The notes under the pieces: generated by a model
The model's input: only the letters and a program-made list of their open reading frames with translations
Told to the model about the DNA's origin: nothing
Database searches by the model: none
Shown: positions 1 through 40,414 of the stretch, one piece after another
Layout of the letters: the number at the start of each line of letters is the position of its first letter
Numbering within the stretch: position 1 is the first letter of the stretch
Translations under genes and position numbers: made by a program
Virus record (IMG/VR): IMGVR_UViG_2917398303_000004
Coordinates: 1-40,414 of that record
Reading direction: 5' to 3' (one strand)
Source: a virus
Taxonomy: Duplodnaviria; Heunggongvirae; Uroviricota; Caudoviricetes
Length of the DNA stretch: 40,414 bases

Positions 1-120
1 TTATATCACAGCAAACCCATGTGATGTCTCAATCACCAGGCTGTTAGCCGTAACTCCGCAGATCATATCAACATTCAGCTTTTTATCTACGTAGTCTTTT
101 GCTGGACTTGGAAAACCCAT
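1..120 (-). CDS. Short UmuD/S24-like N-terminal fragment (39 aa, MGFPSPAKDYVDKKLNVDMICGVTANSLVIETSHGFAVI)
   Basis: Own translation of the reverse complement of 1-120 (ATG at 120-118, TAA at 3-1); GFPSPAxDY motif resembles UmuD just after its Cys-Gly cleavage site; LexA box 19 nt upstream. Confidence 0.35.
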   Translation of the reverse strand: MGFPSPAKDYVDKKLNVDMICGVTANSLVIETSHGFAVI

Positions 121-137
121 AGAGCACACCTCACAAA

Positions 138-157
138 TACTGTTTATGCATACAGTA
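138..157. promoter_or_regulatory. Putative LexA (SOS) box TACTGTTTATGCATACAGTA
   Basis: Matches CTG-N10-CAG / TACTG(TA)5CAGTA consensus; palindromic; sits just upstream of the minus-strand short ORF. Confidence 0.55.
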
Positions 158-329
158 CTCTACATCTTGGCTATCGATCAACTTTGGTGATGATGCTAGA
201 CTTGTGAAATATCCTAAAAGAGAGGGCTACGGCTGCTACTCTTTCAAGAATATGCCGTTCTTAAATCAAAGTTAACGTTGCTCTATTGCAGCGTTTTTGT
301 TACTTAAAATTCATTGATACGGGTGTAGA

Positions 330-1439
330 GTGAGCAAAAGAATCGAGTTTGCAAACACGATACGAGGCGTTGCCAGCATGGTTGTTATGTTGGCTCATTA
401 CATAATATCGTTTAATGCCTTCTCTGGTGGCTATGGAGGCCTCCCAAAGATAGAAGGAGGTGTTTTTGATTATGCCTCTGGCCTGTTAGGTTTTGGGATG
501 CCAAGTTTCAGTTACGGAGCATTTGGTGTTGCTCTATTTTTTTTAGTTAGCGGCTTTGTAATACCATTATCTCTAACAAAATTAACAACTCAGCGGTATG
601 GTATACTTGCCTTCATGGTTTCACGAGTTCTAAGGATATGGCCCGTATATGTAATTGGTTTTTCCATATCTATGCTATTCCGATGGTTGTCATTCAATGG
701 CTCAGAACTTAGTGACGCCTACAACATTTATGATGTCATATACCACCTAACTCTTTTCAGGGATTGGATTGGCGGAATGCCTTTAGATGGTGTTGGCTGG
801 ACGCTTGAAATTGAGATTAAATTCTATCTGCTATCAGCAATATTTGCTTATGCGACGGTAAAAGGTAAGCAGTACATTACGATCGTTGCTATGGCAGGGG
901 CGTTTGCTGGGTACTACTTTGGCGTTCAGACGCCTATATATTTTATATTCCCGCACAGCATCCTGTATTGCTTCCAGTTCATACTGTTCATGACCATAGG
1001 CACTAACTTATACTTACTGTACGCTGGAGTGATCAGCAAGAACAAGGCCATACTATGGATAGGGGTGTCGTTAGGTTCATTTATTTATGTTTGCCCTCCT
1101 GATTCCAAAGTTGGATATCTTGTCGCATTTTTAGTGTTCCTGTCATGTTATGTCGCAAGAGATAGCTTTAATGGAGGTGCGATAACATCTTTCTTTGCAA
1201 AGATTAGCTACCCAATGTACGTTGTGCATGCTCTTTTTGGATATGTGACAATGTGGTACATGATAAATCTTGGTTTAAACACCTACGTCGCCCTGATTTT
1301 ACAAATATTGATGACAATATCGATATCATACTTAATGCATTTGTATGTAGAGATCCCCTCCCAAAAATATGGAAAAATCGCGTCTGACTTCATAACGGGT
1401 AGAAGGAAGGTAATTCCTGCTGGTATGGCTGTATCGTGA
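330..1439 (+). CDS. Acyltransferase family 3 integral membrane protein (O-antigen acetyltransferase-like lysogenic conversion candidate)
   Basis: 369-aa multi-TM protein, N-terminal R-G-x-A...LAHY motif typical of acyltransferase_3; GTG start; AT-rich relative to neighbours. Confidence 0.7.
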   Translation: MSKRIEFANTIRGVASMVVMLAHYIISFNAFSGGYGGLPKIEGGVFDYASGLLGFGMPSFSYGAFGVALFFLVSGFVIPLSLTKLTTQRYGILAFMVSRVLRIWPVYVIGFSISMLFRWLSFNGSELSDAYNIYDVIYHLTLFRDWIGGMPLDGVGWTLEIEIKFYLLSAIFAYATVKGKQYITIVAMAGAFAGYYFGVQTPIYFIFPHSILYCFQFILFMTIGTNLYLLYAGVISKNKAILWIGVSLGSFIYVCPPDSKVGYLVAFLVFLSCYVARDSFNGGAITSFFAKISYPMYVVHALFGYVTMWYMINLGLNTYVALILQILMTISISYLMHLYVEIPSQKYGKIASDFITGRRKVIPAGMAVS

Positions 1440-1446
1440 TAAGTAA

Positions 1447-1466
1447 GGGCCAGTGGTTTCTGGCCC
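1447..1466. terminator. Stem-loop between convergent acyltransferase and tail-fibre genes (GGGCCAG-N6-CTGGCCC)
   Basis: 7-bp perfect inverted repeat in the 34-bp gap between convergent stops. Confidence 0.4.
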
Positions 1467-1473
1467 TGCCTTA

Positions 1474-1917
1474 CTAAAAATTACCCTCTGACAGGAATGA
1501 ATAGGTTCCAGGCCCACCAGTAATGTTACACGTCCACGCTTTAGGCTGACCAGAGGTAGGATTACTATTGACTACACGCTCACCTTTTACCCATTCACCA
1601 GTGGTGGGAACGGATGCTCTTTTAAATTCAGTTTTTTTATAGGGAACTTTGTAATATGGTGTTCCCAAAATCATCAAACTAGGATCACAAATTAGCGCGG
1701 AGCCAGTGCCAACCTTAGAAAAGGATAACTGAATATCAGTTGCATCGCCTGGTACTTTTAAACAAATGCTTTTATAAACCCACGCATTACTTCCACCAAC
1801 TGGCACTGTTGCATCTTCTGAAAAATCACCGTTAATTGCCAATCGCAATTTGGTGGGGTTACCAAGGTCATTAACCCAAGCCCCGAACCAGACAAAATTA
1901 CTCCTCAGGAACGCCAC
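1474..1917 (-). CDS. Tail fibre C-terminal segment, in frame with and directly downstream of the 2029-3645 tail-fibre ORF
   Basis: Same reading frame as upstream ORF, separated by a single TAA (2029-2031) and 37 sense codons; GTG start at 1917. Confidence 0.45.
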   Translation of the reverse strand: MAFLRSNFVWFGAWVNDLGNPTKLRLAINGDFSEDATVPVGGSNAWVYKSICLKVPGDATDIQLSFSKVGTGSALICDPSLMILGTPYYKVPYKKTEFKRASVPTTGEWVKGERVVNSNPTSGQPKAWTCNITGGPGTYSFLSEGNF

Positions 1918-2028
1918 ATCATTTGTGATACTTGACCAAACCCTATCGCCATCAGTTACCTCAAATGCGAAATTACCATTAAGAACATACGACTTTTTAT
2001 TCAGAGCACCTGTAGTTCCGCTGACAGC

Positions 2029-3645
2029 TTACCATTCAAGTAGATTTCTGTCGGCAAAATTTCTATTGAAACTCGCACCATCAATATCAATAAAATGACT
2101 TGTGGATGGGTTCTCTATATTCCCATTCGACATATTTCCAAGATAGTTAACGGTGTTTTTTGAATTCGAACCGATATGCAATGGTGAATTTACTTGTGAA
2201 TACTTATTGCTTTTATATAAAGCGAGTAAATCATTAACCTTCGAAGTATCAAGTATCTGAGTTTTCTCAATGCTCAAGTTAGAGGCAAAGTTAGTAAAAA
2301 CAAATGAATTATTTTGTATTGTAGGAATGGTAAATCCAATTGGTGTAACATGCGAGTTTTTAACAGAAACGCATTGATTTATATATGGAAGGTCTAAAAC
2401 TAAGGTTTGCGTATTTAGATTAGATAGCAGATGAATATCTGATCTAACTAATACAACCTCTGGGGCCTGATAAGTTATTCCTAACTCACAGTTGGCCTCA
2501 TAATAGTTACTATCAAGATTAAGTGACTTGCAATTTACAGCAACTATTGCAGCCTTTTTATTCCCCTCCATGTTATTATAATTAACATTTATACTTAATC
2601 CTGCAAGCGGTGACGATGGGGTAATGGTAACCGCTACTCCATTATTGGCGTAAAATTTATTTCTTTGAACGTTAACATTATTGGCAATCCCAGTTATTTT
2701 GATGCTATCGCCAAAATTAGAGAAAACGCGACACCCTGTTATATCGTTACTATAGCCACCAAGATCAATGGCATATCCAATTGTGTTTGTAACAATAATA
2801 TTATCAATTTTAGTGTGATTACTCTCAGGAAGTAAAACTCCTTCCGTTAATCCATTACCATTAATACTGAAATCACTTAGCTCCAAAAAAGCAATTTCAC
2901 CAGATTGCTGGGTTATAAACGGAGATCCAGCCTTTGCTGAAAATAATGATGATTGATATGGCCCCTGACCTTCAATTTTTACTAGTTTGTCTTTTATGGT
3001 AATCCCAGGATCAACGTTAAACCCTCCCGCTGGTATTATAAACTTTGTTGCGCCAGAAGCATCATCAATAGCTTTCTGGAATGCTGCTTTGTTCTGAGCC
3101 CCAGTATTCCCGACTTTAAATCCGTAGTCAGAAAGCGTTACCAAATCCACAGCGAATTTGTCAGATACCGACATCGAAACGCCATCATTAAACTTAGGTG
3201 TATATGTAACGATGTCAGAACCCTTAATGGGGTTGTCACTGATTAAGTCTCCCCTCAGTGTAGCATCGCCAACACTCAACCATGCACCTGGCCCTATACC
3301 GCCTGTAGACGCAGGTGTTGACCCAGGAGGAACTAACTTAGGTAACAGCCCATCCCATCTGTAATATTCGCCATCACCATCAGGGAGCTTCCAGCGTAAT
3401 GCCTGATCTGCACGAGTTAAATCTGCACCGTCCTGGAATGAATCCATCATCGTCCATCCCATGGAGGATAGTTTTTCCTGATAACGCTTTTCCATTCCAT
3501 GCCATGTCAGTCTGGTCTTACCAAATCTATCAGGACATGTCTCATTTGATTGATCGTTTGAAAGGTAATCGAAGTTCTGCGCATTATCATACAAATCTTT
3601 TGCGGCAGAAGACCCCAGCGGATTGCCGGTGTTATAAGTAGTCAT
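2029..3645 (-). CDS. Tail fibre / tailspike protein (beta-helix-like repeats)
   Basis: Start at MTTYNTGNPLG with GAGG Shine-Dalgarno 6 nt upstream; repetitive N/G/S-rich beta-strand-like sequence; last gene of tail operon. Confidence 0.65.
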   Translation of the reverse strand: MTTYNTGNPLGSSAAKDLYDNAQNFDYLSNDQSNETCPDRFGKTRLTWHGMEKRYQEKLSSMGWTMMDSFQDGADLTRADQALRWKLPDGDGEYYRWDGLLPKLVPPGSTPASTGGIGPGAWLSVGDATLRGDLISDNPIKGSDIVTYTPKFNDGVSMSVSDKFAVDLVTLSDYGFKVGNTGAQNKAAFQKAIDDASGATKFIIPAGGFNVDPGITIKDKLVKIEGQGPYQSSLFSAKAGSPFITQQSGEIAFLELSDFSINGNGLTEGVLLPESNHTKIDNIIVTNTIGYAIDLGGYSNDITGCRVFSNFGDSIKITGIANNVNVQRNKFYANNGVAVTITPSSPLAGLSINVNYNNMEGNKKAAIVAVNCKSLNLDSNYYEANCELGITYQAPEVVLVRSDIHLLSNLNTQTLVLDLPYINQCVSVKNSHVTPIGFTIPTIQNNSFVFTNFASNLSIEKTQILDTSKVNDLLALYKSNKYSQVNSPLHIGSNSKNTVNYLGNMSNGNIENPSTSHFIDIDGASFNRNFADRNLLEW

Positions 3646-3701
3646 ATGGACCTCATAAACGAAAAACCACCGAAGTGGGTTTGTTAAGATGTTGTTTGTG
3701 A

Positions 3702-6419
3702 TTAAGCTACATTGCCGGGGTAGGAGGCATTGTCGTATTGATAGAAGGAGTCGCGGTATTCTTTTGCTGTAACCTGACATGTTCCGTCAGACTGCGGTGA
3801 AATCTCTGAGATTAGTGCGCTGTAACCAACACGTGAAGATTCGCAGAATATAAGGCGTGGAGGTTCGATAGATTGATCATTCAGTATGATGCCGATGAAC
3901 TCATCCTGTTCAGACACCGATAATTCATAATCACTAACCTTAGTAACTGGAAGCAAACCAGACGCTGAGCCATCCTGATAGCGAATTAACGCGCGCGGAT
4001 TGTTGAATGTCCAGTCAAGTGGTTCTGATACAGCGATAGTTGTTACACCACCTACAGTTCTCATATGATCAATCAAAGTGCTGATTGTTTTGCTACCTGG
4101 AATGTCATCAGTAAAAACAATTCGGTCGCCTACGTTATAGCAAAGCGCGTCCATTTCCGTGGTCGTGGTATGGGTCAAACGCTGCTGCCTGTACTTCATC
4201 AGCCTTCGCATGCCTATCTGATAAGCTCTGTCCTGATCAAGCACGCCATCAAGCGTATAATCTTCAACTTTAACTGGAGTAGGATTACCCGATGTTCTGC
4301 ACTGAACCGTCTCTTCAGCCCACGTAGTGCCATTAATGTAAGTGACATCCACGCCATCATAATCATCGGCTGATGGTGCAACGAAGGCCGTTTGAAGCGC
4401 TTCTGTCATTTCCTGCGGGCTAATGATTCCCGTCCACGTTTTCACCCCCTCCCTTCCAACAGAAGCCATACCATCAGACAGCAGGAAATAGCTTTTACCT
4501 GCACTGGTGACTTTCTGAAACATTTCAAGAGCGGAAACTGAGTCTGTTGTTGCGTAATCGAAAAACTCGCTATCAGGCGTCCAGTAAGATGATTCCAGCA
4601 TATCAATCGCTTCGTTATCCATCGCAAGCCCCAGCTCATTTCCAATGTGGTATAGCGCACCTGAAATGCTCCTGGAAATACCGGAATCATAAATGCGTGT
4701 GGCGACTACGTTGACACGGCGATCGGACTGAGCGGCAAGCTTTCCACCCGTTTCGACTGAGACAGCCATAGTGGTTACACCAGAGTATGATGATGGTCTT
4801 GAAAGCAACCTCCCCCTCAATGACTGCCAGTACATGTTATCCCTGCTGTTATCCTGACCTTGTTCGTTCGTTCTCCTGCATCTAACCTCTACCAAACCGG
4901 CTGATGCCAACGTGATACGCTCAGTAAAACCTAACCCATTAATATTTTGCTGATTGTAAGATCCAGTTTTGCTGGTCCAGCCTGAACCAGAACCGTAAAC
5001 ACGGTATTGAATTTCCCACTGAACAATCCTGTTCTGCTTCCTGCCCTTCTTGTTATACCCACAAATACCGTTTGGGAAGAAGAAATTGACCTCAAACATA
5101 TCAACGACTTCATTATCTGGACATGTGAGAAACGGCCCCATCCATTTATTGTTCTGATTTAATCCGTTTGCTTCAAAATCAAGCACTGTACGCGGCGTGA
5201 AACCTGGCCATTCCGGGTCAACAGCACCCTCTACAACACGCTGTAAAGTAACGGTGCTGGCGTCGATTTCCAGAATTTTATATTCGCTGCCTGAGTGCGA
5301 TACTGATAAACGAATGTATCCTTCAGGAATACCAGTAAATGCTGTTCCGGTTGCGCTTTCATACGCCAGAGCGATTGACGCCGTAACAACGTCTTCATCA
5401 ACAGGTTCTGAATGGGGGATGTAATCAGCAATGAAAAGCTGGTAATCGATACTGTTGTACCAGAGAGTAACTGGCATACCGATGTATGGAGCAATCTCTT
5501 CCAGTGTGTCACTGGTTATTCTGCTGTATGCGCCATCATTGGTGACAACATAAGAATCTGGAACAATCAGTTCAACAATTGCACCTTCTGTCCATGAGTC
5601 AGGAAGGTCGTTTGTATCAGTATTTCCATCGTCAGTACTAAGGCCGTTAAAGGTGATATCTGCACCAGATACCGTTAATGAATCTGCTACAACATCCTGT
5701 GTATCCGGGGCTGTCTGCGCCATATCAAGACCAGAACCAGATGCCGTTCCGCCTACTTCTGTTGAGTTGAACCAGTTTTCCGTTCGCTGATCACCGATAA
5801 TGTTCTGTCCTGGCTGATATACATTATAGGTAAACCCATCACCAAGAGAGGCGATTGGCGTTGACCCAACGCGAATGTCGCCATCACCAAATGAAAAACG
5901 GCCCATACCCAGCACCACAAACATTTCAACCGTCATTACAGTCGGATCATCAGTTGAGAATCTTGTTACTGGTTGCACTGCATAATCTGGATAAATACGG
6001 CTGCGACCAAATAACTCGCGTATCGGATCACCCAATTTCGCGTTATTCGCTTTAGCAGGATTTACATCAAGTGGATTACCTGTTCCTGATGAATAACCAC
6101 CAAGATCACCAACACCAGGAGCAAAGAATAAAGCGTAAGCTACAGACGCAACTGATACGGCAACTGCAATCCAGGCGAGAGCTACAGCACCGTAAGGAAC
6201 AGGATAAATTCTGACGTCGCTATCCGGGCTGATTGCGAACTCAAACCACGCCTGAGATGGAATATTTTTCCCATCAACGTCAATTGTGATCGGCTGTTTA
6301 ATATCAGGCTTATAGCCCTCTACTTTTTTTGACAGCCATTGATGTATGGTTATAGCGCCATGTTCATGTGTTTCCAGCGGTTCGCCGGGGATGCGGGAGG
6401 GGTAAATTCGGATAGTCAC
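3702..6419 (-). CDS. Tail tip / host-specificity (central fibre, J-like) protein
   Basis: 905-aa protein immediately downstream of NlpC/P60 tail assembly gene and upstream of tail fibre; start overlaps upstream stop. Confidence 0.6.
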   Translation of the reverse strand: MTIRIYPSRIPGEPLETHEHGAITIHQWLSKKVEGYKPDIKQPITIDVDGKNIPSQAWFEFAISPDSDVRIYPVPYGAVALAWIAVAVSVASVAYALFFAPGVGDLGGYSSGTGNPLDVNPAKANNAKLGDPIRELFGRSRIYPDYAVQPVTRFSTDDPTVMTVEMFVVLGMGRFSFGDGDIRVGSTPIASLGDGFTYNVYQPGQNIIGDQRTENWFNSTEVGGTASGSGLDMAQTAPDTQDVVADSLTVSGADITFNGLSTDDGNTDTNDLPDSWTEGAIVELIVPDSYVVTNDGAYSRITSDTLEEIAPYIGMPVTLWYNSIDYQLFIADYIPHSEPVDEDVVTASIALAYESATGTAFTGIPEGYIRLSVSHSGSEYKILEIDASTVTLQRVVEGAVDPEWPGFTPRTVLDFEANGLNQNNKWMGPFLTCPDNEVVDMFEVNFFFPNGICGYNKKGRKQNRIVQWEIQYRVYGSGSGWTSKTGSYNQQNINGLGFTERITLASAGLVEVRCRRTNEQGQDNSRDNMYWQSLRGRLLSRPSSYSGVTTMAVSVETGGKLAAQSDRRVNVVATRIYDSGISRSISGALYHIGNELGLAMDNEAIDMLESSYWTPDSEFFDYATTDSVSALEMFQKVTSAGKSYFLLSDGMASVGREGVKTWTGIISPQEMTEALQTAFVAPSADDYDGVDVTYINGTTWAEETVQCRTSGNPTPVKVEDYTLDGVLDQDRAYQIGMRRLMKYRQQRLTHTTTTEMDALCYNVGDRIVFTDDIPGSKTISTLIDHMRTVGGVTTIAVSEPLDWTFNNPRALIRYQDGSASGLLPVTKVSDYELSVSEQDEFIGIILNDQSIEPPRLIFCESSRVGYSALISEISPQSDGTCQVTAKEYRDSFYQYDNASYPGNVA

Positions 6420-6796
6420 TTCCAGAACTCCACTTTAACAAAGCGCCGTTTGAAACGAGAAACAGGAAGAAATGTCACATTCATTCCCGGATTACATTCA
6501 GCAACGTGAAGTTGACCGTTTATCTCAACAACGACACCAACGTGGGTAACGGTTGACCCGGAATAACACGCAGCGCCTGCACCGACACAAGGATCGCATT
6601 TCTCAAGCGACCGCATCAGCTTTACTGCTTCTCGGTTAAGACCACCATCATCTTTAGTCACCCCGGAACAATCAGGCCAGAGAGGTAAACCGAGGTCTTT
6701 GCGTACCTCATTGACGATGCCGAAACAGTCAAGTTCAGGATAAACGCGCCCGCCCTTCTGCCAGAAGACTGAAAGGTATTTGTCAGGGTTGAACAT
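6416..6796 (-). CDS. NlpC/P60 (C40 peptidase) tail assembly protein, lambda K-like
   Basis: LDCFG...THVGVVV motifs consistent with a Cys/His NlpC/P60 active site; position after tape measure and minor tail genes. Confidence 0.65.
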   Translation of the reverse strand: MFNPDKYLSVFWQKGGRVYPELDCFGIVNEVRKDLGLPLWPDCSGVTKDDGGLNREAVKLMRSLEKCDPCVGAGAACYSGSTVTHVGVVVEINGQLHVAECNPGMNVTFLPVSRFKRRFVKVEFWK

Positions 6797-6805
6797 TGTT
6801 GCTCC

Positions 6806-7300
6806 TTAACTCATGTAACGGAGGCCAGGATAATATGGAAGGGTGTAACGATGACGGGGCCAGGCAGTATCGAGGACATTCATATAGCCTGCCGTTATCT
6901 GCGCCTGCGTAGATGTCCACGAACCACTCTTAATAGCCAGAGTATAGGGAACTGAAGCGGGTGCACTAAGGTCGGTAGATACGTAGTTACGATAGGTTAA
7001 AGATGCCTCTGATAGGTTATCCAGCGCGTTACGAATCGCAGTAGAAGTAACTCCATCAATATTGTCGATAGCAAACTGTAAATCCTGTGTACCGTCACTA
7101 TTTCTGGCAGGAAGAGCAATATCGATAGCTGCTGACTGAAATGTCACTTCATCGCCATTTTCAGTGACAGCCGTGATATCTTCGAAGCCTTTGCACAAGT
7201 AATAAACTTCAGTTCCAATGTTTATTTGCAGTGTTTCGATAATCACCTCTTCACCAGAAGAGGCGTAAAGACGATTGAGAATAGTCATGGTCTTGGCCAC
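6806..7300 (-). CDS. Minor tail protein (L-like position)
   Basis: 164-aa ORF in tail operon between tape measure and NlpC/P60 gene. Confidence 0.45.
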   Translation of the reverse strand: MAKTMTILNRLYASSGEEVIIETLQINIGTEVYYLCKGFEDITAVTENGDEVTFQSAAIDIALPARNSDGTQDLQFAIDNIDGVTSTAIRNALDNLSEASLTYRNYVSTDLSAPASVPYTLAIKSGSWTSTQAQITAGYMNVLDTAWPRHRYTLPYYPGLRYMS

Positions 7301-7758
7301 TCCCTGTTAAGCGCAATATCAATGATGCTGCTGTTGATAATGTAATCGGGGAACTCTCCCCAACCAGGAGCAAGAGCAGGCCTTTCCCATAGCTCAAGCG
7401 TGGCAGTAAATCGCCAGTAATTACCGCCCTCGATGGTTGGACCCTCGTAGATGTCTACGAACCGGCATACATACACGTCGATAATGCCAAGTGGTGAGCG
7501 AAGTGGCATGTTGAACCAGTCAGCACCATCTTTGATGGTGTCTCTGTACCACGCTTCAAAGAGTTGAGCCTCCGGATCTGTAAACAACCATGCCACTGAT
7601 GCCTGAGTTGGCGTTGAAGTGTACAGACGGCGTTGTCTTGCCCTGCCTGATGTAAGTTCTGTTCTCAGCAATGGGCTAACAGGCTTTAACCCGAACCCTT
7701 CCTGCAATGGAATAGGCAGGTAATCATTCGGATAGTTAATGCTGGTAGTTTTAGCCAT
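7285..7758 (-). CDS. Minor tail protein (M-like position)
   Basis: 157-aa ORF starting at the stop of the tape measure gene. Confidence 0.45.
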   Translation of the reverse strand: MAKTTSINYPNDYLPIPLQEGFGLKPVSPLLRTELTSGRARQRRLYTSTPTQASVAWLFTDPEAQLFEAWYRDTIKDGADWFNMPLRSPLGIIDVYVCRFVDIYEGPTIEGGNYWRFTATLELWERPALAPGWGEFPDYIINSSIIDIALNREWPRP

Positions 7759-10283
7759 TAACCCGTTCTCCTGTTAGTGTTCCAGCGCATCATCGCTTTT
7801 GAAATGTTTCCCTTGCCCCTTGCCAGGTCACTTGCTGCCTGTTGATAACCAAGTTTTGCTCCTTCTGTAGTTGCTTGTTTCATCATGGCAATCTGAGTGT
7901 CGGAAGGGTCACCGTTAACATTCATGTTTATAACGGGTGAGAAACTAGCCCCCTGCGTGGACTGCTGATTCACCCTGTCGAGTGTTTCATCAAGCTTGGC
8001 AGAGGTCTGGGAAGTAACGACGCGCTCCCCTTTCTGAAGAAGCCAAGTCCCGGTTTCTGGAACGCTGTCGATACCATCGTGCGCCATACCTGCAAAGGCA
8101 GAAGTGCCAACGGCTGCTACAAGCGGTGCAGTTACCGCCGCCGCTGTTGCCATCGCTGCAGGCGCAAGCGCTGGACCAACGATAGGAATTGCCGCTGTAG
8201 ATGCATAAGCGGCGATCTGAGCCTGTAAAGATGAAGCCTGCGCGTTTGCCAGCATTGATGCCGCTGCGCTTGCCTGAGTTGATTTACCTACCAGCAATTG
8301 CACCGCCTGATATACCAGCCATTGCGCCGCCATATCAGAAAGGGTTTTAATAATTGTTTCACCAAGTCCAGAGAAAATATTACTGAAGAAATCACCTAAA
8401 TCCTCTGCCCCGTGCACAAGATCATTCAGGTTGTCAGAGATGGATTCCGTTGCGCCATTGAGAATGGAGGTCATCGCATCGGCGGCGGTCTGGTAGTAAT
8501 CAGCAGAGTTATCAGCGTAATCATTCAACGCATCCATAATGCCGCTTTGCCAGTCACCCATCTGTGCGTCGGACTTTTTGTAATAGTCCTGCTGAATATC
8601 GAGACGCTCATCAAGTGCCTGCTGTAACGCTGCCGTCTCCTGGTCATAAAGCGATTTACTGATATCGCCGCTTTGGTATTGCTTCTGGAGGTCTGCCTGT
8701 CTGTCGAGAAAACTACGCTGAATATCCAGCAATTCCTTCATGCGCTGGCGAGTCTTATCGCCCATGCCTGCGCCAATAAAATCAGAATCATTAGCTGCCT
8801 GGTCATTCTGATTTTGTTTGCGTAAATTAGCGGTGAATTCGACAAGTTTCAGGTTTTCTTCGTTGGCTTTTTTCAGAGAGTTGAGACGGTCTATTTCCGT
8901 AGCAAGCTGCTCAAGGCGCTCTTTCTGTGCTGCATTAATCCCTGTTAATTTTCCGGAAGTGAAATCAAAACGAAGCTTCTCAAGCTCGGTGACCTGCTGA
9001 TTCTTTTTGCCAGTTGTGTCAATTAACGCAATCTGGCGCTGATAGCTCATTTCCAGAGACTTAAACGCTGACTCCAGCTTCTTGGCCCCGGCGTCTGGTG
9101 ATACTTTTCCGTTTGTCTCTCCTGAACCTAAGGAATAGTTTTTGCTGGATGATGATGGCCCACCGATGGTGGCCGGACTGAGAGGAAGATTATTACCGGC
9201 TTTCATAATGGAAAGTTGGCGTTCGAGCTGTGCTATTTCAACTTTCTTCCCGTCAACGTCCATACCAACTCTGTTAAAACTGGCAAGGAAGCCCTGGTCT
9301 TCTACATCCGCTTTGAGGTTGTTGAGTCGACGCTCTATATCAGTTACAGATGCATTGTCACCAACAGCCTTACCGCCTTTGTACAGGTCAATCAACTTAC
9401 CTGCTTCAGCGCCAACTTTCACAAGCCAGGTAGCGAGGTCAACTACGCCGCCAACCAGGTCTGTTAGTCCCTGAATCACCTGAGGGTCTTTGAAAACATC
9501 GCCCATGTCAGTGATCGCATTCTGTATTCCTGACAGGTCAACATTGGCAAGACCGGTAGCAATCTCAATTTTTACGCCGTTTACCTGTGCCTCCATGTCC
9601 TCAAACAGGGAGTTTACTTTCACCAGTTTTTCGATGTCTGCATCATCAGGAGCGACACCAAACTGCTTTGCCGCGTCCATGTACTGACGAAGCTTTTCAC
9701 CACCCTGATCAAGTAAGGGCAGGAGCTTTGACAGGTCATTACCAAGGCTTTCGAGAATGGTTGTTTTTTCGGCGTTTGTTTTTATCTTGCCAAGAGCATC
9801 ACTGATAGCGAGAAGTTGTTTATCAGGTGACTCACCGGCTAATTTTTTAGCGGATAATCCCAGCGCATCAAGCGCACCGACAGCTTCACCAGATTTATTT
9901 AAGACCGCATCACCAATCTTATCGCCAATATCCTTAAAGATATCAGCCATCTGGTCACCAGATACCCCAGCCTTTTCGGCTGCATACTGCCAGGCCAGCA
10001 GAGACTGAGTAGACATATTGAGCGACTTAGCCCAACGGTCTGTTTCAGTGATCTGTTTGGAAGTGGTTTTCAGCAGGTTATAACCAGCAACGCCTACACC
10101 AATTGCTGCAGCGCTTGCTGCTGCCGCAAAAGCGGTGAACGCGGTAGCCGCAGCCTTGGCGTCGGATTGTACCTGTTTTCGCCATTTTTGAGATGCTCGT
10201 TCAGCCTGGCTTAGACCAGATACAAATCCACCAACCTTAGCTACCAGGTCAATGGTCAGCGTTCCTAGGGATTTACCAGCCAT
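7758..10283 (-). CDS. Tail tape measure protein
   Basis: 841 aa, Ala/Gln-rich coiled-coil composition, located after G/GT chaperone. Confidence 0.85.
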   Translation of the reverse strand: MAGKSLGTLTIDLVAKVGGFVSGLSQAERASQKWRKQVQSDAKAAATAFTAFAAAASAAAIGVGVAGYNLLKTTSKQITETDRWAKSLNMSTQSLLAWQYAAEKAGVSGDQMADIFKDIGDKIGDAVLNKSGEAVGALDALGLSAKKLAGESPDKQLLAISDALGKIKTNAEKTTILESLGNDLSKLLPLLDQGGEKLRQYMDAAKQFGVAPDDADIEKLVKVNSLFEDMEAQVNGVKIEIATGLANVDLSGIQNAITDMGDVFKDPQVIQGLTDLVGGVVDLATWLVKVGAEAGKLIDLYKGGKAVGDNASVTDIERRLNNLKADVEDQGFLASFNRVGMDVDGKKVEIAQLERQLSIMKAGNNLPLSPATIGGPSSSSKNYSLGSGETNGKVSPDAGAKKLESAFKSLEMSYQRQIALIDTTGKKNQQVTELEKLRFDFTSGKLTGINAAQKERLEQLATEIDRLNSLKKANEENLKLVEFTANLRKQNQNDQAANDSDFIGAGMGDKTRQRMKELLDIQRSFLDRQADLQKQYQSGDISKSLYDQETAALQQALDERLDIQQDYYKKSDAQMGDWQSGIMDALNDYADNSADYYQTAADAMTSILNGATESISDNLNDLVHGAEDLGDFFSNIFSGLGETIIKTLSDMAAQWLVYQAVQLLVGKSTQASAAASMLANAQASSLQAQIAAYASTAAIPIVGPALAPAAMATAAAVTAPLVAAVGTSAFAGMAHDGIDSVPETGTWLLQKGERVVTSQTSAKLDETLDRVNQQSTQGASFSPVINMNVNGDPSDTQIAMMKQATTEGAKLGYQQAASDLARGKGNISKAMMRWNTNRRTG

Positions 10284-10284
10284 G

Positions 10285-10928
10285 CTATGTCCACTCCTGC
10301 ATAGCCTGCTCCAGTGAAATGGAAGGCTCGTTAATGTGTGGTGTGAAGTCTGTTACTTTGAAGGAGGGGGAATCTTTTCCACGATTGACGTTAGCCAGCA
10401 CAGAAGAGATAAGGCCAGCGGCCCACTCAGTACGCATCATTCCGTTAAGGCTACCGTACTTTTGACGGTAAAGAACCCAGTCGCGATACTCTGTAACGCT
10501 AACGCGTTCTTTTGCTTCAGCAATGGTACGACCGCCGATCCCGTTGAGAACTAATTCACACCAGAATTCGTCTTCTGCGCTGAGTTCGCCTTTCCCAGGT
10601 CGTTAACCTGCTGAATAGCGACAAGCAGAGCAACGGTAAGAGCACCATCAAGTGCGCCGCGCTCAGGGTCTGCTTCACCAGTGATATCGGCGACAGTGAA
10701 AACAGGTGCACCATTTTCATCACAGATTGATGCAGCAATACGCCCTGCAACACCATCAATTTTTCCCACTGCTGAAAGAACATTTGATACCGCGTCGTGA
10801 TAACCCATTGGGCGGATATAAACGGTAGCTGTGATCTCCTTATCACCTTGCTTCCAGGTAATTTCCTTTTCAACAGGACGACCAGTGAACGCCCCTGCCT
10901 GTTTTAACGAATCCATATTCAGTTTCAT
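10285..10928 (-). CDS. Tail assembly chaperone G-T fusion produced by programmed -1 frameshift
   Basis: Own translation: -1 frame is open from the GGGAAAG site (10590-10596) to TAG at 10285-10287, ending 1 nt before the tape measure ATG. Confidence 0.6.
10551..10928 (-). CDS. Tail assembly chaperone (G-like)
   Basis: 125-aa ORF between major tail and tape measure genes; contains slippery heptamer near its 3' end. Confidence 0.7.
   Translation of the reverse strand: MKLNMDSLKQAGAFTGRPVEKEITWKQGDKEITATVYIRPMGYHDAVSNVLSAVGKIDGVAGRIAASICDENGAPVFTVADITGEADPERGALDGALTVALLVAIQQVNDLGKANSAQKTNSGVN
10590..10596 (-). other. Slippery heptamer G GGA AAG (programmed -1 ribosomal frameshift site)
   Basis: Exact X XXY YYZ heptamer, identical to the lambda G/GT slip site, in the zero frame of the chaperone. 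Confidence 0.6.
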
Positions 10929-10978
10929 TTCTTTCCTCTCAATTTGCGGGGTTTCCCCCGCTCATTAATGTCTGGTTA

Positions 10979-11476
10979 TTAGCTTGTTGGTTGGGCCTTT
11001 GGAACCCAAACCCCCTGTCCTGAACGCTGAATAGTTGCTGAGGTTTGTACGACCGTATTAGCCTGGAAGTCGAACGGGAAATCAGAAACATAGCCCTGGA
11101 ATACATACCAGGTACGCGTATCCGGTAAAGAAAGACCATCTACTGCATCTGGATCACCAGAAGTCGCTACCGTTGGTTCATCCGTTCCATCAGCCCAGCC
11201 AATAGCGAAGGTCAGGTTTGTTTGATCGCTTGATTCGGCAAGATTGCTCAGCATGACATGACTGGTGTTTGCCGGGTCTGCGTTAAGAGCTACCGTAGCC
11301 TGACCAGGTGTGCGCAGACCTTTTTTGTAGGAACGAGTACTGGTTTCACTCAGACAGGTATCTTCAATCTGATCTGCCGGGCTACTACCTGGTGAGAACG
11401 AAGTAATACATTCAACTTCACTGACCACACCGTTATTCAGAACGTACATCTGAGTGCCTTGAGTCACTACTGACAT
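10979..11476 (-). CDS. Major tail (tube) protein
   Basis: 165-aa ORF directly upstream of the chaperone pair; preceded by a terminator/attenuator hairpin. Confidence 0.6.
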
Positions 11477-11490
11477 AATTATCTCCGGGT

Positions 11491-11517
11491 ATAAAAAAAC
11501 CGGCTCAAGGCCGGTTG
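11491..11517 (-). terminator. Rho-independent terminator/attenuator upstream of major tail gene (AACCGGCCTTGAGCCGGTT + T-run on minus strand)
   Basis: 7-bp GC-rich stem followed by 7 T on the minus strand. Confidence 0.5.
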
Positions 11518-11528
11518 TGGAAGGTTTG

Positions 11529-11894
11529 TTATCGGTTGACTATCCAGTCAACGTCGAAAGAATATCGATACCTGAGCGTCTCAGGGTCTCGCGTCTGATT
11601 ATCCCAGCGAACAATGTTGGCTTTTACCTCAATCGCATTACGCATGGCTTTAGCGACCGCAATAGCCTCATCAGGGGTATCGGCATAGATATCAACCTGA
11701 AGCGAATACATGTCCGCATCTGGTCGTTGGTTAAGGAAATTTTCAGGAGAGCCGCTGATGTTCTGCCAGACGGCGTATGGATAAACAACGTTATCGTCCT
11801 GAATACCGAAAGGGTAAATTCTTACCGGATTGCTTCCGAGTAGAGCAGTGACTTCAGGACTCGACGCGCAAACAGGAAAAATAGGAGCAATCAT
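11529..11894 (-). CDS. Tail completion / neck protein (hypothetical)
   Basis: 121-aa ORF in head-tail joining gene block. Confidence 0.4.
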
Positions 11895-12376
11895 GCCGTC
11901 TCTCCTTTCTTCTGTGCTCGTTTGATAGCTCGGTCAATCCCCGCTTCGTAGTTAACAGAGAAGGTGTTGAAAACCTCTATCAGCCTGGAATTTGCAGCAG
12001 CACGAACGAGCGGTTTTGCTGCCATCTTTTCAGTGCCAAACTCAAGAAGGCGCCAGTGAGGAGTGGGTGCATCTTTCGCAGTGCTTGGATGCTTTTTTAA
12101 TACGGCTCCCTGAAGAATTCCTATCCTGAAGGCAAGATCACCGGTTTGTTTAAACATACGACCATTCCAGCGCATCGCAGCGTTATCAGCAATGCTACGT
12201 GCGGTGTGAGGATCGTCGATCCGCTCTGCGTTTCTCTTTATCTGAGTTACGATAACGTTTCCCGCCTTCCTCAGTGCGGAGCGCCCTGTTTTGCGCTTAG
12301 TTTCCGTGGTAATGGCTTCTAACTTACCAAGCAGTGAATCTACACCTTCAAGCTTAAACTCAATGCTGTCAGCCAT
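11891..12376 (-). CDS. HK97 gp10-like head-tail joining protein
   Basis: 161-aa ORF, position and composition consistent with the HK97 gp10 family; overlapping stop/start. Confidence 0.5.
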   Translation of the reverse strand: MADSIEFKLEGVDSLLGKLEAITTETKRKTGRSALRKAGNVIVTQIKRNAERIDDPHTARSIADNAAMRWNGRMFKQTGDLAFRIGILQGAVLKKHPSTAKDAPTPHWRLLEFGTEKMAAKPLVRAAANSRLIEVFNTFSVNYEAGIDRAIKRAQKKGETA

Positions 12377-12701
12377 CCTTCACCCCCTCTGAGCACGGAA
12401 GCGTGAGATATTCAAGTCCACTATCAGGATCAGGAAGAATCCCCTCAATGCTGTAGATTTTGCCACGGAAAAGAATACGGTCTTTCTCCTGGATATCTTC
12501 CCGGTATCGGATAGTGATTCTGGCCGTTACTTTTACGTTTGATGCCTGGGCTGTAATGAAATCCCTGACCGAAGAGGCAACCACGCTACCCCACACCTCT
12601 GCAAGGTCATTCCAGGTGTATTCCATTGCACCAGTAGTAGGTGACTGTATAGTCGTTCTCCGCTGGATTGTGATGCGGTGGCGCAGTTTTGCAAATTCCA
12701 A
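12369..12701 (-). CDS. Head-tail adaptor / head closure protein
   Basis: 110-aa ORF with features of the phage head-tail joining family; operon position. Confidence 0.5.
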   Translation of the reverse strand: MEFAKLRHRITIQRRTTIQSPTTGAMEYTWNDLAEVWGSVVASSVRDFITAQASNVKVTARITIRYREDIQEKDRILFRGKIYSIEGILPDPDSGLEYLTLPCSEGVKDG

Positions 12702-12703
12702 AA

Positions 12704-12904
12704 TTACCTCGGCTTGCCATCAAGATAGGTTTGCGGTGGCAAATCATCGTCAATTTCATCAACGAGCGTTTTTGCAATCAGAGATACCAGCGTTTCATCA
12801 GCCTGAGCCAGGCGATTTATCGCTTCTGCCTGTTTGAGTTGAGACGCCGCCAGTGCCTTCAGCGCTACCGTTAATTCGTTTACCTGCTGCTCGTTCATAG
12901 GCAA
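12704..12904 (-). CDS. Hypothetical small virion-module protein
   Basis: 66-aa ORF tightly packed between head-tail genes. Confidence 0.35.
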   Translation of the reverse strand: MPMNEQQVNELTVALKALAASQLKQAEAINRLAQADETLVSLIAKTLVDEIDDDLPPQTYLDGKPR

Positions 12905-12969
12905 TCCTCGTCCACTTTTTTATCCACTCGCGCCGTTTGACGCATCCTGCGCATGCCATACCCGCCCCC

Positions 12970-13296
12970 TTAAAGAATTGTCGGCTTACGGAGGTCGTAA
13001 ATCAGCATTGAAACAGAAAATGGAAGTTCACCTTGTTTCAGCTTCTCTTCCTCTTCGCCGCCACGATTACGGTCAAGATAGCCAAGCAGAACCAACAGGG
13101 CTGTCTGAACGCGAGTAAGCGGCTCACCATCGATAAGTTTTCCAGTGTCATCAACGATCAGTGACCTGCTTCCCTGGATGTAAGAAAGGATTGCTGCACT
13201 TCCACCCTGTATTTTTAAGGTCAGGTCCAAATCACCGTAATCATCATCGATACGGAGATGAATTTTTGCCTCTTCGAGCGTCACCAGTTCAATCAT
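12970..13296 (-). CDS. Head-tail connector protein (gp6-like)
   Basis: N-terminal LEEAKxHLRIDDD motif typical of gp6-like connectors. Confidence 0.6.
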   Translation of the reverse strand: MIELVTLEEAKIHLRIDDDYGDLDLTLKIQGGSAAILSYIQGSRSLIVDDTGKLIDGEPLTRVQTALLVLLGYLDRNRGGEEEEKLKQGELPFSVSMLIYDLRKPTIL

Positions 13297-14177
13297 GGCT
13301 TATCCCTCAGGTCTCGACCTTTCTTAACAGCAAGTGTCCATCCCTTAGAGCCCGTTTCACCTGGTTTGTCGGTAGTAGGTTCGCTGCAGTGCCACATAGA
13401 GCCGCCCCATGTAACAGTGTCGCCAGGCTGATACTCTGTACCGGCTTTAAACACATCACGATAAATAGTTACCGGGATGTCAAAGGACTTAACTTCAACT
13501 GCTCCACTTGCTCTTTCCAGTGAGATTGAGAAGGTTCGCTGTTTATCCTGTTTGATATCGACGTTCGACACGCCATCAACGATGCATTCCCAGCCTCGCA
13601 TGCCGTGCGTCTTTTCATGAGAGCGCCAAAGACCGCCGTTGTGTGTTGCGTAAGTTCCGCGAGGGTAACTTTTCGTCTCGTCAATGAATGGTTCTAGCTC
13701 GATTGATAAAGCATCTTTACCATCGCTGCCAGGCTCAGGAACTTGAATGTTCGCGGCCACATCTTCAGCCAGTTTTTCAACATCTACCGGCTCTGGAAGT
13801 GATGCTGATACAACCTCTTCAACCAGAGAGCGAAGGTCTTCTGCACTGACGCTTTTACCATCCTTAGGCTTGGGTAGTGATTCTAAAGCCTGCTTCACCG
13901 CACTTTCGGCTGCGTCGTCAATGATCTGGCTAAAGTCGGGTAGTTCTGGTGATTTTGGCAACTCAATAGCGCTTACCGCTTCCGCAACCATTTTGGATAC
14001 ATCAGGAATTTCTACAGGTTGAACTTCAGGGATTGATCCCCTCAGTTCTTCAAGTTGCTTTTCCAGATTACTGGCTGTTTTCTCCAGCGCTTGATGAAAG
14101 TCATCTGCCATTTTTTGAATGGCTGTTCCAAACTCTTCACCAAGCGCCTTTATCAGGGATAATTCACGTTCATTCAT
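13293..14177 (-). CDS. Hypothetical head-module protein with coiled-coil N-terminus
   Basis: 294-aa ORF between portal and connector genes; acidic coiled-coil N-terminal half. Confidence 0.4.
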   Translation of the reverse strand: MNERELSLIKALGEEFGTAIQKMADDFHQALEKTASNLEKQLEELRGSIPEVQPVEIPDVSKMVAEAVSAIELPKSPELPDFSQIIDDAAESAVKQALESLPKPKDGKSVSAEDLRSLVEEVVSASLPEPVDVEKLAEDVAANIQVPEPGSDGKDALSIELEPFIDETKSYPRGTYATHNGGLWRSHEKTHGMRGWECIVDGVSNVDIKQDKQRTFSISLERASGAVEVKSFDIPVTIYRDVFKAGTEYQPGDTVTWGGSMWHCSEPTTDKPGETGSKGWTLAVKKGRDLRDKP

Positions 14178-15526
14178 TTTGTTAATAATCCTCTGAGCAT
14201 TGATTTCGCCGCGAAAAGTTCTGTCTCGGTTAATGCTTTTCCACCTTCGTCTACTGGCTCTGGCGATGGCTGCGTCTGTTGCGTCCCTTTCGCGAATGGG
14301 TCTTCTGATGCATCGCGCTTGGCCAGAGCTGCCAGGCTGTAGTTCTGCTGCTGCAGGAAGAGAGAATCACCACCTTCAACAGGAGGAAGGTTTTCACTTT
14401 TACGGGCTTCGTTTGGAGTAAGAATGGTGCTTTTGACGCCATCACCCAACGCTTTCATTCTGCGTTCGCTGTCCATGCGTAATAGTGCGCCGATATCAAG
14501 TTCAACCCGCTTTTTTACACCAAGATCGAAAGCTTCTTTCAGAAGAGACTCGATAGATTCAATCAGCACCTGCAGGCACTGTGAGTAATATTGTTGCTCA
14601 AGCGCTTCAACGTTGTCAGAACTGGGTATTTCTCCTACGCCAGCTTTATATGCCGGGACGTGGAAAGCTGAGCAAACCATTTCAGCAGAGAGTTTCTGCT
14701 GCTCAACAGTCTGTGCATCGACAGCTGACATGGTGATCGCTTTGTATTCTGCGCCGCCTGATAGCAGTCCAGTTTTCCCAGCATTTTCTCCGGTGTAACC
14801 TGTATCCCACCCTGCTTTAATTTCTCTCGCTTTAACTTCATCAATTGAGCCAGGAACAGTGATAACACCGCTTGGTTTACCTCCATTTTTAAAGAAGAAT
14901 GCAGAGCTTTCCTGAATGTGCTTCCCCTGCATTGCGGCGAGTCCGCAGGCGTAGATGGGAGAAATGCCAATAAGAGGATGAAATAGGCAATTAAAGCGAT
15001 CGTGAATGATTTCGCGTGCAGGTACGGTTACTTGTGCCGGGAGACCACTAATCTGGTCAGGACTGATTTGGTAAAAGACAGACCCGTCATCAGCGACCAA
15101 AGGGATGACTTTATCCGGATCAAGAATGCGAAGCTCTGTAATTTTCCCGGTATTATTTTTTACCTTCATCACGTAGGTGTTACCGCGTGAAAGTTTAGAA
15201 TTCATCCACGTTTCAAAGAACTGAATTGTGTTCTGAAACTGGTTAGGTTTGCTGATTAGTTTATCGAAATTGTCATCCGCAACTTCTTTCCAGATGCCAT
15301 TAGAATCTTTGGCCTGAATGGATGGCGACATCTTTGAAATGTCACTGGCAATCAGGGTTATGCAGGAAAACACCGCATAATAGGAAAGTACGGTTTCATT
15401 CCTGATTTCCATGTTTCTTTGCCAGGCGCCTGCGAAAGGTTCTCTGACAAAGGAAAATATTGGAGTCCAGCCGCGAGATGATGGTTGCTGTAGTGCTTTC
15501 TCTTTCCGTCTAAAAGGATTCCACAT
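14174..15526 (-). CDS. Portal protein (HK97 family)
   Basis: 450 aa with NGGKPSGV...GENAGKTGLLSGGAEYK region typical of the Phage_portal family. Confidence 0.7.
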   Translation of the reverse strand: MWNPFRRKEKALQQPSSRGWTPIFSFVREPFAGAWQRNMEIRNETVLSYYAVFSCITLIASDISKMSPSIQAKDSNGIWKEVADDNFDKLISKPNQFQNTIQFFETWMNSKLSRGNTYVMKVKNNTGKITELRILDPDKVIPLVADDGSVFYQISPDQISGLPAQVTVPAREIIHDRFNCLFHPLIGISPIYACGLAAMQGKHIQESSAFFFKNGGKPSGVITVPGSIDEVKAREIKAGWDTGYTGENAGKTGLLSGGAEYKAITMSAVDAQTVEQQKLSAEMVCSAFHVPAYKAGVGEIPSSDNVEALEQQYYSQCLQVLIESIESLLKEAFDLGVKKRVELDIGALLRMDSERRMKALGDGVKSTILTPNEARKSENLPPVEGGDSLFLQQQNYSLAALAKRDASEDPFAKGTQQTQPSPEPVDEGGKALTETELFAAKSMLRGLLTK

Positions 15527-15696
15527 CAGCCATTCTCCGCGTTAACTTTTTTCTTTTTCGGTCCGCCAGCTTTTTTGCCAGTCAAATATTCAGCTTTATG
15601 CAGCAGAACCAGCACCTTTGCGCACTGGTCATTCACATTTTTCTCATCACCTGGCAATGAGTCATGTGTACGCTGTAGGTATCTGATCTTTGCCAT
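15526..15696 (-). CDS. Small Lys-rich ORF (56 aa) translationally coupled to portal gene
   Basis: Own translation; TGATG stop/start overlap with portal ATG; below the ORF-track size cutoff. Confidence 0.3.
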   Translation of the reverse strand: MAKIRYLQRTHDSLPGDEKNVNDQCAKVLVLLHKAEYLTGKKAGGPKKKKVNAENG

Positions 15697-15728
15697 ATGA
15701 AATGGCGGGGTTTCCCCCGCCCTCCTTC

Positions 15729-17375
15729 TTAGCTGGTAGCGCCAGTGCTGTAATCAACGCCGGAGATAACAGCTACTGCTGCATCGCGACGGCGTTTCCA
15801 GTTAATCCAGCGCTCTGCACGAATGGCCACGCTGTTGGTCTGGAACATGGATACCAGTTCCACTGCCGTTGGTGTGGTGCTGTCATGGGTCGGAGTACTC
15901 TGCATTTCCAGAGAAGCTTCGCGAGACATATCAACGGCGACACCGCCGTCATCAGCCAGGTACACATCCGGCGCGTTAACCAATACCAACTGATTGCCAA
16001 CGTACTGGGAGACAATTACTGGCAGACCCTGGAATGTACCGCCCAGCATGGTCATGTCAGGATACTCTTTCTGGCCCAGGGCATTTTTACGCATTGAGAG
16101 AGTGAGAGCCGTAGTACTGGACATCAGCCATACCGCGCCATTCGGCTGCAGGTTATTGGTAATAAATTGACCAAATGCTGCTGCAGCATCGGTATCCGGA
16201 TCGCCAGTAGACGGAATCGCAGTAATGCCGTTGGTAATAGATGCAGGGGAAACATCAGCCACTGCCGCTTTTGCCGGGTCGATGAAGTCGGTATCCAGCC
16301 GCGCGATCACCGCTTCAGCCAGGGCGTTACGCACCAGAGCATCAGCAGATGGATTTGAGAAACGGATCAACTCTTCGGTCAGTACTGCAATAGAAGCCAC
16401 CTTGGAGAAACCGAAGGTGATGGTTGCGAAGTCAAACTTGGTCAGAGGCTTGGCTTTACCCTGACCAACCCAGTTAGCAGAACCTCCGGAGGTCTGCGCC
16501 GGAATTCGAACATTGAACGGAACCTGACGCAGGGACGGGATGTTACCCTGGCCAAAACGTCCGATAATGGTCTGAGGACGCAGAAACTCAACGAAATCCT
16601 GCGCGTAATCCTGATATTCAACCAGTGCACCAGCCCAGGCAGGGTCTGTGGTAGTGCCAGCACTTACCGCAGCTTTCAGAACGTGATGAAGTTTGGTGTC
16701 ATCAGGATACTGGTTTTTCGCAATCTGTAGCGCTTCGGAGCGGCTACCGTTACCAGCTGCCAGAGACTTGGCAAAACGGGCAAAGGCAATACCTTTTTCC
16801 AGCTTAGGCTCTACACGGATGATGGATGGTGCGTTATTCACCACTGTAACTTCACCAGATGCTGCTTTAGTTACTGGCTTGGCGGTTGATGCCATGCTGG
16901 TTTCCATATCACGCAGGCGTTTAAGGTGCTCGTCGACCGCTTTGATTTCAGTAGAGGTGTTGTCGTAGCTTTCTGTTTCTTCCGCATCCAGCGTGCGGCC
17001 TTCATCGGCGGCTTTGCTCATGATGTCGTTCAGTGAAGAGGCCAGCGCTGCACGCTTGTTTTCAAAACTTTTGATCTGTTCAGCGATATTCATCGTTGAT
17101 TTTCCTTTTTGAGAAGATTTATTCGGTGCTGAAGCGCCAGCAGAATTTATGGTTTTCACTACCGGTTTCTCAGTGCCGAGCGCGGCGAGTAACTGGCGGT
17201 CAAACGATTTAACGGTTTGAATCGAACACTCGGCATTCGCCGGGATCGTTACTGCAGAGACTTCAAGAAGCTCCCATTCAAGAAAATGGATGCCACCAGA
17301 GCCGAGATATGCGTATTTAATTGGCTTGAAGCCGATAGAAAGGCCTTTCACAGACCTGATTTGATCGATGCCCAC
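15729..17375 (-). CDS. Major capsid protein (HK97 fold) with N-terminal scaffold-like delta region and the C-terminal part of an S78 prohead protease domain
   Basis: GLSIGF protease Ser motif at N-terminus, coiled-coil segment, then capsid-fold core; in a different frame from the protease N-terminal ORF. Confidence 0.75.
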   Translation of the reverse strand: MGIDQIRSVKGLSIGFKPIKYAYLGSGGIHFLEWELLEVSAVTIPANAECSIQTVKSFDRQLLAALGTEKPVVKTINSAGASAPNKSSQKGKSTMNIAEQIKSFENKRAALASSLNDIMSKAADEGRTLDAEETESYDNTSTEIKAVDEHLKRLRDMETSMASTAKPVTKAASGEVTVVNNAPSIIRVEPKLEKGIAFARFAKSLAAGNGSRSEALQIAKNQYPDDTKLHHVLKAAVSAGTTTDPAWAGALVEYQDYAQDFVEFLRPQTIIGRFGQGNIPSLRQVPFNVRIPAQTSGGSANWVGQGKAKPLTKFDFATITFGFSKVASIAVLTEELIRFSNPSADALVRNALAEAVIARLDTDFIDPAKAAVADVSPASITNGITAIPSTGDPDTDAAAAFGQFITNNLQPNGAVWLMSSTTALTLSMRKNALGQKEYPDMTMLGGTFQGLPVIVSQYVGNQLVLVNAPDVYLADDGGVAVDMSREASLEMQSTPTHDSTTPTAVELVSMFQTNSVAIRAERWINWKRRRDAAVAVISGVDYSTGATS

Positions 17376-17665
17376 GCTTCTTCAAGCCTAGCCACAAGTT
17401 GCGATGGCATGTCAGGTGTTGGCTTAACAAGTTGCGCCGTGATCTGAAGCCCTTCATTCACTTTCTTTGCAGAACAGTTCCCAATAGGTTGGGTTCTGTC
17501 GTGCTGCCAGAGAAAAGGGTTTTCACTGCCGAACTTCGCACCGTCTGGGTCCATAATGTCGCCGTCACGGTCAGGTGATGGTGTGGAAGCAATCCCGGTG
17601 ATTATCCGTTTGTCCTCATCCACCGCTTTCACCGTCATGATCGTACATGCGCGGTCAAGCTTCAT
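17348..17665 (-). CDS. Prohead protease (S78/U35 family) N-terminal portion, frame-broken from the downstream ORF
   Basis: Contains the WQHD catalytic His region; the Ser motif lies in the overlapping ORF 15729-17375. Confidence 0.55.
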   Translation of the reverse strand: MKLDRACTIMTVKAVDEDKRIITGIASTPSPDRDGDIMDPDGAKFGSENPFLWQHDRTQPIGNCSAKKVNEGLQITAQLVKPTPDMPSQLVARLEEAWASIKSGL

Positions 17666-17723
17666 TTACTGTCCTCCAGAAACGAAAAAAACCGCCGCTG
17701 CGGGTTATTAACTGACGTGTTAT

Positions 17724-17996
17724 TTATATAAAAAAAACCTGGTAATCTTTCTTCTTCGCTTCAGGATTAAGTGCCATTAGCGAAACGGCATTAAACAGGG
17801 CCATAAGGGGGTCAATTTTCCCCTTTCCGCTGGCCTGTTTGGTGATGAGGATAGCGTTACCTTTTGGCTCTACTCTGGCGTTGCCTACACACCAGGCCAT
17901 TAATGGCTGTCCACCATGAATAAGCACCTCCCTCTGCAAGCTTGCGCTCTGTTGTCTTAATCGCACCACCAAGTCTCCAGCCCTGGCTGACACCAA
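17724..17996 (-). CDS. Terminase large subunit C-terminal fragment (alternative frame)
   Basis: HGGQPLMAWCVGNARVEPKGNAIL...GKIDPLMA resembles terminase large subunit C-termini. Confidence 0.5.
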   Translation of the reverse strand: MVSARAGDLVVRLRQQSASLQREVLIHGGQPLMAWCVGNARVEPKGNAILITKQASGKGKIDPLMALFNAVSLMALNPEAKKKDYQVFFI

Positions 17997-19383
17997 CCAC
18001 TGAATCTTCAGGTATTTCAGCTTCTACAAGAGCATCAAGAATCTGACCGACACCAGAAGGGTCAATGCCAATTTTATCCAGCAGTTCCGCATCATTAATA
18101 CGGCTGACATATTCAGCGACTTCCTCCGTGTCCTGTCCTACTCGTTTTACGATAGTGAGGTCACCGGCCTTAACGAAATCGTTGAACCTGGATTCCTCGC
18201 TTTTGCGGCGGCGCACAGCTATTTCATGCGCCCAGGCATGGCCCCAGCCAATCCACTCACGGGTTTCTTTGTCACGACCAATAATGTAAAGACCAAGAAG
18301 GTCATCAAGGCCACCACCATCTATCCCAACCGTAGCAACCTCAGCTCTCTGAAGGATATCGCTGAATGTTACCTGCCTAATTTGCGGCTCCCAGAAATCA
18401 ACGCCTGCCCATCGGTCACTGCGGAGGTTCAGACCAATTTCGATATTGAGGTGTTTCGCAAGGAACTGCTGTAATGTGCCGTCTGTTTTGTTCTGGTTCT
18501 TCAGAAGCTGATCGGCAATCCATTCTTCACTTACCGAACGTCCAATATTTGGATTGGTGATGTAGAAATTTTTTGGTTCAAGGTAAGCCTTACTTTCCAC
18601 CATAGAGTCAGGGAATTCATACAGGACGCCGAGTGTTTTAAGGTCATTAATCTTTCCATCTCGCACAGCACGCCAGTAATCAAGGCGTTCTTTGAATACA
18701 CCAGCAGGTGGTTCATCACTTTGTGTAGTCAGGAATATAACCCAGCCTTCGTTGCGAGATACCTGACCACCAAGTGCTTCCATAAACATGGCTTCGGCAT
18801 TAGCTCGCTTGCCAAACAACCAAAGCTCATCAACCAGAATGCGCCCTGACTTTTTACCTGAAACAGTATCGGTGTCAGCTGCTACTACTTTGAGTGTATT
18901 TCGCGTTACTCGGTGTGTGATGGTGCGGATATGGTCCTGAATCTGGAACATATCAGACAGCTCATCATCGGCGCGTATCATCCCGGCAGCAGGTTTAAAA
19001 CTGTTATCTGCAACCTCTTTTGTCGGCGCGAGAATCAGGTGCTCTTCATCTTCACGCCAGCACAGGATTAGCGCGGTCAGCATAATCCCTGCAGCGATGG
19101 TCGATTTTGTGTTCTTTTTCGAGATAAGTAGTCCATATTCGCGGATTAACTGCTTACCAGTCTCTGCTTCATAGCCACCGAAGATGGCATTTACAAAGTC
19201 AAATACCCATTCCTCTGAGCACTCACCAAATGTTGGCTTCCCTGGTAAATCAGAGACGCGTAACTCTTTGAAGATTCCAAGTGCCTGTTCTGCCTGGTCT
19301 GGGAAAATTGGTGGTGGGATGATTGATTGCTTTGCAACCAGAAGAGATTCCCATTCAGGGCAAGCCGTGGTCCATTGAGCCAT
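17857..19383 (-). CDS. Terminase large subunit (frame-disrupted near its 3' end)
   Basis: ATPase and nuclease-like regions; C-terminal terminase sequence continues in ORF 17724-17996 in another frame. Confidence 0.8.
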   Translation of the reverse strand: MAQWTTACPEWESLLVAKQSIIPPPIFPDQAEQALGIFKELRVSDLPGKPTFGECSEEWVFDFVNAIFGGYEAETGKQLIREYGLLISKKNTKSTIAAGIMLTALILCWREDEEHLILAPTKEVADNSFKPAAGMIRADDELSDMFQIQDHIRTITHRVTRNTLKVVAADTDTVSGKKSGRILVDELWLFGKRANAEAMFMEALGGQVSRNEGWVIFLTTQSDEPPAGVFKERLDYWRAVRDGKINDLKTLGVLYEFPDSMVESKAYLEPKNFYITNPNIGRSVSEEWIADQLLKNQNKTDGTLQQFLAKHLNIEIGLNLRSDRWAGVDFWEPQIRQVTFSDILQRAEVATVGIDGGGLDDLLGLYIIGRDKETREWIGWGHAWAHEIAVRRRKSEESRFNDFVKAGDLTIVKRVGQDTEEVAEYVSRINDAELLDKIGIDPSGVGQILDALVEAEIPEDSVVGVSQGWRLGGAIKTTERKLAEGGAYSWWTAINGLVCRQRQSRAKR

Positions 19384-19386
19384 TGA

Positions 19387-19923
19387 TTACCCCTTGTTAT
19401 TAACAACAAGTTTCGGCGGTGCCATTGCCCCAAACTTGCTACCCGTAGCTGCGACCTTCGCGGCGGCATGTCTCGCATCCTTTTTACCGCCTTCTCCTTT
19501 TTTGGGGTGAAGGTATGGCAGCATTGCTTTTGCGGCGTCTTTTCTGACATCTGTCTCTTCTGATACGTCGTTCATCACTGCTTTCAGGAACTCAAGCGGA
19601 TCATCAAATTCCTTCACCGTTCTGTTAACAACTTTTGGCAGTTCATCTGGTTCAGAAACAGCCTGCTCGACAATGACTTCGGCCCCACGTTTTTTACTGA
19701 TAAACGCGATGATATCCGGGTCTTTTGCCAGCCGGGAACCCTGAGACCTCGCGGTTTTCTCGGAGTAACCGGCCTTTCGGGCTGCTTCAGCCTGGGATGA
19801 ACCGGACATCAGCGCTTGTGCGAATTTGCGCTTTTGTCCTGTTAACACGTCAACATCCTCCAAAGGGGAAAATTTTCTGCGCATGAGAGGGGGCGCGGTG
19901 TCCAGCGCGATCGGCGTTGACAC
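19387..19923 (-). CDS. Terminase small subunit
   Basis: 178-aa ORF with helix-turn-helix-like AEAARKAGYSEKTA segment, immediately upstream of terminase large subunit. Confidence 0.7.
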   Translation of the reverse strand: MSTPIALDTAPPLMRRKFSPLEDVDVLTGQKRKFAQALMSGSSQAEAARKAGYSEKTARSQGSRLAKDPDIIAFISKKRGAEVIVEQAVSEPDELPKVVNRTVKEFDDPLEFLKAVMNDVSEETDVRKDAAKAMLPYLHPKKGEGGKKDARHAAAKVAATGSKFGAMAPPKLVVNNKG

Positions 19924-19949
19924 CCACTGATACCCCCCCGGGTGTTTGG

Positions 19950-20318
19950 TCAGAGAATTACGATGCCAGATTGTGATTTATCTTTCGGCACAGAGTGCTT
20001 CAGAGCCTCACCATCAGGCTGGTTCATTGATGCTTCGCGCGATGACTTACCTGAGTGACACTCAATGCACAGAGTCCACAGGTTGCGCTCATCGTTGTCA
20101 CCACCGAACTGTAGAGCTATGCGGTGATCAAGCTCGCTGTCATGAAGGTCAACTACTCGCTTACACATACAGCAGTGACCACCGTCACGAACATAAATAC
20201 GCCGCTTTAGGCTTACCCTTGCGCTACCACTCACACGGCGATGCTCACCATAAACAGGCTTTATTCGGCGTGTGTCGATAGCCTTTAGGCGCGGTTGTAG
20301 TGTCTTTAGCTTAGACAT
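19950..20318 (-). CDS. HNH endonuclease (terminase-associated)
   Basis: CxxC...DH...N...CxxCH motif; GGAGG Shine-Dalgarno 5 nt upstream of ATG at 20318; adjacent to terminase small subunit as in HK97-like phages. Confidence 0.75.
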   Translation of the reverse strand: MSKLKTLQPRLKAIDTRRIKPVYGEHRRVSGSARVSLKRRIYVRDGGHCCMCKRVVDLHDSELDHRIALQFGGDNDERNLWTLCIECHSGKSSREASMNQPDGEALKHSVPKDKSQSGIVIL

Positions 20319-20904
20319 GTAACCTCCATGCTCTACGTCTTTCTGTTCTTGGCTGATTGTCTCTGGCTGGTTCCACTGGCTGTCCGTCAGCGTGGTCAAC
20401 GAGCGAATAGCATGGATAGACAACAGGACCACCGTAAGCATCGCCTACTGCATAGTCTGCTGCTTTGCCGTGATTCCATTTATCCAGAACTCGCTTGATA
20501 TGCTGATGCGGTACGCTGTAGCAGACGCCATGGATCAGGCGTGGAAGTGTGATGTAATCCGTTCTGCTCTTATCTGCTGCGATTAGCTTTGATGCTATAT
20601 CGAGTTGATATTGTGGAGGACGACCAGTACCGAGATAGAAAGAAACCAGCGCATCAGGGAAGCGCTCAATCCACTCAGCGAGTTTGTTGGTGAACCCATC
20701 AACTGGAATTGCATCGTCTTCTAAAATGACCACTCGGCAAGACTGCTCTTCTGCCCATTCAAGAGCACGGCGGTGATTCCAGTTAGCACCGTTATCTCCC
20801 GTGTCGATAAGCAGTAATGCACCTATCGACTCTGCCAGAATTAATGCTTTTTTGTGGCGCAAATGGTGACCAACAACCACAAACTTTACTTGTGCCTCCA
20901 CCAT
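20311..20904 (-). CDS. Hypothetical protein, possible GT-A-like nucleotide-sugar transferase
   Basis: 197 aa; beta-strand/helix start KFVVVGHH and acidic VVILEDD segment suggest a DxD-type fold; overlaps both neighbours. Confidence 0.4.
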   Translation of the reverse strand: MVEAQVKFVVVGHHLRHKKALILAESIGALLLIDTGDNGANWNHRRALEWAEEQSCRVVILEDDAIPVDGFTNKLAEWIERFPDALVSFYLGTGRPPQYQLDIASKLIAADKSRTDYITLPRLIHGVCYSVPHQHIKRVLDKWNHGKAADYAVGDAYGGPVVYPCYSLVDHADGQPVEPARDNQPRTERRRAWRLHV

Positions 20905-22343
20905 GCCAACTCCTTGCCAACGCCTTCAGACTTGAAGATGGTATGAACCTTCGGCCCGGTAATAACCTTGTTGCCAAATGACTTTGCCACCATGCAAAAT
21001 GCACCCATATCAACTTTCGTTTCTGGAGCTTTCTCAATCTTCCAGAAGCGATGGCTTTCAATCAGATAATGCTGACGGATGATACGATGCGCGAACTCCA
21101 TAACGTCTTCACGGCTACCACCTAACAGGCCAGCATTAAGCAGTGGTTCATCGCGATGCTGCTCGATGAAATCGCTATACGCCTTGCCGTGGTGATTAGC
21201 TTTCATCCATTCGTCAGCATACGTCTTGTGCTCTGAGCCAACGTAAATTTTACCCGACTTCATTTCTTCCCATGGCTCTCGCAACATTTCAACGTCAGTA
21301 CCATCAGTGCACCAGACAAGGTGATACTCAGGGTGCGCACGTAGAAACTGATAGATGTGAAGCCAGCGGGCAAAGTATGGGCTCATGTCCACCAGCGGGA
21401 CTTCCCCCAAGCCAGCACCAGTTGGCGATTCTTTTAATTCGTCAGCCAGGACGATCGGTAATGCGCCGGATATTGAGTCAGCCCATGATTGCAAAACCTG
21501 CGGGTCGGGTTTCATCTTCCCGCCGCGCTGTGGGTCTGGCTGGCTTGTGAGTAGCGTCGTAATCACCAGATTTGGGTTTCTGCTGTACGAGGCAAAGCCT
21601 GTATAACCGCTGTCGCGTCGCGTGTTGAAGATGCCAACGTTTCTTTTTACCAGCGCCTCTCGGTCAGGTCGTGGAATTGAGCGCGTGCCCTCTTCGTTCT
21701 CATCCATTGAATGAATCAGTTTTTCAGAGCCGGCCACATCAGCGAACGCCCAGGTCGATAACCCGGCATTGTGAATGCGTAGCGCCAGATCGGGATGCTC
21801 ATACATGCCGCGACCATAAACCGGATCGAAACCGCCAACCTTCACGATCGCGCTGCGGTGGTAATACAACATCACACCGCGTTGTCCGGTGTAAGCGATA
21901 TGCTTATCATCCCGGTACAGCACAGCCATATCATTAAGCTTTCTCGGCCCAGCAAGATCGAGAAACTGGTAAGCCAGGTGCGGCTCGGGGGATTCGATGT
22001 AGGGAAGATGCCAGTTATCAGCGATGGGCCATGCATCATCATCCCATAGGAAGAAATGCTCGCACCCCGCGTCCATAAGTGCTGAAAGGCTGGCGTTCTT
22101 TGATGCAACTATTCCGAGAGATGTTTTATGACGTAGCAACTTCACACCTTCTGGAACTACAGCAGCATGGTTTGAGCCATCATCGATAACAACCACCAGC
22201 GCACCAGATGGAAGATGCTTCATGTGCTGCTCAATAGAGCGTTTAAGCACTTCAGGACGGTTATGGGTTGTTATTGCGATGCCAATTCGCGATGAGTTGG
22301 TGCATTCTGGTACAAAACGCACACCCCCTATTAAGACTTCCAT
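20886..22343 (-). CDS. Family-2 glycosyltransferase domain protein with approx 250-aa C-terminal domain of unknown function
   Basis: N-terminal IGIAITTHNRPEVL...VVVIDDGS...FFLWDDDAWP matches GT2 signature incl. DxD; no TM segments seen. Confidence 0.65.
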   Translation of the reverse strand: MEVLIGGVRFVPECTNSSRIGIAITTHNRPEVLKRSIEQHMKHLPSGALVVVIDDGSNHAAVVPEGVKLLRHKTSLGIVASKNASLSALMDAGCEHFFLWDDDAWPIADNWHLPYIESPEPHLAYQFLDLAGPRKLNDMAVLYRDDKHIAYTGQRGVMLYYHRSAIVKVGGFDPVYGRGMYEHPDLALRIHNAGLSTWAFADVAGSEKLIHSMDENEEGTRSIPRPDREALVKRNVGIFNTRRDSGYTGFASYSRNPNLVITTLLTSQPDPQRGGKMKPDPQVLQSWADSISGALPIVLADELKESPTGAGLGEVPLVDMSPYFARWLHIYQFLRAHPEYHLVWCTDGTDVEMLREPWEEMKSGKIYVGSEHKTYADEWMKANHHGKAYSDFIEQHRDEPLLNAGLLGGSREDVMEFAHRIIRQHYLIESHRFWKIEKAPETKVDMGAFCMVAKSFGNKVITGPKVHTIFKSEGVGKELAWWRHK

Positions 22344-22666
22344 ACACCACCATCAGCAAGATTACGCGTTGCAAGAAAGTCGTTCACCGCACCCCGTAAC
22401 TCTTCTACCTGTTCAACGGTTAATGGCTCACGTGGATGGATCACAAGATGGATCGCGGTAGGTGCGAGAGGGTTATCCAAATTAATGCGCGGTTGGTTTT
22501 CTGAGTGCTCATTACTAAGGTTAAATGTCGCGATAACCTTCGGTATGGCGTTCGGTTCAGTTTCTAATACTGTTGAAGCCTGTCCATCAAGAAGAACACC
22601 ACCTACGGCTATTCCATATCCGAAGAAACGATTACCACGATACAATTTTGCGAGCTGATATTTCAT
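22331..22666 (-). CDS. Hypothetical protein (first gene of glycosyltransferase operon)
   Basis: 111-aa ORF with AAGGA Shine-Dalgarno; 13-nt overlap with downstream GT gene. Confidence 0.5.
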   Translation of the reverse strand: MKYQLAKLYRGNRFFGYGIAVGGVLLDGQASTVLETEPNAIPKVIATFNLSNEHSENQPRINLDNPLAPTAIHLVIHPREPLTVEQVEELRGAVNDFLATRNLADGGVWKS

Positions 22667-22792
22667 GTGCGTTTCCTTTTAGACGTGAGCCTGTCGCACG
22701 GTAACGCCGCCCGAGAGGTAAACGCAACCTAACGGCATTACCCAGGCTCACTACTGAAAGACTCTCTTTGATGTGCGCGTGCGATGCGCATT

Positions 22793-22819
22793 AAAAAAGC
22801 CCCGCTATTGCGAGGCTAT
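22793..22819 (-). terminator. Rho-independent terminator, copy 2 of a 27-bp perfect repeat
   Basis: AAAAAAGCCCCGCTATTGCGAGGCTAT on + strand; hairpin plus T6 on minus strand; identical to 24161-24187. Confidence 0.55.
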
Positions 22820-22836
22820 TTGTTAAGGGGACTTGC

Positions 22837-23091
22837 TTAGTTAATGCTTAAAATTTCCACAGCTTGTCTTATTTGCCTTGAATCTAGGTCTTCAATATCA
22901 GTAGCCACCAAATAGAAGGATGATTCGCCAGTAAGGGATGTAACGTTAGCTGTAATAATCTCTAATTCAACCTCAGTATCATCGGAAAGCATCCAGTTGA
23001 TAGAGCTAAGTCCATCACCTACGTTGATAACCTCAGGTTTTTTACCCTTAAGAATTAAAATGACACTTTTCATATAATTTCTCTGTTCCAT
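22837..23091 (-). CDS. Hypothetical protein (AT-rich)
   Basis: 84-aa ORF inside repeat-bounded cassette. Confidence 0.45.
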   Translation of the reverse strand: MEQRNYMKSVILILKGKKPEVINVGDGLSSINWMLSDDTEVELEIITANVTSLTGESSFYLVATDIEDLDSRQIRQAVEILSIN

Positions 23092-23141
23092 GACACTTCA
23101 AAACATTATCACAGGCACTCATTAAATGCCTGCTGTAATGC

Positions 23142-23375
23142 TTAATCGTCGAGTTGAAGAACGCCGTGTTCCTCTGACTCTGAGTAGGCGATTAAACCTT
23201 CATATGCCGGAACAATTTCGCCACTTTCTGATTCAAACTCAGGGATGGTTGAGCGGGCGATGGTATAGAAAGGCTGGCCTTCCTGCTCTGCAAATTCTGC
23301 AAGGGATTTGATCTGCTCTGCTGTCAGAACTAATGCTGTCATTGCTTTATCCTTTAGAGGGTATATCGATTGCAT
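23142..23375 (-). CDS. Hypothetical acidic protein
   Basis: 77-aa ORF inside repeat-bounded cassette. Confidence 0.45.
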   Translation of the reverse strand: MQSIYPLKDKAMTALVLTAEQIKSLAEFAEQEGQPFYTIARSTIPEFESESGEIVPAYEGLIAYSESEEHGVLQLDD

Positions 23376-23437
23376 TATCCGCTTACGGGGATAATCATTA
23401 TCAAGCCCACCAGCAGATGAGCTTTGTAATGGTCAAA

Positions 23438-24004
23438 TCAGGTGCGGGTTAATTTGCCTTTTCCCGTGTCAGCCAGCCAGAATTCAATCAGTACATTGGC
23501 CTCATCGACCAGAGTTTTGATTTTCGATACATGGGCAGCCTTCACTCCCTTCCACTCATTCAGTCCAGTGCCAAAAAGGCTGGCAATCCCTTTATCGCGC
23601 TTCATGTCCATGCACGCCTGATTGAGTTCTTGCATCACGCTGGACTTGCGGGGATTAACCGCGACACCTTTCGTCCAGTATTCATAGAGTACGTCGTCGC
23701 ATTCATCCTGATACTGGATCACCTTATCGCGGATTTCTGGATTTACTTTGTTGGGGCTGATGGTTTGGAGCCAGCCAGCAAGTTTACGCAGGGGTAGACA
23801 GACCATTTTTCGTGTTTTGCCATCGTCTGCAACCATAGGGATTTCCTCTACAGTTGAGCTAAAGCGTTTTCTTAACTTCGTTAGCTGCCCCATCCAGTCC
23901 ATTCCCATACCCTTAACAATGGGCTTCATCGGGGTATAAGGTTCACCATTATGGTTAACAACATAGAGTGCGCTGCCGTGGAACGGCACGGTAATGGTAT
24001 TCAT
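23438..24004 (-). CDS. Antirepressor-like protein (P22 Ant N-terminal domain type)
   Basis: ITVPFHG...NGEPY...CLPLRKLAGWLQTI...QYQDECDDVLYEYW resembles P22 antirepressor N-domain; AAGG Shine-Dalgarno upstream of ATG at 24004. Confidence 0.55.
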   Translation of the reverse strand: MNTITVPFHGSALYVVNHNGEPYTPMKPIVKGMGMDWMGQLTKLRKRFSSTVEEIPMVADDGKTRKMVCLPLRKLAGWLQTISPNKVNPEIRDKVIQYQDECDDVLYEYWTKGVAVNPRKSSVMQELNQACMDMKRDKGIASLFGTGLNEWKGVKAAHVSKIKTLVDEANVLIEFWLADTGKGKLTRT

Positions 24005-24160
24005 TGCGTTTGCCTTACTTTGAAATGAACCTTCGCCGCAATAGAAATCAGCCCACCGAAGGCTCGCCAGCACTAACTGACTTCTTCGAAGGCTCATATC
24101 AAAGGGTTCGGATTCGGTGTGGTTAGTTGCGCATTGCGGTGCGCGGTGAAATGCAGTTAC

Positions 24161-24187
24161 AAAAAAGCCCCGCTATTGCGAGGCTAT
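24161..24187 (-). terminator. Rho-independent terminator, copy 1 of the 27-bp repeat, overlapping the o-spanin stop codon
   Basis: Same 27-mer as 22793-22819. Confidence 0.55.
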
Positions 24188-24400
24188 AGTTTCTTTCTGG
24201 CAGTTCGCCTGCCACGCTTTGTTATGCGCCAGAATGTCGCGCTTCGTCTGCTTATCCAGCACGTCGATATCGTTGTCGGTCAGATAGATAATTCTGGTCC
24301 ACAAACACCCGGTATCAACCACCACCGGGGCGGGTGAAGTTTTCGCGCAGCTCGCGATCAACATCGTCATCAGGCATATGGTTAACACTCTGCTGTACAT
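24173..24400 (-). CDS. o-spanin (Rz1-like outer-membrane lipoprotein)
   Basis: Signal peptide with LIASC lipobox, embedded in the +1 frame of the i-spanin gene. Confidence 0.6.
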   Translation of the reverse strand: MYSRVLTICLMTMLIASCAKTSPAPVVVDTGCLWTRIIYLTDNDIDVLDKQTKRDILAHNKAWQANCQKETIASQ

Positions 24401-24593
24401 TGCTGGCCTCTCTGGTGACTTCTGCCTGACGTTCCGCCACTGCAACCTTCGCCGCTGCGTTTTCTTCAGTGCGTTGTCGATCGGCTTTCGCTTCTGCTTT
24501 GCTGGTTCCGCTAATATGGCCAAGACCAAAACCACCGGCAGCGGCAACACAGATAGCACCAATAACACCGATGATGATTTCTACTATGCTCAT
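24315..24593 (-). CDS. i-spanin (Rz-like)
   Basis: N-terminal TM helix then charged coiled-coil; ATGA overlap with endolysin stop. Confidence 0.65.
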   Translation of the reverse strand: MSIVEIIIGVIGAICVAAAGGFGLGHISGTSKAEAKADRQRTEENAAAKVAVAERQAEVTREASNVQQSVNHMPDDDVDRELRENFTRPGGG

Positions 24594-25201
24594 GCAATCA
24601 CCGCTTTCGCTTTGGTGTAACGAACACACCTGTCGTTAATGCCGTTCTGACCGCCATTGATAATCTGAGTGATGCGCGCCAGGTCATCGGTGTACTTCAG
24701 ACAACCTTTGGAGACGTAGAACCATGCAGCAGAACGTGCAGCATTAATGTCTTTCTCCAGCAGTTCAGGGTTAGTAACCAGGTCAAGCTTCAGACCATTG
24801 CCGCAATCGCGGTAATTAGTGAGACCGGTAATCTGAATTAACCCGCGTCCACGGTATTTCCAGCCATAACCAGCAGCTTTGTTACCAAGACGGTTGCTGT
24901 ATACCAGGTTTGCGATAGCTTCCTGACTTGCTGGCTTACCGTTCGCACGCCCAAGCATTGATGCCTGATAGTTCGTTGCCCGGCGTCCAAACGTAGTCAG
25001 TAATGCAGCAGGCGTGTAGTTGAAGTTCTCCACCAGCGCAGAGAATCCCGCTGATTCATGGCCTGCCTGAGCAATGAACATCGCCTTATCTTTTGGCTCA
25101 GTGATGCCAAACTCTTTCATTGCATCCGTAATCGGCTGAAACCAGCGCGCAGCTAACCCGGCGCTAATAACAGCCGCCTGTTGAAATTGTGATTGGTTCA
25201 T
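24590..25201 (-). CDS. Endolysin, glycoside hydrolase family 19 (chitinase-like lysozyme)
   Basis: AQAGHESAGF and YRGRGLIQITG motifs of GH19 lysozymes. Confidence 0.85.
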   Translation of the reverse strand: MNQSQFQQAAVISAGLAARWFQPITDAMKEFGITEPKDKAMFIAQAGHESAGFSALVENFNYTPAALLTTFGRRATNYQASMLGRANGKPASQEAIANLVYSNRLGNKAAGYGWKYRGRGLIQITGLTNYRDCGNGLKLDLVTNPELLEKDINAARSAAWFYVSKGCLKYTDDLARITQIINGGQNGINDRCVRYTKAKAVIA

Positions 25202-25458
25202 TAGTGCCTCAGAGCATCAATAAGACGCGCCACGTTTCCCCGAGCCCAAAGCACGGCGGCGCATATCAGGATGTTAACGATGACCACCAGCCAGTGTGAT
25301 TCCAGGTATAGGCCGAACAGATAGCGGAACGGGATGCTGGCATAAACCAGCACCGTGAAATAAGCGAGAAGAGAAACTATCGGGCGATGTCAGGCACCGC
25401 CACGCTGGTAAAACATCAGAGTAAGAACGATGATCGCGCTAATGCCCGCATTGATCAT
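25201..25458 (-). pseudogene. Holin-like small membrane protein interrupted by in-frame TGA (25390-25392)
   Basis: Own translation: MINAGISAIIVLTLMFYQRGGA-stop-HRPIVSLLAYFTVLVYASIPFRYLFGLYLESHWLVVIVNILICAAVLWARGNVARLIDALRH; TAATG overlap with endolysin start. Confidence 0.35.
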
Positions 25459-25468
25459 CGCTGAAGGA

Positions 25469-25864
25469 TCACTTGTTACCATTGCCGGTCCCTCCACCAC
25501 GTAAACGCGAGAGAATTCCAAACAGGCTACCCAAATCCTGGCTGTTGACGAAAGTCAACAGCTTAATAGCAATTGCGGCAACGATTACCGCGCCCAGCGC
25601 ATCAAGTGGTCTGTCGCTATACCCCGTCCATTTGGAGAAGAAGGAGCCAAGCAGTGGCGCGCCAATAACGCCGAAGATGAATGAGGTGATGAAGTAGCCA
25701 GTCAGCTTAAGGCGGCTGATATTAACCGCCGTAGCGACGTAGAATACCGCGCCAGCGAATGCGCCAAACACAACACCATAATCAATACCGGTTGCGATAC
25801 CAAAAACACTGGCTCCCATAAGGCCACCAGCGGCAACCGTAGTGCCAGAAACAGGATCGGACAT
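25469..25864 (-). CDS. Multi-TM membrane protein, putative holin
   Basis: 131 aa, 3-4 predicted hydrophobic helices, first gene of lysis block. Confidence 0.45.
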   Translation of the reverse strand: MSDPVSGTTVAAGGLMGASVFGIATGIDYGVVFGAFAGAVFYVATAVNISRLKLTGYFITSFIFGVIGAPLLGSFFSKWTGYSDRPLDALGAVIVAAIAIKLLTFVNSQDLGSLFGILSRLRGGGTGNGNK

Positions 25865-25948
25865 TTAGCCCCCTCTTATTGCCGTGAGTCCTCTCAAAAC
25901 GAGGGGAATAAAAAAGGCCGCCTTCAGGCAGCCTTCTAGTGAAAATAA

Positions 25949-26626
25949 TTATTGTCTCAATTTAACTCGCTTCCATTCTGTTTTTAAGCATCTTTGACTC
26001 GATTTAATATATAGTTCTTTTAGTCTTCGGTATGCTTTTTCCACCTCTGAACCATCTACATAAAACATACGGATATCTTCGTTCTCGAACATAAAGATCA
26101 TGTTTTTCTGACACGTCAGTATAGCTTTTGATGTCCATTCATGGGGATTTAGCATTAGCTGTATATTGGTAGCCAACTCAAGTATACGATGCTCAGAATC
26201 AATCACCACATCAAAGTATTCGTCTGCTCTCTCATTCGTGCCATTGCCCCATTTAGCACCTTCTCTTTCAGCAGAGTGCATTCGACGAAAACGCTTATGC
26301 TTTTCACAGCTCATAATGAACTCTGAGCAGTAACTTCGAAGGGTATTAATCCATTGTTGTCTATTTGTAGACAACACCTGAGAATCAAAAGCCATTTCAG
26401 CTAAATGACGTTGATTATCTCTGTCTGTTGCGGCTAAATCATCATTCTTTTTGATTGTGTACCATGCCACAGCAGTTGGCAGTGCTGCACCTACAAAAGC
26501 AGCAAGTACAGATCCAAAAATGGTATCCCAACCAATTCCGGTATCAACAATAATCTCAGGTATTTTTGTAACTGCTAATCCAGCATCTACAGTGAAAAGT
26601 GGATAAGGTATCCCTTGCCAAGCCAT
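25949..26626 (-). CDS. Hypothetical membrane-anchored protein (AT-rich moron between Q/tR' and lysis genes)
   Basis: 225 aa, single N-terminal TM helix, low GC relative to flanks; no recognisable domain. Confidence 0.55.
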   Translation of the reverse strand: MAWQGIPYPLFTVDAGLAVTKIPEIIVDTGIGWDTIFGSVLAAFVGAALPTAVAWYTIKKNDDLAATDRDNQRHLAEMAFDSQVLSTNRQQWINTLRSYCSEFIMSCEKHKRFRRMHSAEREGAKWGNGTNERADEYFDVVIDSEHRILELATNIQLMLNPHEWTSKAILTCQKNMIFMFENEDIRMFYVDGSEVEKAYRRLKELYIKSSQRCLKTEWKRVKLRQ

Positions 26627-26661
26627 ATAACCCCCCTAAACATTTTGTGGGGGGATAATAG

Positions 26662-26684
26662 CAAAAAACCCGCACGTTGGCGGG
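26662..26684 (-). terminator. tR'-like rho-independent terminator downstream of Q (CCCGCCAACGTGCGGG + T6 on minus strand)
   Basis: 5-bp GC stem, 6-nt loop, T-run; about 50 nt downstream of candidate pR'. Confidence 0.6.
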
Positions 26685-26733
26685 TTCTTAATGTTTGTTG
26701 CTCTGTTCGCTTTTGCGTCCCGAGCGTAACATA

Positions 26734-26762
26734 ATTTAAGCACCTTCTGGCTCACATTGCAA
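26734..26762 (-). promoter_or_regulatory. Candidate late promoter pR' (TTGCAA-17-TTAAAT) overlapping Q stop codon
   Basis: Sigma70-like -35/-10 with 17-bp spacer on minus strand, directly upstream of the tR'-like terminator. Confidence 0.4.
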
Positions 26763-27356
26763 CTTAAATCTGCTGCTATTTGTGCCGAATGCATCACACA
26801 TTGGTGCATAAAGCATGAATTCTGCCAAACTTAGCCAAGAATCAATTCTGCGGCGGCAGGTCATGTAGCACCACTCTGGATGACGCTTTTGAAGTTGCTC
26901 TGCCATGAAGCGTTTGCTCTTGCGATAGCGGTATCGGTCCAGTAGCACATCAAACAATCCGTTATGACCATTTGAGATCAGCACAGCCGCGATAACGCCA
27001 TCAATGCATACACCCTCATCATCTGAGCAGAACGCAATGCCTGTCTTGTTTTTGCCATCGAGAATTTCACGGAAGAACGCTTCGAGTTCTGGTTTCGACA
27101 GCCCTGATTTCTTCATGCGACGTAAAGCGTCATTGATGGCTGTCTTGGTGATTTTCCCGGAGGCCAACAACTGGTTAAACATATTGCCGCCTGAGCCGCC
27201 ACCTATGAATGACCAGCGGCCCCACATACGTAGTTTGCCCTGAATCCATACACTTTCCAGTGTACGCAGTCGTGCCATTTCCCCGGATTTGCCAACTTCG
27301 GAAGGATTAATCATTTTGCGTCTCCACTTACGCCAGTACACCGGTTGCCAGCGCAT
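26736..27356 (-). CDS. Late-gene antiterminator Q-like protein
   Basis: Position immediately upstream of pR'/tR' and lysis genes; size and Cys/His content compatible with Q family; no motif confirmed. Confidence 0.5.
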   Translation of the reverse strand: MRWQPVYWRKWRRKMINPSEVGKSGEMARLRTLESVWIQGKLRMWGRWSFIGGGSGGNMFNQLLASGKITKTAINDALRRMKKSGLSKPELEAFFREILDGKNKTGIAFCSDDEGVCIDGVIAAVLISNGHNGLFDVLLDRYRYRKSKRFMAEQLQKRHPEWCYMTCRRRIDSWLSLAEFMLYAPMCDAFGTNSSRFKLQCEPEGA

Positions 27357-28317
27357 GATCGATAAAACGAAATATCAGCTCAAGTTGTGAGCCGTATTTC
27401 TTCTCAAATGCCACGGTGTCATCATGAAGCTCCCGGTGATGCAGCCTGCACAACGGCAACACAAAGAGATCATGCGCTTTTGTACCCATTCCACCCTGAC
27501 CGTGGCCTATCAGGTGATGGGGGTCATCTGCCTGCTTGTTACAGCAGGCGCACGGCTGTGATTTAACCCAGCGCGTGTATTTCTCATTCTCCCAGCGACG
27601 GCGCTTAGGCCTGAGCATGAACGATTCCGGCGATTCATCATCAACCTTTATCGTCAGTACCTTTTTCGCCCTTTCCTGCAATACTTCTGTCGCTGCCGGA
27701 CGCGGAACAATGTCACTCTCCCGCATCACTGACTGATGCTCTTCTGGCTTCATTCCCATGGCTTTAGTAGCTATTCCTTCAGGGATGACATCAGCCAGGC
27801 CTCTTCGCACCATCCACCAGCAAAACTCAGGCAGGGTAAGCTGGTGGTCATCACTGAAGCCCAGCTCACGAAGCACTACAGATAAAATCCAGGATACCAG
27901 GTTTTCACGCGCTATGCCTGCCAGTCTTTCCGTGGTCTGATCACGTAATTGGTTATCACATGCCCAGCACAATCTGATTGAGCTTGGATGATGGCGAAAC
28001 AGCGTGAAATGCGGGCTGTGATAGTCGTTGTGGGGCCACTGACAGACGAATGAACACTCTAGCCACCTGTCCAGTGAGACAAGTCCACCAGCCCGCGCTA
28101 TCACCTTCTTGTTCTCAAACACGGCCTTCATCATTGGGTCTTCTGCCAGTGGTTGAGATGCCGGAGGGATTGCCCCTGTTGGGTATGTGGCGTAGTTCTC
28201 CGGCTCTTCTTCAATCAGTACGCGCCCACGTTTGAACAGGTACATCAGGTCAGGGCCGGGACGGAACAATACGATCCCCAGCCCGTTAGCAACTTCCGGC
28301 GTTAACAGTGCTCTCAC
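27328..28317 (-). CDS. DUF968-like protein with C-terminal His/Cys-rich (HNH-like) region
   Basis: C-terminal CACC...HHLIGHGQGG...LCRLHHRELH motif; common partner of Q in lambdoid prophages. Confidence 0.5.
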   Translation of the reverse strand: MRALLTPEVANGLGIVLFRPGPDLMYLFKRGRVLIEEEPENYATYPTGAIPPASQPLAEDPMMKAVFENKKVIARAGGLVSLDRWLECSFVCQWPHNDYHSPHFTLFRHHPSSIRLCWACDNQLRDQTTERLAGIARENLVSWILSVVLRELGFSDDHQLTLPEFCWWMVRRGLADVIPEGIATKAMGMKPEEHQSVMRESDIVPRPAATEVLQERAKKVLTIKVDDESPESFMLRPKRRRWENEKYTRWVKSQPCACCNKQADDPHHLIGHGQGGMGTKAHDLFVLPLCRLHHRELHDDTVAFEKKYGSQLELIFRFIDHALATGVLA

Positions 28318-28916
28318 GCTGCATGCCCCTTAGCAAGATATTCAACCCACAGGCCACCAATCCACTTCACCCCCTTTGCTGTGAATCGTGACTGGCTGAA
28401 GGCATAGTTTGATGCGTTCGTTGTTCCCGTCTTAACCTCAAAACGTCCCGCTTCAGTGTGTTGATGATACGGAGTCAGGACATTGTTAAGGCGGTACATG
28501 ATGTGACTATCAAGCAGGAAAAGACGGAACTCCGGCTCTTTAGCGTGGAGAAGCTTCGCCACCTGCCGGAACGTCATCGAACCAGTAGCAGTAACATAAC
28601 GGTCAACAAACTCTGCTTTCGGCGCGGCAACAGCCAGCTCTTCACTCAGGCGCTGTTTTTGCTCTTCCAGATCAGCAGCAAGCCGCAGAGCTTCAGAGAA
28701 GGATTGCGGAATTGCAGGCTTACTCTCCTGCTCCAGCTCAAGCCAGCGATCGATAATGCGCTTCCGAAGAATCACGTTATAGCCAGATACCAGCGTGAGG
28801 CATAAATCCTTAGGAAGATGGAAACATGGATAGGCTCTTCCCCTGTCATCCCGGTAATCTCCTAAGAACTCAGGAGATTGAATATTGAGCAAACTGAGCA
28901 TATTGGGCAATCTCAA
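28314..28916 (-). CDS. Rha-family regulatory protein with KilA-C-like C-terminal domain
   Basis: N-terminal YPCF...LVSGYNVILRKRIIDRWLELE and C-terminal FRQVAKLL...SNYAFSQSRF segments. Confidence 0.5.
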   Translation of the reverse strand: MRLPNMLSLLNIQSPEFLGDYRDDRGRAYPCFHLPKDLCLTLVSGYNVILRKRIIDRWLELEQESKPAIPQSFSEALRLAADLEEQKQRLSEELAVAAPKAEFVDRYVTATGSMTFRQVAKLLHAKEPEFRLFLLDSHIMYRLNNVLTPYHQHTEAGRFEVKTGTTNASNYAFSQSRFTAKGVKWIGGLWVEYLAKGHAA

Positions 28917-28986
28917 GACTGGTCATCGCCGGGAATCCCGGAGCGTTTTTAACGTTAATTAGTTGATTCATGCTCTTCTCCACTTG

Positions 28987-29376
28987 TCAGGCGGCTGCAC
29001 CCGCCATGGTTTCAAATCGGCTGATCGTTATCTCTACCCTTCCAGGCTTTACTACAGGCCCCCACTCGATTGCCATCCGTTTAACCTGACTGTCGTCTTC
29101 CCAGACTCTGGCATTCGTCAGTGCGTCGAACAGCGCTTTGTTGTAGTTGTCCAGATCCCGCCGTCTGTTATCTGGCGGGAAAAGAACTATGTTTACCTCA
29201 ACGTTGACGTTAACTGGTTTAGGTATACCGCCGTACTGCTCAACAACAGATGCGTAAACGTTCTTCTTGAACTTCCTACCCATCTCACTGATCAGATGCT
29301 TACCCTTTAACGCTCCACGGTCAGGGGACCGGTAATAGGTGTTAACTGTTGGCGGGAATGGCAACGTTAATTTCAT
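28987..29376 (-). CDS. rusA: Holliday junction resolvase RusA
   Basis: RRRDLDNYNKALFDALTNARVWEDDSQV matches RusA catalytic region; start at MKLTLPFPP. Confidence 0.85.
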   Translation of the reverse strand: MKLTLPFPPTVNTYYRSPDRGALKGKHLISEMGRKFKKNVYASVVEQYGGIPKPVNVNVEVNIVLFPPDNRRRDLDNYNKALFDALTNARVWEDDSQVKRMAIEWGPVVKPGRVEITISRFETMAGAAA

Positions 29377-29693
29377 GGCTGGACACCTCTCGCTTCCAGC
29401 CATGACAAGGCGCGTTCTCTTGAATCGCTATCACCGTTAATGAGTGACTTGATGATCGATATCGCGTCTACCTCATCGTTTGCTGAAATAACGGTAATCC
29501 CTCTGGAAACTCCAGGCGCAACTGAGATATATCCCTTCTTCGCTATGGCCTTCACATGCTCCGCTGCAGCGTTCGGTGATGAGCAACCAATCAGCCCAGC
29601 CAGTTCACATATCGTTGGAGGGAATCCGAACCGGCGCTGATAGTTCACGATCGAACCAAGTACTTCACTTTGTCTCACGGTAAGTTTGTTCAC
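29373..29693 (-). CDS. LexA N-terminal DNA-binding-domain-like protein lacking the S24 peptidase domain
   Basis: LTVRQSEVL...FGFPPTICELAGLIGCSSPNAAAEHVKAIAKKGYI...GVSRGITVI parallels LexA residues about 1-70; protein ends at 106 aa. Confidence 0.6.
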   Translation of the reverse strand: MNKLTVRQSEVLGSIVNYQRRFGFPPTICELAGLIGCSSPNAAAEHVKAIAKKGYISVAPGVSRGITVISANDEVDAISIIKSLINGDSDSRERALSWLEARGVQP

Positions 29694-29694
29694 T

Positions 29695-29946
29695 TCAGCG
29701 CTCCTTAATCTGCTTGTTCAGAATCCCGACTTCGAGATACAAATGAGATGGCGTAAAGCCAAGTTGCTTAACCATCCCCATGGCACCGTTAAAAATTGGC
29801 CTGGCTATTTCGTCACAATTCATACCTGGGTTAGCCTTGCGTTTAGCGGCTATTTCCTCGTTGCATCTTCTGGCGATGTTACGAAGCGCGTTTCGTGCTT
29901 CAACGTCCTGCATAAGCCACCTCCAGCAACGGAGCAGGTTTACCAA
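29695..29946 (-). CDS. Hypothetical protein
   Basis: 83-aa ORF (start uncertain) between methyltransferase and LexA-like gene. Confidence 0.4.
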   Translation of the reverse strand: MVNLLRCWRWLMQDVEARNALRNIARRCNEEIAAKRKANPGMNCDEIARPIFNGAMGMVKQLGFTPSHLYLEVGILNKQIKER

Positions 29947-30568
29947 CGTAACCAGGAAACATGATTACATCAGGGTTTTCTGCCTGATTTCCCCAGTGAT
30001 GCCAGCCGGGAACAGCACAGCGGCTGAACAACTCAATACGTGACACATCGCCGTATAATTGCTCCAGACGGTAACGCGCTTCTGCTGGCTTCTGGCTGTG
30101 TTCGCCGAGTGGGCTGTAGATAACCTGTTTTACGCTCGCGTTCTGACGCTCAAGACCTTTCCCTCTGGTGGCAATTAGCAGATCCTCGGTATTGGCACGG
30201 GTATAGTTACCACCGTTCATTCGGGTCTGAGCGTTCAACAGGTCGAGGAAGTCGTAAAAGTCCTCTACTCCACCAGCCTGAAGCGCTTTGTTGATGTGCT
30301 GCTCAGCCAGTGAGTTAAACTTCACCCAGGTGAATCCCTTCATGGTCCGAACCTTAAAACCCCATGCCTCAGCCAACTCAATCGCTTCGCGGGTGTGAGT
30401 ACCGGTGAACCACATGGCCAGAACGGAATCTTCCGCAGCCAGATCCCAGACAGGCAGGCGTTTTATGTCGATGAGTTTCATCGTGCCGTAATGGTTTTCC
30501 GCTGCTCCATTGCTGATGGTGTTCCCGTATTCCCACGGTGGATCGGCGTAAATCAGTGAATAGTTCAT
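29900..30568 (-). CDS. DNA N6-adenine methyltransferase, MT-A70 family
   Basis: DPPW motif (YADPPWEY) and HSQKP...ELFSR...PGWHHWGNQ segments. Confidence 0.85.
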   Translation of the reverse strand: MNYSLIYADPPWEYGNTISNGAAENHYGTMKLIDIKRLPVWDLAAEDSVLAMWFTGTHTREAIELAEAWGFKVRTMKGFTWVKFNSLAEQHINKALQAGGVEDFYDFLDLLNAQTRMNGGNYTRANTEDLLIATRGKGLERQNASVKQVIYSPLGEHSQKPAEARYRLEQLYGDVSRIELFSRCAVPGWHHWGNQAENPDVIMFPGYVGKPAPLLEVAYAGR

Positions 30569-31011
30569 TAACGGCCTCCCGAAAATCTACCAGCCAGATA
30601 GCATCCGTCTTCGGTAATAACTGCTGGTTTAGCCAGGCCAAGACAGCGCTGACGTTCCGCCAGAATAGCCGCCCTCTCTGATTCAATTGCTGATGCGCTG
30701 AACGCCTCCATGTAAATCGTCGCGGCACGATGAAAGAGTCCTTTCGACTCCAGACCTTTCGCCGTTTCCATCAGAGCACTTACTTCAGGAGTTGGTTCAA
30801 ATACCTCGAAGTGGCAATCTGCTGGCGGTTCTGCGTAGTAACGAAATTGGCGACCGTCACGTTTACGTGTTGCCAGTTCTGAACCATACAGGCGGCAAAC
30901 GGCGAGTTGGAGCCTGTCCTGGCTGAACTGGGTCAGACCTTCGATGATGTCCCTGGTCATTGAGCCGGGGTTCATGGCAATAAACATCTGGACCGTTTTC
31001 AGAATGCTCAT
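30568..31011 (-). CDS. Hypothetical protein in the helicase-loader (P) position
   Basis: 147-aa ORF translationally coupled to the O-like gene. Confidence 0.45.
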   Translation of the reverse strand: MSILKTVQMFIAMNPGSMTRDIIEGLTQFSQDRLQLAVCRLYGSELATRKRDGRQFRYYAEPPADCHFEVFEPTPEVSALMETAKGLESKGLFHRAATIYMEAFSASAIESERAAILAERQRCLGLAKPAVITEDGCYLAGRFSGGR

Positions 31012-31013
31012 CG

Positions 31014-31934
31014 TTACCCCCTGAACCCTGGTGGAATAGCGCTGTAATCAGTGTTCTTGAAGCTGGGTTTGAAGATGCCATCTTCACGGGCCCATTCCCC
31101 ATTCACTCGTTCTGGTCGGCCAGCTTTGTCCCAGTTATTTGCAGACTTGAGATATCCCGGGAACTTGGACGGCTGGAAAAGCGTCTGTGGTCGCAGGTAA
31201 TCAGACATCTTCAGGTCATCACCCCACTTCGCGTTGCAGTAATCCACCACCAGCGACAGCTCTTCAACGGTGAACCCTTCGCCGATTCGTGCCCGGATGT
31301 TTTGCAGTGACGTGTTTGAAACCTGGTAGCGTGAGTTCGTGACCTGGTTCAGGTGAACCAAAACCTGTTTAGCCTGATCAGTAATCAACACATCACGGTC
31401 TGGTTGCCCCGCAACCGGACAAGAGTCTTTACCTGTAATCTCTGTAGTACTCTCTGTTGTAATCTCTGTAGGATCATCAGTGCATTTTGACCTGATGACA
31501 GCGGTTCGTTTTGACTTGATGGAGCGTGTCACTTTGACCTCTTCCATCGTTTCATTTTGACCTGATGGAACAGCGCATTTTGACCTCTTCGATTCAGTCA
31601 CTTTGACTTCATCTAATAGCTCGCTTTCATAGTTGATTGTGTAGAAGTTGGTCATGTCGCGTTGAGACTTGTTCAGTTGTTCAATTTTGAGCACACCGAG
31701 GGTCTTCAGGCGGGTGAAGGTTCGCTTCAGAGTCGACTCTGACCAGAACGGGAACTGCTCCAACCACTGTTCAGTCGTGTTGTAAATCCAGCGAACACCG
31801 TCACGCTCCATGCCAGACGTTGTTTCTTTCAGCCAGTAGTTAATCTGCTGCAATGCAATCGCCTCATTCAGGCCAATGCTGTACGCAAGGTCAGGATTTA
31901 TCACTATTGGTCGGGATGTCATTAACAGGCTCAT
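31014..31934 (-). CDS. Replication initiator, lambda O-like, with conserved phage C-terminal domain
   Basis: C-terminal LVHLNQVTNSRYQ...EELSLVVDYCNAKW region typical of phage replication proteins; iterons embedded in the gene. Confidence 0.7.
   Translation of the reverse strand: MSLLMTSRPIVINPDLAYSIGLNEAIALQQINYWLKETTSGMERDGVRWIYNTTEQWLEQFPFWSESTLKRTFTRLKTLGVLKIEQLNKSQRDMTNFYTINYESELLDEVKVTESKRSKCAVPSGQNETMEEVKVTRSIKSKRTAVIRSKCTDDPTEITTESTTEITGKDSCPVAGQPDRDVLITDQAKQVLVHLNQVTNSRYQVSNTSLQNIRARIGEGFTVEELSLVVDYCNAKWGDDLKMSDYLRPQTLFQPSKFPGYLKSANNWDKAGRPERVNGEWAREDGIFKPSFKNTDYSAIPPGFRG
31430..31615. repeat. Origin-like iteron array inside the O-like gene: six copies of RYTTTGACYT at about 23-bp spacing plus two GTAATCTCTGTAG repeats
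   Basis: Copies seen starting near 31484, 31508, 31531, 31554, 31577, 31600. Confidence 0.6.
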
Positions 31935-32103
31935 TCGGACCCTCTATTTCCCTGAATTTACGCTGAAACTGTTCGAGAGGACTGAAGCACTCATGCTCGT
32001 ATCCGTCGCGCAGGTATATAACCCGTTGAGTTTCTGGCTCCCACCGGATAACCCTGACTGGGATGCCGTCGCTGTCTTTGAACCGTCTGTTGAGTGCTCG
32101 CAT
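31891..32103 (-). CDS. Hypothetical protein
   Basis: 70-aa ORF between cII-like and O-like genes. Confidence 0.4.
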   Translation of the reverse strand: MRALNRRFKDSDGIPVRVIRWEPETQRVIYLRDGYEHECFSPLEQFQRKFREIEGPNEPVNDIPTNSDKS

Positions 32104-32282
32104 TCGACCTTCTCCGCCTGGCCGTTGAAATCACCTACAACCCAATCGGCAAACTGGTAGCAGACAGGCTCAAAGCATCCGGATACCATTACCCCATACA
32201 CGAACTGCGCCGGACCTTTTCCACCCGGCATAGGTCGAGCAATAAGTTGCGACCTGCGGTACTGTGTTGTTACACTGTTCAT
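31944..32282 (-). CDS. Hypothetical ORF (overlaps 31891-32103 in another frame; only the 5' part may be genuine)
   Basis: ORF track only. Confidence 0.2.
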   Translation of the reverse strand: MNSVTTQYRRSQLIARPMPGGKGPAQFVYGVMVSGCFEPVCYQFADWVVGDFNGQAEKVECEHSTDGSKTATASQSGLSGGSQKLNGLYTCATDTSMSASVLSNSFSVNSGK

Positions 32283-32496
32283 GCGTTAGTTTCTCCACTG
32301 AATACGACACGCCACGACGCCAGGAGCTGCACACTCGCTGGCGTCACTTCTTTTGACGGCGGCTGAATAAGGCCACAATCGCGCGAATTTCTTCTTCACG
32401 TGCTGCCAGATGGCGGCGGTGCTGTTCCTGAATTTCTTCGGCTTCATGCTTTTCAATCACTCCATCCTCAAGCGCCTTCTGGATAATCTGATCCAC

Positions 32497-32838
32497 CTAC
32501 CCTCTTGCAGCTGCTGTACGCATTGCACGACTGAACAAATCAACACGGTCAAGATCTTCCAGGCTTGGTACGTCCACCAGCAGTGCGCCGCGACGCTTGG
32601 CAAAGTAGTCGGCAACGAATGACGTGTTGGAAATGTCCTCCATCGCTTCCAGCTCAGTGACCTCAAAGAAACGACAACCGTTTTTCTCGTAAAGGTTGTT
32701 GTTGAATTGGGTTTCTGACATGCCCAACGCACCAGCCATAGCCTGACGGCCTCCGGGGTACGCCTTACACATCGCTTTCACCACGTCTTTCAGGGTTTGC
32801 TCTACCATCTTTTTTTTCCTTTGGTAGTTATCAATCAA
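32497..32838 (-). CDS. cII-like regulatory protein (HTH)
   Basis: 113-aa ORF immediately downstream of cro; AMAGALGMSETQF HTH-like segment. Confidence 0.45.
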   Translation of the reverse strand: MIDNYQRKKKMVEQTLKDVVKAMCKAYPGGRQAMAGALGMSETQFNNNLYEKNGCRFFEVTELEAMEDISNTSFVADYFAKRRGALLVDVPSLEDLDRVDLFSRAMRTAAARG

Positions 32839-33097
32839 CTAAAAGTTGCGTACTGTTGGGCTGTACCGGTAATCCATCATGTTTATTTGGGTAAATATCT
32901 GGTCGTAATTGATGTGGCGTTACAGTCCATCCACCCCACTGACATAACTGAATTACCCTTTCTGAAGGGACTCTGTTTTTCGAAATCCAGTTCGCAACTG
33001 ATTGAACTGACTGAAATTCGAATTTTCTTGACACTTCAGAAATTGAGCCAACCGCTTTAACAGCTTTAGCGGTGACATTCTTGTGTTGATCTGACAT
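32831..33097 (-). CDS. cro: Cro-like repressor (YdaS/Cro family HTH)
   Basis: Start at MSDQHK with GGAG Shine-Dalgarno 5 nt upstream; divergent from cI. Confidence 0.6.
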   Translation of the reverse strand: MSDQHKNVTAKAVKAVGSISEVSRKFEFQSVQSVANWISKNRVPSERVIQLCQWGGWTVTPHQLRPDIYPNKHDGLPVQPNSTQLLVD

Positions 33098-33128
33098 GTT
33101 ATCTCCAGTGACTAAGCTTGCATCAATA

Positions 33129-33141
33129 CTACTTATAGTAG
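33129..33141. promoter_or_regulatory. OR operator palindrome CTACTTATAGTAG
   Basis: Inverted repeat CTACT-N3-AGTAG in the cro-cI intergenic region; same motif recurs at 34000-34012. Confidence 0.55.
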
Positions 33142-33166
33142 CAATTATTGGCAACTTAAAATAGAA

Positions 33167-33886
33167 ATGACAACTATGCCTTGTGCGCTTAATCTTCTAC
33201 TTATGGTGGAAAATGCTAAATACAAAGACTTTGCCGACAGGCTAAACAAGTCTCTCCAAGAGCAATCAATTGGAGTTAAAGAATTGTCAGAGTTCAGTGG
33301 TGTCTCATATGAGATGGCGCGACGCTATACTCTTGGTACTGCAAAACCACGAGATGAAAAGATGATTCGAATTGCAGACAGGCTTGCCGTATCCCCTGCT
33401 TATCTTGATTACGGGGTACCTGTTAATGGCGGTGATGCGCCCGCTACCGGGACGGTTAGAATTCAGCAATTGGATGTACATGCATCAGCCGGTTCGGGAT
33501 ATATCAATCAACCGTTTCCAACGATTGTCAGCTCGATAGAAATACCAGAAGATAGGATTTTCGAATTGTTTGGCCGGAGAAGCTTAGATGGTATCGTGAT
33601 GATCAACGTAGATGGCGACAGTATGATGCCTACGTTGTGCCCTAAGGATCTGCTCTTCATTGATAGTAAAGTTGAGCAATTCAGTGGAGATGGTGTTTAC
33701 GTGTTCAACTTCGAGGACAGTACCTTTGTAAAAAGACTACAAAAAGTTAAAGGTCGTCGTCTGGCTGTCCTATCAGACAATGAACACTATCCTCCCTTCT
33801 TCATAGAAGAACACGAAATGAATGAGGTTTACATCTTCGGCAAACTTATCAGATGTTTACCTCTGAAAATGATAGAGTTTGGATAA
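33167..33886 (+). CDS. cI: CI-like repressor (HTH plus S24 LexA-type autopeptidase domain)
   Basis: N-terminal HTH, C-terminal GDSM Ser motif and downstream Lys; possibly leaderless start at 33167. Confidence 0.8.
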   Translation: MTTMPCALNLLLMVENAKYKDFADRLNKSLQEQSIGVKELSEFSGVSYEMARRYTLGTAKPRDEKMIRIADRLAVSPAYLDYGVPVNGGDAPATGTVRIQQLDVHASAGSGYINQPFPTIVSSIEIPEDRIFELFGRRSLDGIVMINVDGDSMMPTLCPKDLLFIDSKVEQFSGDGVYVFNFEDSTFVKRLQKVKGRRLAVLSDNEHYPPFFIEEHEMNEVYIFGKLIRCLPLKMIEFG

Positions 33887-33902
33887 TCATTCATCCATAA
33901 AG

Positions 33903-33926
33903 AACCGGCGAAAGCCGGTTTTTTTT
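33903..33926 (+). terminator. Rho-independent terminator after cI (AACCGGCGAAAGCCGGTT + T8)
   Basis: Perfect 7-bp stem, GAAA loop, T-run. Confidence 0.7.
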
Positions 33927-33989
33927 CGCTATAAAATCTTATGCACTATAAAAAAACAACCTAAAAGATAATTTTTCTACTTTTTGTTG

Positions 33990-34019
33990 TTGCATTTATC
34001 TACTTAAAGTAGCTATATT
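33990..34019 (+). promoter_or_regulatory. pL-like promoter (TTGCAT-18-TATATT) with embedded OL operator CTACTTAAAGTAG at 34000-34012
   Basis: Sigma70-like hexamers; operator palindrome differs from the OR copy by one central base. Confidence 0.55.
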
Positions 34020-34372
34020 CTATTCACCAACAGCAAACAGCCAATCACGGTAAGCATCTCGCAGGGTTCTTACCGGGACTGGAAGAGTTACCACTTGGAG
34101 ACGGTCCTTTTAAATGTCCTGGACAGTGGCGGTACCAGCACCGATAACAGCGGCAGACGTTAAACTGTAAAAACGGAGAGATGCCAGCTCCCTCGACGGC
34201 AGTGACGGCGGGAAGTAGACCGCTGACAGCTCGGAAAGACGAGCACACAACGATGAGAACATTGACGAGCAAGGCATAAAGGCAGGTTCAATTCCTGCCA
34301 CCAGCATAATAATGGTGGTGATGGGCAGGGAAAAGGTCCGTTCAATTCGGACACCGGCAGTGTTCTCTTCGT

Positions 34373-34496
34373 TGTGTTGTAGCTCAATAGGTAGAGCGCC
34401 TCCTGAAGGAGGAGTTGAGCACTAACCAAGGATCATAACCCAGTTATCTCATGCGGCTGGCCAGACGTTATCCGGGTTCGAGTCCCGGCAGCACAA
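34373..34496 (+). ncRNA. tRNA-like element with canonical acceptor, D-arm and T-arm but an aberrant 74-nt central region
   Basis: Acceptor TGTGTTG/CAGCACA, D-arm GCTC-AATAGGTA-GAGC, T-arm CCGGG-TTCGAGT-CCCGG; no canonical anticodon arm could be folded by eye. Confidence 0.4.
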
Positions 34497-34574
34497 CTCA
34501 CAACATGAAAGCGCACTCCTTTACTTACCAGTTATGGGTGACAGGTGTGAAACAGGTGGAGTGCGCTTCCAGTT

Positions 34575-34653
34575 GCGGCATTAGCTCAGTTGGATAGAGC
34601 AACGGCCTTCTAAGCCGTGTGGGTCGCAGGTTCGAATCCTGCATGCTGCACCA
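34575..34653 (+). tRNA. tRNA-Arg (anticodon UCU) with encoded CCA
   Basis: Hand-folded cloverleaf: 7-bp acceptor, D-arm, anticodon stem ACGGC/GCCGT with loop CTTCTAA, 7-nt variable loop, T-arm GCAGG-TTCGAAT-CCTGC; resembles argU-type tRNA. Confidence 0.8.
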
Positions 34654-34997
34654 GAATCACGTAGCCAGCGTGGTACCAGGAAGTAAGAAAGCTGTGTGGA
34701 GTCTTGGCGGTACCAGTACCAACCTTTGAAGTCCCTGGTGCCGCCCTTTTTACTCAACTGAAAGCGCGTTCTGTCCCTTGTCATTAAGTGCCAGTTCGTT
34801 AAATCCAAAACCAGCGGAACGCGCTTTCAATTGAGTGGAGAAACTAACCGGCGATTGCAGTCGCCCGTTTCACTAAGTGCCTCTTGATGGGGCATTTACT
34901 GAAACGAAACCAAAACTTTTATTCGCCTTTTGGCGAGGGATTCGTGCAACCAAAATTCAGCGCCGTGCAGGGCGCATATAACACGGAGAAACTAACC

Positions 34998-35480
34998 ATG
35001 ACGACCACACAGAACGTCACTGAGTTACAACCACGTATGACAAGAGAGCAACTGATCGATGCAGCCCGTAAAGCGGCCCCTCTCCTTCCGGTTGCTTACC
35101 GCGGGATCATGACCGAACTGGCTAACCGTCTTGATATCGTCAGCGTGGCGCTTTGCGAGTCAATGGAACAGCGTAAAGCACTGGCCATCGAGAACACCGT
35201 TTTACGAGACGATGTTAATTGTTGGGCCAAAGAGTGCGACCGCATCGTTGAACGTCATACCAAATCGCCGACCAATATGCACATGCTGGAGGCGCAGAGA
35301 GAATTACGCGAGTTAACTCCGGTAACCGATCAGGTTATTCGCGATATCCAAGCCACTGGCGTGGAAAAGTTCGCAAACGTCACTATTGCCATTGGGAAAG
35401 AAGAGCAACAAGAAACCATTGTTTACGCTGGGAATCAGGCTCTCTTATTCGCTAACCAACTCCGTGAAGGTATTGCGTAA
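34998..35480 (+). CDS. Hypothetical early protein
   Basis: Start at MTTTQ with GGAG Shine-Dalgarno; TAATG coupling to downstream ParB-like gene. Confidence 0.5.
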   Translation: MTTTQNVTELQPRMTREQLIDAARKAAPLLPVAYRGIMTELANRLDIVSVALCESMEQRKALAIENTVLRDDVNCWAKECDRIVERHTKSPTNMHMLEAQRELRELTPVTDQVIRDIQATGVEKFANVTIAIGKEEQQETIVYAGNQALLFANQLREGIA

Positions 35481-36520
35481 TGGCAGCTAACTCATTCAAA
35501 CAGATGTCCCGTGACGGAACCATCAAGCGCACCGATACCGGGATGTTTATCAGCCTTGAACATATCCACGTGCGTGAAGGTTTCAACAAGCGTGAAGACG
35601 ACGAACGCACCCGCCAGGCAGATGATGACCTGTTTAACTATCTGATGAACGGCGGCACCGTCCCTCCACTGGAGGTTATCGCACGTGATGAAGGTGGTGT
35701 GTGGGTTGTTGAAGGCCACCGCCGTCGCCGTTGCTATGCGCGTTGTGCTGAAGCTGGTAAGCCAGTAGACCGTATTCATATCATGCCGTTTAACGGTAAC
35801 GATGTGCAGCGTCTGGCTCGCATCATGACCAGCAATAACCAACTCCCCCTTTCCGATATTGAACAGGCTGCTGTTATTCAGGAGCTTCATAACGCTTTCA
35901 ACCAGACCACCAGCGAGATTGCAAAGCTGGTCAATAAATCCGTGGCTACTGTTGAGAAGTTGCTCACTCTGAGTACCGCTAATTATGACGTTCAGCAGGA
36001 AGTTAAATCTGGTGCCGTATCTGTTGATGTTGCTGTTGACCGCGTTCGCGAGTTTGGCGAACAGGCTGGTGAAGTTCTCCAGCACGATAAAGCCGTAGCC
36101 GCCGCCCAGGGGAAAGCAAAGGTTACGCGCAGTCCTATCGCTCCGGAACTCAACATTAAAAGTGCTCGCCGTTTCGTGGAGTTAATGGCCATGGCGACGA
36201 TCAGCGATGAAGGCGTATTCACTTTGCAAGGCACGGCACTGGCTGAAGCTCTGGTAATAATCGACGAACACAAAGCCATTGCTGAAGCTCGCGAAACCTA
36301 TCGCCTATCACAGCCAATTCCTACGACAGAGATTATCGGGAAAGTGCTGTATGTGAAGCTGGACGGTAAGGAAATCGGCTCGGCAATAATTTATCGCGGT
36401 AAGAACGTCACGCTCGACCTGGGTGACAGAAAAATCATCGCCAGCCAGTCAAAAGCAGTGGCCCACTTCGTTAAACAACACAAACTTCAGCAGGTACATA
36501 CCAATGCAAACGATCAATAA
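35480..36520 (+). CDS. ParB-like nuclease-domain / HTH protein
   Basis: VVEGHRRRRCYA (ParB GxRR box) followed by HTH-like segment. Confidence 0.65.
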   Translation: MAANSFKQMSRDGTIKRTDTGMFISLEHIHVREGFNKREDDERTRQADDDLFNYLMNGGTVPPLEVIARDEGGVWVVEGHRRRRCYARCAEAGKPVDRIHIMPFNGNDVQRLARIMTSNNQLPLSDIEQAAVIQELHNAFNQTTSEIAKLVNKSVATVEKLLTLSTANYDVQQEVKSGAVSVDVAVDRVREFGEQAGEVLQHDKAVAAAQGKAKVTRSPIAPELNIKSARRFVELMAMATISDEGVFTLQGTALAEALVIIDEHKAIAEARETYRLSQPIPTTEIIGKVLYVKLDGKEIGSAIIYRGKNVTLDLGDRKIIASQSKAVAHFVKQHKLQQVHTNANDQ

Positions 36521-37034
36521 CCGTATGACAGAAACTCAAATTGCTGATCTCTTCAGCCTGGCGGTTCAGTTGCAGGTTAAAGCTGAAGAATCAGATGATC
36601 GTGATACTGCCATTTTGGCCTACTCAATTCAAAACGCATGCTCAAATTTAACGGAATCCCAGCGCGAATTCCGGGCAGCAGACGCGACTATTCACAATCT
36701 TGAACTGAAACTCACAGACCAGGCAGTACAGCTCGCTAACGCCGAGAGCAAGTGCAGGGATCTGGCGGCGGAGAATGCATACATCCGGAACCGGTACAAA
36801 GAACTGGACCTGTTAATCGGGAAAAACATCCTGGTAATGCAGGCCGCGATTATCGAATGGCAGGCAACTGGCGACGCGAAGAATGGTTTGGCATGGATTT
36901 ATAACACATTGTTTGGCCCTGGCGAATTGCCGGACGAATCTGAGAAAGATGCTCAGGCCTACTTTGACCACAAATATGCACCGATTGACGAAAAGCTTAT
37001 GGCGCTTCACAAGTGGTTTTGGGAACAAAGTTAA
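36504..37034 (+). CDS. Hypothetical coiled-coil early protein
   Basis: ORF track; likely start at ATG 36504. Confidence 0.45.
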   Translation: MQTINNRMTETQIADLFSLAVQLQVKAEESDDRDTAILAYSIQNACSNLTESQREFRAADATIHNLELKLTDQAVQLANAESKCRDLAAENAYIRNRYKELDLLIGKNILVMQAAIIEWQATGDAKNGLAWIYNTLFGPGELPDESEKDAQAYFDHKYAPIDEKLMALHKWFWEQS

Positions 37035-37079
37035 GCCGAACGTGCCGCCGCTGGCATTGGCGTGAAGGGAGAGTGAGAT

Positions 37080-37373
37080 ATGTGGCGAGGAACGAATCGC
37101 GGCGGTATCCAGATGATACTCACTGCCTACGAATACGCCCCAGAAACCAAAAAATCAAAGTCGGTTTACCTGCTACGGCATCACAGCAAAGTTAAGCAGA
37201 CCACGCTTGAGCAAAAACTTGTTGTTGAGAACGATGCGTTTGGTCTGTTTAAACCGATGGTCGAGCTTGCCGACTTTCCAGAAAGATTAAGCGAACGAGA
37301 AGCGATGCTGAAGCTGGCCGACTGGCTACACCGACTTGGCGTGGCGATTGAAGATAACTGGAGCACACCATGA
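37080..37373 (+). CDS. Hypothetical protein
   Basis: 97-aa ORF in early-left operon. Confidence 0.45.
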   Translation: MWRGTNRGGIQMILTAYEYAPETKKSKSVYLLRHHSKVKQTTLEQKLVVENDAFGLFKPMVELADFPERLSEREAMLKLADWLHRLGVAIEDNWSTP

Positions 37374-37924
37374 CAACTAACCACCCGGCGCACAGCCCTG
37401 TATCACTCAATCGCCTGCACCAGATACGCGAAATACTCAGCAAAGCAGCAGCACAAAGTGATGGTGGTAATCTCGGCTACGCAATGGCTGATGCTGTGAA
37501 GGTGATTGATGGAGTTCTGGAGTCGGTAGCCCGTGAGCAAGTACGCCGTGAACATGCAGCATGGTCACTGACTACTTTCGGCGATGTCGGCCCAGTTGGT
37601 CCGCTGAAGCACCTTTCCAAAGAAGCGCTCGAGGCTGCTGCTGAACCAGACGACCTTAGCGAATGGGCTGACATGCAATTCCTGTTATGGGATGCGCAAC
37701 GTCGTGCCGGTATCAGTGACGAGCAGATTACCCAGGCGATGGTAGAAAAGCTCGTAGTAAACAAGCAACGCGAATGGCCTGAGCCGAAAGACGGAGAACC
37801 GCGACTGCATATCAAAGAGAAATCAGAACTGATGCTTCCGGAAATTGAATGCGATATCTGCGGGCATGTATCTACTGACTCAGAGGGGCGGCACTACTGC
37901 TGCGAGGATAATAGTAATGATTGA
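37370..37924 (+). CDS. Hypothetical early protein
   Basis: 184-aa ORF, overlapping start/stop with neighbours. Confidence 0.45.
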   Translation: MTTNHPAHSPVSLNRLHQIREILSKAAAQSDGGNLGYAMADAVKVIDGVLESVAREQVRREHAAWSLTTFGDVGPVGPLKHLSKEALEAAAEPDDLSEWADMQFLLWDAQRRAGISDEQITQAMVEKLVVNKQREWPEPKDGEPRLHIKEKSELMLPEIECDICGHVSTDSEGRHYCCEDNSND

Positions 37925-38570
37925 TAAATACCGTTTGGAGGATATGCGGCGCGAAAGCGGTGAAAAGGGAGAGCTTGCCCGGTGGGTTATTCAACTCCAA
38001 GCTGACCTTGATAGAGAAATAAGAAAGAGCGCTAGCGAAAGGGCTATGCTATCGCGCCTGGCAGTGATAATGCACGGTTCTGAAACAGATTTAAACCTGC
38101 TAACGGTAACCGCTAAATCGCTGGTTGAGCGCTGCAAAACCTTATCGCATGAGCGTGACGTACTGCCGGCCCAGTCATCTGACGAAGTGAACGCCGCCGC
38201 ATGGAAACTGCATGACATGCTGACTGAACACGGCCCTTTAAATGGGCGTCAGTTCAACAATCTGAAAGGCTGTTTCTACGAGGCATTAAAGGTTGCTATG
38301 AGCAACTCTCCGATAACTCCTGATGGTTACGTGATGGTCCCGAAGAAACTAACCGCTGAGAACGGCGCAAAGAGTGTGCTGTCCGGTGAGTTTTCAGAAA
38401 CGAAATTTATAAACTGCCCAGAGTGTTTTGGTGATGATGAATGCGAAACATGCGACGGAAGCGGAAGAATTGAAATCACCGTTCCTGTCACATGGACGAC
38501 CATCAAAGCTATTTGGGCTAAAGGTGTCGAGCATTTCGCAGCAGCACCTCAGCAGGAGGTGAAGCCGTGA
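37917..38570 (+). CDS. Hypothetical protein with C-terminal CxxC...CxxCxGxG zinc-finger-like motif
   Basis: CPECFGDDECETCDGSG motif; start at MIDKYRLEDM. Confidence 0.45.
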   Translation: MIDKYRLEDMRRESGEKGELARWVIQLQADLDREIRKSASERAMLSRLAVIMHGSETDLNLLTVTAKSLVERCKTLSHERDVLPAQSSDEVNAAAWKLHDMLTEHGPLNGRQFNNLKGCFYEALKVAMSNSPITPDGYVMVPKKLTAENGAKSVLSGEFSETKFINCPECFGDDECETCDGSGRIEITVPVTWTTIKAIWAKGVEHFAAAPQQEVKP

Positions 38571-38794
38571 CTAAATCAGATCTCCTCCAGAAGGTAGCGG
38601 CACTTGCTACAGAGTTTCACACACTGGCCTGCGAGCTGGATATTGGCGATGAACGCACTGAGATGTTTGAGATATACAACGTGCTGAGGAGTCTTGGGCG
38701 CAAAGGATATGCAAGCCAGATAAGCAAAGCTACCAACCCGCTGTTATGGGCGGTTGACGATAACGACGATGATTGGGATGAGGATGATGAGTGA
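38567..38794 (+). CDS. Hypothetical small acidic protein
   Basis: 75-aa ORF with poly-Asp/Glu C-terminus. Confidence 0.4.
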   Translation: MTKSDLLQKVAALATEFHTLACELDIGDERTEMFEIYNVLRSLGRKGYASQISKATNPLLWAVDDNDDDWDEDDE

Positions 38795-38858
38795 TGGCTA
38801 ACCCATACGACGTCGTGATGTTCGTGCTTCTAACCTGGGGCGTAATCGATCAAGAGAG

Positions 38859-39143
38859 GTGCGTATGGTAAGCAAACTCAAACAGCGGCGTACGCGCCGC
38901 CTAAAAGCAGATGTGGCTTGGTGGAAATCTGAAGCTGAGTACTGTAAGGCGCGAGTGTTCGAACAGGCAAACGAAATTGCTGAACTAAGAAGCATGGTGA
39001 TTCGTGTACCAATGCCGGTAATGGTGCCAGTAGAGATACTTCGTCAGCTAAATGGGAAGAGTTCGAAAGAAAGTCCATTATGTCGCAATTGCAACGATGG
39101 AACCCGTCACGGTTGTTCATCGTGTGCTTACAGAATGAAGTAA
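38859..39143 (+). CDS. Hypothetical Cys-rich protein
   Basis: 94-aa ORF with C-terminal CxxC...CxxC cluster. Confidence 0.4.
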   Translation: MRMVSKLKQRRTRRLKADVAWWKSEAEYCKARVFEQANEIAELRSMVIRVPMPVMVPVEILRQLNGKSSKESPLCRNCNDGTRHGCSSCAYRMK

Positions 39144-39176
39144 CCGGGTGCAGCCGGTTTAAGTGGAGAACTATCT

Positions 39177-39404
39177 ATGAGCGGACAAATCCAACGTTTT
39201 CTTACTCCAGATGACCTCTATCAATTAACTGGTTATCGTCGTCCTTCCCTGCAGTGTAAAGCTCTGAGGGATAGTGGAGTATTTTTTATCCCACGCAAGG
39301 ACGGCAGACCAGGAACAACATGGGATCATGTATCAAACCCGGTTGGCCTTAAGTTGATAGTGAGCAATCCAGAGGAAGAAGAACCAAACTTTAAGGATAT
39401 GTAA
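39177..39404 (+). CDS. xis: Excisionase-like protein
   Basis: 75-aa basic ORF immediately upstream of and overlapping the integrase start. Confidence 0.55.
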   Translation: MSGQIQRFLTPDDLYQLTGYRRPSLQCKALRDSGVFFIPRKDGRPGTTWDHVSNPVGLKLIVSNPEEEEPNFKDM

Positions 39405-40414
39405 TGTCTAGAGCTCGCAAAAACCCCGATGATAACTGGATGCCTCCCCGCGTTCGCCGGGGAAAATCTGCTTATGAGTTTCGCACAACAGATGGTCGTA
39501 CCGTCAGGTTGTGCAATCCTGATCTAACAAAATCGCAGGTGTGGGCAGCTTACGAAAACTTCATAAACGATTTAAAGGTTGGGACGAACTTCAACGCACT
39601 TTGTGAAGAGTTCTTTAATTCCGGCGATTTCCACGAATTAGCAACTGAAACACGTAAAGACTACAGAAAATACGGTTCAAAGGTAAATGTTGTCTTCGGG
39701 AAAATGAAGCCGGATAACATCAAGCCCGAGCACATCAGAAAATACATGGATAAACGAGGTGTTAAGAGCAGAGTTCAGGCAAATCGCGAGAAAGCATTTA
39801 TGTCCAGGGTGTTTCGGTGGGCATACGAAAGAGGAAAGGTGAAGATGAATCCTTGCCAGGGGGTTAAGCAATTTAAAGAGCAGGCTCGTACCCGTTATAT
39901 TAGCGATAGGGAATATGATGCACTTTATAGCGTTGCTTCTGTTCCCGTAAAAGTTGCAATGGAATTGGCATATCTATGTTGCGCCCGCCAGGGAGACATT
40001 CTTGACCTCAAAAAGAGTCAAATATTGAGCGAAGGAATTTTAATTCAGCAGAGTAAAACCGCAGTTAGCCAGATCAAGGCCTGGACAAAACGTCTGGAGG
40101 ATGCCGTTAATCTTGCTGACAGCATTCCTCTCAACAGCGGGATGGTGAGTATTTTTGTCATCCACCAGCCATCAGGTCTGCGATATACACGCGATGCTTT
40201 TAATGCGCAGTGGATGAAGACTAAAAAACTTGCTGCAGAAAAATATCCAGACCTCGATTTCCAGTTCACTTTTCATGATCTAAAAGCCAAAGGAATTTCT
40301 GATCTTGAAGGTACGCTGAGTGAGAAGCAGGAAATTTCAGGTCATAAAAACGCCTCGCAAACAGCGAGATATAATCGAAGAATTTCAGTTGTTCCGGTCG
40401 TCGGGGGGCAGTGA
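39404..40414 (+). CDS. int: Tyrosine recombinase / phage integrase
   Basis: C-terminal FHDLKAKG...SGHKNASQTARY matches the H-x-x-R ... H ... Y catalytic region of lambda-family integrases; stop at 40412-40414. Confidence 0.85.
   Translation: MSRARKNPDDNWMPPRVRRGKSAYEFRTTDGRTVRLCNPDLTKSQVWAAYENFINDLKVGTNFNALCEEFFNSGDFHELATETRKDYRKYGSKVNVVFGKMKPDNIKPEHIRKYMDKRGVKSRVQANREKAFMSRVFRWAYERGKVKMNPCQGVKQFKEQARTRYISDREYDALYSVASVPVKVAMELAYLCCARQGDILDLKKSQILSEGILIQQSKTAVSQIKAWTKRLEDAVNLADSIPLNSGMVSIFVIHQPSGLRYTRDAFNAQWMKTKKLAAEKYPDLDFQFTFHDLKAKGISDLEGTLSEKQEISGHKNASQTARYNRRISVVPVVGGQ

Follow-up and report, generated by a model that had tools for sequence, protein, structure and literature searches.

The window, the whole stretch of 40,414 nucleotides of phage DNA that we analyzed, contains two identical copies of a 27-bp sequence (T) between its lysis and packaging genes, in a region that is a hot spot of presence and absence variation. 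All genes of this region are on the minus strand, and they are given here with the repeat and two junction sequences in the order of transcription:

24173-24364, minus strand: o-spanin gene, 63 aa as called (phrog_1275), with its 3' end within terminator copy 2
24161-24187, minus strand: 27-mer copy 2, terminator T (hairpin 24166-24185, U-run 24161-24166)
23438-24004, minus strand: Ant-like gene, 188 aa as called (P22_AR_N and ORF11CD3; phrog_524, anti-repressor Ant)
23392-23435, minus strand: junction J2, a conserved hairpin and then GAUAAUG
23142-23342, minus strand: 66-aa gene (phrog_9518, function unknown), an independently assorting module
23100-23150, minus strand: junction J1, the conserved hairpin GCAGGCAUUUAAUGAGUGCCUGU and then GAUAAUG
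22837-23073, minus strand: 78-aa gene (84 aa from an upstream ATG), no family
22793-22819, minus strand: 27-mer copy 1, terminator T (hairpin 22798-22817, U-run 22793-22798)
22331-22666, minus strand: 111-aa gene (phrog_10235, function unknown), the first gene after leader copy 1

The 111-aa gene overlaps the start of a 485-aa glycosyltransferase gene (20886-22343). An earlier note on this DNA had placed an Ant-like gene with an N-terminal domain of the P22 Ant type and two small ORFs between the repeats, and we confirmed all three (188, 66, and 78 aa). J2 contains GATAATGATTATC, which is similar to a Fur box, and a small gene annotated as "Fur-regulated" is nearby in phi80. We dropped this idea because the phi80 protein is unrelated to the 66-aa product.

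The repeat is, by its predicted fold, an intrinsic (Rho-independent) terminator on the strand of the genes. The 27-mer AAAAAAGCCCCGCTATTGCGAGGCTAT occurs exactly twice in the window on the plus strand, as found by an exact search and by a separate repeat search. There was no third copy in the window with three or fewer mismatches, no match was expected by chance (0 in 100 shuffles), and identity between the two copies ends at the edges of the 27-mer. On the minus strand, it reads AGCCUCGCAAUAGCGGGGCU and then U6, forming an 8-bp hairpin with six G-C pairs and one U-G pair in the stem, a 4-nt loop, and the U-run directly after. The predicted energy of the hairpin is -14.1 to -14.5 kcal/mol on the minus strand, compared to -11.3 kcal/mol on the plus strand, which has a C-A mismatch. 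Both copies lie where a gene of the same orientation ends. Copy 1 begins 18 nt past the stop codon of the 78-aa gene, and copy 2 encodes the last codons of the o-spanin gene (IASQ) and its stop codon (TAG, 24173-24175), which is in the hairpin loop. The earlier note was thus correct that the 27-mer is identical at both sites and overlaps the o-spanin stop in copy 2, and its reading of the repeat as a terminator is supported.

Each terminator copy is followed by a diverged copy of a structured mRNA leader of 130-160 nt, present in exactly two full copies in the window. The predicted leader consists of a short hairpin (P2), a long irregular hairpin (P3), and two pseudoknots. PK1 joins the P2 loop to a bulge of 6-7 nt in the 3' strand of P3, and PK2 joins the linker that precedes P3 on its 5' side to the 3' portion of the apical loop of P3. 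The predicted parts of the two copies are as follows (CM, covariance model; SD, Shine-Dalgarno sequence):

22664-22792, minus strand: leader copy 1 (nhmmer 1.9e-40; CM 152.7 bits; MFE -47.7 kcal/mol, z -3.2)
22774-22790, minus strand: copy 1 P2, hairpin
22779-22784 with 22694-22699, minus strand: copy 1 PK1, predicted pairing
22762-22767 with 22713-22717, minus strand: copy 1 PK2, predicted pairing
22754-22761 with 22674-22682, minus strand: copy 1 P3a, the 3' strand of which contains the SD AAGGA
22743-22751 with 22685-22693, minus strand: copy 1 P3b, predicted pairing
22731-22742 with 22700-22711, minus strand: copy 1 P3c, predicted pairing
22664-22666, minus strand: copy 1 ATG, start of the 111-aa gene
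24002-24160, minus strand: leader copy 2, an Ant-type variant (nhmmer 2.9e-24; CM R1 25.5 bits, E 0.004)
24128-24145, minus strand: copy 2 P2, hairpin
24133-24139 with 24036-24042, minus strand: copy 2 PK1, predicted pairing
24113-24119 with 24054-24060, minus strand: copy 2 PK2, predicted pairing
24018-24104, minus strand: copy 2 P3, long hairpin
24013-24017, minus strand: copy 2 SD UAAGG, immediately 3' of P3
24002-24004, minus strand: copy 2 ATG, start of the Ant-like gene

In copy 1, the base of P3 is predicted to pair with the SD of the next gene, whereas in copy 2 the SD only abuts P3 and is not within it. The fold of copy 2 was unexceptional compared to shuffled sequences (z -1.7), and its CM score was modest. 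Copy 1 has a 17-codon ORF that begins with an AUG where P2 starts. We considered a leader peptide and rejected it because the ORF is absent in variants that have an 18-nt insertion. The leader is outside the coordinates covered by the earlier note, which missed the structured leader after each copy, and it is the main result of our analysis.

The base pairs of the leader are kept by compensatory change. Independent MFE folds of 40 diverse homologues gave the same architecture. In a plain MAFFT alignment, indels put the helices out of register, so that RNAalifold detected no more than the terminator, P2, and a portion of P3, and we replaced this approach with single-sequence folds and covariance-model alignment. 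A covariance model (R1) built from six type-A leaders gave 110 leader copies in the window and 99 loci, with window copy 2 among them. In this alignment, 94.3% of cells pair, compared to 79% in shuffles and approximately 42% with slid partners. There was compensatory change in 31 of the 33 nested pairs, and 372 double-change cells versus 80 in shuffles. For the nested pairs, the counts are based on an alignment that had been fitted to the model, a bias from which PK1 and PK2 are free. PK1, which is absent from the model, pairs in 96.6% of cells, with compensatory change in all six of its pairs and 12 distinct fully complementary variants. The best helix for PK2 had a mean of 5.9 bp with its own partner versus 4.45 ± 0.09 bp with permuted partners, and there were approximately 30 helix variants. 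Of the 71 evaluable leaders, 60 had an MFE fold in which at least 75% of the SD was paired, and the model ends at the ATG, fixing the position of the leader directly 5' of the start codon. The frequent U-G pairs identify the folded strand as the mRNA sense strand. The sequence comparisons strongly support a structured RNA of 33 nested pairs and two covarying pseudoknots, and its compensatory changes and fixed position are those expected of a structured mRNA leader that is conserved and cis-regulatory.

The conserved stretch after the terminator could, alternatively, act as DNA, as a promoter or operator or as a site for a host factor (e.g., IHF) that controls transcription of the next gene. 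No other non-coding DNA upstream of rha is conserved, and IHF reportedly regulates rha in phi80 and P22, as summarized in PMC4936722. However, the covariation preserves pairing over sequence, including that of two long-range pseudoknots, and the G-U pairs of the leader are A-C mismatches on the other strand. Further, a consensus scan found no sigma-70-like promoter, and the IHF consensus WATCAANNNNTTR is absent from both leaders of the window and from those of phi80, HK620, and HK639. We regard action as DNA as quite improbable and favor a structured RNA.

The leader did not match known RNA families. Searches of Rfam 15 with gathering and permissive thresholds gave no match to the leader in the window, phi80, HK620, or HK639; the terminator alone gave weak hits to Phe_leader and RsmY (E 0.57-3.7). 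In known RNAs that bind ligands or are catalytic, many of the unpaired nucleotides are invariant. The leader, its start codon aside, has only one unpaired column that is at least 90% conserved, and because such conserved unpaired nucleotides are lacking, a riboswitch or ribozyme is unsupported. We found no published description of the leader in the literature searched, and it is apparently undescribed.

The leader precedes regulatory genes in well-known phages. It is directly upstream of rha in phi80 and HK639 and of hkbK (KilA-N) in HK620, and it precedes a second gene in phi80. More generally, the genes downstream encode regulators of the Rha, KilA-N, P22_AR_N, Bro-N, and ANT types, a family that precedes a glycosyltransferase, HNH proteins, and others. 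The annotated start codons of rha in phi80 and HK639 fall inside the predicted hairpin, which suggests that these annotated starts are wrong.

The terminator is widespread and is often, although not always, found with the leader. We searched with a 22-nt core; the identity of the two window copies extends 5 nt beyond it. The core was present in at least 120 viral contigs, after approximately 49 distinct clusters of upstream flanks. Of the 120 viral sites listed, 71 were followed by a leader and 49 were not. Conversely, a terminator-like hairpin was upstream of roughly two thirds to three quarters of the leaders that were found independently of T, compared to approximately 1% in a random control; this fraction was counted by folding and is approximate. 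Many of these hairpins vary in stem and loop, and approximately 20-25% of the leaders had no clear upstream terminator. Because each element is found without the other, terminator and leader are frequent neighbors and not an obligate unit. The 27-mer appears to be one common allele of a Rho-independent terminator that many temperate phages of Enterobacteriaceae share.

The two copies in the window might have arisen by convergence, as unrelated terminators with no shared ancestry and no role in recombination, given the constraints on GC hairpins and U-runs. There is precedent for this outside of the enterobacterial phages: the exact 22-nt core was also in 86 leader-less genome loci of unrelated taxa (Flavobacterium, Colwellia, Shewanella, Christiangramia, and others), with matches spanning just ~28-33 nt. 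We considered horizontal transfer of the 22-mer to other phyla and rejected it; the flanks are unrelated and the leader is absent, and we took these to be convergent terminators. Within the enterobacterial phages, in contrast, the core is embedded in flanks that can be aligned, homologous leaders follow both copies in the window, and no chance match was expected there. Convergence is a very improbable explanation for this pair, and we favor a shared terminator. Some recombination or gene conversion inside the terminator may have occurred, because identity exceeds the core by 5 nt and because only ~17 of 120 independently sampled leaders carry exactly this allele.

The interval between the terminators is composed of modules with different histories. 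Megablast of 22200-24800 against phage and complete E. coli collections gave only fragments and no near relative, and the source prophage (GCA_004745285.1) and its relatives were found only by exact-protein look-ups. The closest relatives (L223/L227, L224/L228, and L229) are 99.8% identical to the window at 17835-23431, which includes terminator copy 1 and the 78-aa and 66-aa genes. This identity starts within J2, breaking sharply at 23431/23432, and the sequence from 23432 to 24187 is replaced by an unrelated 467 bp with a 62-aa gene, such that the Ant-like gene and copy 2 are missing. From 24188 on, the lysis genes are only 88% identical. Because the 99.8% block ends at 23431/23432 and the lysis side is only 88% identical, the two copies are in blocks of different ancestry and therefore the pair is not a duplication from one insertion. 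The earlier note had interpreted the duplicated terminator as the footprint of one inserted moron, and this interpretation does not fit the closest relatives.

Each of the three genes has a conserved junction of its own and assorts separately from the others. In L075/L027, two terminator copies flank the 78-aa gene by itself; mEp390, L035, L194, and L168 have homologues of the 66-aa gene by themselves; and a unit of terminator, leader, and ant-type gene follows many different genes (L010, L089, L040, L129, L088, L042, L126, and L112). Copies of J1 (88-97% identical) are in many loci and copies of J2 (90-100% identical) in many unrelated loci, and T, the leader, J1, and J2 all recur at module boundaries. 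The 1.37 kb would then be three modules (T, leader, and ant; J2 and the 66-aa gene; J1, the 78-aa gene, and T), with the two terminator copies having come with different modules and not through duplication on insertion. Crossovers that exchange modules are likely to fall in these shared sequences (terminator, leader, and junctions). As a terminator shared by module joints, the repeat is no more than the usual mosaicism of lambdoid phages.

It has also been possible to view the 1.37 kb as a single moron (Ant and two small ORFs) that inserted by recombination at the spanin terminator, duplicating it, with direct repeats that could excise or swap the whole cassette. Empty sites of the kind expected by the earlier note do exist: in eight loci (L071, L039, L059, L081, L023, L006, L007, and L038), one terminator joins the end of the spanin gene to a homologue of 22667-22792. 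Other loci have different cassettes between two terminator copies (665 bp in L075/L027, 1091 bp in L092, and 411 bp in L057/L102/L177). Perfect identity of 27 bp is approximately the minimum for RecA-dependent recombination and is ample for phage recombinases. However, the whole interval is not gained or lost as a unit: the closest relatives share copy 1 and two of the genes, and the three genes assort separately. The earlier note held that relatives with the same three genes and no repeat would speak against insertion; related phages carry two of the three genes with one copy. We found no deletion product of this lineage, and no close relative had the product of a terminator-by-terminator exchange. 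A promoter-like site, expected for an autonomous unit, was not found by consensus scan (no sigma-70-like site on the minus strand at 24160-24005 or 22792-22667). Insertion of one moron is unlikely, and we favor three modules.

Taking these results together, we think it probable that a shared terminator and a conserved pseudoknotted leader mark two boundaries in the window, and that the 1.37 kb is three modules, and we propose a translational lock as a working model. As judged from sequence, the unit is most likely a terminator that acts as an insulator combined with a translational lock, and it likely also serves as a patch of homology for module exchange. At two module boundaries of the late operon (minus strand), after the spanin genes and after the 78-aa gene, the terminator would stop RNA polymerase that lacks modification by phage Q, for example during stray transcription in a lysogen, and late transcription modified by Q would read through. 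The leader would then keep translation of the next gene low or conditional. The gene under its control would usually be a regulator of the Rha, KilA-N, or Ant type or the first gene of a glycosyltransferase module. We give an even chance that the leader is a default-off dampener; it is possible, with less confidence, that it is a switch opened by a factor acting in trans (RNase III or a host or phage protein), and somewhat unlikely that it is an element for RNA processing or stability.

A broader proposal is more speculative. The leader may represent an undescribed double-pseudoknotted class in lambdoid and P22-like phages (phi80, HK620, HK639, and mEp390) that is a lock on rha-, kilA-, and ant-type genes and other accessory late genes, may be the cis element behind the harm from rha (phi80 and P22) in the absence of host IHF, and may form with the terminator a portable cassette that drives module exchange. 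The leader is in classical model phages, before rha, kilA-N, and ant-type genes with poorly understood regulation. If it is a lock or switch, it would offer a testable handle on how phages silence potentially self-harmful regulators in a very strongly transcribed late operon, and on why such genes move as plug-in units.

Leaders that sequester an SD or contain pseudoknots include the double pseudoknot of the E. coli alpha operon (S4), the T4 gene 32 leader, Mu com-mom, and the lambda N leader with RNase III. Like these translational operators, the leader described here is a structured 5' leader that holds or abuts the ribosome-binding site and is predicted to limit initiation, and like the alpha-operon leader it has a double pseudoknot. 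It has no sequence or Rfam relationship to them, and autoregulation by the gene product is unlikely because the proteins downstream are diverse. In size (~130 nt), nested helices with two pseudoknots, and position directly 5' of a coding region, it also resembles double-pseudoknot riboswitches and self-cleaving ribozymes, and to our knowledge its topology fits no known class of either.

Rho-independent terminators within late operons are known in lambdoid and P22-like phages and were discussed for phage L, where their roles were called unknown (PMC8022706). Terminators are annotated after Rz/Rz1 in phi80, HK639, HK106, and epsilon34, and those of phi80 and HK639 are at exactly the homologous place. 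As in the window, these are a hairpin and U-run just after the lysis genes in an operon read through by Q-type antitermination. Unlike here, the annotations end at the hairpin, and we found no mention of a structured leader in the literature covered on such terminators.

Morons (a concept of Juhala and Hendrix, reviewed in PMC3594210), including the "ant moron" of P22-like phages (PMC2629481), are accessory genes that are variably present among relatives, between essential late modules, and bounded by terminators. The genes here are similar in being present in some close relatives and absent from others (the empty sites, and the Ant module replaced by the 62-aa gene) and in having a downstream terminator (copy 1, after the 78-aa gene). 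Morons have their own promoter, and the classic layout of promoter and terminator is not seen here, because there is no promoter-like site between either terminator and the next start codon; the unit starts with a terminator and a translational leader, and the interval is three modules. In P22, the ant moron has another location, upstream of the tailspike gene, and Arc, Mnt, and sar control it. Here, there was no Pfam match to Arc or Mnt in neighboring ORFs and no Rfam hit, and control of the P22 immI type was not seen.

The PeSL cassettes of T4-type phages (Arbiol et al. 2010, PMC2839356) are a further parallel. They are short, repeated regulatory cassettes that include the stem-loop of a terminator and border non-essential ORFs in hyperplastic regions, and the window likewise has a repeated short cassette that flanks variable non-essential ORFs. 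PeSLs combine a strong early sigma-70 promoter with a stem-loop; the cassette here, in a temperate lambdoid phage, combines a terminator with a pseudoknotted leader, and the consensus scan found no such promoter. PeSLs are proposed recombination points for module shuffling and mini-circle excision (PMC2839356), and the population pattern that we observed is consistent with swaps and mini-circles through recombination between cassettes.

The 27-mer AAAAAAGCCCCGCTATTGCGAGGCTAT occurred at exactly two sites in the window, 22793-22819 (copy 1) and 24161-24187 (copy 2), confirming the perfect duplication reported in the earlier note. There were no near-copies with up to three mismatches anywhere in the window; the chance expectation is none. 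On the - strand, which carries every gene of the lysis-to-terminase stretch, each copy reads AGCCUCGCAAUAGCGGGGCU followed by U6, which would fold as a terminator-like hairpin (about -14 kcal/mol). On the + strand the U-G pair becomes a C-A mismatch and the hairpin energy is -11.3 kcal/mol. The o-spanin ends in ...IASQ*, and its TAG is inside the hairpin loop of copy 2. In the direction of transcription, the features were:

25469-25864, - strand, holin gene, first in transcription order
24590-25201, - strand, endolysin gene
i-spanin and o-spanin genes, - strand, between the endolysin gene and copy 2
24161-24187, - strand, 27-mer copy 2, between the o-spanin and Ant-like genes
23438-24004, - strand, Ant-like gene (ant; 188 aa, P22_AR_N + ORF11CD3)
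23142-23342, - strand, 66-aa gene, between the Ant-like and 78-aa genes
22837-23073, - strand, 78-aa gene, just before copy 1
22793-22819, - strand, 27-mer copy 1, between the 78-aa and 111-aa genes
22331-22666, - strand, 111-aa gene, first gene after copy 1
two glycosyltransferase-like genes, then the genes for an HNH endonuclease and the small terminase, - strand, in that order after the 111-aa gene

The 267 bp between the holin and endolysin genes (25202-25468) had no gene calls and a longest ORF of 50 aa. In the closest relatives the homologous stretch codes for a 93-aa second holin (Phage_holin_3_7), and the gap may be a disrupted holin gene. A second antirepressor-type gene (28314-28916; 200 aa, ANT/KilAC domain) lies upstream of the genes for a DUF968 protein and antiterminator Q, so the prophage has two Ant-like proteins in different operons. 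The module between the lysis and terminase genes (19950-22666) comprises the 111-aa gene, a 485-aa GT2-like glycosyltransferase, a 197-aa 'glucosyltransferase' (phrog_854) and the HNH endonuclease. The same arrangement is present in mEp390 and an E. coli prophage, headed in many phages by the mRNA leader described below. Rfam reported two tRNAs (34373-34496 and 34575-34653), of which ARAGORN confirmed only the latter, as tRNA-Arg(tct); the former match, given its length of 124 nt (45.9 bits), may represent a degraded copy or a tRNA carrying an insertion.

The two copies of the 27-mer are in blocks of different recent ancestry. Exact-protein look-ups traced the window to GCA_004745285.1 (contig PDIB01000034.1) and gave three close relatives (GCA_965183505.1, GCA_025527135.1 and SRR21096725). 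These relatives were 99.8% identical to window 17835-23431, a block that takes in J2 (a short conserved intergenic junction), the 66-aa and 78-aa genes, copy 1 and the 111-aa gene. Identity broke sharply at 23431/23432, seven bases beyond the ant stop codon, making J2 the exact breakpoint. In place of 23432-24187 (copy 2, its leader and ant), the relatives had 467 unrelated bp (4445-4911 in locus L227): about 225 nt of non-coding DNA, a variant terminator (GGCCUCGCUUAUGCGGGGCUUUU) with the same stem as that of the window and a UUAU loop, and a 62-aa gene without a leader. Their o-spanin ends in KLEIK*, versus TIASQ* in the window, and homology resumed at 24188, the edge of the 27-mer, at only 88%. 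Copy 1 in a 99.8% block, versus a replaced copy 2 region followed by an 88% flank, is what separates the ancestries. The earlier note had interpreted the pair as the footprint of an insertion at a terminator, which these alignments did not bear out; they indicate that the pair was not made by one insertion. The pattern it had named as speaking against that interpretation, relatives with the three intervening genes and no repeat, was found for the 66-aa and 78-aa genes and not for ant.

We compared window 19001-26700 by BLAST with loci bearing the 22-nt terminator core (at least 120 IMG/VR contigs; 95 genome loci) and inspected their flanks. Empty sites, which the earlier note had suggested looking for, were present: in eight loci (L071, L039, L059, L081, L023, L006, L007 and L038) a single terminator joins the spanin 3' end to the homologue of 22667-22792. 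In L075/L027, two terminator copies 665 bp apart enclose only the 78-aa gene with its terminator. Homologues of the 66-aa gene directly follow the spanin terminator in mEp390, L035, L194 and L168, and the terminator plus 156 nt upstream of ant is behind many unrelated genes (L010, L089, L040, L129, L088, L068, L042, L126 and L112). The sequence 5' of the terminator fell into 49 clusters among the 120 viral sites listed. J1 (23100-23150) and J2 (23392-23435), the junctions bordering the 78-aa and 66-aa modules, each have a hairpin followed by GAUAAUG, and had 88-100% identical copies in many phage contigs that were otherwise unrelated. Within J2 there are also the Fur-box-like GATAATGATTATC and the inverted repeat ATTATCC-N8-GGATAAT.

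Locus comparison revealed mosaicism at the level of modules, with breakpoints at conserved non-coding elements. The single-cassette interpretation was largely wrong, since the 78-aa, 66-aa and ant units were each found separately in other loci, and the idea of exchange survives only in the general sense that conserved regulatory sequences mark joints for module exchange. Judging from these comparisons, the interval between the copies is composite, and we conclude that the duplication of the terminator reflects the mosaicism usual among lambdoid phages. The exact 22-nt core, without the leader, was also in 86 genome loci (among L124-L218) from Flavobacterium, Colwellia, Shewanella, Christiangramia, Cryomorpha and other distant taxa, where the match extends about 28-33 nt only. 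These look like convergent terminators, in striking number for a 22-mer with a wobble pair.

The window flanks 3' of both terminators look unrelated, but alignment showed that they are diverged members of one family. Exactly two full copies of this leader were found in the window by nhmmer, at 22817-22665 (E 1.9e-40) and 24185-24003 (E 2.9e-24). Single-sequence MFE folds of 40 diverse homologues had one common architecture:

P2, a short hairpin of 5 bp with a 6-8-nt loop
a linker between P2 and P3
P3, a long irregular hairpin (P3a 7 bp, P3b 9 bp, P3c 12 bp)
a conserved bulge of 6-7 nt on the 3' side of P3, at the P3b/P3c border
the start codon, 5-13 nt beyond P3

The P3a 3' strand holds the Shine-Dalgarno sequence (CUAAAAGGA in copy 1), which was at least 75% paired in the MFE folds of 60 of 71 evaluable leaders. 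The copy 1 leader folded at -47.7 kcal/mol (z -3.2) and the copy 2 leader at -47.0 kcal/mol (z -1.7), the Shine-Dalgarno sequence of the latter abutting P3 and not within it. Just one unpaired leader position was at least 90% conserved; conservation this sparse argues against a ligand-binding or catalytic core.

The leader structure was supported by covariation. A covariance model of six leaders, with the terminator left out, identified 110 copies in the window and 99 loci (window copy 2, 25.5 bits). In the model-fitted alignment, 94.3% of cells in nested pairs could pair, versus 79% in shuffles and about 42% with slid partners; there were compensatory changes in 31 of 33 nested pairs, and 372 cells with two-sided changes versus 80 in shuffles. 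Because this alignment was fitted to the model, we sought independent evidence, and two pseudoknots supplied it. PK1 joins the P2 loop to the bulge of P3, by UCGCAC/GUGCGA in copy 1 and by CCGCAAU/AUUGCGG in copy 2, with pairing in 96.6% of cells, covariation in 6/6 pairs and 12 distinct fully complementary variants. PK2 is formed between the linker immediately preceding P3 and the 3' portion of its apical loop, by AGAGAG/CUCUC in copy 1 and by CACCGAA/UUCGGUG in copy 2. Its best helix averaged 5.9 bp with its own partner versus 4.45 +/- 0.09 bp with permuted partners (maximum 4.71, 200 permutations), and about 30 different helices were found. From its many U-G pairs, the structure can be assigned to the sense strand of the mRNA.

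By blastn, 86 deposited phage genomes contained the leader, and in 66 the match covered 80% or more of it; the hosts include Escherichia, Salmonella, Klebsiella, Enterobacter, Cronobacter and Citrobacter. The covariance model located it twice in phi80 (before rha and before an N15 gp59-like gene), before rha in HK639, before hkbK (KilA-N + ORF11CD3) in HK620, before a glycosyltransferase gene in mEp390 and twice in CharmingMan. The depositors of the phi80 and HK639 records marked the terminator alone, not the leader. The annotated rha start is 36 nt upstream of the SD-proximal ATG, within the predicted P3 (2632 versus 2668 in phi80, L230; 2627 versus 2663 in HK639, L232), and the 172/174-aa Rha from the downstream ATG keeps the Phage_pRha domain intact. 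Both start annotations are probably incorrect. HK639 also has an Rfam match to the STnc100 sRNA (64-269 of L232, 52.6 bits), which lies ahead of the holin genes in the leader region of the late promoter.

Among the 110 leader copies ascertained by terminator, 59 downstream genes were in one cluster, whose tested members were Rha (Phage_pRha), KilA-N + ORF11CD3 and KilA-N + P63C, and 21 belonged to a family of unknown function preceding a glycosyltransferase. The remainder were ANT/KilAC, Bro-N, HNH, the 485-aa glycosyltransferase, the 111-aa family and singletons; the P22_AR_N + ORF11CD3 Ant of the window was a cluster of its own. A second sample (at least 120 contigs) was ascertained by the leader sequence GTGCGACAGGCTCAC. 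Among the matches listed, the unknown family accounted for 59/98, glycosyltransferase for 10/98 and the 111-aa family for 9/98. Of 79 distinct contexts, some two thirds to three quarters had a terminator-like hairpin before the leader (random 48-mers, about 1%), and about one fifth of the leaders had none upstream. The hairpins were diverse (the GCCUCGC/GCGGGGC stem was found with at least 13 different loops, and several unrelated stems also occurred), the exact 22-mer being in only about 17/120 of the matches listed. The E. coli PCP07014 prophage has kept the leader, 111-aa gene and glycosyltransferase with a different terminator and upstream cassette. Based on this partial co-occurrence and the other terminator of PCP07014, terminator and leader are frequent partners yet separable.

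We propose that in a lysogen the terminator would block stray transcription and that during lytic growth polymerase modified by Q would pass it; such read-through is established for lambdoid late operons. The leader would then limit or gate translation of the following gene, either as a constitutive dampener or as a switch that RNase III or some other factor opens. Its elaborate fold and few conserved unpaired bases suggest that its shape is recognised or that it is just a highly stable lock. The authors of the phage L study noted that the roles of intra-operon terminators are not known (PMC8022706). Rha of phi80 and P22 is reported to harm the phage when its regulation breaks down in hosts deficient in IHF (as summarised in PMC4936722), and a leader that limits translation would fit this. 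No IHF consensus was found in the leaders of the window, phi80, HK620 and HK639, so any link to IHF would be indirect.

The leader had no match in Rfam, and full-text searches of a limited library did not turn it up. The genome papers for epsilon34 and phage L do not mention it, nor does the Weinberg 2017 motif survey in its main text. The structured leader appears to be undescribed, to the extent that absence from a limited literature is evidence. For genome evolution, the best analogy is PeSL of T4-type phages, repeated regulatory cassettes that mediate module swaps and mini-circle formation (PMC2839356); unlike PeSL, the cassette in the window showed no sigma-70-like promoter in a consensus scan.

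Follow-up and report, generated by a model that had tools for sequence, protein, structure and literature searches.

Whether a lysis cassette can still work once one of its putative holin genes carries an in-frame stop codon is the question raised by the window, by which we refer to the whole 40,414-nucleotide stretch of Caudoviricetes DNA analyzed here. The original prediction, made from the sequence without database searches, described a lysis cassette in which a very hydrophobic, holin-like frame directly upstream of the endolysin is interrupted by a TGA at 25390-25392, and offered two readings: that the holin has been inactivated, in line with other disrupted genes, or that a preceding multi-TM protein of 131 aa is the functional holin and the small frame an antiholin or accessory remnant. 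The explanation that we put forward with good confidence is that of a lambdoid cassette in which a gene of the PF05449 family has recently become a nonsense pseudogene within a decaying prophage.

The existence of a lysis cassette is borne out by profile matches to holin families, a GH19 endolysin and spanins. Encoded on the minus strand, with a Q-like antiterminator upstream, the cassette spans 24173-25864 in the order PF16931 gene, PF05449 gene, GH19 endolysin, i-spanin and o-spanin. On the opposite strand, the region 25201-25864 holds open reading frames of at most 74 aa, all of them inside better-supported minus-strand genes. The intact endolysin gene (24590..25201, 203 aa) matches Pfam PF00182 and phrog_181 (E 8e-82), and its product aligns over residues 2-203 with the SPN1S endolysin structure 4OK7 (E 3e-77), so that similarity to the SPN1S-type GH19 enzymes is full length. 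Hydropathy analysis of its first 60 residues revealed no hydrophobic stretch and no SAR or signal segment, and because it lacks a hydrophobic N-terminus the enzyme is predicted to be soluble and holin-dependent. The gene has its own GAGG Shine-Dalgarno sequence, five bases ahead of the ATG (25201..25199). Immediately downstream, an Rz-like i-spanin of 92 aa (24315..24593; phrog_1026, E 4e-31) carries an N-terminal membrane helix at residues 1-25 by hydropathy; its ATG (start 24593) overlaps the endolysin stop (end 24590), and gene calls in relatives include it as well. The Rz1-like o-spanin lipoprotein (24173..24403, 76 aa; phrog_1275, E 3e-33), with the sequence MYSRVLTICLMTMLIASC and a lipobox that reads LIAS|C, is read from another frame, and its gene shares sequence with the i-spanin gene at the latter's 3′ end. 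A membrane-helix i-spanin and an overlapping lipobox o-spanin are thus both present, as in two-component spanins of the Rz/Rz1 type. A search of NCBIfam yielded no model for any cassette protein.

Two terminator-like hairpins flank these genes on the minus strand. A consensus scan places one of them, followed by a T-run, at the cassette end (24166..24185), where it overlaps the 3′-terminal codons of the o-spanin gene, stop included. The other (25906..25937) is an 11-bp hairpin with a U-rich tail and a predicted RNA folding energy of -17.8 kcal/mol (z-score -2.67); absent from the consensus scan list, it sits between an upstream low-GC open reading frame of 225 aa and the first holin gene, and would need to be passed by late transcription.

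The first gene of the cassette (25469..25864) is intact and encodes the 131-aa multi-TM protein that the original prediction had placed ahead of the small frame. Its product belongs to Phage_holin_8 (PF16931; 128.4 bits, E 2e-37, against a cut-off of 26.4), with residues 1-124 aligned on profile positions 1-121, and to phrog_198, which is labeled 'holin' (E 2e-40). The gene is preceded by a Shine-Dalgarno sequence, AAGAGGGGG, at 25877..25869. Hydropathy and an AF2 model together predict four membrane helices followed by a C-terminal helix that is short and basic, the modeled helices covering residues 7-25, 30-46, 51-80, 85-108 and 111-122. The pLDDT of this model is low (57.7), as is that of the model of an intact PF05449 orthologue (59.2), and with both below 60 we took helix boundaries alone from them. 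An identical protein is encoded in six other contigs, and the 90%-identity cluster of the sequence has 779 members.

The second gene (25201..25482) belongs to Phage_holin_3_7 (PF05449, formerly DUF754; phrog_217). Translation, Pfam, DNA alignments and a tblastn match over residues 1-93 agree on a frame of 93 codons, which begins at the ATG at 25482, behind a GGAGG Shine-Dalgarno sequence, and ends at the TAA at 25203..25201. The frame is therefore longer than the 85 codons first assigned to it, a count that started at Met9 (25458). In 120 family proteins this position is Met in 70 and Leu or Phe in 39 others, while D5, P6 and A8, which precede it, are conserved; the poor conservation of Met9, together with that of the residues before it, argues for Met1 as the true start. 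The gene overlaps the PF16931 gene by 14 nt, an overlap kept in 77/77 full-length IMG/VR relatives, and the endolysin ATG by 1 nt. The proposed TAATG coupling is thus confirmed at the nucleotide level, the last A of the TAA being the A of the ATG at 25201..25199.

When the stop is replaced by one residue, the restored translation matches PF05449 with 65.8 bits against a cut-off of 25.4, in an alignment (residues 10-88) that crosses the stop, and it aligns over its full length with the 93-aa proteins of relatives; an intact orthologue matches phrog_217, also labeled 'holin', with E 4e-35. Far from having no homologues, the finding that would have undermined its reading as a holin-like gene, the small frame has 156 in the database, nearly all of 92-93 aa. 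Hydrophobic stretches of the restored protein at residues 6-26, 34-52 and 59-82 by hydropathy correspond to modeled helices at 6-27, 34-55 and 63-92 in the intact orthologue. The suggested homology and topology analysis hence finds both proteins to be of holin families, with three predicted helices in the restored PF05449 protein and four in the 131-aa protein. The distribution of charges (D5 at the N-terminus; R27, R31 and R33 in loop 1; E61 in loop 2; R81, R86 and R92 in a basic C-terminal tail) is consistent, by the positive-inside rule, with the N-out/C-in layout of a class I holin. The gene directly adjoins both the PF16931 gene and the endolysin between which it lies, and its restored product matches the family profile, whereas the uninterrupted reading frame of about 90-105 aa expected of the family is broken at codon 31. 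Sequence comparison therefore places it within PF05449 by descent, yet as a pseudogene.

The interruption itself was correctly located: a TGA at codon 31 of 93 (25390..25392, minus strand), in the basic loop (QRGGARHRP) that joins helix 1 to helix 2, with C as the next base. It differs from the codon of relatives by one base, an A-to-T change on the coding strand at 25392 that converts the AGA of Arg31 to TGA. Codon 31 is AGA in 9/9 intact close relatives (mEp390, two E. coli chromosomes and the six contigs with an identical PF16931 protein). For a broader comparison, 80 IMG/VR contigs were seeded with the PF16931 protein of the window; the second gene is present in all of them and full-length without a stop in 77, where codon 31 is AGA in 75 and AGG in two. 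Across 120 family proteins, the residue at position 31 is Arg in 110 and Lys in seven (117/120 Arg/Lys), and a stop occurs there in none of these proteins and in none of 86 close relatives. Because relatives have a sense codon, usually for Arg, and no stop at this position, the TGA is not read as a recoding site, and the alignments indicate that the gene is an A-to-T nonsense pseudogene rather than a chance frame. Beyond this change, the gene departs from its nearest intact copies only by three synonymous changes, I17V and Q60L, and this short list of five substitutions suggests that the lesion is recent. The predicted product is a 30-aa peptide with the first membrane helix only. The next in-frame start is the GTG at codon 44 (25353), the beginning of a 50-codon frame that would encode helices 2 and 3; we saw no Shine-Dalgarno sequence upstream of it and rejected a restart there on that ground.

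The TGA allele was found in one assembly only. In NCBI data, the endolysin sequence of the window occurs in a single contig, PDIB01000034.1 of Escherichia sp. E4694 (assembly GCA_004745285.1), and species-representative genomes contained no match to a degenerate DNA pattern that allowed for either the TGA or the AGA variant. Locus L005, considered as a second genome with the TGA, was discarded as not independent: like L026, it is contained letter for letter in the window, and all of them represent one and the same record. The best match in a complete E. coli genome is 88.6% identical. As a reference for lesions we used a homologous prophage that is intact in E. coli PCP07014, and most structural proteins of the window align with it end to end at 85-100% identity. 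Relative to this prophage, the major capsid gene (645 aa) is divided over two frames near 17352 by a 1-nt deletion, and the large terminase gene (552 aa) over two frames near 17929 by a 1-nt insertion, neither of them within a long homopolymer. In the same window, a homologue of the KilAC antirepressor lacks its first ~63 residues.

The cassette resides, in all likelihood, in a lambdoid, mEp390-like prophage of Escherichia sp. E4694. With its capsid and terminase genes frameshifted, this prophage is very probably defective and therefore unable to make virions, and the three independent point lesions in late genes point to an early stage of decay. Since genes for the capsid and for DNA packaging are also broken, the nonsense lesion in the PF05449 gene is the ordinary decay of a dormant prophage. 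The expectation that the small holin-like gene is inactivated, as other genes of the window are, is in this respect upheld by the AGA-to-TGA change and by the 1-nt deletion and insertion in the capsid and terminase genes.

The relationship of the interrupted gene to its intact neighbor can be followed across phages. PF16931 lies directly upstream of PF05449 in 23/23 other genome, phage and contig loci, which include 14 species-representative genomes, reach down to 47% identity and in some cases have a different endolysin. The pair is present in the 80/80 IMG/VR loci seeded with the PF16931 protein of the window, in 160/160 assessable IMG/VR loci seeded with the PF05449 proteins of phiCTX, SPN1S and Pylas, and in 78/78 and 77/77 loci seeded with the PF16931 proteins of RSA1 and phiP27, respectively; Pfam confirms it in SPN1S, RSA1, Pylas, phiP27 and phiCTX. 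The assessable loci number about 400 in total and come from five lineages of phages (lambdoid, P2-like, epsilon15-like, N4-like and Stx); this sample is composed of the neighborhoods of the seeds and was not de-duplicated, and no cassette with PF16931 alone or PF05449 alone occurs in it. The pairing is kept where the type of endolysin changes, and in the loci examined the PF05449 gene always abuts the endolysin start. PF16931 and PF05449 hence constitute an obligately paired, co-inherited module. Homology of the two proteins to each other was rejected on profile comparison; over this comparison and those of the pair with P2 Y and LysA, hhalign probabilities were 0.1-0.15. In two prophage contigs of the phiP27 type, PF05449 is disrupted beside an intact PF16931, by a deletion in L375 and by a frameshift in L400, so pseudogenes of this family recur.

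Among known systems, the closest counterpart of the cassette is gp48-gp52 of coliphage mEp390 (gp48 and gp49 holins, gp50 endolysin, gp51 and gp52 spanins), together with the cassettes of related Enterobacteriaceae prophages; mEp390 presents the same five families in the same order and with the same 14-nt and 1-nt overlaps. With the window it shares 95% protein identity in PF16931, 85% in PF05449 and 65% in the GH19 endolysin, and gp49 is an uninterrupted protein of 93 aa, as in other relatives, whereas its counterpart in the window has the TGA at codon 31. More distant pairs, with protein identities of ~30-45% to the window, are orf9/orf10 of phiCTX, gp12/gp13 of Ralstonia phage RSA1, 0026/0027 of Salmonella phage SPN1S, gp75/gp76 of Klebsiella phage Pylas, L28/L29 of the Stx2e phage phiP27 and those of Burkholderia phages KS5, KS14 and KL3; all have both families in the same order directly upstream of the endolysin. 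The endolysin itself is a muramidase with PG_binding_1 in phiCTX, of the PG_binding_1 type in KS5, KS14 and KL3 (PMC3091744), and of the GH19 type, like that of the window, in SPN1S.

The lysis genes of P2 offer an architectural analogy. P2 Y (PF04550) is a class I holin with 93 aa and three helices, and the stop codon of its gene overlaps the start of the endolysin gene, much like that of the PF05449 gene of the window; P2 LysA (141 aa, without a Pfam hit) is a separate, larger protein analogous to the 131-aa protein; the gene order differs, in that lysA follows the endolysin. LysA reportedly has four helices and modulates lysis timing. The 131-aa protein of the window has four predicted helices and is encoded next to a holin-family gene, as would be expected of a candidate antiholin of this kind, a role that is predicted for it by annotation only. 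We rejected homology of the pair to Y and LysA, with an hhalign probability of 0.1 for both, and retain the analogy of architecture alone. In Pfam naming, PF05449 belongs to the same Phage_holin_3 series as P2 Y (Phage_holin_3_2), a series that presumably also includes lambda S. The class I layout of lambda S105/S107, with three helices and a basic C-terminal tail, is common to the restored PF05449 protein. A lambda-like dual-start motif is not conserved in the family, where Met9 occurs in 70/120 members; the regulator of lambda S arises from a dual start, whereas any regulatory partner in the window would be a separate gene.

These comparisons bear on the division of labor within the pair. 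Given its three helices, class I-like topology, adjacency to the endolysin and annotation as a holin, the small PF05449 protein is somewhat the likelier pore-former, with PF16931 as a partner antiholin or co-holin. This is the reverse of the suggestion that the 131-aa protein is the holin and the small frame an antiholin remnant, for which we found no support. Lynch 2010 (PMC3091744) predicted the small DUF754 protein of KS5, KS14 and KL3 to be the holin and the upstream gene a putative antiholin, and the Pylas record contains the same prediction, holin for the small protein and antiholin for the larger; in both cases roles were assigned from position and topology only, and Pfam and PHROGs call both families 'holin'. 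Searches of the literature on PF16931 and PF05449, also as DUF754, 1.E.56 and the holins of SPN1S, mEp390 and epsilon15, retrieved no functional study; papers on the holins of UE-M6 and Xanthomonas X2 were set aside as dealing with unrelated two-helix holins. The possibility that Hol (PA0614), the experimentally studied pyocin holin of P. aeruginosa, is of the phiCTX orf9 type and would give PF16931 a proven holin activity was rejected through PMC4684702, which assigns the pyocin holins to TC 1.E.20 and describes them as 'not related to' the phiCTX type, TC 1.E.56.

In intact relatives, we propose, the 93-aa PF05449 protein would form the hole that releases the soluble endolysin, with the 131-aa PF16931 protein acting as its antiholin or co-holin partner; the endolysin would then cleave the peptidoglycan and the spanins would disrupt the outer membrane. 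In the window, the change of Arg31 from AGA to TGA would stop translation in the first cytoplasmic loop and leave the 30-aa peptide, with helix 1 only. Polarity on the endolysin is probably limited, because a Shine-Dalgarno sequence of its own remains ahead of this gene. Second in likelihood to these roles is an obligate two-component holin, and the stop would cripple timed lysis both in that case and if PF05449 is the holin.

This proposal has to be weighed against the fairly unlikely reading that the TGA is real and the cassette still works, PF16931 being a self-sufficient holin and PF05449 a dispensable antiholin or accessory regulator whose loss would shift only the timing of lysis, in line with the second of the two readings first offered. 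Such a reading would accommodate the recurrence of disrupted PF05449 genes beside an intact PF16931 in L375 and L400, as well as the 'holin' label that Pfam and PHROGs give to PF16931 no less than to PF05449. It could also draw on the intact state of the surrounding genes, namely a PF16931 protein whose sequence recurs unchanged in prophages where the partner is intact, an endolysin with its own Shine-Dalgarno sequence and both spanins, but intact neighbors are equally expected after recent decay and hence little informative. If PF05449 were dispensable, natural cassettes with PF16931 only would be expected, yet there are none in the 235 assessable PF16931-seeded loci; moreover, annotators give the two families the reverse roles, and both the class I holin-like topology of PF05449 and its position next to the endolysin argue for the small protein as the holin.

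The remaining alternatives question the stop codon itself. A sequencing or assembly error, with AGA in the living strain, would be compatible with an allele that comes from one source record and differs by a single base from all relatives. Substitution errors are, however, rare in consensus assemblies, two independent frameshifts in essential genes of the same 40-kb prophage, outside long homopolymers, fit real decay, and a second contig has been reported with an identical endolysin and, at the level of gene calls, mostly the same neighboring genes; we regard such an error as very unlikely. Extremely unlikely, in our estimate, is a bypass of the stop, through read-through of UGA-C by tRNA-Trp or re-initiation at GTG44, that yields enough full-length or two-helix product for a holin function tuned to act late. 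In E. coli, a UGA with C as the next base is reportedly the weakest termination context, and the frame opened by the GTG at 25353 would supply helices 2 and 3. Against this, the consistent absence of a stop at position 31 in the 86 close relatives and 120 family proteins leaves no conserved recoding site, GTG44 lacks a Shine-Dalgarno sequence, and Trp inserted by read-through would replace a conserved basic residue. Holins such as lambda S work through mass action once present in many copies, so that read-through of a few percent would fall far below threshold. Recent loss of PF05449 in a decaying prophage thus remains our preferred reading.

The cassette is a defective member of a known and widely annotated type, and the lesion itself carries little weight, given that a point-mutated lysis gene is expected in early prophage decay; annotation pipelines routinely mark such genes as pseudogenes. 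The value of the analysis lies in a corrected gene model, with 93 codons, a 14-nt overlap and a stop in place of Arg31, and in documenting the strict co-inheritance of two 'holin family' genes across very different phages. It is possible, if unlikely, that PF16931 and PF05449, which occur together in every assessable locus sampled, form an obligate two-component holin, for which the Arg31-stop allele would be a natural knock-out. If the cassette of E4694 still lyses cells, PF16931 would be a holin of a new type, with four helices and able to act by itself, and the widespread annotation of the small protein as holin and the large one as antiholin would be wrong.

Relative to the intact homologous prophage of E. 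coli PCP07014, the major capsid gene of the window (15729-17665, minus strand) carries a 1-nt deletion (TT to T) near position 17352 that breaks the reading frame in two; the intact protein comprises 645 aa in that relative, and outside the lesion the two gene copies are 96-99% identical. The large terminase gene (17724-19383, minus strand), whose product has 552 aa in the same relative, is likewise split into two frames, here by a 1-nt insertion and a neighbouring substitution near 17929. A KilAC-type antirepressor homologue (28314-28916, minus strand) starts at a TTG codon and matches only residues 64-238 of the 238-aa protein of the relative, and may be N-terminally truncated or mosaic.

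Disrupted lysis genes are also observed at loci outside the window. In two IMG/VR contigs of the phiP27 type, L375 and L400, an intact PF16931 gene adjoins a disrupted PF05449 gene, which in L375 is joined at about codon 48 to downstream sequence by a deletion (about 1925-2070) and in L400 is frameshifted near codon 21 (about 1900-1970). The locus of E. coli Z142-3 (L002; NZ_CP159694.1) retains an intact holin pair, and its GH19 endolysin is reduced to the first 25 codons (3720-3794), leading directly into a gene annotated as phage portal protein. This locus is a further decayed copy of the cassette type found in the window, and arose by deletion.

Between the terminase genes and the lysis cassette lies a 485-aa family-2 glycosyltransferase gene flanked by ORFs of 197 and 111 aa (20311-22666, minus strand). 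This layout is kept in E. coli relatives and in coliphage mEp390, and the region may constitute a surface-polysaccharide modification module.

Upstream of the holin genes, a low-GC ORF (37-42% versus ~52%) encodes a 225-aa product with an N-terminal membrane segment (25949-26626, minus strand) and is followed at its 3′ end by its own terminator-like hairpin (25906-25937, minus strand). With the holin genes on one side and a Q-like antiterminator (26736-27356) on the other, it sits in the position that the Stx genes take in Stx phages. Searches of Pfam and PADLOC returned no match for this ORF, its sole match being phrog_18859, which PHROG labels as of unknown function, and its 90%-identity cluster contains homologues from E. 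coli, Raoultella, Enterobacter, Citrobacter, Klebsiella and Hafnia. The ORF looks like a moron.

Follow-up and report, generated by a model that had tools for sequence, protein, structure and literature searches.

A small membrane-protein gene between Q and the holin gene of a lambdoid prophage: a candidate self-insulated moron with predicted expression in the lysogen

Introduction

Genes residing between the antiterminator gene Q and the lysis cassette of lambdoid prophages raise the question of when they are expressed: from the late promoter upon induction or independently of it in the dormant prophage. For stx, two reports describe co-transcription with the late genes under Q antitermination (PMC8065619, PMC7547250), and the second presents PR' as constitutively active and terminated during lysogeny (PMC7547250). 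The case considered here is a gene for a 225-residue protein found in a 40,414-nt stretch of Caudoviricetes DNA (IMG/VR record IMGVR_UViG_2917398303_000004), which is referred to below as the window. An earlier, sequence-only reading placed this gene in the slot used by stx and other conversion genes and proposed for its product a role in defence, exclusion or virulence, with release or expression on induction. We ask whether the gene belongs to the late operon, to the lysis machinery, or to an accessory unit of its own, and what its product might do.

Results

The gene and its product

All elements of the locus are read on the minus strand and follow each other in the order Q gene, pR'-like promoter, tR', ORF, second terminator, holin gene:

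26736..27356, minus strand: Q antiterminator gene, the upstream neighbour (Pfam DUF1133, 1e-96, and Phage_antitermQ, 9.5e-9; phrog_753 "anti-termination protein Q-like", 1e-70)
26733..26762, minus strand: candidate pR' (TTGCAA-N18-TAAATT or N17-TTAAAT), read from the sequence and extending over the stop codon of Q
26663..26727, minus strand: short leader RNA with tR', an intrinsic terminator, at its 3' end (hairpin 26686-26667, T run to 26663)
25949..26626, minus strand: ORF of 225 aa with an ATG start (ORF listing)
26453..26527, minus strand: region coding for the TM helix, aa ~34-58 (hydropathy of close homologs, AF2, sequence)
25910..25936, minus strand: second intrinsic terminator, past the end of the ORF and shortly before the holin gene (AAGGCTGCC-TGAA-GGCGGCCTT, then a T run)
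25469..25864, minus strand: holin gene, the downstream neighbour (Pfam Phage_holin_8, 2e-37; phrog_198 holin)

The ORF, listed where the sequence-only reading had placed it, is a real gene, because its dN/dS against close homologs amounts to 0.06-0.14; its product is identical to WP_135491520.1 of Escherichia sp. E4694, and the SD sequence GGGGGG stands 4 nt before the ATG. The GC content of 0.391 in the ORF against 0.513 in the flanks bears out the lower value noticed earlier, and the ORF is poorer in GC than its flanks in 43 of 43 family loci (these loci share ancestry, and counts among them, here and below, are not independent). Residues 1-33 of the product form an N-terminal tail, the TM helix comes next (~34-58), and residues ~80-222 make up a four-helix bundle carrying the motifs NRQxWINxLR, LNPxE, and LKxEWKRVK. 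The single N-terminal TM helix claimed from the letters agrees with the Kyte-Doolittle profile of close homologs, in which residues ~34-58 form the one hydrophobic segment, and with the AF2 model, where a helix starts at residue 36. The helix is followed by KK and the net charge of the N-tail is negative, which by the positive-inside rule argues for N-out/C-in topology, and the protein is predicted to be a single-pass integral inner-membrane one exposing its conserved N-tail to the periplasm and its bundle to the cytoplasm. Release on induction fits poorly with a product of this predicted kind. Conservation within the bundle is seen at its membrane-proximal base, in contrast to the hypervariable distal two thirds; omega in the variable parts is 0.13-0.23, which means purifying selection, and the test for positive selection in them was negative.

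Searches in Pfam, NCBIfam, and PADLOC (PADLOC-DB v2 at E<=10) gave no match for the 225-aa protein, in accord with the initial impression that it contains no recognizable domain; its sole match is phrog_18859, covering residues 1-74 only. With aligned relatives included, Pfam, NCBIfam, PADLOC, and PHROGs yielded nothing interpretable, the sequence-profile search of PDB produced nothing below E=0.19, and in the literature nothing of relevance came up for the accession, the PHROG ids, DUF4760, or a membrane protein described from the Q slot. Homology to routine lysis functions, which would have spoken against an accessory role, was likewise looked for, and no lysis family of Pfam or PHROGs was matched.

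Surroundings of the gene in the late region

The position assigned to the gene by the sequence-only reading, first after a Q-dependent late promoter and its terminator, is corroborated by the DUF1133-type Q gene, the pR'-like promoter and tR'. The TTGC..GTGCTTAAATTGTG block of this promoter is kept in other loci with DUF1133 Q, and transcription may be expected to start at candidate pR', judging from the sequence. The terminator tR' is formed by AACCCGC-CAACGT-GCGGGTT followed by a T run, and its hairpin is present in the MFE structure; the AACCCGCC-N6-GCGGGTTTTTT terminator hairpin also occurs in family loci with different Q families. No Rfam family was found above its gathering score, the leader matching isrJ weakly (23.3 bits at a gathering score of 37). 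Downstream of the ORF lie genes for holin, endolysin, and spanins (lysis matches including holin_8, holin_3_7, and GH19).

Three elements of the locus went beyond the earlier description, namely the second terminator after the ORF, an internal promoter-like element, and a hairpin over the RBS.

Promoter-like element and fold-back hairpin

Both additional elements upstream of the ORF fall into the short segment between tR' and the start codon:

26655..26663, minus strand: extended -10 element TGCTATTAT of the cassette, with a predicted start near A26648
26622..26662, minus strand: fold-back hairpin, in which the anti-SD CCCCCC (26654-26649) together with GCUAU pairs with the SD GGGGGG (26636-26631) together with AUGGC

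The -10 element comes right after tR' and has the conserved form TGnTAnnAT, with no variation at T, G, T, A, and T across alignment A5. Of 44 family loci, 31 have TGnTAnnnT at 18-40 nt before the ATG, the frequency at random positions being 1.5%, and TGnTAnnAT is kept also in loci devoid of an adjacent terminator or of Q upstream; a promoter of its own is thus predicted for the gene in silico. The assignment of the -10 element is ambiguous in the subgroup with the CATGTATGTT leader (L018, L022, L038, L045, L047, L053, and L056), and in these loci mRNA from the gene's own start might include the hairpin.

The 3' side of the hairpin is made of the SD and AUG, and its 5' arm overlaps the -10/discriminator segment and is therefore absent from transcripts starting at the internal site. 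RNAalifold predicted no pairs on the MAFFT leader alignment, because the stems shift register between loci, and a chimera test along with the RBS opening energy was used in its place. Across family loci, cognate halves fold at -8.9 kcal/mol vs -5.5 for non-cognate chimeras (p<5e-5); by this measure of the sequences the halves covary. In E. coli L3Cip3, a sister allele has retained the hairpin module, its stem being a different one, CATTACCTT/AAGGTAATG. Opening of the RBS in the window costs 16.9 kcal/mol on the read-through RNA vs 1.85 on RNA from the predicted internal start, family means being 11.2 and 4.9 kcal/mol, respectively, with a higher cost for read-through in 25 of 26 loci (p=6e-8). 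Shuffling of the 15-nt segment brought the cost in the family down to 6.8 kcal/mol (p=2e-7), and none of 30 shuffles of the -10..TSS segment of the window attained the native value. The mean unpaired probability of SD and AUG gave a modest contrast (0.43 vs 0.34), and it was the opening energy that we relied on. With SD and AUG paired, the Q-antiterminated transcript is not translatable in silico, and translation is predicted to be masked on the Q-dependent read-through RNA only, not on RNA from the gene's own start.

Mobility and distribution of the cassette

The terminator, leader, ORF, and terminator constitute a unit of ~785 bp (26692-25908) common to the window and an otherwise unrelated phage. 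Its limits are best seen in a locus (L016) whose 87% nt identity to the window is confined to 26692-25908, the flanks of this locus comprising a PF03589-type Q and a lambda-S-type holin vs holin_8 of the window. The homology to holin cassettes of phages lacking the gene begins at ~25934, that is, at the downstream terminator: in mEp390, SaltyDalty, and Klebsiella phages the holin cassette is the same (84-91% nt) and no such gene is present. Conversely, near-identical backbones (87-91% nt) carry alleles just 32% identical in protein, and members of the 90% protein cluster come from Escherichia, Klebsiella, Raoultella, Enterobacter, Citrobacter, and Hafnia. These data substantiate the idea of a foreign single-gene accessory cassette in the Q-holin slot, there being relatives without the gene and one allele beside differing Q and holin families; most likely, a lambdoid prophage acquired the cassette between its Q/pR' module and its lysis cassette.

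Distribution among related prophages, which the sequence-only reading had named as a way to check its proposal, revealed the recurrence of the slot with varied Q and holin families. The upstream neighbour is Q in 27 of 72 IMG/VR loci and belongs to three Pfam families (PF03589 in 17, PF06530 in 9, and PF06323 in 1 locus, five also matching DUF1133), and the downstream one is a holin of six Pfam families in ~21 of 72. The same arrangement was observed in Klebsiella, Pectobacterium, and Yersinia prophages and in phage LLS, and it is the subfamily with the conserved N-terminal tail that recurs between Q and holin, whatever their families. In 34 of 43 family loci a terminator is located within 130 nt of the stop codon. 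The Q-holin slot of one Yersinia prophage contains an Abi_alpha gene; in a decayed E. coli prophage our gene is intact and the neighbouring genes are pseudogenes. No conserved partner gene was found across family loci. With a minimal member of the family as query, tblastn returned no matches in 50,697 phage records and, among phage records, the window protein matches phage LLS only; the contig profile search with a narrow alignment collected 23 loci.

In terms of the moron concept, reportedly defined by Juhala and Hendrix, the locus presents an extra gene between modules, of divergent composition and with its own terminator, and together with the predicted promoter it is, as far as sequence features go, a textbook moron. 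The gene is also prophage-borne, stand-alone, membrane-located by its product, and polymorphic between related prophages, as is found in the exclusion class.

Superfamily and rejected identities

The combination of a TM helix and a bundle delineates an unannotated superfamily of ~2,090 clusters at 50% identity, to which no Pfam family corresponds. It is common in prophages and spread over many bacterial phyla, distant relatives often adjoining housekeeping genes without phage context. Structurally, the bundle is of a generic four-helix type and offers no diagnostic site, and PADLOC applied to 52 relatives gave just scattered weak matches, inconsistent between members.

Several identities were considered and rejected. 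The ligand-binding domains of the 4HB_MCP type known from sensor kinases and chemoreceptors (PcaY, Tsr, Tar, TorS, and NarX) resemble the bundle at 5-9% identity with Foldseek E-values >=0.07, whereas our protein has one TM helix, a bundle predicted to be cytoplasmic, and no output domain. A 4HB_MCP sensor domain was dismissed given the lack of a Pfam match, the one TM helix, and the placement of the bundle in the cytoplasm by the positive-inside rule, and a specific kinship of fold was dismissed as well, since de novo designed bundles score equally well and the resemblance is generic. DUF4760 (PF15956), which we take to be a family without known function, is the UniProt label of one distant relative, P0177 (A0A6M8MDF5); hmmscan against Pfam-A gave no match to it for P0177 (even at E<=10), for the window protein, or for 52 relatives. 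The name "XpaC / 5-bromo-4-chloroindolyl phosphate hydrolase" borne by an Erwinia homolog was not reproduced by hmmscan. HEPN, suggested by the helical bundle and a conserved Arg, was discarded as neither an Rx4-6H motif nor a conserved His occurs in the alignments, and Tai (tail assembly interference) occupies another position, upstream of packaging genes, and nothing connects it with this gene.

Discussion

The reading we prefer, with a rough probability of 0.45, is that of an autonomous, doubly insulated moron, expressed in the lysogen, masked on late RNA, and likely serving exclusion or defence at the inner membrane. In the lysogen, transcripts from pR' would halt at the terminator 26686-26663, and the extended -10 element TGCTATTAT would initiate near 26648 a short-leader mRNA with free SD and AUG, from which the 225-aa protein would be produced, the terminator 25936-25910 shielding the holin gene from cassette transcription. 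Upon induction, Q-modified polymerase would pass both terminators, and in the resulting read-through RNA the -10/discriminator segment would pair with the SD and start codon, leaving translation largely masked. The product would then act at the inner membrane as a prophage-expressed exclusion or defence factor against other phages. Expression on induction, as it was originally envisaged, is what these signals speak against: because of its own promoter-like -10 element, the terminator before the holin gene, and a covarying hairpin predicted to mask the RBS on upstream transcripts, the gene is probably expressed while the prophage is dormant and not, in the manner of stx, when it is induced. A point against expression in the lysogen is that a gene so rich in AT could be silenced there by H-NS.

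The rather unlikely alternative is that the promoter-like element is not functional, and the gene is transcribed, like stx, only by Q-modified polymerase from pR', the hairpin either tuning translation or requiring an activator as in Gifsy-1 isrK-orf45-anrP. The location first downstream of pR'/tR' is what such cargo should have, the almost invariable residence of the subfamily in the Q-holin slot could reflect a need for late expression, and Gifsy-1 provides a precedent of translationally inactive read-through mRNA right after Q (PMC4825925); in the CATGTATGTT subgroup, moreover, the hairpin may lie inside any transcript. Yet TGnTAnnAT retains exactly the positions critical for an extended -10 element even where Q or the terminator is missing upstream, the 5' arm of the hairpin is excluded from transcripts starting at this element, and for a gene without transcription of its own a strong terminator ahead of the holin would be superfluous. 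The immediate vicinity of the holin gene, its most frequent downstream neighbour, and the membrane anchor of the product might also suggest an antiholin, a regulator of lysis timing, or a safety device against leaky holin in lysogens. This we regard as highly improbable, since phages with the same holin cassette (mEp390, SaltyDalty, and those of Klebsiella) do without the gene, the same allele neighbours holin_8 in the window and the lambda-S-type holin in L016, six holin families are found downstream with no lysis match for the protein in PHROGs or Pfam, and the hairpin would cut synthesis exactly when lysis proteins are made. Altogether, a routine lysis or structural role is unlikely.

Two further explanations accept independent expression and differ in what the protein does. 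The architecture of a moron and lysogen-type expression signals would equally suit a lysogenic-conversion factor unrelated to phage defence, for instance an inner-membrane protein altering host envelope physiology with consequences for stress tolerance, colonisation, or another fitness trait. The scatter of the superfamily over many phyla, often beside housekeeping genes and outside phage context, and the failure of all defence models to match are in its favour, but deeply diverged alleles swapped within near-identical phage backbones and the presence in this slot of defence-like neighbours, Abi_alpha for one, are patterns more typical of genes in conflict between genetic elements, and nothing known to us points to a specific host process; we rate this account as improbable, though deserving consideration. 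Three layers of insulation against outside transcription may, in turn, be viewed as means to prevent lethal over-expression of a toxic membrane protein belonging to an addiction or abortive "suicide" module, and a single TM helix with an oligomerisation-prone bundle would resemble many membrane-disrupting effectors. We consider this very unlikely, as neither an antitoxin-like partner nor an antisense RNA signal was seen in family loci and Rfam, decay of a prophage around the gene has left it intact, and its own predicted mRNA combines an open RBS with a good promoter-like element, which does not suggest toxicity at the native level.

Exclusion of other phages at the inner membrane, or defence against them, stays our best guess for the function of the autonomous moron, and the protein is a plausible candidate for it. 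The observations at variance with a defence role are the inconsistency of PADLOC models, purifying selection, housekeeping neighbours of distant relatives, and the generic fold. More tentatively still, and with doubt prevailing, the whole superfamily may be imagined as a new widespread class of single-gene inner-membrane anti-phage proteins, exclusion or abortive in their action, whose target, the membrane or DNA entry, would be reached through the conserved tail, TM helix, and base of the bundle, with specificity determined by its hypervariable distal portion; the cassette travelling among enterobacterial lambdoid prophages would then be self-insulating, with its upstream terminator serving as tR' and fold-back silencing on the late transcript precluding lytic over-production. 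If the promoter and fold-back hold, an accessory gene located in the most strongly transcribed late position is expressed just in the lysogen, and dependence of stx-slot cargo on induction cannot be taken for granted. The cassette is short, self-contained, and polymorphic in near-identical prophages, and once a phenotype is established for a single member, thousands of "hypothetical proteins" would gain an annotation.

Among known systems, the functional analogy proposed here is with small prophage inner-membrane exclusion proteins, one type being lactococcal Sie2009. Another is SieA of P22 (PMC10883804). Like these, the 225-aa protein is small, prophage-encoded, and presumably acting alone at the inner membrane; it differs in the absence of detected homology and in the predicted cytoplasmic location of its variable part. 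Gp15 of HK97 is reportedly an inner-membrane superinfection-exclusion moron (Cumby et al. 2012, PMC3430355). With gp15 and with bor and lom of lambda the cassette has in common the set of promoter, one gene, and terminator, low GC, insertion between conserved modules, predicted expression from the prophage, and a small inner-membrane product. Neither sequence nor specific fold is similar to gp15, Bor, or Lom, however, and the cassette is distinguished by its position in the Q-holin slot instead of the tail region, by an upstream terminator doubling as tR', and by a hairpin predicted to mask the RBS upon read-through. We know of no moron for which a hairpin masking the RBS on read-through RNA has been described.

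With stx and other cargo between Q and S the gene shares the slot after pR'/tR' and before the lysis genes, as well as foreign composition, in contrast to which its read-through RNA is predicted to be masked, a promoter-like element and a terminator are its own, and the product is a membrane protein, not a secreted toxin. The antQ-isrK-orf45-anrP-isrJ region of Gifsy-1 is comparable in having a terminated short RNA after a Q-like antiterminator and an inactive read-through mRNA, and the leader of the window is weakly isrJ-like by Rfam. There, however, it is the short RNA that lifts the block, acting in trans, and no internal promoter is described (PMC4825925). The proteins encoded there (orf45, antirepressor-like) are unrelated to the 225-aa protein. 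A parallel to the hairpin itself is offered by IS10/Tn10, for which "fold-back inhibition" of transposase synthesis on externally initiated transcripts was reportedly described by Davis, Simons and Kleckner in 1985. In both cases the sequence upstream of the gene's own start is complementary to the RBS, and outside transcripts alone would form the occluding hairpin, whereas here the device is predicted for a phage moron, is combined with an upstream intrinsic terminator, and faces a defined external promoter, the antiterminated late one.

Position and surroundings of the gene

The ORF picked out by the sequence-only reading (25949-26626, minus strand, 225 aa, ATG with GGGGGG before the start) is judged to be a real gene because dN/dS against close homologs is 0.06-0.14. 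Escherichia sp. E4694 encodes the identical protein (WP_135491520.1), whose 90% cluster has further members from E. coli, Raoultella, Enterobacter, Citrobacter, Klebsiella and Hafnia. Its lower GC content, noted from the start, holds on measurement (0.391 vs 0.513 in the flanks), and where no domain had been recognised by eye, Pfam, NCBIfam and PADLOC models also gave zero matches, the sole match being phrog_18859 (unknown function) over residues 1-74 only. Downstream lie a Phage_holin_8 holin, a second holin-like gene, a GH19 endolysin and spanin-like ORFs. The list below gives the signals read from the minus-strand sequence, together with the upstream neighbour of the gene.

Features around the studied gene
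26736-27356, minus: Q antiterminator gene, upstream neighbour (DUF1133, 1e-96; Phage_antitermQ, 9.5e-9)
26762-26733, minus: candidate late promoter pR', TTGCAA-N18-TAAATT, overlapping the Q stop codon
26686-26663, minus: intrinsic terminator, AACCCGC-CAACGT-GCGGGTT then a T run, ~40 nt downstream of the candidate pR'
26663-26655, minus: TGnTAnnAT element, TGCTATTAT, from the 44-locus leader comparison
25936-25910, minus: second terminator, AAGGCTGCC-TGAA-GGCGGCCTT then a T run, directly after the ORF stop

Other loci whose Q is of the DUF1133 type also conserve the TTGCAA-N18-TAAATT block, which we infer to represent pR'. Placement of the gene after pR'-tR' was thus correctly proposed, with the addition that terminators bracket it on both sides, the second standing 46 nt ahead of the holin ATG. 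Because the upstream hairpin AACCCGCC-N6-GCGGGTTTTTT is found again in family loci whose Q genes belong to different families, it is considered to move with the cassette and to act as tR'.

The pR'-to-tR' leader (26664-26739, minus) weakly matches the Rfam model of Salmonella sRNA isrJ (23.3 bits vs a gathering score of 37; E=0.018 when 201 nt were searched), an sRNA that belongs to the Gifsy-1 antQ-isrK-orf45-anrP-isrJ locus (PMC4825925). Short RNAs that start at late promoters of this Q type and soon terminate may be sRNAs of a related kind. In six IMG/VR loci (L029, L030, L032, L044, L048, L054) TTGCAA-N17-TAAATT followed by TGACGTTAACGATGGGC, which closely resembles lambda pR' with its pause-inducing element, sits ~60-130 nt ahead of the family gene; the cassette terminator comes within the next ~45 nt, and the leader is far shorter than lambda 6S RNA. 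Elsewhere in the window a second low-GC patch (22750-23400, minus; GC 0.39-0.42), between spanin/antirepressor-like genes and the terminase region, contains small ORFs at 22837-23091 (84 aa) and 23142-23375 (77 aa) and may be another accessory insertion.

Mobility of the cassette and exchange of alleles

Homologs stand directly after Q in Klebsiella, Pectobacterium and Yersinia prophages and in phage LLS. Among 76 IMG/VR loci, with the nearest upstream neighbour of at least 90 aa taken, Q proteins of PF03589 (17), PF06530 (9) and PF06323 (1) were found, 5 of them also matching DUF1133, and the nearest downstream neighbours included 21 holins from six Pfam families, as well as lysozymes. According to per-locus labels, Q/holin placement applies to the conserved-tail subfamily; more distant members adjoin integrases, methylases or P2 tail genes.

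Phages mEp390, SaltyDalty and those of Klebsiella carry the window holins at 84-91% nucleotide identity without the studied gene, homology beginning at ~25934, inside the downstream terminator; judged by sequence, the gene lies outside the lysis cassette. Locus L016, where the Q is of PF03589 type and the holin of lambda-S type, has 87% nucleotide identity to the window only across 26692-25908, that is, terminator, leader, ORF and terminator. Loci L023 and L024 follow the window at 87-91% nucleotide identity up to codon 7 and at 79% from the downstream terminator on, with a protein only 32% identical, and E. coli L3Cip3 (NZ_CP062211.1, 3001-3651) shares its DUF968, DUF1133-Q and holin backbone with the window. 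Since these three share the backbone and carry diverged or sister proteins, the slot reads as a polymorphic locus in which deeply diverged alleles are exchanged. Of 5,426 complete E. coli genomes, only 7 contain the leader/promoter module.

In L3Cip3 the same module of terminator, TGTTATCAT and RBS hairpin precedes a 190-aa sister protein (MWLGIPF..., phrog_18859-like) having the tail and TM helix and lacking the three bundle motifs. In Yersinia intermedia (L011, 4868-5587) Q and the family member are separated by an Abi_alpha (abortive infection) gene on the opposite strand, so defence-type genes gather in the slot; in Pectobacterium carotovorum (L006, 7097-7972) an Endonuclease_NS gene and small ORFs follow the family member ahead of the lysis genes, hence several cargo genes are stacked there.

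A predicted internal promoter and a predicted RBS-masking hairpin

Alignment of the 60 nt preceding the ATG in 44 family loci revealed a conserved TGnTAnnAT (TGCTATAAT in L023), present in 31 loci vs 1.5% of random positions, although counts across loci are not independent because the loci are related. In most loci it lies 22-29 nt ahead of the ATG, and the expected start site, 6-8 nt past the hexamer, is a purine. Five positions do not vary in the aligned set (T, G, T, A and T), and they are exactly those defining an extended -10 promoter, which this element is predicted to be; the assignment is ambiguous in the CATGTATGTT leader subgroup. The element is retained without upstream terminator or Q in L028, L036, L040-L042, L055 and L074.

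Directly after it stands a run rich in pyrimidines and complementary to the SD; the paired sequences vary by locus (CCCCCC/GGGGGG, CTCCTT/AGGAG, GCACC/GGTG, TTTCCTTTT/AAGGAAA, CATTACCTT/AAGGTAATG). RNAalifold on a MAFFT alignment of leaders failed to support pairing because stems shift register between loci, and pairing was therefore tested by other methods. Cognate 5' and 3' halves gave -8.9 kcal/mol vs -5.5 for between-locus chimeras (31 loci, permutation p<5e-5). Opening positions -14 to +3 costs 11.2 kcal/mol in read-through RNA vs 4.9 in RNA beginning 7 nt after the hexamer, the former exceeding the latter in 25 of 26 loci (p=6e-8), and shuffling only the 15-nt -10-to-start segment drops the read-through value to 6.8 (24/26 loci, p=2e-7). 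For the window, none of 30 such shuffles attained the native energy, and the read-through RNA (MFE -48 kcal/mol, z=-4.5) folds into three parts: a hairpin in the leader, the terminator, and a further hairpin enclosing SD and AUG; essentially no structure forms in RNA beginning at the predicted internal start. Transcripts begun at the internal promoter would lack the 5' hairpin arm, since it overlaps the -10/discriminator segment.

Protein family and architecture

A word-seeded search gave only 24 close clusters; their profile collected 2,090 proteins at E<=1e-3 and 399 at E<=1e-10 from 1.84 billion representatives. Nearly all members of this superfamily combine one N-terminal TM helix (sometimes two) with a ~130-aa bundle bearing NRQxWINxLR (helix 1), LNPxE (helix 2-3 turn) and LKxEWxRVK (extreme C-terminus). 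They range over Bacteroidota, Delta- and Alphaproteobacteria, Nitrospirales, NC10 and Planctomycetota, among others, with heterogeneous neighbours and zero conserved partner gene in those phyla. For 52 distant members no consistent Pfam or PADLOC family was obtained, and 19 matched phrog_19998 (unknown function); the phrog_18859-like sister group keeps tail and TM helix, and has lost the motifs. One distant relative (Pseudomonas graminis, A0A6M8MDF5) is named "DUF4760 domain-containing protein" in UniProt, with which its hmmscan against Pfam-A, empty at E<=10, disagrees.

The window protein has one hydrophobic helix (residues ~34-58), with a net negatively charged tail of 33 aa ahead of it and KK behind it; minimal relatives begin directly at the TM helix, then K/R. 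By the positive-inside rule the topology is probably N-out/C-in. AlphaFold2 (21 homologs; mean pLDDT 77, >90 over most of residues ~90-220) continues the TM segment as a long helix into an antiparallel four-helix bundle, leaving the tail unmodelled. The helix register of the model would put the three motifs at the membrane-proximal bundle end; the conserved R, W, N, E and K seem to resemble bundle-closing or interfacial residues rather than a catalytic site. Mean identity in the close family is 63-72% for tail, TM helix and motifs and 29-31% for residues 101-154 and 167-210; within an allele lineage omega is 0.03-0.08 and 0.13-0.23 in conserved and variable parts, respectively, both being under purifying selection. 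This supports a conserved membrane part and a hypervariable tip, predicted to be cytoplasmic.

Proposed regulation and role

The favoured reading is that in the lysogen the gene's own predicted promoter would drive its transcription and then translation, its terminator would shield the cell from holin expression, and in the abundant Q-antiterminated late transcript its RBS would be masked. Expression on induction, as first suggested, runs against the predicted masking in the window (an opening cost of 16.9 kcal/mol in read-through RNA vs 1.85 from its predicted own start). Being AT-rich, the gene may also be silenced by H-NS.

The product is best read as a stand-alone, prophage-borne inner-membrane protein, probably expressed in the lysogen. 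As a candidate role, exclusion of or defence against phages at the inner membrane ranks first because of this setting, of protein alleles exchanged between near-identical phages, and of a slot elsewhere occupied by an Abi_alpha gene, a nuclease or a methylase. Late-expressed cargo and a factor converting host physiology jointly come next. A tightly controlled toxic protein shares third place with an accessory role in lysis, the latter disfavoured since one and the same allele occurs beside holins of different families, and since the same cassette is found without the gene.

Morons and cargo of the Q-S slot are already well known. Literature search found no description of the protein superfamily or of terminator-promoter-foldback insulation, and both appear to be new; the locus is a well-defined, easily testable lead rather than a demonstrated new mechanism. 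The proposed RBS masking follows the same logic as "fold-back inhibition" of IS10. A neighbour-in-kind is Gifsy-1 antQ/isrK, where the read-through mRNA is translationally inactive (PMC4825925), as would be the masked read-through mRNA of the cassette.

Follow-up and report, generated by a model that had tools for sequence, protein, structure and literature searches.

A phage-21-type late control unit and a putatively self-insulated moron at the Q/holin junction of a Caudoviricetes genome

The window, by which we mean the whole stretch of DNA that was analysed (40,414 nt, IMG/VR record IMGVR_UViG_2917398303_000004), contains on its minus strand a Q-like antiterminator gene, a compact promoter and terminator region, an ORF for a 225-aa membrane protein, and the late genes. 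Holin, GH19 endolysin, spanin and further late genes all lie downstream of the first terminator, tR'. The elements at this junction and their positions are collected in Table 1.

Table 1. Genes and predicted control elements at the Q/holin junction, in order of transcription.
Feature	Position	Strand	Sequence or length	Remarks
Q-like antiterminator gene	26736..27356	minus		DUF1133 protein, distant Q21-family member
pR' -35 hexamer	26762-26757	minus	TTGCAA	Within 3' end of Q gene, conserved
QBE-like site	26755-26749	minus	GTGAGCC	In -35/-10 spacer, as in phage 21
Candidate pR' -10	26739-26734	minus	TTAAAT (or TAAATT, one base later)	Overlaps Q stop
Candidate sigma-dependent pause element	26731-26723	minus	TGt-TACGCT	Extended -10-like, about -1 to +5
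Conserved leader block	26722-26699	minus	CGGGACG..AAAGCGAAC(A/T)GAGCA; 24 nt	
tR' intrinsic terminator	26686-26663	minus	AACCCGC / CAACGT / GCGGGTT + T6	In MFE fold
Predicted extended -10 promoter of the moron	26663-26655	minus	TGcTATTAT	TG at -15/-14; hexamer TATTAT at 26660-26655
Hairpin 5' arm	26654-26649	minus	CCCCCC	Positions -6 to -1 of the predicted moron promoter
Hairpin loop and predicted moron +1 (A26648)	26648-26637	minus		Start from spacing and purine preference
Hairpin 3' arm, SD of the 225-aa gene	26636-26631	minus	GGGGGG	4 nt (TTAT) before ATG at 26626
Moron ORF	25949..26626	minus	225 aa	Single-pass membrane protein, C-terminal four-helix bundle
Second intrinsic terminator	25936-25910	minus	GAAGGCTGCC-tgaa-GGCGGCC + T6	Moron/holin gap, in fold
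Conserved holin leader	25906-25865	minus	CCCCTC pairs with GAGGGGG (holin SD)	Holin ATG at 25864

The product of the Q gene matches DUF1133 in Pfam at 1e-96 and also PF06530 (9.5e-9, 35.7 bits against a cut-off of 26), which was placed in the Q21 family by Yin 2022 (PMC9388147). It matches PHROG 753, annotated as 'anti-termination protein Q-like', at 1e-70, and the Q21 entries 6P18 and 6JNX of the PDB at an E-value of about 1e-5 (1.2e-5), with the recognition-helix motif TCRR aligned. The start that PGAP assigns in homologues corresponds to M15 and gives a protein of 192 aa; the stop codon is the TAA at 26738-26736 of the minus strand. A megablast search against phage records returned no close match for the Q/moron region and matched the holin alone. 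Judged by homology, the DUF1133 product is a Q21-family antiterminator, and a distant one. The late switch described below would be ordinary in kind, and it would give DUF1133 a role, namely that of a Q21-like antiterminator.

The hexamer TTGCAA near the end of the Q gene is separated by a 17-nt spacer from the hexamer over the Q stop codon. This candidate -10 is weak, with no A at position 2 (-11). The total match of pR' is 8/12, and 364 sites in the window match equally well or better (4/6 + 4/6), which puts the promoter match alone at the level of chance; a consensus promoter scan of the window did not list it. The promoter, like the terminator and the hairpin discussed below, is convincing only together with the comparison of relatives: these elements are conserved in 69 homologous regions or in 32 leaders. 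In 69/69 distinct homologous regions the -35 hexamer is TTGCAA, TTGAAA or TTGAAT, with an invariant TTG, and the -10 is conserved as TTAAAT, TTGAAT or TTAACT at the fixed 17-nt spacing. From this arrangement we infer a transcript start at about 26729-26727.

Five nucleotides past the -10 hexamer, TAnGCT is found in every sub-lineage, even in those with otherwise different leaders. The annotated sigma-dependent pause element (SDPE) of phage 21 is TAAGCT, situated directly after the mapped start, and the TACGCT found here agrees with it as TA(A/C)GCT. We regard TACGCT as a candidate sigma-dependent pause element. The alternative that TGnTAnGCT is the true -10 of pR' was considered and judged less probable; the pause element is preferred because TACGCT matches the mapped SDPE of phage 21 and keeps the phage-21 QBE spacing.

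That spacing refers to a QBE-like core, TGAGCC, which is identical to the phage-21 core TGAGCA at 5/6 positions. The gap from TGAGCC to TACGCT is exactly 20 nt, the same as can be read from the phage-21 sequence. The spacer and the Q recognition helix vary together, TCRRR being paired with (T/C)GAGC in 64/64 cases and TCE[ST]R with TTGCGC in 6/6 (70/70 in total), a covariation that is confounded by descent because the spacer sits inside the Q gene itself. Unlike the spacer, the downstream block cross-classifies against the recognition helix. The helix TCRRR with TGAGCC and the helix TCE[ST]R with TTGCGCG would make up a natural specificity pair for studying how Q reads DNA. Q21 uses two subsites, a direct repeat of TGAGCA, and a second subsite is not recognisable at pR'. 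The downstream sequence AAC(A/T)GAGCAACA, which resembles phage-21 AAATGAGCAACA, was considered for this function and rejected; its place is in front of the position where polymerase would pause, and it shows no correspondence with the type of Q helix.

Among Q proteins that are 64-97% identical, the leader block that follows the pause hexamer hardly varies. Its GGG, right after the hexamer, resembles the AACGAT-GGG of lambda. A hairpin can be drawn in this block, but 6/8 of its pairs never vary and double changes number zero, so that a structured RNA here is without covariation support. The tR' terminator starts 50 nt past the -10 hexamer of pR'. Terminators occur 39-92 nt past the Q stop in 69/69 distinct homologous regions; their loops vary and their stems are of several kinds, GCCCAAGG/CCTTGGGC and GCCGC/GCGGC among them. 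RNAfold places both the tR' hairpin and the C6/G6 hairpin downstream of it in the minimum free energy structure of the 131-nt region (-48 kcal/mol, z -4.4). A consensus terminator scan reported tR' solely as its plus-strand mirror. Rfam, searched at the gathering threshold over the whole window, gave no match in the switch/moron region and tRNA matches alone, near 34.4-34.6 kb.

A preliminary description of this DNA had read TTGCAA-17-TTAAAT over the Q stop, followed about 50 nt later by a strong terminator with T6, as a pR'-tR' unit. Both elements are present on the minus strand where they had been placed, and the reading is supported, with a Q21-family Q gene, the layout of phage 21, and a candidate pause element and QBE-like core at identical spacing. 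The transcript 5' end that it expected near 26727 lies at most about 2 nt from the start predicted here by homology.

The gene beyond tR' has a single start Met, its product beginning MAWQGIP, and this product is not a holin. No family was found for it in Pfam, NCBIfam or PADLOC; its N-terminal 74 aa match phrog_18859. The AF2 model (pLDDT 78) has a generic four-helix bundle, and Foldseek against the PDB gave nothing better than E 0.1 with this model. A weak KwaA match (E 0.0067) belongs to the cargo of a relative and not to the 225-aa protein. The GC content of the gene is 39.1%, against 49-53% in its neighbours. In the related phages L001, L004 and L055 the gene is absent and tR' is followed directly by the second terminator and the holin leader, and in such cargo-less phages the two terminators stand in tandem. 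Where a cargo cassette is present, a terminator with differing stems follows it in 12/13 of those listed. The holin leader itself is highly conserved ahead of the Phage_holin_8 gene in all loci examined. By the published definition (PMC3594210), morons are inserts that bring a promoter and a terminator of their own and are expressed while the prophage is repressed. The extended -10 described next, the second terminator and the low GC together make the 225-aa gene a textbook case, inserted between two terminators; it is probably a moron, with its own promoter and its expression being predictions.

The predicted moron promoter abuts the T-run of tR'. It has no -35 element and was not reported by the consensus scan. 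In the whole window there are only 6 TGnTA[TA]nAT sites. In a MAFFT alignment of 12 divergent leaders T, TG, TA and the last T of the motif never change although neighbouring bases vary, and these invariant bases are the functionally critical positions of an extended -10. TGnTAnnnT is present at the T-run in 15/69 regions, precisely the ones in which a forward ORF begins 31-38 nt beyond the motif, and in 0/54 regions without a closely following forward ORF. Among distinct leaders of the moron gene family, which were collected by a DNA pattern scan, 32/33 carry the motif, several of them behind lambda-type pR' units. The 225-aa gene thus probably has an extended -10 promoter of its own, whose activity is predicted. 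Its predicted start is A26648 (+1), 7 nt past the -10 hexamer and preceded by a C at -1; it would lie just beyond C6, because the C6 arm fills the discriminator of the promoter.

The C6 arm and the G-run form a hairpin with a 12-nt loop, and the G-run is the sole SD-like sequence ahead of the ATG. The energy of the hairpin is -11.9 kcal/mol, and in longer context GCUAU pairs with AUGGC as well. The AUG region also pairs with some bases of the -10 motif, and this pairing may help to explain why the -10 is conserved. Taken singly, the hairpin is not significant against dinucleotide shuffles (z -0.87; 38/200 shuffles fold as well). It recurs, in 32 distinct leaders, with differing and covarying arm sequences: C6/G6, CTCCTT/AAGGAG, ACCTC/GAGGT, ATTACCTT/AAGGTAAT, AGATTTCTTT/GAAAGAAATCT, TATGATGCCTC/GGAGGCATTATG and TTATTCCCTTTT/AAAAGGGAATAA are arm/SD pairs found in the family. 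In 32/32 leaders the 5' arm begins in the -10 hexamer or a few nucleotides beyond it, and it either reaches the predicted start or stops just short of this start, for which a purine is available at +6 to +9 after the hexamer, again in 32/32. The loops vary from 3 to about 14 nt, yet the arm always begins within a few nucleotides of the hexamer, and the arm is thus tied to the -10 and not to the SD. When arms were swapped between leaders the cognate arm was the best or nearly the best in 10/14. Two family members, L029 and L025, have no convincing hairpin.

Occlusion was gauged by the energy needed to open the region from SD to AUG, and by shuffling the whole -10 and arm segment, since shuffling the arm alone is uninformative for homopolymer arms. 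At this locus opening would cost 13.6 kcal/mol in a read-through RNA and 2.6 kcal/mol in an RNA from the gene's own start. Over the 32 leaders the mean is 11.8 kcal/mol for read-through RNA, 4.5 kcal/mol for RNA from the predicted own start and 6.3 kcal/mol for read-through RNA with the -10 and arm segment shuffled; sites are in general more readily buried in a long RNA than in a shortened one, a bias that the shuffle control covers in part. The real sequence exceeds 95% of shuffles in 26/32 leaders, and the Wilcoxon p-values of 5e-10 and 2e-9 overstate independence because the leaders are phylogenetically related. By the covariation of its arms the SD-occluding hairpin is a real and conserved element.

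A hairpin of this kind could also act on the fate of the RNA, as a 5' stabiliser, as an RNase III/E processing site, or as a transcriptional pause or attenuator hairpin. Processing hairpins are common in phage late transcripts, and the stem here is stable and lies directly past a terminator and 5' of a coding region. With 5-12 bp, however, the stems across the leaders are shorter than typical RNase III substrates, and the C6/G6 stem is not a terminator because no U-tract follows it. The sole constant across the 32 leaders is the identity of the 3' arm, which coincides with the SD and often takes in the AUG as well; this points to translation initiation. We consider an effect on RNA fate very improbable.

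A more serious competitor, though still an unlikely one in our view, is that the 225-aa gene is just the first gene of the late operon. It would have no promoter of its own and be transcribed only after Q antitermination, and the hairpin would be a constitutive attenuator that keeps a membrane protein low. The structure upstream of lambda S likewise keeps a membrane protein at a low level. At the present locus a stable hairpin covers the sole SD and the promoter scan reports nothing before the moron. Simple attenuation is a viable alternative because the holin leader, 700 nt downstream, occludes its SD in a similar way, with CCCCTC/GAGGGGG, and no promoter-like motif stands ahead of it. Stx genes in the same slot are, according to PMC8065619, largely expressed by late read-through. 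What this explanation does not account for is that TG, TA and the final T stay invariant amid varying neighbours and that the motif is restricted to regions in which cargo follows in forward orientation (15/15 vs 0/54). A terminator after nearly every listed cassette would be needless for a gene internal to the late operon, the GC of the moron is low, and the 5' arm keeps its distance to the -10 rather than to the SD.

The T-run, TGnTAnnAT and the arm might alternatively be mainly a recombination junction for cargo exchange between phages, in which case the match to the SD would merely follow from C-rich and G-rich composition and would regulate nothing. Homology to E. coli relatives with different cargo stops with the last base of the hexamer, at about 26655. 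The same junction of terminator and -10 is found ahead of the moron family behind unrelated lambda-type pR' units, and the set of cargo genes in this slot is highly variable. This would leave unexplained why unrelated arm sequences each match their own SD and why the bases that never vary coincide exactly with those of an extended -10, and as the main explanation we find it quite improbable. A junction role and a promoter/hairpin role can coexist.

In view of the above we lean, by a modest degree, towards two stacked modules: a late unit of the phage-21 type and an autonomous moron that insulates itself. The sequence features themselves, with their conservation, covariation and folding energies, are shown directly; in the following account promoter activity, both transcript starts, pausing, the action of Q and the effect on translation are all predicted from sequence. 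Sigma-70 RNA polymerase would initiate at pR', with its TTGCAA and weak -10 over the Q stop, at about 26729-26727, and would pause almost at once when sigma region 2 re-binds the -10-like TACGCT. In the absence of Q, termination at tR' would yield a transcript of about 65 nt. When Q is present, the DUF1133 protein would bind TGAGCC in the promoter spacer and load onto the paused complex, making it terminator-resistant. Transcription modified in this way could cross tR', the moron and the second terminator to reach the lysis and morphogenesis genes.

The moron promoter TGcTATTAT would work without a -35, starting at A26648, and its transcript would end at the gene's own terminator (25936-25910). 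The CCCCCC between its -10 and the start is complementary to the GGGGGG of the SD; the AUG region likewise has its complement in part of the -10 region. A transcript from this promoter, as in a lysogen, would lack the C6 arm and should be translatable. RNA coming from pR', through terminator leak or Q antitermination, would carry the C6 arm and have its RBS folded into the hairpin. The hairpin would then insulate the membrane protein from massive late transcription and would not couple the gene to Q. The preliminary description had noted CCCCCC-N12-GGGGGG as able to pair and the G-run as the only SD-like sequence, and both observations are borne out, the hairpin being part of the minimum free energy fold and its arms covarying. 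Its suggestion that Q-dependent read-through is coupled with hairpin control of the moron is probably inverted. It missed the extended -10 and the second terminator, and the predicted start lies past the 5' arm; because that arm is upstream of the start, the hairpin would silence Q-driven read-through RNA and spare the gene's own transcript. The logic is probably protection from outside transcription, of the IS10/sigG type, and not Q-coupled expression.

More tentatively, and with slightly more doubt than belief, we propose that such cassettes form a widespread family at the Q/holin junction of enterobacterial lambdoid phages. They would be defined by a promoter-embedded anti-RBS, in which the strand that pairs with SD and AUG is encoded by the -10 hexamer and discriminator of the cassette's promoter. 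They would be translated only from their own lysogenic transcript and silent on the far more abundant Q-antiterminated late RNA, which would make the arrangement a portable insulation device. If this is true, genes could enter the phage operon with the strongest transcription and still stay unexpressed in lytic growth. Confirmation would show how accessory genes, possibly for defence or exclusion, can sit inside the late operon and yet be restricted to lysogeny. It would also explain the slot between tR' and holin as a hot spot for cargo exchange, and provide a compact, transferable way to blind a gene to incoming transcription. For annotators there would also be a warning that genes in this slot need not be 'late genes' in protein output.

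The late unit can be compared with that of phage 21, whose annotated record gives a -35, the QBE (ATTGAGCA + AATGAGCA), a -10, the start, the SDPE TAAGCTG and a terminator that ends about 50 nt past the start. The two share a homologous Q protein (PF06530; 6P18, 6JNX) with the TCRR helix motif kept, and, as predicted for the unit here, the same order of -35, QBE in the spacer, -10, start and pause hexamer, including the 20-nt gap from QBE core to pause and a terminator about 50-65 nt from the start. They differ in that the DUF1133 Q is a remote relative (E about 1e-5) with about 45 aa more, and in that pR' overlaps the end of the Q gene here whereas the phage-21 promoter lies after Q. One QBE subsite is recognisable here, a TG precedes the pause hexamer, and the 24-nt leader block is without a phage-21 counterpart. 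In phage 21 tR' is followed by tRNA genes, here by the moron.

Lambda also has a pR'-tR' unit (6S RNA). Like the unit predicted here, it combines a late promoter that is constitutive with a pause element at about +1 to +6, behind which stands GGG, and with a tR' that is read through when Q is present; the leader RNA is about 194 nt in lambda and a predicted 65 nt or so here. Upstream of the lambda holin gene S, the sdi stem CCCC-TTATT-GGGG includes the SD of the first downstream gene. The hairpin described here is likewise a C-run/G-run stem that takes in the SD of the first downstream gene, whereas sdi sets the ratio of two holin start codons. Dual-start control of the sdi type was rejected for the 225-aa gene, which has a single Met in MAWQGIP and whose product is not a holin. 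Lambda Q belongs to a protein family unrelated to Q21 (PMC9388147).

Stx phages carry an accessory gene at exactly the same position, between tR' and holin. The stx genes are transcribed by Q-modified polymerase after induction (PMC8065619). Expression in Stx2 phages comes chiefly from late read-through, whereas the design predicted here blocks translation of read-through RNA. Morons of the HK97 gene 15 type resemble the 225-aa gene in having their own promoter (predicted here) and terminator, a deviating GC content, presence or absence between relatives, and a membrane protein as product (PMC3594210).

The transposase genes of IS10 and IS50 and the sigG gene bury their RBS only in RNA started upstream, their own start being inside or beyond the 5' arm, and the same is predicted here. 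Protection by RBS fold-back was reportedly described for IS10 by Davis, Simons and Kleckner in 1985. In B. subtilis sigG, fold-back of the RBS as a shield from outside transcription is documented (PMC5942855). The present element differs from these in being a prophage moron in a Q-antiterminated late operon. The predicted layout is an occlusion of the RBS that is specific to read-through and built into the promoter; it is new for morons as far as we are aware, as we know of no description of morons in which the RBS is insulated from the host operon. Unlike in IS10 and sigG, the 5' arm would here be formed by the discriminator of the cassette's predicted promoter, and in many cases by the -10 hexamer too, and the design is common to a whole family of cassettes with different arm sequences.

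Judged by sequence comparison, the gene upstream of the late unit is a Q21-family antiterminator. Its 206-aa product matches DUF1133 at 1e-96, lies above the Pfam threshold for PF06530 as well, and matches PHROG 753 ('anti-termination protein Q-like'). The protein can be aligned with the solved phage 21 Q (6P18, 6JNX) at an E value of about 1e-5, over a stretch that includes WxxGxLxxWGxW at the N-terminus as well as TCRR, the motif of the recognition helix. PF06530 is the Q21 family according to Yin et al. 2022 (PMC9388147), and DUF1133 was earlier flagged as a Q antiterminator via HHpred in one genomics paper (PMC8136144). The longest Q ORF overlaps the end of an upstream DUF968/HNH-like gene by 29 nt (window 27328-27356). 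Met15 is the PGAP start of Q homologues (192 aa), and because the Pfam and PHROG profiles begin there too, the true start is probably 27314.

The promoter candidate at the Q stop codon does not stand out within the window, where 364 sites match equally well (chance level), and it was absent from the list produced by a consensus promoter scan of the window. Support for the unit comes from its relatives. A comparison set was assembled from 105 loci with relatives of this Q in genomes, E. coli assemblies and viral contigs, giving 69 distinct regions downstream of Q. In these the -35 retains its TTG, the hexamer at the stop codon is kept as TTAAAT, TTGAAT or TTAACT, and 5 nt further a TAnGCT hexamer, mostly preceded by TGn, is conserved, even where the leader of a sub-lineage is otherwise unrelated (loci L005, L010, L023, L009). 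An intrinsic terminator lies 39-92 nt past the Q stop in all 69 regions, with varied loops and several wholly different stems. In phage 21 (annotated genome OL657228) the order past the Q stop is -35 TTGACA, the Q-binding element (QBE) ATTGAGCA + AATGAGCA, the -10 and the mapped start, directly followed by TAAGCTG, a sigma-dependent pause element to whose sequence class the window's hexamer belongs; the phage-21 terminator ends about 50 nt past the start. The Q21 subsite is TGAGCA (PMC6606751), and phage 21 and the window share a distance of exactly 20 nt between QBE core and pause hexamer. On these grounds we take the segment 26762-26663 to comprise pR', a putative QBE, a predicted sigma-dependent pause element and tR'; its weak points are a poor -10 and a single visible QBE subsite. 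The leader RNA would be about 65 nt long, with a start predicted at about 26729-26727 by homology to the phage-21 layout, in agreement with the start near 26727 given in the preliminary description, which had also described the promoter, the terminator and the C6/G6 pairing accurately.

Features of the late control unit and the adjoining cargo gene
Feature	Position	Strand	Remarks
pR' -35 TTGCAA	26762-26757	minus	17 nt before TTAAAT
QBE-like GTGAGCC	26755-26749	minus	in pR' spacer; core 5/6 identical to Q21 subsite
Candidate pR' -10 TTAAAT	26739-26734	minus	overlaps stop TAA 26738-26736 of 206-aa ORF
Pause hexamer TACGCT	26728-26723	minus	TAnGCT conserved in homologues
Leader block CGGGACG..AAAGCGAAC(A/T)GAGCA	26722-26699	minus	24 nt, strongly conserved
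tR' AACCCGC/CAACGT/GCGGGTT + six T	26686-26663	minus	hairpin in MFE fold
Extended -10 TGcTATTAT	26663-26655	minus	adjoins tR' T-run; predicted moron promoter
C6 arm CCCCCC	26654-26649	minus	fills six positions between -10 hexamer and predicted start
Predicted moron start A26648	26648	minus	7 nt downstream of -10; C at -1, A at +1
G6 arm GGGGGG	26636-26631	minus	after 12-nt loop; then TTAT and ATG 26626 of 225-aa ORF
Second intrinsic terminator	25936-25910	minus	after stop of 225-aa gene, before conserved holin leader
Holin leader	25865-25906	minus	CCCCTC 25906-25901 pairs with GAGGGGG 25875-25869, the Phage_holin_8 SD

The leader block, CGGGACGCAAAAGCGAACAGAGCA, is nearly invariant among loci whose Q proteins share 64-97% identity. 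A hairpin can be drawn in it but shows no covariation, since six of eight pairs never vary and double changes are nil. Its 3' part resembles a phage-21 QBE subsite plus flank (AAATGAGCAACA). The block occurs with both types of Q recognition helix, which points to the pR' spacer rather than the leader as the probable specificity element. Helix TCRRR goes with spacer (T/C)GAGC in 64/64 distinct loci and TCE[ST]R with TTGCGC(G) in 6/6. Descent confounds this association, since the spacer itself forms the 3' end of Q. The two classes (window 26749-26755, Q codons about 157-164) pair TCRRR with GTGAGCC and TCE[ST]R with (G/A/C)TTGCGCGG (loci L002, L006-L009, L022). They may represent a naturally occurring code by which Q recognises its QBE, with the same confounding by shared descent.

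Between tR' and the holin lies the 225-aa gene, which is probably a self-contained moron, with its own predicted promoter. The motif TGnTAnnnT is found at the terminator T-run in 15 of the 69 regions, exactly those with a forward ORF starting 31-38 nt downstream of the motif, and in none of the remaining 54. When 12 divergent leaders were aligned by unguided MAFFT, the invariant columns were the T, the TG, the TA and the last T of the hexamer, with variable bases in between; these are the key bases for an extended -10. A terminator follows the cargo cassette in 12 of the 13 listed at the site, with differing stems, and relatives without cargo carry tR' and the second terminator in tandem. The gene has a GC content of 39.1% vs 49-53% in its neighbours. 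A moron, as defined in the literature (PMC3594210), combines a promoter and terminator of its own with unusual composition and presence in only some relatives, and the gene, with its predicted promoter, fits this description. The tR'/holin site is a hot spot for cargo. In E. coli relatives it is occupied by a 190-aa gene or by a gene on the reverse strand, or has no annotation, and homology to the window stops at about 26655 in relatives with different cargo. Loci L052, L063, L065, L087, L099 and L108 carry another small cargo (79 aa, MAITLHH...) that has a TGgTAAAAT of its own about 30 nt upstream of its ATG and a C-rich segment inside the predicted transcript, so the insulated layout is not used by all morons at this slot.

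The AF2 model of the 225-aa protein (pLDDT 78) shows a four-helix bundle and a single transmembrane helix, with disorder at the N-terminus; a search for structural or family matches found none that was significant. Its N-terminal 74 residues are common to cargo proteins with different tails (phrog_18859). To assign it to exclusion or defence would be a guess.

When the region is folded with RNAfold, the tR' and C6/G6 hairpins both appear in the minimum-energy structure (z -4.4). The C6/G6 stem itself (-11.9 kcal/mol) does not stand out against dinucleotide shuffles, in which runs are preserved (z -0.87). RNA from pR' holds the C6 arm, plus a GCUAU that pairs with AUGGC; RNA from the predicted moron promoter would start ACAAAAUGUUUAGGGGGG.. 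and would lack the arm. To see whether this arrangement recurs, homologues of the 225-aa protein were combined with matches from a scan for the start pattern MAWxG(I/V)P. This yielded 33 distinct leaders, in 32 of which TGnTAnnnT lies 18-40 nt upstream of the ATG. In 32/32 leaders the 5' arm starts within the -10 hexamer or in the first few nt past it, and in 32/32 it ends at or before the predicted start. The arm sequences vary, each matching its own Shine-Dalgarno sequence (SD); the 5'/3' pairs are C5-6/G5-6, CTCCTT/AAGGAG, ACCTC/GAGGT, ATTACCTT/AAGGTAAT, AGATTTCTTT/GAAAGAAATCT, TATGATGCCTC/GGAGGCATTATG and TTATTCCCTTTT/AAAAGGGAATAA. Mean computed energies for opening SD..AUG are 11.8 kcal/mol in the read-through RNA, 4.5 kcal/mol in RNA from the predicted own start and 6.3 kcal/mol in read-through RNA with the -10 plus arm segment shuffled. 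The value exceeds 95% of its own shuffles in 26/32 leaders (Wilcoxon p 5e-10 and 2e-9), figures that overstate independence since the leaders are related. Cognate arms perform better than swapped arms in most cases, and the variety of arm sequences is, for this predicted structure, a stronger argument than the p-values. A convincing hairpin is absent in two family members, L029, which is without a Q gene or tR' upstream, and L025, which has a reverse-strand gene between Q and cargo. Several leaders lie behind lambda-type late promoters with a AACGATGGG pause element, so the cassette moves between phages with unrelated Q systems; the cargo family and the terminator/extended -10 junction occur in this setting in loci L120, L132, L137, L138, L161, L173, L176 and L178.

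A mechanism can be proposed in which, in the lysogen, pR' would be constitutive and polymerase would pause and stop at tR'. The moron promoter would give a short-leader mRNA that is translated and ends at its own terminator, which would also shield the cell from transcription into the holin. On induction Q would load at pR' and polymerase would pass through everything. In the long read-through RNA the moron ribosome-binding site would be folded away, and output of the membrane protein, possibly harmful or pointless during lysis, would thus not rise in step with late transcription. The chief alternative, simple attenuation on a Q-dependent transcript, draws support from the holin leader, which too pairs an arm with its own SD, without any promoter. 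The preliminary description, which proposed Q-dependent readthrough coupled to translational control of the moron, is partly borne out. Its pR'-tR' reading agrees with the phage-21 layout, the Q21-family gene and the terminators throughout the compared regions; Q-coupled moron expression probably does not hold, the hairpin logic proposed here being the opposite, and the gene's own -10 motif and second terminator were overlooked.

Downstream on the same strand follow the Phage_holin_8 holin, a second holin-family gene, a GH19 endolysin, spanin-like ORFs and then structural genes. The holin leader, near-identical in all related loci, has an inner hairpin between its arms, and its pairing calls to mind lambda's sdi structure. 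The second holin-family gene (Phage_holin_3_7, window 25201-25482, minus strand) has an in-frame stop at codon 31 (25392-25390); relatives encode 93 aa, and GGA*HRP in the window corresponds to GGARHRP in E. coli locus L011. This prophage copy may be lysis-impaired. Two tRNA sites lie in the prophage early region (34373-34496 and 34575-34653, plus strand). Rfam and ARAGORN both call a tRNA-Arg (anticodon TCT), and about 80 nt upstream of it a 124-nt match (Rfam only, 45.9 bits) may be an interrupted or degenerate tRNA.

The late switch is another case of an already known type of unit. The promoter-embedded anti-RBS of the moron, well supported by the comparison of leaders, would be a fresh variant of a known principle. 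IS10 and IS50 use the logic proposed here for the moron hairpin, and B. subtilis sigG has been described with the same way of hiding a ribosome-binding site (PMC5942855).

Follow-up and report, generated by a model that had tools for sequence, protein, structure and literature searches.

A lambdoid prophage, probably from a Citrobacter-like host, very probably has its vegetative replication origin at positions 31,398 to 31,613 of the window, the 40,414-nt stretch of viral DNA analysed here as a whole. This origin lies within the coding sequence of its initiator, and it adds an uncharacterised example to a well-known class, the phage origins embedded in an initiator gene, without being a new kind of system. 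It is composed of six iterons, an array of three 12-nt units and a palindrome (Table 1).

Table 1. Features of the putative origin, its initiator gene and their surroundings (window coordinates).
Feature	Position	Strand	Basis
Replication initiator gene, 306 aa, holds the whole putative origin	31014-31934	-	ORF list, PHROG, Pfam
N-terminal winged-helix DNA-binding domain (predicted), residues 9-108	31611-31910	-	AF2 block, pLDDT 62-85
Codon of Ser67, first turn of the predicted recognition helix, putative specificity residue	31734-31736	-	Mutual information
Six-iteron array, 23-24-nt units, putative initiator-binding sites	31483-31613	-	Repeat finder, pattern scan, homologue conservation
Iteron cores, RGTCAAARYG (gene strand)	31599-31608, 31576-31585, 31553-31562, 31530-31539, 31507-31516, 31483-31492	-	
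Three tandem 12-nt units, ACAGAGAWTACW, peptide TEITTESTTEIT	31434-31469	-	Repeat finder, duplex stability, homologues
Palindrome GTCCGGTTGC-GGG-GCAACCAGAC, 10-nt arms (31398-31407 / 31411-31420), 3-nt loop	31398-31420	-	Repeat finder (I7)
C-terminal helical domain, residues 180-270	31125-31397	-	Pfam, BLASTP, AF2 block, pLDDT 81-93
PerC-like activator gene, next downstream of the initiator	30568-31011		phrog_1324, 3.1e-51
pR-like promoter candidates between the cI-like and cro-like genes	33126-33173	-	Consensus scan only, 10/12 and 9/12 matches

The assignment of the initiator gene is based on several sequence searches. The protein matches phrog_428 ("replication initiation protein") at 2.7e-65, its N-terminal part resembles phrog_6493 ("DnaD-like helicase loader", 1.5e-33), and three PHROG families labelled "replication initiation O-like" match it with values from 4.6e-15 (phrog_391) to 6e-7. 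Phg_2220_C (PF09524) was identified at residues 191-263 (2.9e-21; 75.7 bits against a cut-off of 27) and is the only Pfam family found in the initiator at E<=0.01; neither Phage_rep_O nor RepA_N gave a match. The corresponding NCBIfam model, TIGR02220, scored 63.5 bits, just below its cut-off of 66.65. BLASTP aligned residues 185-266, and only these, with SPP1 G38P (40% identity over 88 residues, E 4e-16), and the C-terminal domain was 33% identical to gp20 of Staphylococcus phage 80alpha (E 2e-9). The earlier note had called the gene O-like. This holds for its architecture but not for its sequence family, given the missing Phage_rep_O match and an hhalign comparison with lambda O (79% probability) that covers C-terminal columns only; direct homology to lambda O was rejected on these grounds. 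We attribute the C-terminal hhalign signal to the presence, in the alignment, of relatives with a lambda-type C-terminus. A relative of solved structure was likewise rejected at the sequence level, as no PDB match was obtained at E<=1.

An AlphaFold2 model of the initiator, built on 15 sequences, predicts two folded domains separated by a disordered segment (residues 109-174, pLDDT <50). The predicted recognition helix of the N-terminal domain spans residues 66-78 and the wing residues 82-100. The iterons, the 12-mers and most of the palindrome (gene nt 322-537, residues 108-179) encode the disordered linker. No convincing structural neighbour of the C-terminal domain was found; its family membership suggests that it may recruit the replisome.

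The surroundings of the gene are those of a lambdoid early region. A cI-like S24 repressor gene on the plus strand diverges from a cro-like gene on the minus strand, which is followed by a cII-like gene, a DUF4222 gene and then the initiator. A transcript from the pR-like candidate between the divergent genes would cross the origin. The gene directly downstream of the initiator encodes a PerC-like activator and not a P-like loader, so the replication assay with the O-like and downstream genes, as suggested earlier, starts from a wrong assumption. Further downstream are genes for an MT-A70 methyltransferase, a LexA-DBD-like protein, RusA, an antirepressor, a DUF968 protein and a Q-like antiterminator. 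Pfam and PHROG searches of the window's early regions detected no P-like, DnaC-like, helicase or primase gene, leaving the initiator as their sole recognisable replication gene. The complete genome of an isolated Klebsiella phage carrying the same N-domain/origin module is likewise devoid of an annotated loader or helicase. The window as a whole has the appearance of a complete prophage, with integrase, repressor, Q-like and structural genes. The closest full-length copy of the initiator is found in Citrobacter portucalensis (96%); copies in E. coli prophages reach 95%, and a full-length close copy is present in 5 of 5,426 complete E. coli genomes.

An exact scan of the 40,414-nt window for the iteron pattern RYTTTGACYTSWT bore out the six copies described previously: matches start at 31484, 31508, 31531, 31554, 31577 and 31600 (spacing 24/23/23/23/23 nt, array end at about 31612), all on the plus strand and none outside the array. 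Dinucleotide shuffles averaged 0.06 matches and never gave more than one. The repeat finder, which had been suggested as a check, independently recovered families with a 23-nt spacing (D1-D4) together with a 46-nt super-period. The six cores start at codon positions 3, 2, 1, 3, 2 and 2. Because the 23-nt period spreads the cores over all three frames, the iteron is a repeat of DNA and not of peptide, and a tandem repeat at the protein level was rejected. Clear GTCA-N3-TGAC dyads are present in two iterons, and the right arms of the other four are degenerate; relatives have iterons that are full palindromes, e.g., GGTCAAAATGACC and GGGCAAATTGCCC. The comparative data below suggest that the iterons would be bound by the initiator.

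The iterons are followed by an array of 12-nt units. On the minus strand, positions 31434-31469 read ACAGAGATTACA / ACAGAGAGTACT / ACAGAGATTACA, the middle copy being degenerate. Two copies of GTAATCTCTGTAG upstream of the iterons had been reported earlier. Both exact copies are present (31435-31447 and 31459-31471), but the array has three units, and since the gene is on the minus strand, its order in the direction of the gene is iterons and then 12-mers, which places the latter downstream. No other 40-bp duplex of the gene is less stable than the array (dG -46.7; mean -54.5, standard deviation 3.7), which is at the 97th percentile of the whole window for low duplex stability. Folded as single-stranded DNA, the stretch of 12-mers and palindrome was no more stable than shuffled sequences (z -0.53). 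All of these repeats are within the minus-strand ORF, in agreement with the original proposal that they are part of the initiator's coding sequence.

The palindrome is a third element of the putative origin, which the earlier note had missed. It occupies the position of the palindrome in the lambda origin. The form GTCMGGTTGC-NNN-GCAACCMGAC follows the 12-mers in about 18 enterobacterial loci, the window included, with a variable loop and variable flanks. Compensatory changes of the arms were observed (GGCTGC/GCAGCC in L012; GGTTTC/GAAACC in L014 and L017; GGTTCC/GGAAAC in L016), and they alter the encoded amino acids on both sides. Across the arms 99.4% of cells are paired, two pairs are changed on both sides, and the covariation score was reached by none of 500 shuffles. 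Relatives that continue into a lambda-O-type C-terminus have no palindrome.

Two other kinds of element were looked for and rejected. A DnaA-dependent origin was discarded, as the TTWTNCACA box does not occur anywhere in the 40,414-nt window, and a known RNA family was discarded, as no Rfam match was obtained at E<=1 in positions 30500-32500.

Conservation of the repeats in related replicons had been named as a check of the origin, and it was followed through a pattern-based scan of one genome per species. This yielded 80 loci with a relative of the N-terminal domain, or 85 with annotated phage and E. coli loci added. Most of the 85 have three to seven repeats with a spacing of 22-24 nt at gene nt 305-475, followed by two to five 12-nt units. 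Genes with mid-gene repeats were found in Enterobacterales, Pseudomonas, Bacillus and its relatives, Staphylococcus and Lactobacillaceae. Among about 150 homologues from several phyla the position of the repeats is kept and their sequence depends on the lineage (GGTCAAAATGACC, GGGCAAATTGCCC, GGACAAATTGTCC, GTTCAAAATGAAC, CCCAAAATGGG). The general form is NNN-CAAAWTG-N'N'N', often a perfect palindrome (GGTCAAAATGACC, GGGCAAATTGCCC, GGACAAATTGTCC, GTTCAAAATGAAC, GCCCAAAATGGGC).

Selection on the DNA itself is visible at third codon positions. For 12 enterobacterial genes that align without gaps, mean pairwise identity at these positions rose from 0.595 in the N-domain to 0.803 in the spacers, 0.846 in the iteron cores and 0.974 in the 12-mers. 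The codon periodicity of substitution is thus lost in the origin, as expected if a constraint on DNA overlies the coding constraint.

The N-terminal domain and the repeats are inherited together. In Klebsiella phages, homology covers no more than the first 538 nt of the gene (87% identity) and ends a few bases past the palindrome. In E. albertii, E. ruysiae and related loci (L020-L023) homology stops right after the 12-mers and a lambda-O-type C-terminus follows; in P0050, P0092 and L023 close relatives of the N-domain/origin module are fused to such a C-terminus. Breakpoints after the palindrome or after the 12-mers indicate that the N-domain and repeats travel as one module that is recombined with different C-terminal domains. 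The same recombination of modules is the classical picture for lambdoid O genes.

The variation of the iterons among lineages is matched by variation in the protein. Residue 67, located in the motif FPFW-S-x-[S/D/N/K]-T, covaries with the base directly 5' of CA. In a hand-curated set of 46 loci, T was paired with Ser in 21 of 24 cases, G with Asp in 14/14, C with Asn in 6/6 and A with Lys or Arg in 2/2. Mutual information for this residue was 1.549 of 1.592 bits, the highest among 110 positions (second best, 1.045). As a guard against curation bias the analysis was repeated with automatic site calling on all 150 ORFs matching the N-domain HMM, 74 of them from viral contigs. Among 95 unique N-domains, T was accompanied by Ser in 54/61 cases, G by Asp in 17/18, C by Asn in 7/9 and A by Lys in 7/7, and residue 67 was again the best of all N-domain columns, with 1.369 of 1.464 bits. 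Since independence of the sequences is assumed, these statistics are on the optimistic side; all four pairings are found in more than one cluster of 60% identity (two to four clusters each). Closely related Pantoea proteins differ in the expected manner (Asp with GGGCA vs. Lys with GGACA). With about 125 nt between codon 67 and the first iteron core, an overlap of coding sequence and site cannot explain the covariation. Such a pattern marks the co-evolution of a protein with its binding site and provides strong comparative evidence that the initiator binds its own gene. It also lends support to the earlier suggestion that the repeats define the replicon specificity.

The 12-nt units behave differently. 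Unlike the iterons, they scarcely vary, although they are present in nearly all homologues and across phyla. They always occur in one frame, encoding TE[I/N/T/S]TTE..., so the frame cannot separate selection on DNA from selection on protein; codon choice can. Codons were counted in loci that had been retrieved by N-domain peptide patterns or gene similarity and not via the 12-mer motif. Glutamate in the 12-mers is encoded by GAG in 127 of 129 cases, compared with 504 of 1150 (44%) elsewhere in the same genes. In low-GC relatives, which are mostly Firmicutes and in which GAA is dominant, the 12-mer codon is GAG in 36/37 cases vs. 146/449 elsewhere. Threonine codons are ACA or ACT in 250/252 cases within the 12-mers and in 417/965 outside them.

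The array is found beyond the relatives of this initiator. A DNA-pattern scan of viral contigs located the double 12-nt unit in at least 120 stretches; among those listed, 74 are in ORFs having this N-domain and most of the others are mid-gene in initiator-like ORFs of 257-489 aa. The N-domains of these other ORFs fall outside the N-domain HMM, and their C-domains include DnaB_2, DnaT and lambda-O-like types. The mid-gene position of double units in several types of initiator suggests that the array is an origin element common to several initiator families. Based on codon choice and distribution, we infer that it acts as an unwinding or helicase-entry element; a role of the encoded peptide is possible. 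Initiator genes with the array thus vary in both parts, with C-domains of the Phg_2220_C, lambda-O, DnaB_2 or DnaT type and differing N-domains. It is conceivable, and we advance it only tentatively, that ACWGAGANTACW is more than an AT-rich spacer, namely a sequence-specific origin element whose DNA is conserved from Enterobacterales to Firmicutes, combined with a one-residue/one-base rule that makes specificity readable from sequence. No description of the array or of the rule was found in the literature searched, and searches with the motifs TEITTE, TENTTE, ACAGAGAATAC and GGTCAAAATGACC gave nothing relevant among the best-ranked matches listed.

The origin of phage lambda is a close parallel in layout. 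It has been described as iterons within O, an AT-rich tract and a palindrome (PMC7466680). In both phages the origin is in the middle of the initiator gene (iterons at nt 349-433 of 900 in lambda O and at nt 322-452 of 921 here), with four to six direct repeats, at a spacing of about 20-24 nt, that have internal dyad symmetry and an A-rich centre, followed promoter-distally by a purine-rich tract of low stability and then by the palindrome. The lambda paradigm invoked earlier is supported by the near-lambda coordinates of the iterons and by the promoter-distal location of the least stable duplex. The gene context (cI, cro, cII, initiator) and the (here predicted) transcription of the origin from an early promoter are shared as well, as is a two-domain initiator: lambda O consists of HTH_36 and PF09524 according to HHpred (PMC5509034), and the latter family is matched directly by the protein of the window. 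The passage of PMC7466680 that cites Dodson 1986 and Learn 1997 places O-dependent unwinding in the AT-rich tract, which is bound by O as single-stranded DNA. The 12-mers, with 61% A+T and 65% purine on the gene strand, form a weaker tract than that of lambda, and may be its positional equivalent, a DNA-unwinding or helicase-entry element. Lambda has a generic AT-rich tract at this point, whereas here it is a sequence-conserved repeat array. The iteron RGTCAAARYG is unrelated to the TCCCTCAAAACGAGGGA of lambda, the initiator has no Pfam match to Phage_rep_O, and downstream of it a PerC-like activator takes the place of P or another loader.

Two phages of Gram-positive hosts share the C-terminal domain. 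In SPP1, oriL is embedded in gene 38 (PMC5499656). Our reading of the gene 38 record places short tandem repeats and then an AT-rich stretch in mid-gene, just upstream of the part encoding the C-domain, as in the window. The N-domain of G38P does not align with that of the window's initiator, the hosts belong to different phyla, and gene 38 is adjoined by a loader (G39P) and a helicase (G40P), neither of which is present in the window. For 80alpha, the record annotates a rep_origin within the gene for gp20 (ORF20), and a deletion of gp20 could not be complemented in trans (PMC5499656). The order of iterons, AT-rich repeats and palindrome (GTCGGG-CAA-CCCGAC) is the same as here. The N-domain and iterons differ, a DnaC-like loader (gp21) follows gp20, and the AT-rich repeats are ACTAATAAT... 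in place of the ACAGAGAWTAC units of the window.

At the level of fold, the N-domain was compared with solved structures. The best Foldseek matches were 4pql, 5kbj and 4pt7 (E 1e-2 to 5e-2, probability 0.97-1.0, TM only 0.44-0.49), which we take to be staphylococcal RepA, i.e., RepA_N-type plasmid initiators of Gram-positive bacteria; at these weak E values (about 1e-2), generic MarR/PadR-type wHTH proteins score similarly. RepA_N origins lie inside repA. The two designs look alike, with a winged-helix N-domain (predicted here), iterons in the part encoding the linker and a host-specific C-domain; however, RepA_N proteins belong to plasmid replicons and not to phages, and no match at the sequence level was obtained (PDB at E<=1, Pfam). 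Weigel and Seitz reportedly described "initiator-solo" phage replication modules in 2006. Early comparisons of lambdoid origins recognised variable iterons beside a conserved AT-rich tract. Both patterns fit the origin of the window.

A working model can be outlined from these data. After derepression, the early operon (cro-like, cII-like, DUF4222, initiator) would be transcribed across the origin. Dimers of the N-terminal winged-helix domain would bind the six iterons as dyad-like GTCA-N3-TGAC sites 23 nt apart, the base directly 5' of CAAA being read by residue 67 in the first turn of the recognition helix. The O-some-like complex formed in this way may destabilise the adjoining 12-mer array, the least stable duplex of the gene. 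The Phg_2220_C domain, homologous to that of SPP1 G38P, would then bring in host replication proteins. As no phage gene for a loader or helicase is present, host DnaB would be recruited directly, with or without DnaC.

Alternative explanations of the repeats have to be considered. That they are a by-product of slippage duplications in a low-complexity protein linker, with no function as DNA, is highly improbable and for the iterons already contradicted. The region does encode a predicted disordered linker, and the 12-nt units are in frame, with the repeated peptide TEITTESTTEIT. A period of 23 nt is, however, not a multiple of three; third codon positions vary less in the repeats than in the folded N-domain; and the position of the repeats is kept across phyla while their sequence covaries with a distant residue. 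For the 12-mers, the near-exclusive use of GAG for glutamate (127/129 vs. 44% elsewhere), low-GC relatives included, is against this explanation. It is also unlikely that the iterons are genuine initiator sites with a mainly regulatory function (autorepression, transcriptional roadblock, copy-number or incompatibility control) and that replication starts elsewhere. No second cluster of the iteron motif was found in the window, low-stability 12-mers invariably follow the array, often with the palindrome behind them, as in ori-lambda, and the proteins with homologous C-domains, G38P and 80alpha gp20, have in-gene origins (PMC5499656; 80alpha record). These observations have to be set against the known control roles of plasmid iterons (PMC3401445), and against the fact that covariation of residue 67 with its base is proof that protein and site co-evolve but no proof that the origin fires.

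The locus could also be an origin by descent that has become an inactive relic in a defective prophage, which we regard as unlikely. The ORF is intact and 95-96% identical to the E. coli and Citrobacter copies, the six iterons, the 12-mers and the palindrome are all intact, and the prophage looks complete (integrase, repressor, Q-like and structural genes). The scarcity of full-length close copies in E. coli (5/5,426 complete genomes) and the lack of a loader gene in the window are in favour of a relic, but isolated Klebsiella phages carry the same N-domain/origin module, likewise with no annotated loader or helicase. We thus prefer a vegetative origin inside the initiator gene as the interpretation of the region.

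The result locates the putative origin of the prophage and the determinant of its replicon specificity. The family to which it belongs provides initiators and iterons that are naturally matched in pairs, with a simple rule linking residue to base. This rule, one residue for one base, and the phylum-spanning, codon-frozen 12-mer array are the most interesting by-products of the analysis. The array is a concrete candidate for a sequence-specific unwinding element of phage origins; if confirmed in this role, it would suggest a common signal for single-strand binding, unwinding or helicase entry, analogous to the DnaA-trios. Homologues in isolated Klebsiella phages are currently labelled "hypothetical protein" or "transcriptional regulator", an annotation that is corrected by the assignment of initiator and origin. 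An initiator with no accompanying loader could show how an organizer of the O/G38P type recruits the host helicase without a P-like partner.

Homology between the initiator of the prophage and its relatives was found to end at the in-gene origin. In Klebsiella phages, it stops just past the palindrome (first 538 nt only), and in relatives with a lambda-O-type C-terminus it stops just past the 12-mers. By these sequence comparisons, the origin marks a recurrent recombination joint between N- and C-domain modules. The tandem 12-nt unit ACWGAGANTACW (peptide TEITTE) was also detected mid-gene in initiator-like ORFs of viral contigs (including L094, L098, L106, L118, L129, and L137, among the matches listed) whose N-domain was not recognized by our HMM of the initiator N-domain. 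The C-domains of these ORFs, among the matches listed, are DnaB_2, DnaT, or lambda-O-like, and the peptides 5′ of the motif look like iterons read in several frames. No matches to the DnaA-box consensus TTWTNCACA were detected on either strand of the whole 40.4-kb window (4.1 ± 1.9 in shuffled sequences).

Features of the initiator locus and its relatives
Feature	Position	Strand	Remark
Homology breakpoints vs relatives	31397/31398 and 31433/31434		Loci L001, L002, L009, L020-L023
DUF4222 gene	31891-32103	-	
Last seven initiator codons	31017-31037	-	Tail (I/V)P.GFRG
PerC-like transcriptional activator	30568-31011	-	
MT-A70 adenine methyltransferase	29900-30568	-	
Small unknown ORF	29695-29946	-	
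LexA-type DNA-binding domain only	29373-29693	-	
Homologous initiator, L001 (PQ351753)	3001-3915		Klebsiella phage
Homologous initiator, L002 (MK448232)	3001-3915		Klebsiella phage

The start of the initiator gene is overlapped by the DUF4222 gene (44 nt), an arrangement annotated likewise in all E. coli relatives. Directly downstream, the initiator is followed by the genes for the PerC-like activator, the MT-A70 methyltransferase, the small ORF, and the LexA-type protein (29373-31011, minus strand). This gene set is unusual for a position that in lambdoid phages is occupied by P and the nin genes. Elsewhere in the prophage, a tRNA-Arg gene (anticodon TCT; 34575-34653, plus strand) is flanked by the cI-like repressor gene on one side and the leftward early genes on the other. 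A ParB-like gene (35480-36520, plus strand; phrog_1033, 7.6e-82; Pfam HTH_ParB) is present in the leftward early region of this integrating prophage.

The deposited genome records of Klebsiella phages (PQ351753, MK448232) label the homologous initiator "hypothetical protein" or "transcriptional regulator" and contain no origin annotation. No helicase, primase, or loader is listed in the annotation of the complete 34.5-kb Klebsiella phage genome.

The C-terminal tail of the initiator is kept in most of the enterobacterial relatives compared, P0050 and P0060 being relatives in which it is missing, and is also found on some relatives with a lambda-O-type C-domain (e.g., loci P0092 and L023). The tail is possibly a short peptide onto which a host replication protein docks, and such a role could explain why the prophage has no detectable P-like loader.

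Follow-up and report, generated by a model that had tools for sequence, protein, structure and literature searches.

Genes and sites of the immunity region

The window, by which we mean the whole 40,414-nucleotide stretch of viral DNA analysed here, contains a pair of divergent regulatory genes separated by 69 bp. On the plus strand lies a cI-type repressor ORF (33167–33886), a 239-aa open frame that matches Peptidase_S24 (PF00717, 63.3 bits; cut-off 23.3) and carries an N-terminal HTH_3 domain (PF01381) at 23.0 bits, a score equal to the cut-off of 23.0. Its recognition helix is YEMARRYTLGTAKPR. In alignment A3, Ala108-Gly109 is nearly invariant, and Ser152 (GDSM) and Lys189 (KRLQ) do not vary at all; following LexA and lambda CI, we take the first to be the cleavage site and the other two the catalytic residues. 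An Ala-Gly cleavage site with a Ser/Lys dyad is the arrangement of the self-cleaving LexA/S24 repressors, and a profile search with cI matches UmuD, LexA and 434 Cro; a single-sequence PDB search with CI returned nothing at E <= 0.01. On the minus strand, 32831–33097 encodes an 88-aa Cro-like protein of the YdaS/Cro family (PF15943, 39.8 bits; cut-off 30) that matches PDB 3bd1, a Cro protein, with E = 6.6e-5, and the gene that follows is assigned by Pfam to CII (CP76). The divergent cro and cI genes that the first-pass annotation had placed around the palindrome OR1 are thus borne out by Pfam as HTH_3 plus Peptidase_S24 (plus strand) and YdaS/Cro (minus strand), the combination of an HTH and S24 repressor with a small HTH Cro gene that characterizes lambdoid switches.

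Two perfect palindromes of the form CTACT-N3-AGTAG lie where they had first been located, OR1 (CTACTTATAGTAG) at 33129–33141 and OL1 (CTACTTAAAGTAG) at 34000–34012. Both are exact matches and the only ones in the window (0.00 expected from 100 dinucleotide shuffles), and they are also the sole matches to the core CTAC-N5-GTAG, for which 0.24 are expected. OR1 overlaps the spacer and -10 element of pR (33126–33154, minus strand; -35 TTGCCA at 33154–33149, 17-nt spacer, -10 TAGTAT at 33131–33126), which the promoter scan lists with 9/12 matches and from which transcription would start near 33119, ahead of a cro Shine-Dalgarno GGAGA at 33107–33103. The plus-strand bases A33126 and T33127, the last two of the pR -10, are invariant in 53 sequences. 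OL1 lies within the 18-nt spacer of pL (33990–34019, plus strand; -35 TTGCAT at 33990–33995, -10 TATATT at 34014–34019), with a predicted start near 34026; conservation reaches 1.3–1.4 bits per column in the -35 TTG and in the -10 region, and in one related locus (L008) the promoter reads TTGACA-17-TATATT. The sequence agrees with the earlier description of a TTGCAT-18-TATATT promoter that holds the palindrome in its spacer downstream of the cI terminator. That terminator (33904–33926, plus strand) has the hairpin ACCGGC-GAAA-GCCGGT ahead of a T run and a folding energy of -15.9 kcal/mol (z = -4.05), and relatives keep its stem by compensatory changes (CCGGC/GCCGG vs CCGCC/GGCGG).

Weaker copies accompany both palindromes. 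OR2 (CAACTTAAAATAG, 33152–33164) lies 23 bp from OR1 and overlaps the pR -35, and OL2 (CTACTTTTTGTTG, 33977–33989) lies 23 bp upstream of OL1 and abuts the pL -35; each has two mismatches. Sites with up to two mismatches show no window-wide enrichment (14 found, 11 expected from shuffles), and 5 of the 14 fall within 33129–34012. OR2 and OL2 share an identical offset from the strong site, both on the promoter-upstream side, and the chance of both partners occurring at one pre-chosen offset is ~1.2e-7, calculated from site density. A further site with two mismatches, candidate OR3 (CTACTTATGGTGG, 33197–33209), lies within cI as annotated, at its 5′ end. The first-pass annotation had reported only single full palindromes per region, unlike lambda, with possible half-sites nearby. 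The neighbours are real, but they are full-length imperfect sites with two mismatches each rather than halves, and the single-site description gives way to a conserved pair 23 bp apart at both OR and OL and a third candidate at OR. A chance origin of the palindromes is ruled out by the shuffles together with the conservation among relatives. Two additional sites were considered and set aside. A fourth site near the end of cro (32836–32848, CAACTAAAAGTTG) is left out of the switch because it occurs in the three closest relatives only. No OL3 was found in the window: over the 50 bp that precede OL2 the sequence is unconserved, at 0.48 bits per column, and no match with up to two mismatches occurs there. 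Among distant relatives, L073 and L081 do have a third OL site.

The proposed cI promoter and start codon

We compared about 80 related loci with cI identities of 42–100%; the phylogenetic footprint was drawn from 72 loci of Escherichia (including Nissle 1917), Mixta, Pantoea, Rouxiella and IMG/VR contigs, many of them close relatives and hence non-independent. Across 52 distinct relatives, the start of the annotated cI frame holds the pattern ATGACN, 17 nt, TAnnnT, 7 nt, ATG, which spans 33167–33205 in the window; ATGACN is kept in 51/52, and TAnnnT and ATG in 52/52. The 17-nt spacer is constant in length, yet occurs in 27 different sequences, and the triplet read as codon 8 is always NNT though nine amino acids are encoded. 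Leu10 is always CTT, Leu11 always CTA, and Val14 GTG or GTA only, while other codons dominate elsewhere in cI, and the synonymous entropy of the first ~20 cI codons is 0.2 as against 0.76 gene-wide. This invariant pattern indicates a weak pRM (33167–33195, plus strand) with a -35-like ATGACA (33167–33172), a 17-nt spacer (33173–33189) and a -10 TAATCT (33190–33195). The cI start that the first-pass annotation had assumed, 33167, probably marks the pRM -35 instead, and the pRM pattern makes a start at 33203 the likelier one; the cI mRNA is likely leaderless, beginning at the Met13 ATG and encoding a 227-aa product.

OR2 ends 2 bp before the proposed -35 and is centred at -45 from the proposed start. 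Candidate OR3 spans -6 to +7 of that start, with the ATG at 33203 inside it, and the proposed pR and pRM starts are ~84 bp apart. OR3 comes within one mismatch of the palindrome in some relatives (CTACTCATGGTAG, CTACTTATGGTAG); in the Pantoea clade it has decayed (CCAC...GTGG). The consensus scan lists neither pRM nor pL, because the -10 of the one (TAATCT) and the -35 of the other (TTGCAT) each agree with the consensus at just 3/6 positions. The cI terminator is absent from the terminator listing, and the region shows no excess of promoter-like sites. The promoter and terminator scan, which picks up pR but none of the other three elements, is therefore not used here as support.

Translation of cI from ATG 33167 would call for a different arrangement, in which a -10 TAAAAT (33157–33162) lies in OR2, OR1 covers the -35, regulation is pure self-repression in the manner of LexA, and 33191–33211 encodes an N-terminal arm (NLLxMVE). 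The frame from 33167 to the ATG at 33203 is stop-free in 26 of 26 sequence variants, for which we roughly estimate a chance of ~1% in non-coding DNA, and the other two frames gain stops in several lineages. Most of those stops, however, are the invariant TGA and TAA of the proposed -35 and -10 elements, so the open-frame test is weaker than it appears and was rejected as proof of coding. AAAATAGAAATGAC is invariant, and NLLxMVE recurs at the protein level in distant homologues, given which the conservation at 33191–33211 could partly be protein-level. Database annotation points both ways: NCBI gives the Nissle homologue a 33167-equivalent start (239 aa), whereas several entries begin at Met13 (227–229 aa).

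The geometry and the pattern of variation argue against this arrangement. Only 4 nt separate the end of TAAAAT from the ATG; sigma-70 transcription usually starts 7–8 nt past the -10, which from TAAAAT would be G33169 or A33170, in or just past the ATG (33167–33169) itself. The 33167 start is without a Shine-Dalgarno sequence. In addition to the fixed third base of "codon 8", "codon 9" has A as its first base whether N, T, K or S is encoded, a pattern that we read as a DNA-level signature because the peptide does not explain it. Codons 3–7 are hypervariable, but a base is never gained or lost, and changes from Leu to Pro and from Leu to Arg or His occur within the supposed arm. A pRM with TAAAAT in OR2 was demoted because of its 4-nt distance from the ATG and because the ATGACN/TAnnnT pattern explains more of the invariant positions, and we regard the start at 33167 as unlikely. 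A 239-aa product may nevertheless be made, since the upstream frame is open in all 26 variants.

Conservation and specificity of the operators

When 53 distinct OR and 59 distinct OL sequences are compared, it is exactly the operators that form the conserved blocks, at ~1.8 bits per column as against 0.43–0.51 in the flanks. Among the OR sequences, OR1 reaches 1.85 bits per column (0.43 in the neighbouring cro leader) and OR2 1.79; among the OL sequences, OL2 reaches 1.83 (0.48 upstream) and OL1 1.81. Part of this conservation arises because the blocks overlap promoter hexamers. Counted from the ATG at 33167, OR1 begins at -38 in each of the 55 distinct OR regions, and OR2 is found at -15 with up to two mismatches in all except the L049 clade, which retains the AATAG half alone. 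C4 and G10 are invariant in OR1 and OL1. Position 10 of OR2 is A in 53/53 sequences, where G is otherwise invariant, so it is a weakened form of the site that is conserved. The distance between OL2 and OL1 is exactly 23 bp in 58/58 distinct OL regions. Comparison with related immunity regions, in which different conserved operators might have come to light, brought out no others; the conserved blocks are these sites. As in lambdoid switches, several dyad-symmetric operators lie between cI and cro and overlap the divergent promoters, and a second cluster of the same sequence lies at the leftward promoter beyond cI (58/58 OL regions).

Natural domain swaps connect the motif with the DNA-binding domains. 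CTAC sites are kept where the same N-terminal domain is joined to a short, non-peptidase C-terminal type (L073, L074) or to another type of S24 domain (L075, L076, L083). In L077 and L078, in contrast, that other S24 C-terminal domain is joined to a different N-terminal domain, and ATCGC-N4-GCGAT-like repeats are found instead. The recognition-helix region of Cro, SVQSVANWI, is kept in all CTAC-type loci and only there (51 distinct Cro proteins aligned). Judged by these sequences, where domains have been exchanged the operator goes with the N-terminal domain of CI and the recognition helix of Cro. This is in keeping with the proposal that the palindromes define the likely repressor specificity, since the motif is kept with the same N-terminal domain and Cro helix and replaced otherwise.

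Alternatively, the palindromes might be kept as promoter cores, or be recognized by some other factor, such as Cro alone or a protein of the host, and CI might bind elsewhere. Every site overlaps a promoter element, so that promoter function would preserve part of it, and CI binding to the operators is a prediction from sequence. Promoter function does not readily fit the occurrence of one 13-bp dyad at both pR and pL despite their different promoter registers, nor the conservation of the dyad symmetry itself. The 69-bp cro-cI gap holds no further conserved repeat to which CI might be assigned, and the motif tracks one CI N-terminal domain over three C-terminal architectures and is absent with another N-terminal domain. 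We therefore consider it very improbable that CI binds elsewhere. It is just as improbable that each region has one operator flanked by non-functional half-site debris: the window does hold one perfect palindrome per region, and sites with up to two mismatches are as frequent as in shuffles, but OR2 and OL2 match OR1 and OL1 in conservation, the 23-bp spacing is invariant in all distinct relatives, the O2-N10-O1 arrangement is common to both promoters, and OL2 is itself a perfect palindrome in several relatives (L027, L051, L053, L070).

A model of the switch and its relation to known systems

The region is most probably the switch between lysis and lysogeny in a lambdoid prophage, with CTAC-N5-GTAG operators in pairs or triples as in lambda; genes and relatives alike support the original reading of an immunity region whose operator core is shared by OR and OL. 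Binding, order of occupancy, cooperativity, pRM activation and all transcription starts in the following we infer from sequence. Dimers of a CI-type repressor, with an N-terminal HTH domain and a LexA-like self-cleaving S24 domain, would bind the 13-bp CTAC-N5-GTAG dyads. pR and pL share a layout in which a strong site would sit in the spacer or -10 element and a weaker site 23 bp upstream, on or beside the -35, so that RNA polymerase would be kept from both early promoters when each pair is occupied. The weaker sites OR2 and OL2 would probably be filled cooperatively, as in lambda. cI would be transcribed from the weak ATGACA-17-TAATCT promoter, and a transcript beginning at the ATG at 33203 would be leaderless, as is that of lambda cI. 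OR2, centred at -45 beside the pRM -35, would have the geometry that lambda CI uses to activate pRM, and a weak OR3 across the start point may serve autorepression at high repressor levels or shut-off of cI by Cro, which is expected on the same sites as CI. Induction of the prophage would follow from cleavage at Ala108-Gly109, stimulated by RecA.

A broader reading, which we put forward tentatively and at somewhat less than even confidence, is that the strictly conserved first 12 codons are chiefly pRM and an operator placed on a leaderless start, that most database N-termini in this widespread family of repressors are wrong, and that a long isoform made from establishment transcripts keeps the upstream frame open. 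In addition, one DNA-binding module and operator set is naturally combined with three C-terminal domains, of which two are S24 types and one is non-peptidase, and in this way one specificity would be wired to different induction mechanisms.

The arrangement resembles that of lambda in its divergent cI (HTH and self-cleaving S24) and cro, in dyad operators over pR, pRM and pL, in a strong promoter-proximal site with a weaker partner about 23–24 bp away, in an OR2 beside the pRM -35 and a probable leaderless cI mRNA, and in an OL just past the end of the cI transcription unit. The centre of lambda OR2 lies at about -42 (here -45), and the lambda pR and pRM starts are 82 bp apart (here ~84 bp). 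The differences lie in the components. The dyad is 13 bp (CTAC-N5-GTAG) rather than the 17 bp of lambda, CI is ~25% identical to lambda-type CI, OL has two sites rather than three, and the Cro and CII proteins are of YdaS-family and CP76/YmfL type. Candidate OR3 lies on the pRM start and cI ATG, 45 bp from OR2, whereas in lambda it lies in the pRM core at 23 bp. No N gene after pL was identified in the window; pL is followed by about 850 nt without ORFs that carry tRNA-Arg and a tRNA-like element. An OL of two sites is within the known range, since the Stx phage 933W has a lambdoid switch without OL3 (PMC3317979). The 933W repressor is reportedly without cooperative binding to adjacent sites (PMC3317979), and its operator sequence is unrelated to CTAC-N5-GTAG.

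Parallels are also found in prophages with YdaS or YmfL neighbours. In the PaaR2/YdaS/YdaT region of CP-933P (E. coli O157:H7), a YdaS-type immunity region, a YdaS-family Cro likewise lies opposite a cI-like regulator that 5′ RACE has shown to be leaderless, and operators overlap both promoters (PMC8630535). Both intergenic gaps are short, at 97 bp in CP-933P and, measured to the annotated ATG, 69 bp in the window. The CP-933P region differs in its operators, 18-bp palindromes with the consensus GTTTAGTAA and four repeats, in its small PaaR2 (about 15 kDa by mass spectrometry, His-tagged) as compared with the S24-bearing repressor here, and in having YdaT in the CII role in place of a CP76/YmfL-type protein (PMC8630535). 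The e14 (YmfK/YmfT/YmfL) and Nissle 1917 prophages share the order of S24 repressor, Cro and YmfL-family protein, and in this module an operator lies inside the pL spacer directly past the repressor terminator. The Nissle 1917 prophage has the same operators and a CI that is 97% identical. In e14, YmfK aligns with this cI within the S24 part only (29% identity over 72 residues), no similarity to the N-terminal DNA-binding domain was detected, and the repeats are of GTAC type rather than CTAC-N5-GTAG. The Rac and e14 immunity types, suggested by the YdaS and YmfL neighbours, were accordingly rejected, YmfK being similar in part of S24 only with GTAC-type sites in e14, and RacR being without similarity with TTAGGC-type sites in Rac.

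The operator and recognition helix are identical to those of none of the lambda, 434, P22, Rac, e14 or CP-933P specificities. A literature search with four operator variants found none described as a phage site, the single match being a human case report, and the literature on the Nissle prophage and YdaS immunity regions yielded analogous systems only. On this comparison of sequences and of the papers searched, the 13-bp palindrome CTAC-N5-GTAG is a previously undescribed operator, and the immunity specificity that it marks is new but of a familiar kind. The group is widespread in Enterobacterales prophages (Citrobacter, Enterobacter, Escherichia, Pantoea, Erwinia, Yersinia, Serratia, Providencia and Morganella). 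Within Escherichia it is present in Nissle 1917, a probiotic strain, and in derivatives engineered from it. With operator, site layout and probable promoters now defined for the CTAC-N5-GTAG group, it may be forecast which prophages are homo-immune, the annotation of repressor start codons may be corrected, and the compact 13-bp operator with its repressor may be of use as an orthogonal genetic part. The locus adds a further example of the lambda OR layout built on unrelated operator sequences, and leaves that paradigm unchallenged.

Probable operators at pR and pL

The cI repressor gene (33167-33886, + strand; HTH_3 and Peptidase_S24 domains) and the divergent cro-like gene (32831-33097, - strand; YdaS/Cro family) lie where the first-pass annotation had described them, as domain matches show, and the next leftward gene after cro encodes a CII (CP76)-type regulator. 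The Cro-like protein matches the solved Cro structure 3bd1 (E = 6.6e-5), and a repressor-family profile search of the PDB returned UmuD, LexA, and 434 Cro. A hairpin with a T run at 33904-33926 folds at -15.9 kcal/mol (z = -4.05).

The two palindromes reported earlier, CTACTTATAGTAG at 33129-33141 and CTACTTAAAGTAG at 34000-34012, were recovered at those coordinates, and neither strand of the 40,414-base window has any other exact match to CTACT-N3-AGTAG. None arose in 100 dinucleotide-preserving shuffles, and the core CTAC-N5-GTAG likewise occurs at these two positions only (expected 0.24). The first, OR1, covers the spacer and -10 of pR (33154 to 33126, - strand; TTGCCA, 17 nt, TAGTAT), whose -35 is covered by an imperfect partner, OR2 (CAACTTAAAATAG, 33152-33164). 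The second, OL1, fills the spacer of pL to 1 nt before the -10. This promoter, too, is present as annotated (33990-34019; TTGCAT at 33990-33995, 18 nt, TATATT at 34014-34019), and its -35 is abutted by OL2 (CTACTTTTTGTTG, 33977-33989), the imperfect partner of OL1. The pL layout repeats that of pR, the order along transcription being O2, 10 bp, O1 at both, and both promoters would be repressed by occlusion. A consensus scan finds pR and misses pL and the terminator at 33904-33926. A candidate OR3 (CTACTTATGGTGG, 33197-33209) is an imperfect dyad with two mismatches in the window.

A prophage present in 33 of 5,426 complete E. coli genomes, among them Nissle 1917 and its engineered derivatives, shares ~83% DNA identity with the region. 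Relatives of the repressor were drawn from one-per-species genomes (Mixta, Pantoea, Rouxiella, Phlomobacter) and from IMG/VR (64 loci, repressor identity 62-100%), and their loci were aligned without gaps with the repressor gene as anchor. A near-perfect dyad starts 38 bp before the annotated cI ATG in 55/55 distinct OR regions, and a second site lies 23 bp beyond it in all 55, degraded in the clade of locus L049; two OL dyads stand exactly 23 bp apart in 58/58 distinct OL regions. Information per column is 1.85 bits in OR1, 1.79 in OR2, 1.83 in OL2 and 1.81 in OL1; in the flanks, by contrast, the cro leader has 0.43, the sequence upstream of OL2 has 0.48 and that downstream of pL has 0.51. 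Positions C1, T2, A3, C4, G10, T11, A12, and G13 are invariant in OR1 and OL1, while A replaces G10 of OR2 in 53/53 sequences. In OL2, position 9 is T (in rare cases G or A) and position 12 is A or T; several relatives have a perfectly palindromic OL2. Comparative analysis, named earlier as a possible route to refutation, confirmed the motif, the same dyads being conserved in relatives. The kind of switch first proposed stands, but the claim of a single operator per region, unlike the arrays of lambda, does not, as conserved pairs occupy both OR and OL.

A perfect palindrome, CAACTAAAAGTTG, with two mismatches to the operator (32836-32848) occupies the final cro codons, immediately ahead of the cII-like gene, and is found only in the three closest relatives (L009-L011). 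After pL come ~850 nt with no convincing ORF (34020-34880), in which a normal tRNA-Arg(UCU) lies at 34575-34653. Upstream of it, a 124-nt tRNA-like element (34373-34496, + strand) scores 45.9 bits against the Rfam tRNA model (gathering score 29); it has good acceptor, D, and T arms, but only a 4-nt loop stands in place of the anticodon loop, the variable region is extended by a 56-nt insertion, and ARAGORN gives no call. A block CCCACGAAGTAGCCGCC..GG.GCATATGAA is found 40-90 nt downstream of pL in related prophage loci L001 (about 4230-4290), L006 and L008, in e14 (L080) and in Rac (L079). It is conserved across prophages of differing immunity type, is not in this window, and could represent a leader or an antitermination-type RNA element that these prophages have in common.

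Repressor domains and the dyads

Down to 42% identity, homologues of the repressor all carry one and the same recognition-helix region, YEMARRYTLGTAKPR. In the homologues P0077 and P0075 the same N-terminal domain is joined to a different S24 domain, and in P0100 (168 aa, Klebsiella) to a short non-peptidase C-terminus; all three keep CTAC-type sites at the same positions. P0098 pairs a C-terminal domain like that of P0077 with another N-terminal domain, and its locus has no CTAC sites but ATCGC-N4-GCGAT-like repeats instead. The segment SVQSVANWI is common to the Cro proteins of all CTAC-type loci, and Cro of the P0098 locus differs there. These natural domain swaps, although correlative, turned out as reading of the dyad by Cro and by the N-terminal domain of the repressor would predict, and the dyads are very probably operators of both CI and Cro.

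Ser152 (in GDSM) and Lys189 (in KRLQ) never vary within the homologue alignment, and Ala108-Gly109 hardly does. As in LexA and lambda CI, cleavage would take place at Ala108-Gly109, with Ser152 and Lys189 as the catalytic residues, and the prophage is accordingly expected to be SOS-inducible. P0074 (locus L081) lacks the region of the Ala-Gly cleavage site, owing to a 12-column gap in the CI alignment A3 that corresponds to ~11 residues of the window protein. It retains Ser and Lys, its locus retains CTAC operators, and it may be a non-inducible variant. In Klebsiella-type loci (L073/L074, 2001-2507; P0095-P0115), repressors of 161-168 aa share the N-terminal DNA-binding domain of this repressor at 53-62% identity and have a non-peptidase C-terminus. 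Their genes neighbor those of YdaS and YdaT, and the OR sites are still of the CTAC type. Past the repressor gene, on its downstream side, an outer site pair 44 bp apart (by scan) with a weaker site between (by eye) suggests three sites at ~22-bp spacing. In these loci, one and the same immunity specificity apparently goes with another induction route, independent of SOS.

Proposed pRM and the start of cI

A TAAAAT inside OR2 (33157-33162) is a less likely cI -10, as the hexamer has no -35 and leaves only 4 nt between its end and the annotated ATG. Over 52 distinct sequences, the "first 12 codons" of cI comprise ATGACN (51/52; 33167-33172 in the window), a spacer of exactly 17 nt (27 different sequences), TAnnnT (52/52; TAATCT, 33190-33195), and 7 nt before an invariant ATG (33203). 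The last base of "codon 8" is always T, although nine different amino acids are encoded there, and "codon 9", which stands for N, T, K or S, always has A as its first base. Leu10 is always CTT, Leu11 always CTA, and Val14 GTG or GTA only; elsewhere in cI, CTA and CTT make up 14% and 30% of Leu codons and GTT + GTC 70% of Val codons. For the whole gene, synonymous entropy is 0.76, but it is as low as 0.2 in approximately the first 20 codons. The fixed spacing, codon-base invariants and low synonymous entropy indicate DNA-level constraint on the start of cI. These invariants fit a weak sigma-70 pRM (33167-33195, + strand) with its transcript starting at or 1 nt before ATG 33203, which would make the cI mRNA leaderless, a model that we regard as moderately well favored. 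Lambda cI is the classic leaderless mRNA. For PaaR2 of CP-933P, a cI-like gene in a YdaS-type module, 5' RACE together with N-terminal sequencing showed that the mRNA is leaderless (PMC8630535).

Most stops in the other two frames belong to the invariant TGA and TAA of the proposed pRM hexamers; several lineages have additional ones in these frames (2 and 3), and none has any in frame 1. Because the frame from 33167 is open in 26/26 variants, a 239-aa isoform could also be made, for example from establishment transcripts. NLLxMVE recurs at the protein level in distant homologues, and the candidate OR3 is degraded in the Pantoea clade (CTA to CCA).

Annotated repressor starts disagree: 244-245 aa in P0017, P0016 and P0019, 168 aa in P0100, and 227-229 aa in P0049, P0064 and P0069. 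Many entries take the ATGAC element as the start, and some take Met13 (ATG 33203). Others start MQL(K/L)KIEMT...; in L073 (P0100) this start falls inside OR2, as that of P0017 would, judging from its MQLKIEMTT N-terminus. Should the proposed pRM be correct, Met13 would be the sole correct start on the lysogenic transcript.

One clade (L049, L052, L055, L057-L059, and L071) carries an extra near-perfect dyad, CTAATATTAGTAG, at +5 to +17 from the ATGAC element, within the proposed 17-nt pRM spacer, and OR2 of L049-type members is degraded to CAACCAAAAATAG; L048 has a similar dyad, CTAATCATAGTAG, in that spacer. The extra dyad and degraded OR2 of the L049 type suggest that operator positions can shift between clades.

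Comparison with known switches

The closest deposited phage is Phi06_2987 S, an unannotated 14.5-kb fragment whose CI is 97% identical, followed by two Providencia phages (~60-62%); for the structural genes, no close phage relative was found. The main value of the region lies in annotation, in immunity prediction and as a genetic part.

The switch is lambda-like in the features of a lambdoid CI/Cro switch that sequence can address. With the proposed +1 at 33203, OR2 spans -51 to -39 and ends 2 bp before the -35, OR1 is centered at -68, the candidate OR3 covers -6 to +7, and the pR and pRM starts would be ~84 bp apart. In lambda, OR2 lies at ~-42 and OR1 at ~-66, with 82 bp between starts. Because these values correspond, the layout is essentially that of lambda, although the third site lies on the start point here and over the promoter core in lambda. 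OR would be tripartite as in lambda, OL is bipartite, and cI is probably leaderless; 933W, which lacks OL3, is a precedent for a two-site OL (PMC3317979). The operator sequence was not found as a phage site in the literature searched, and the immunity specificity is new, matching no characterized one: lambda-type CI is ~25% identical to this CI, and the TTAGGC-type sites of Rac, the GTAC-type sites of e14, and the GTTTAGTAA sites of CP-933P are all unlike the CTAC dyads here.
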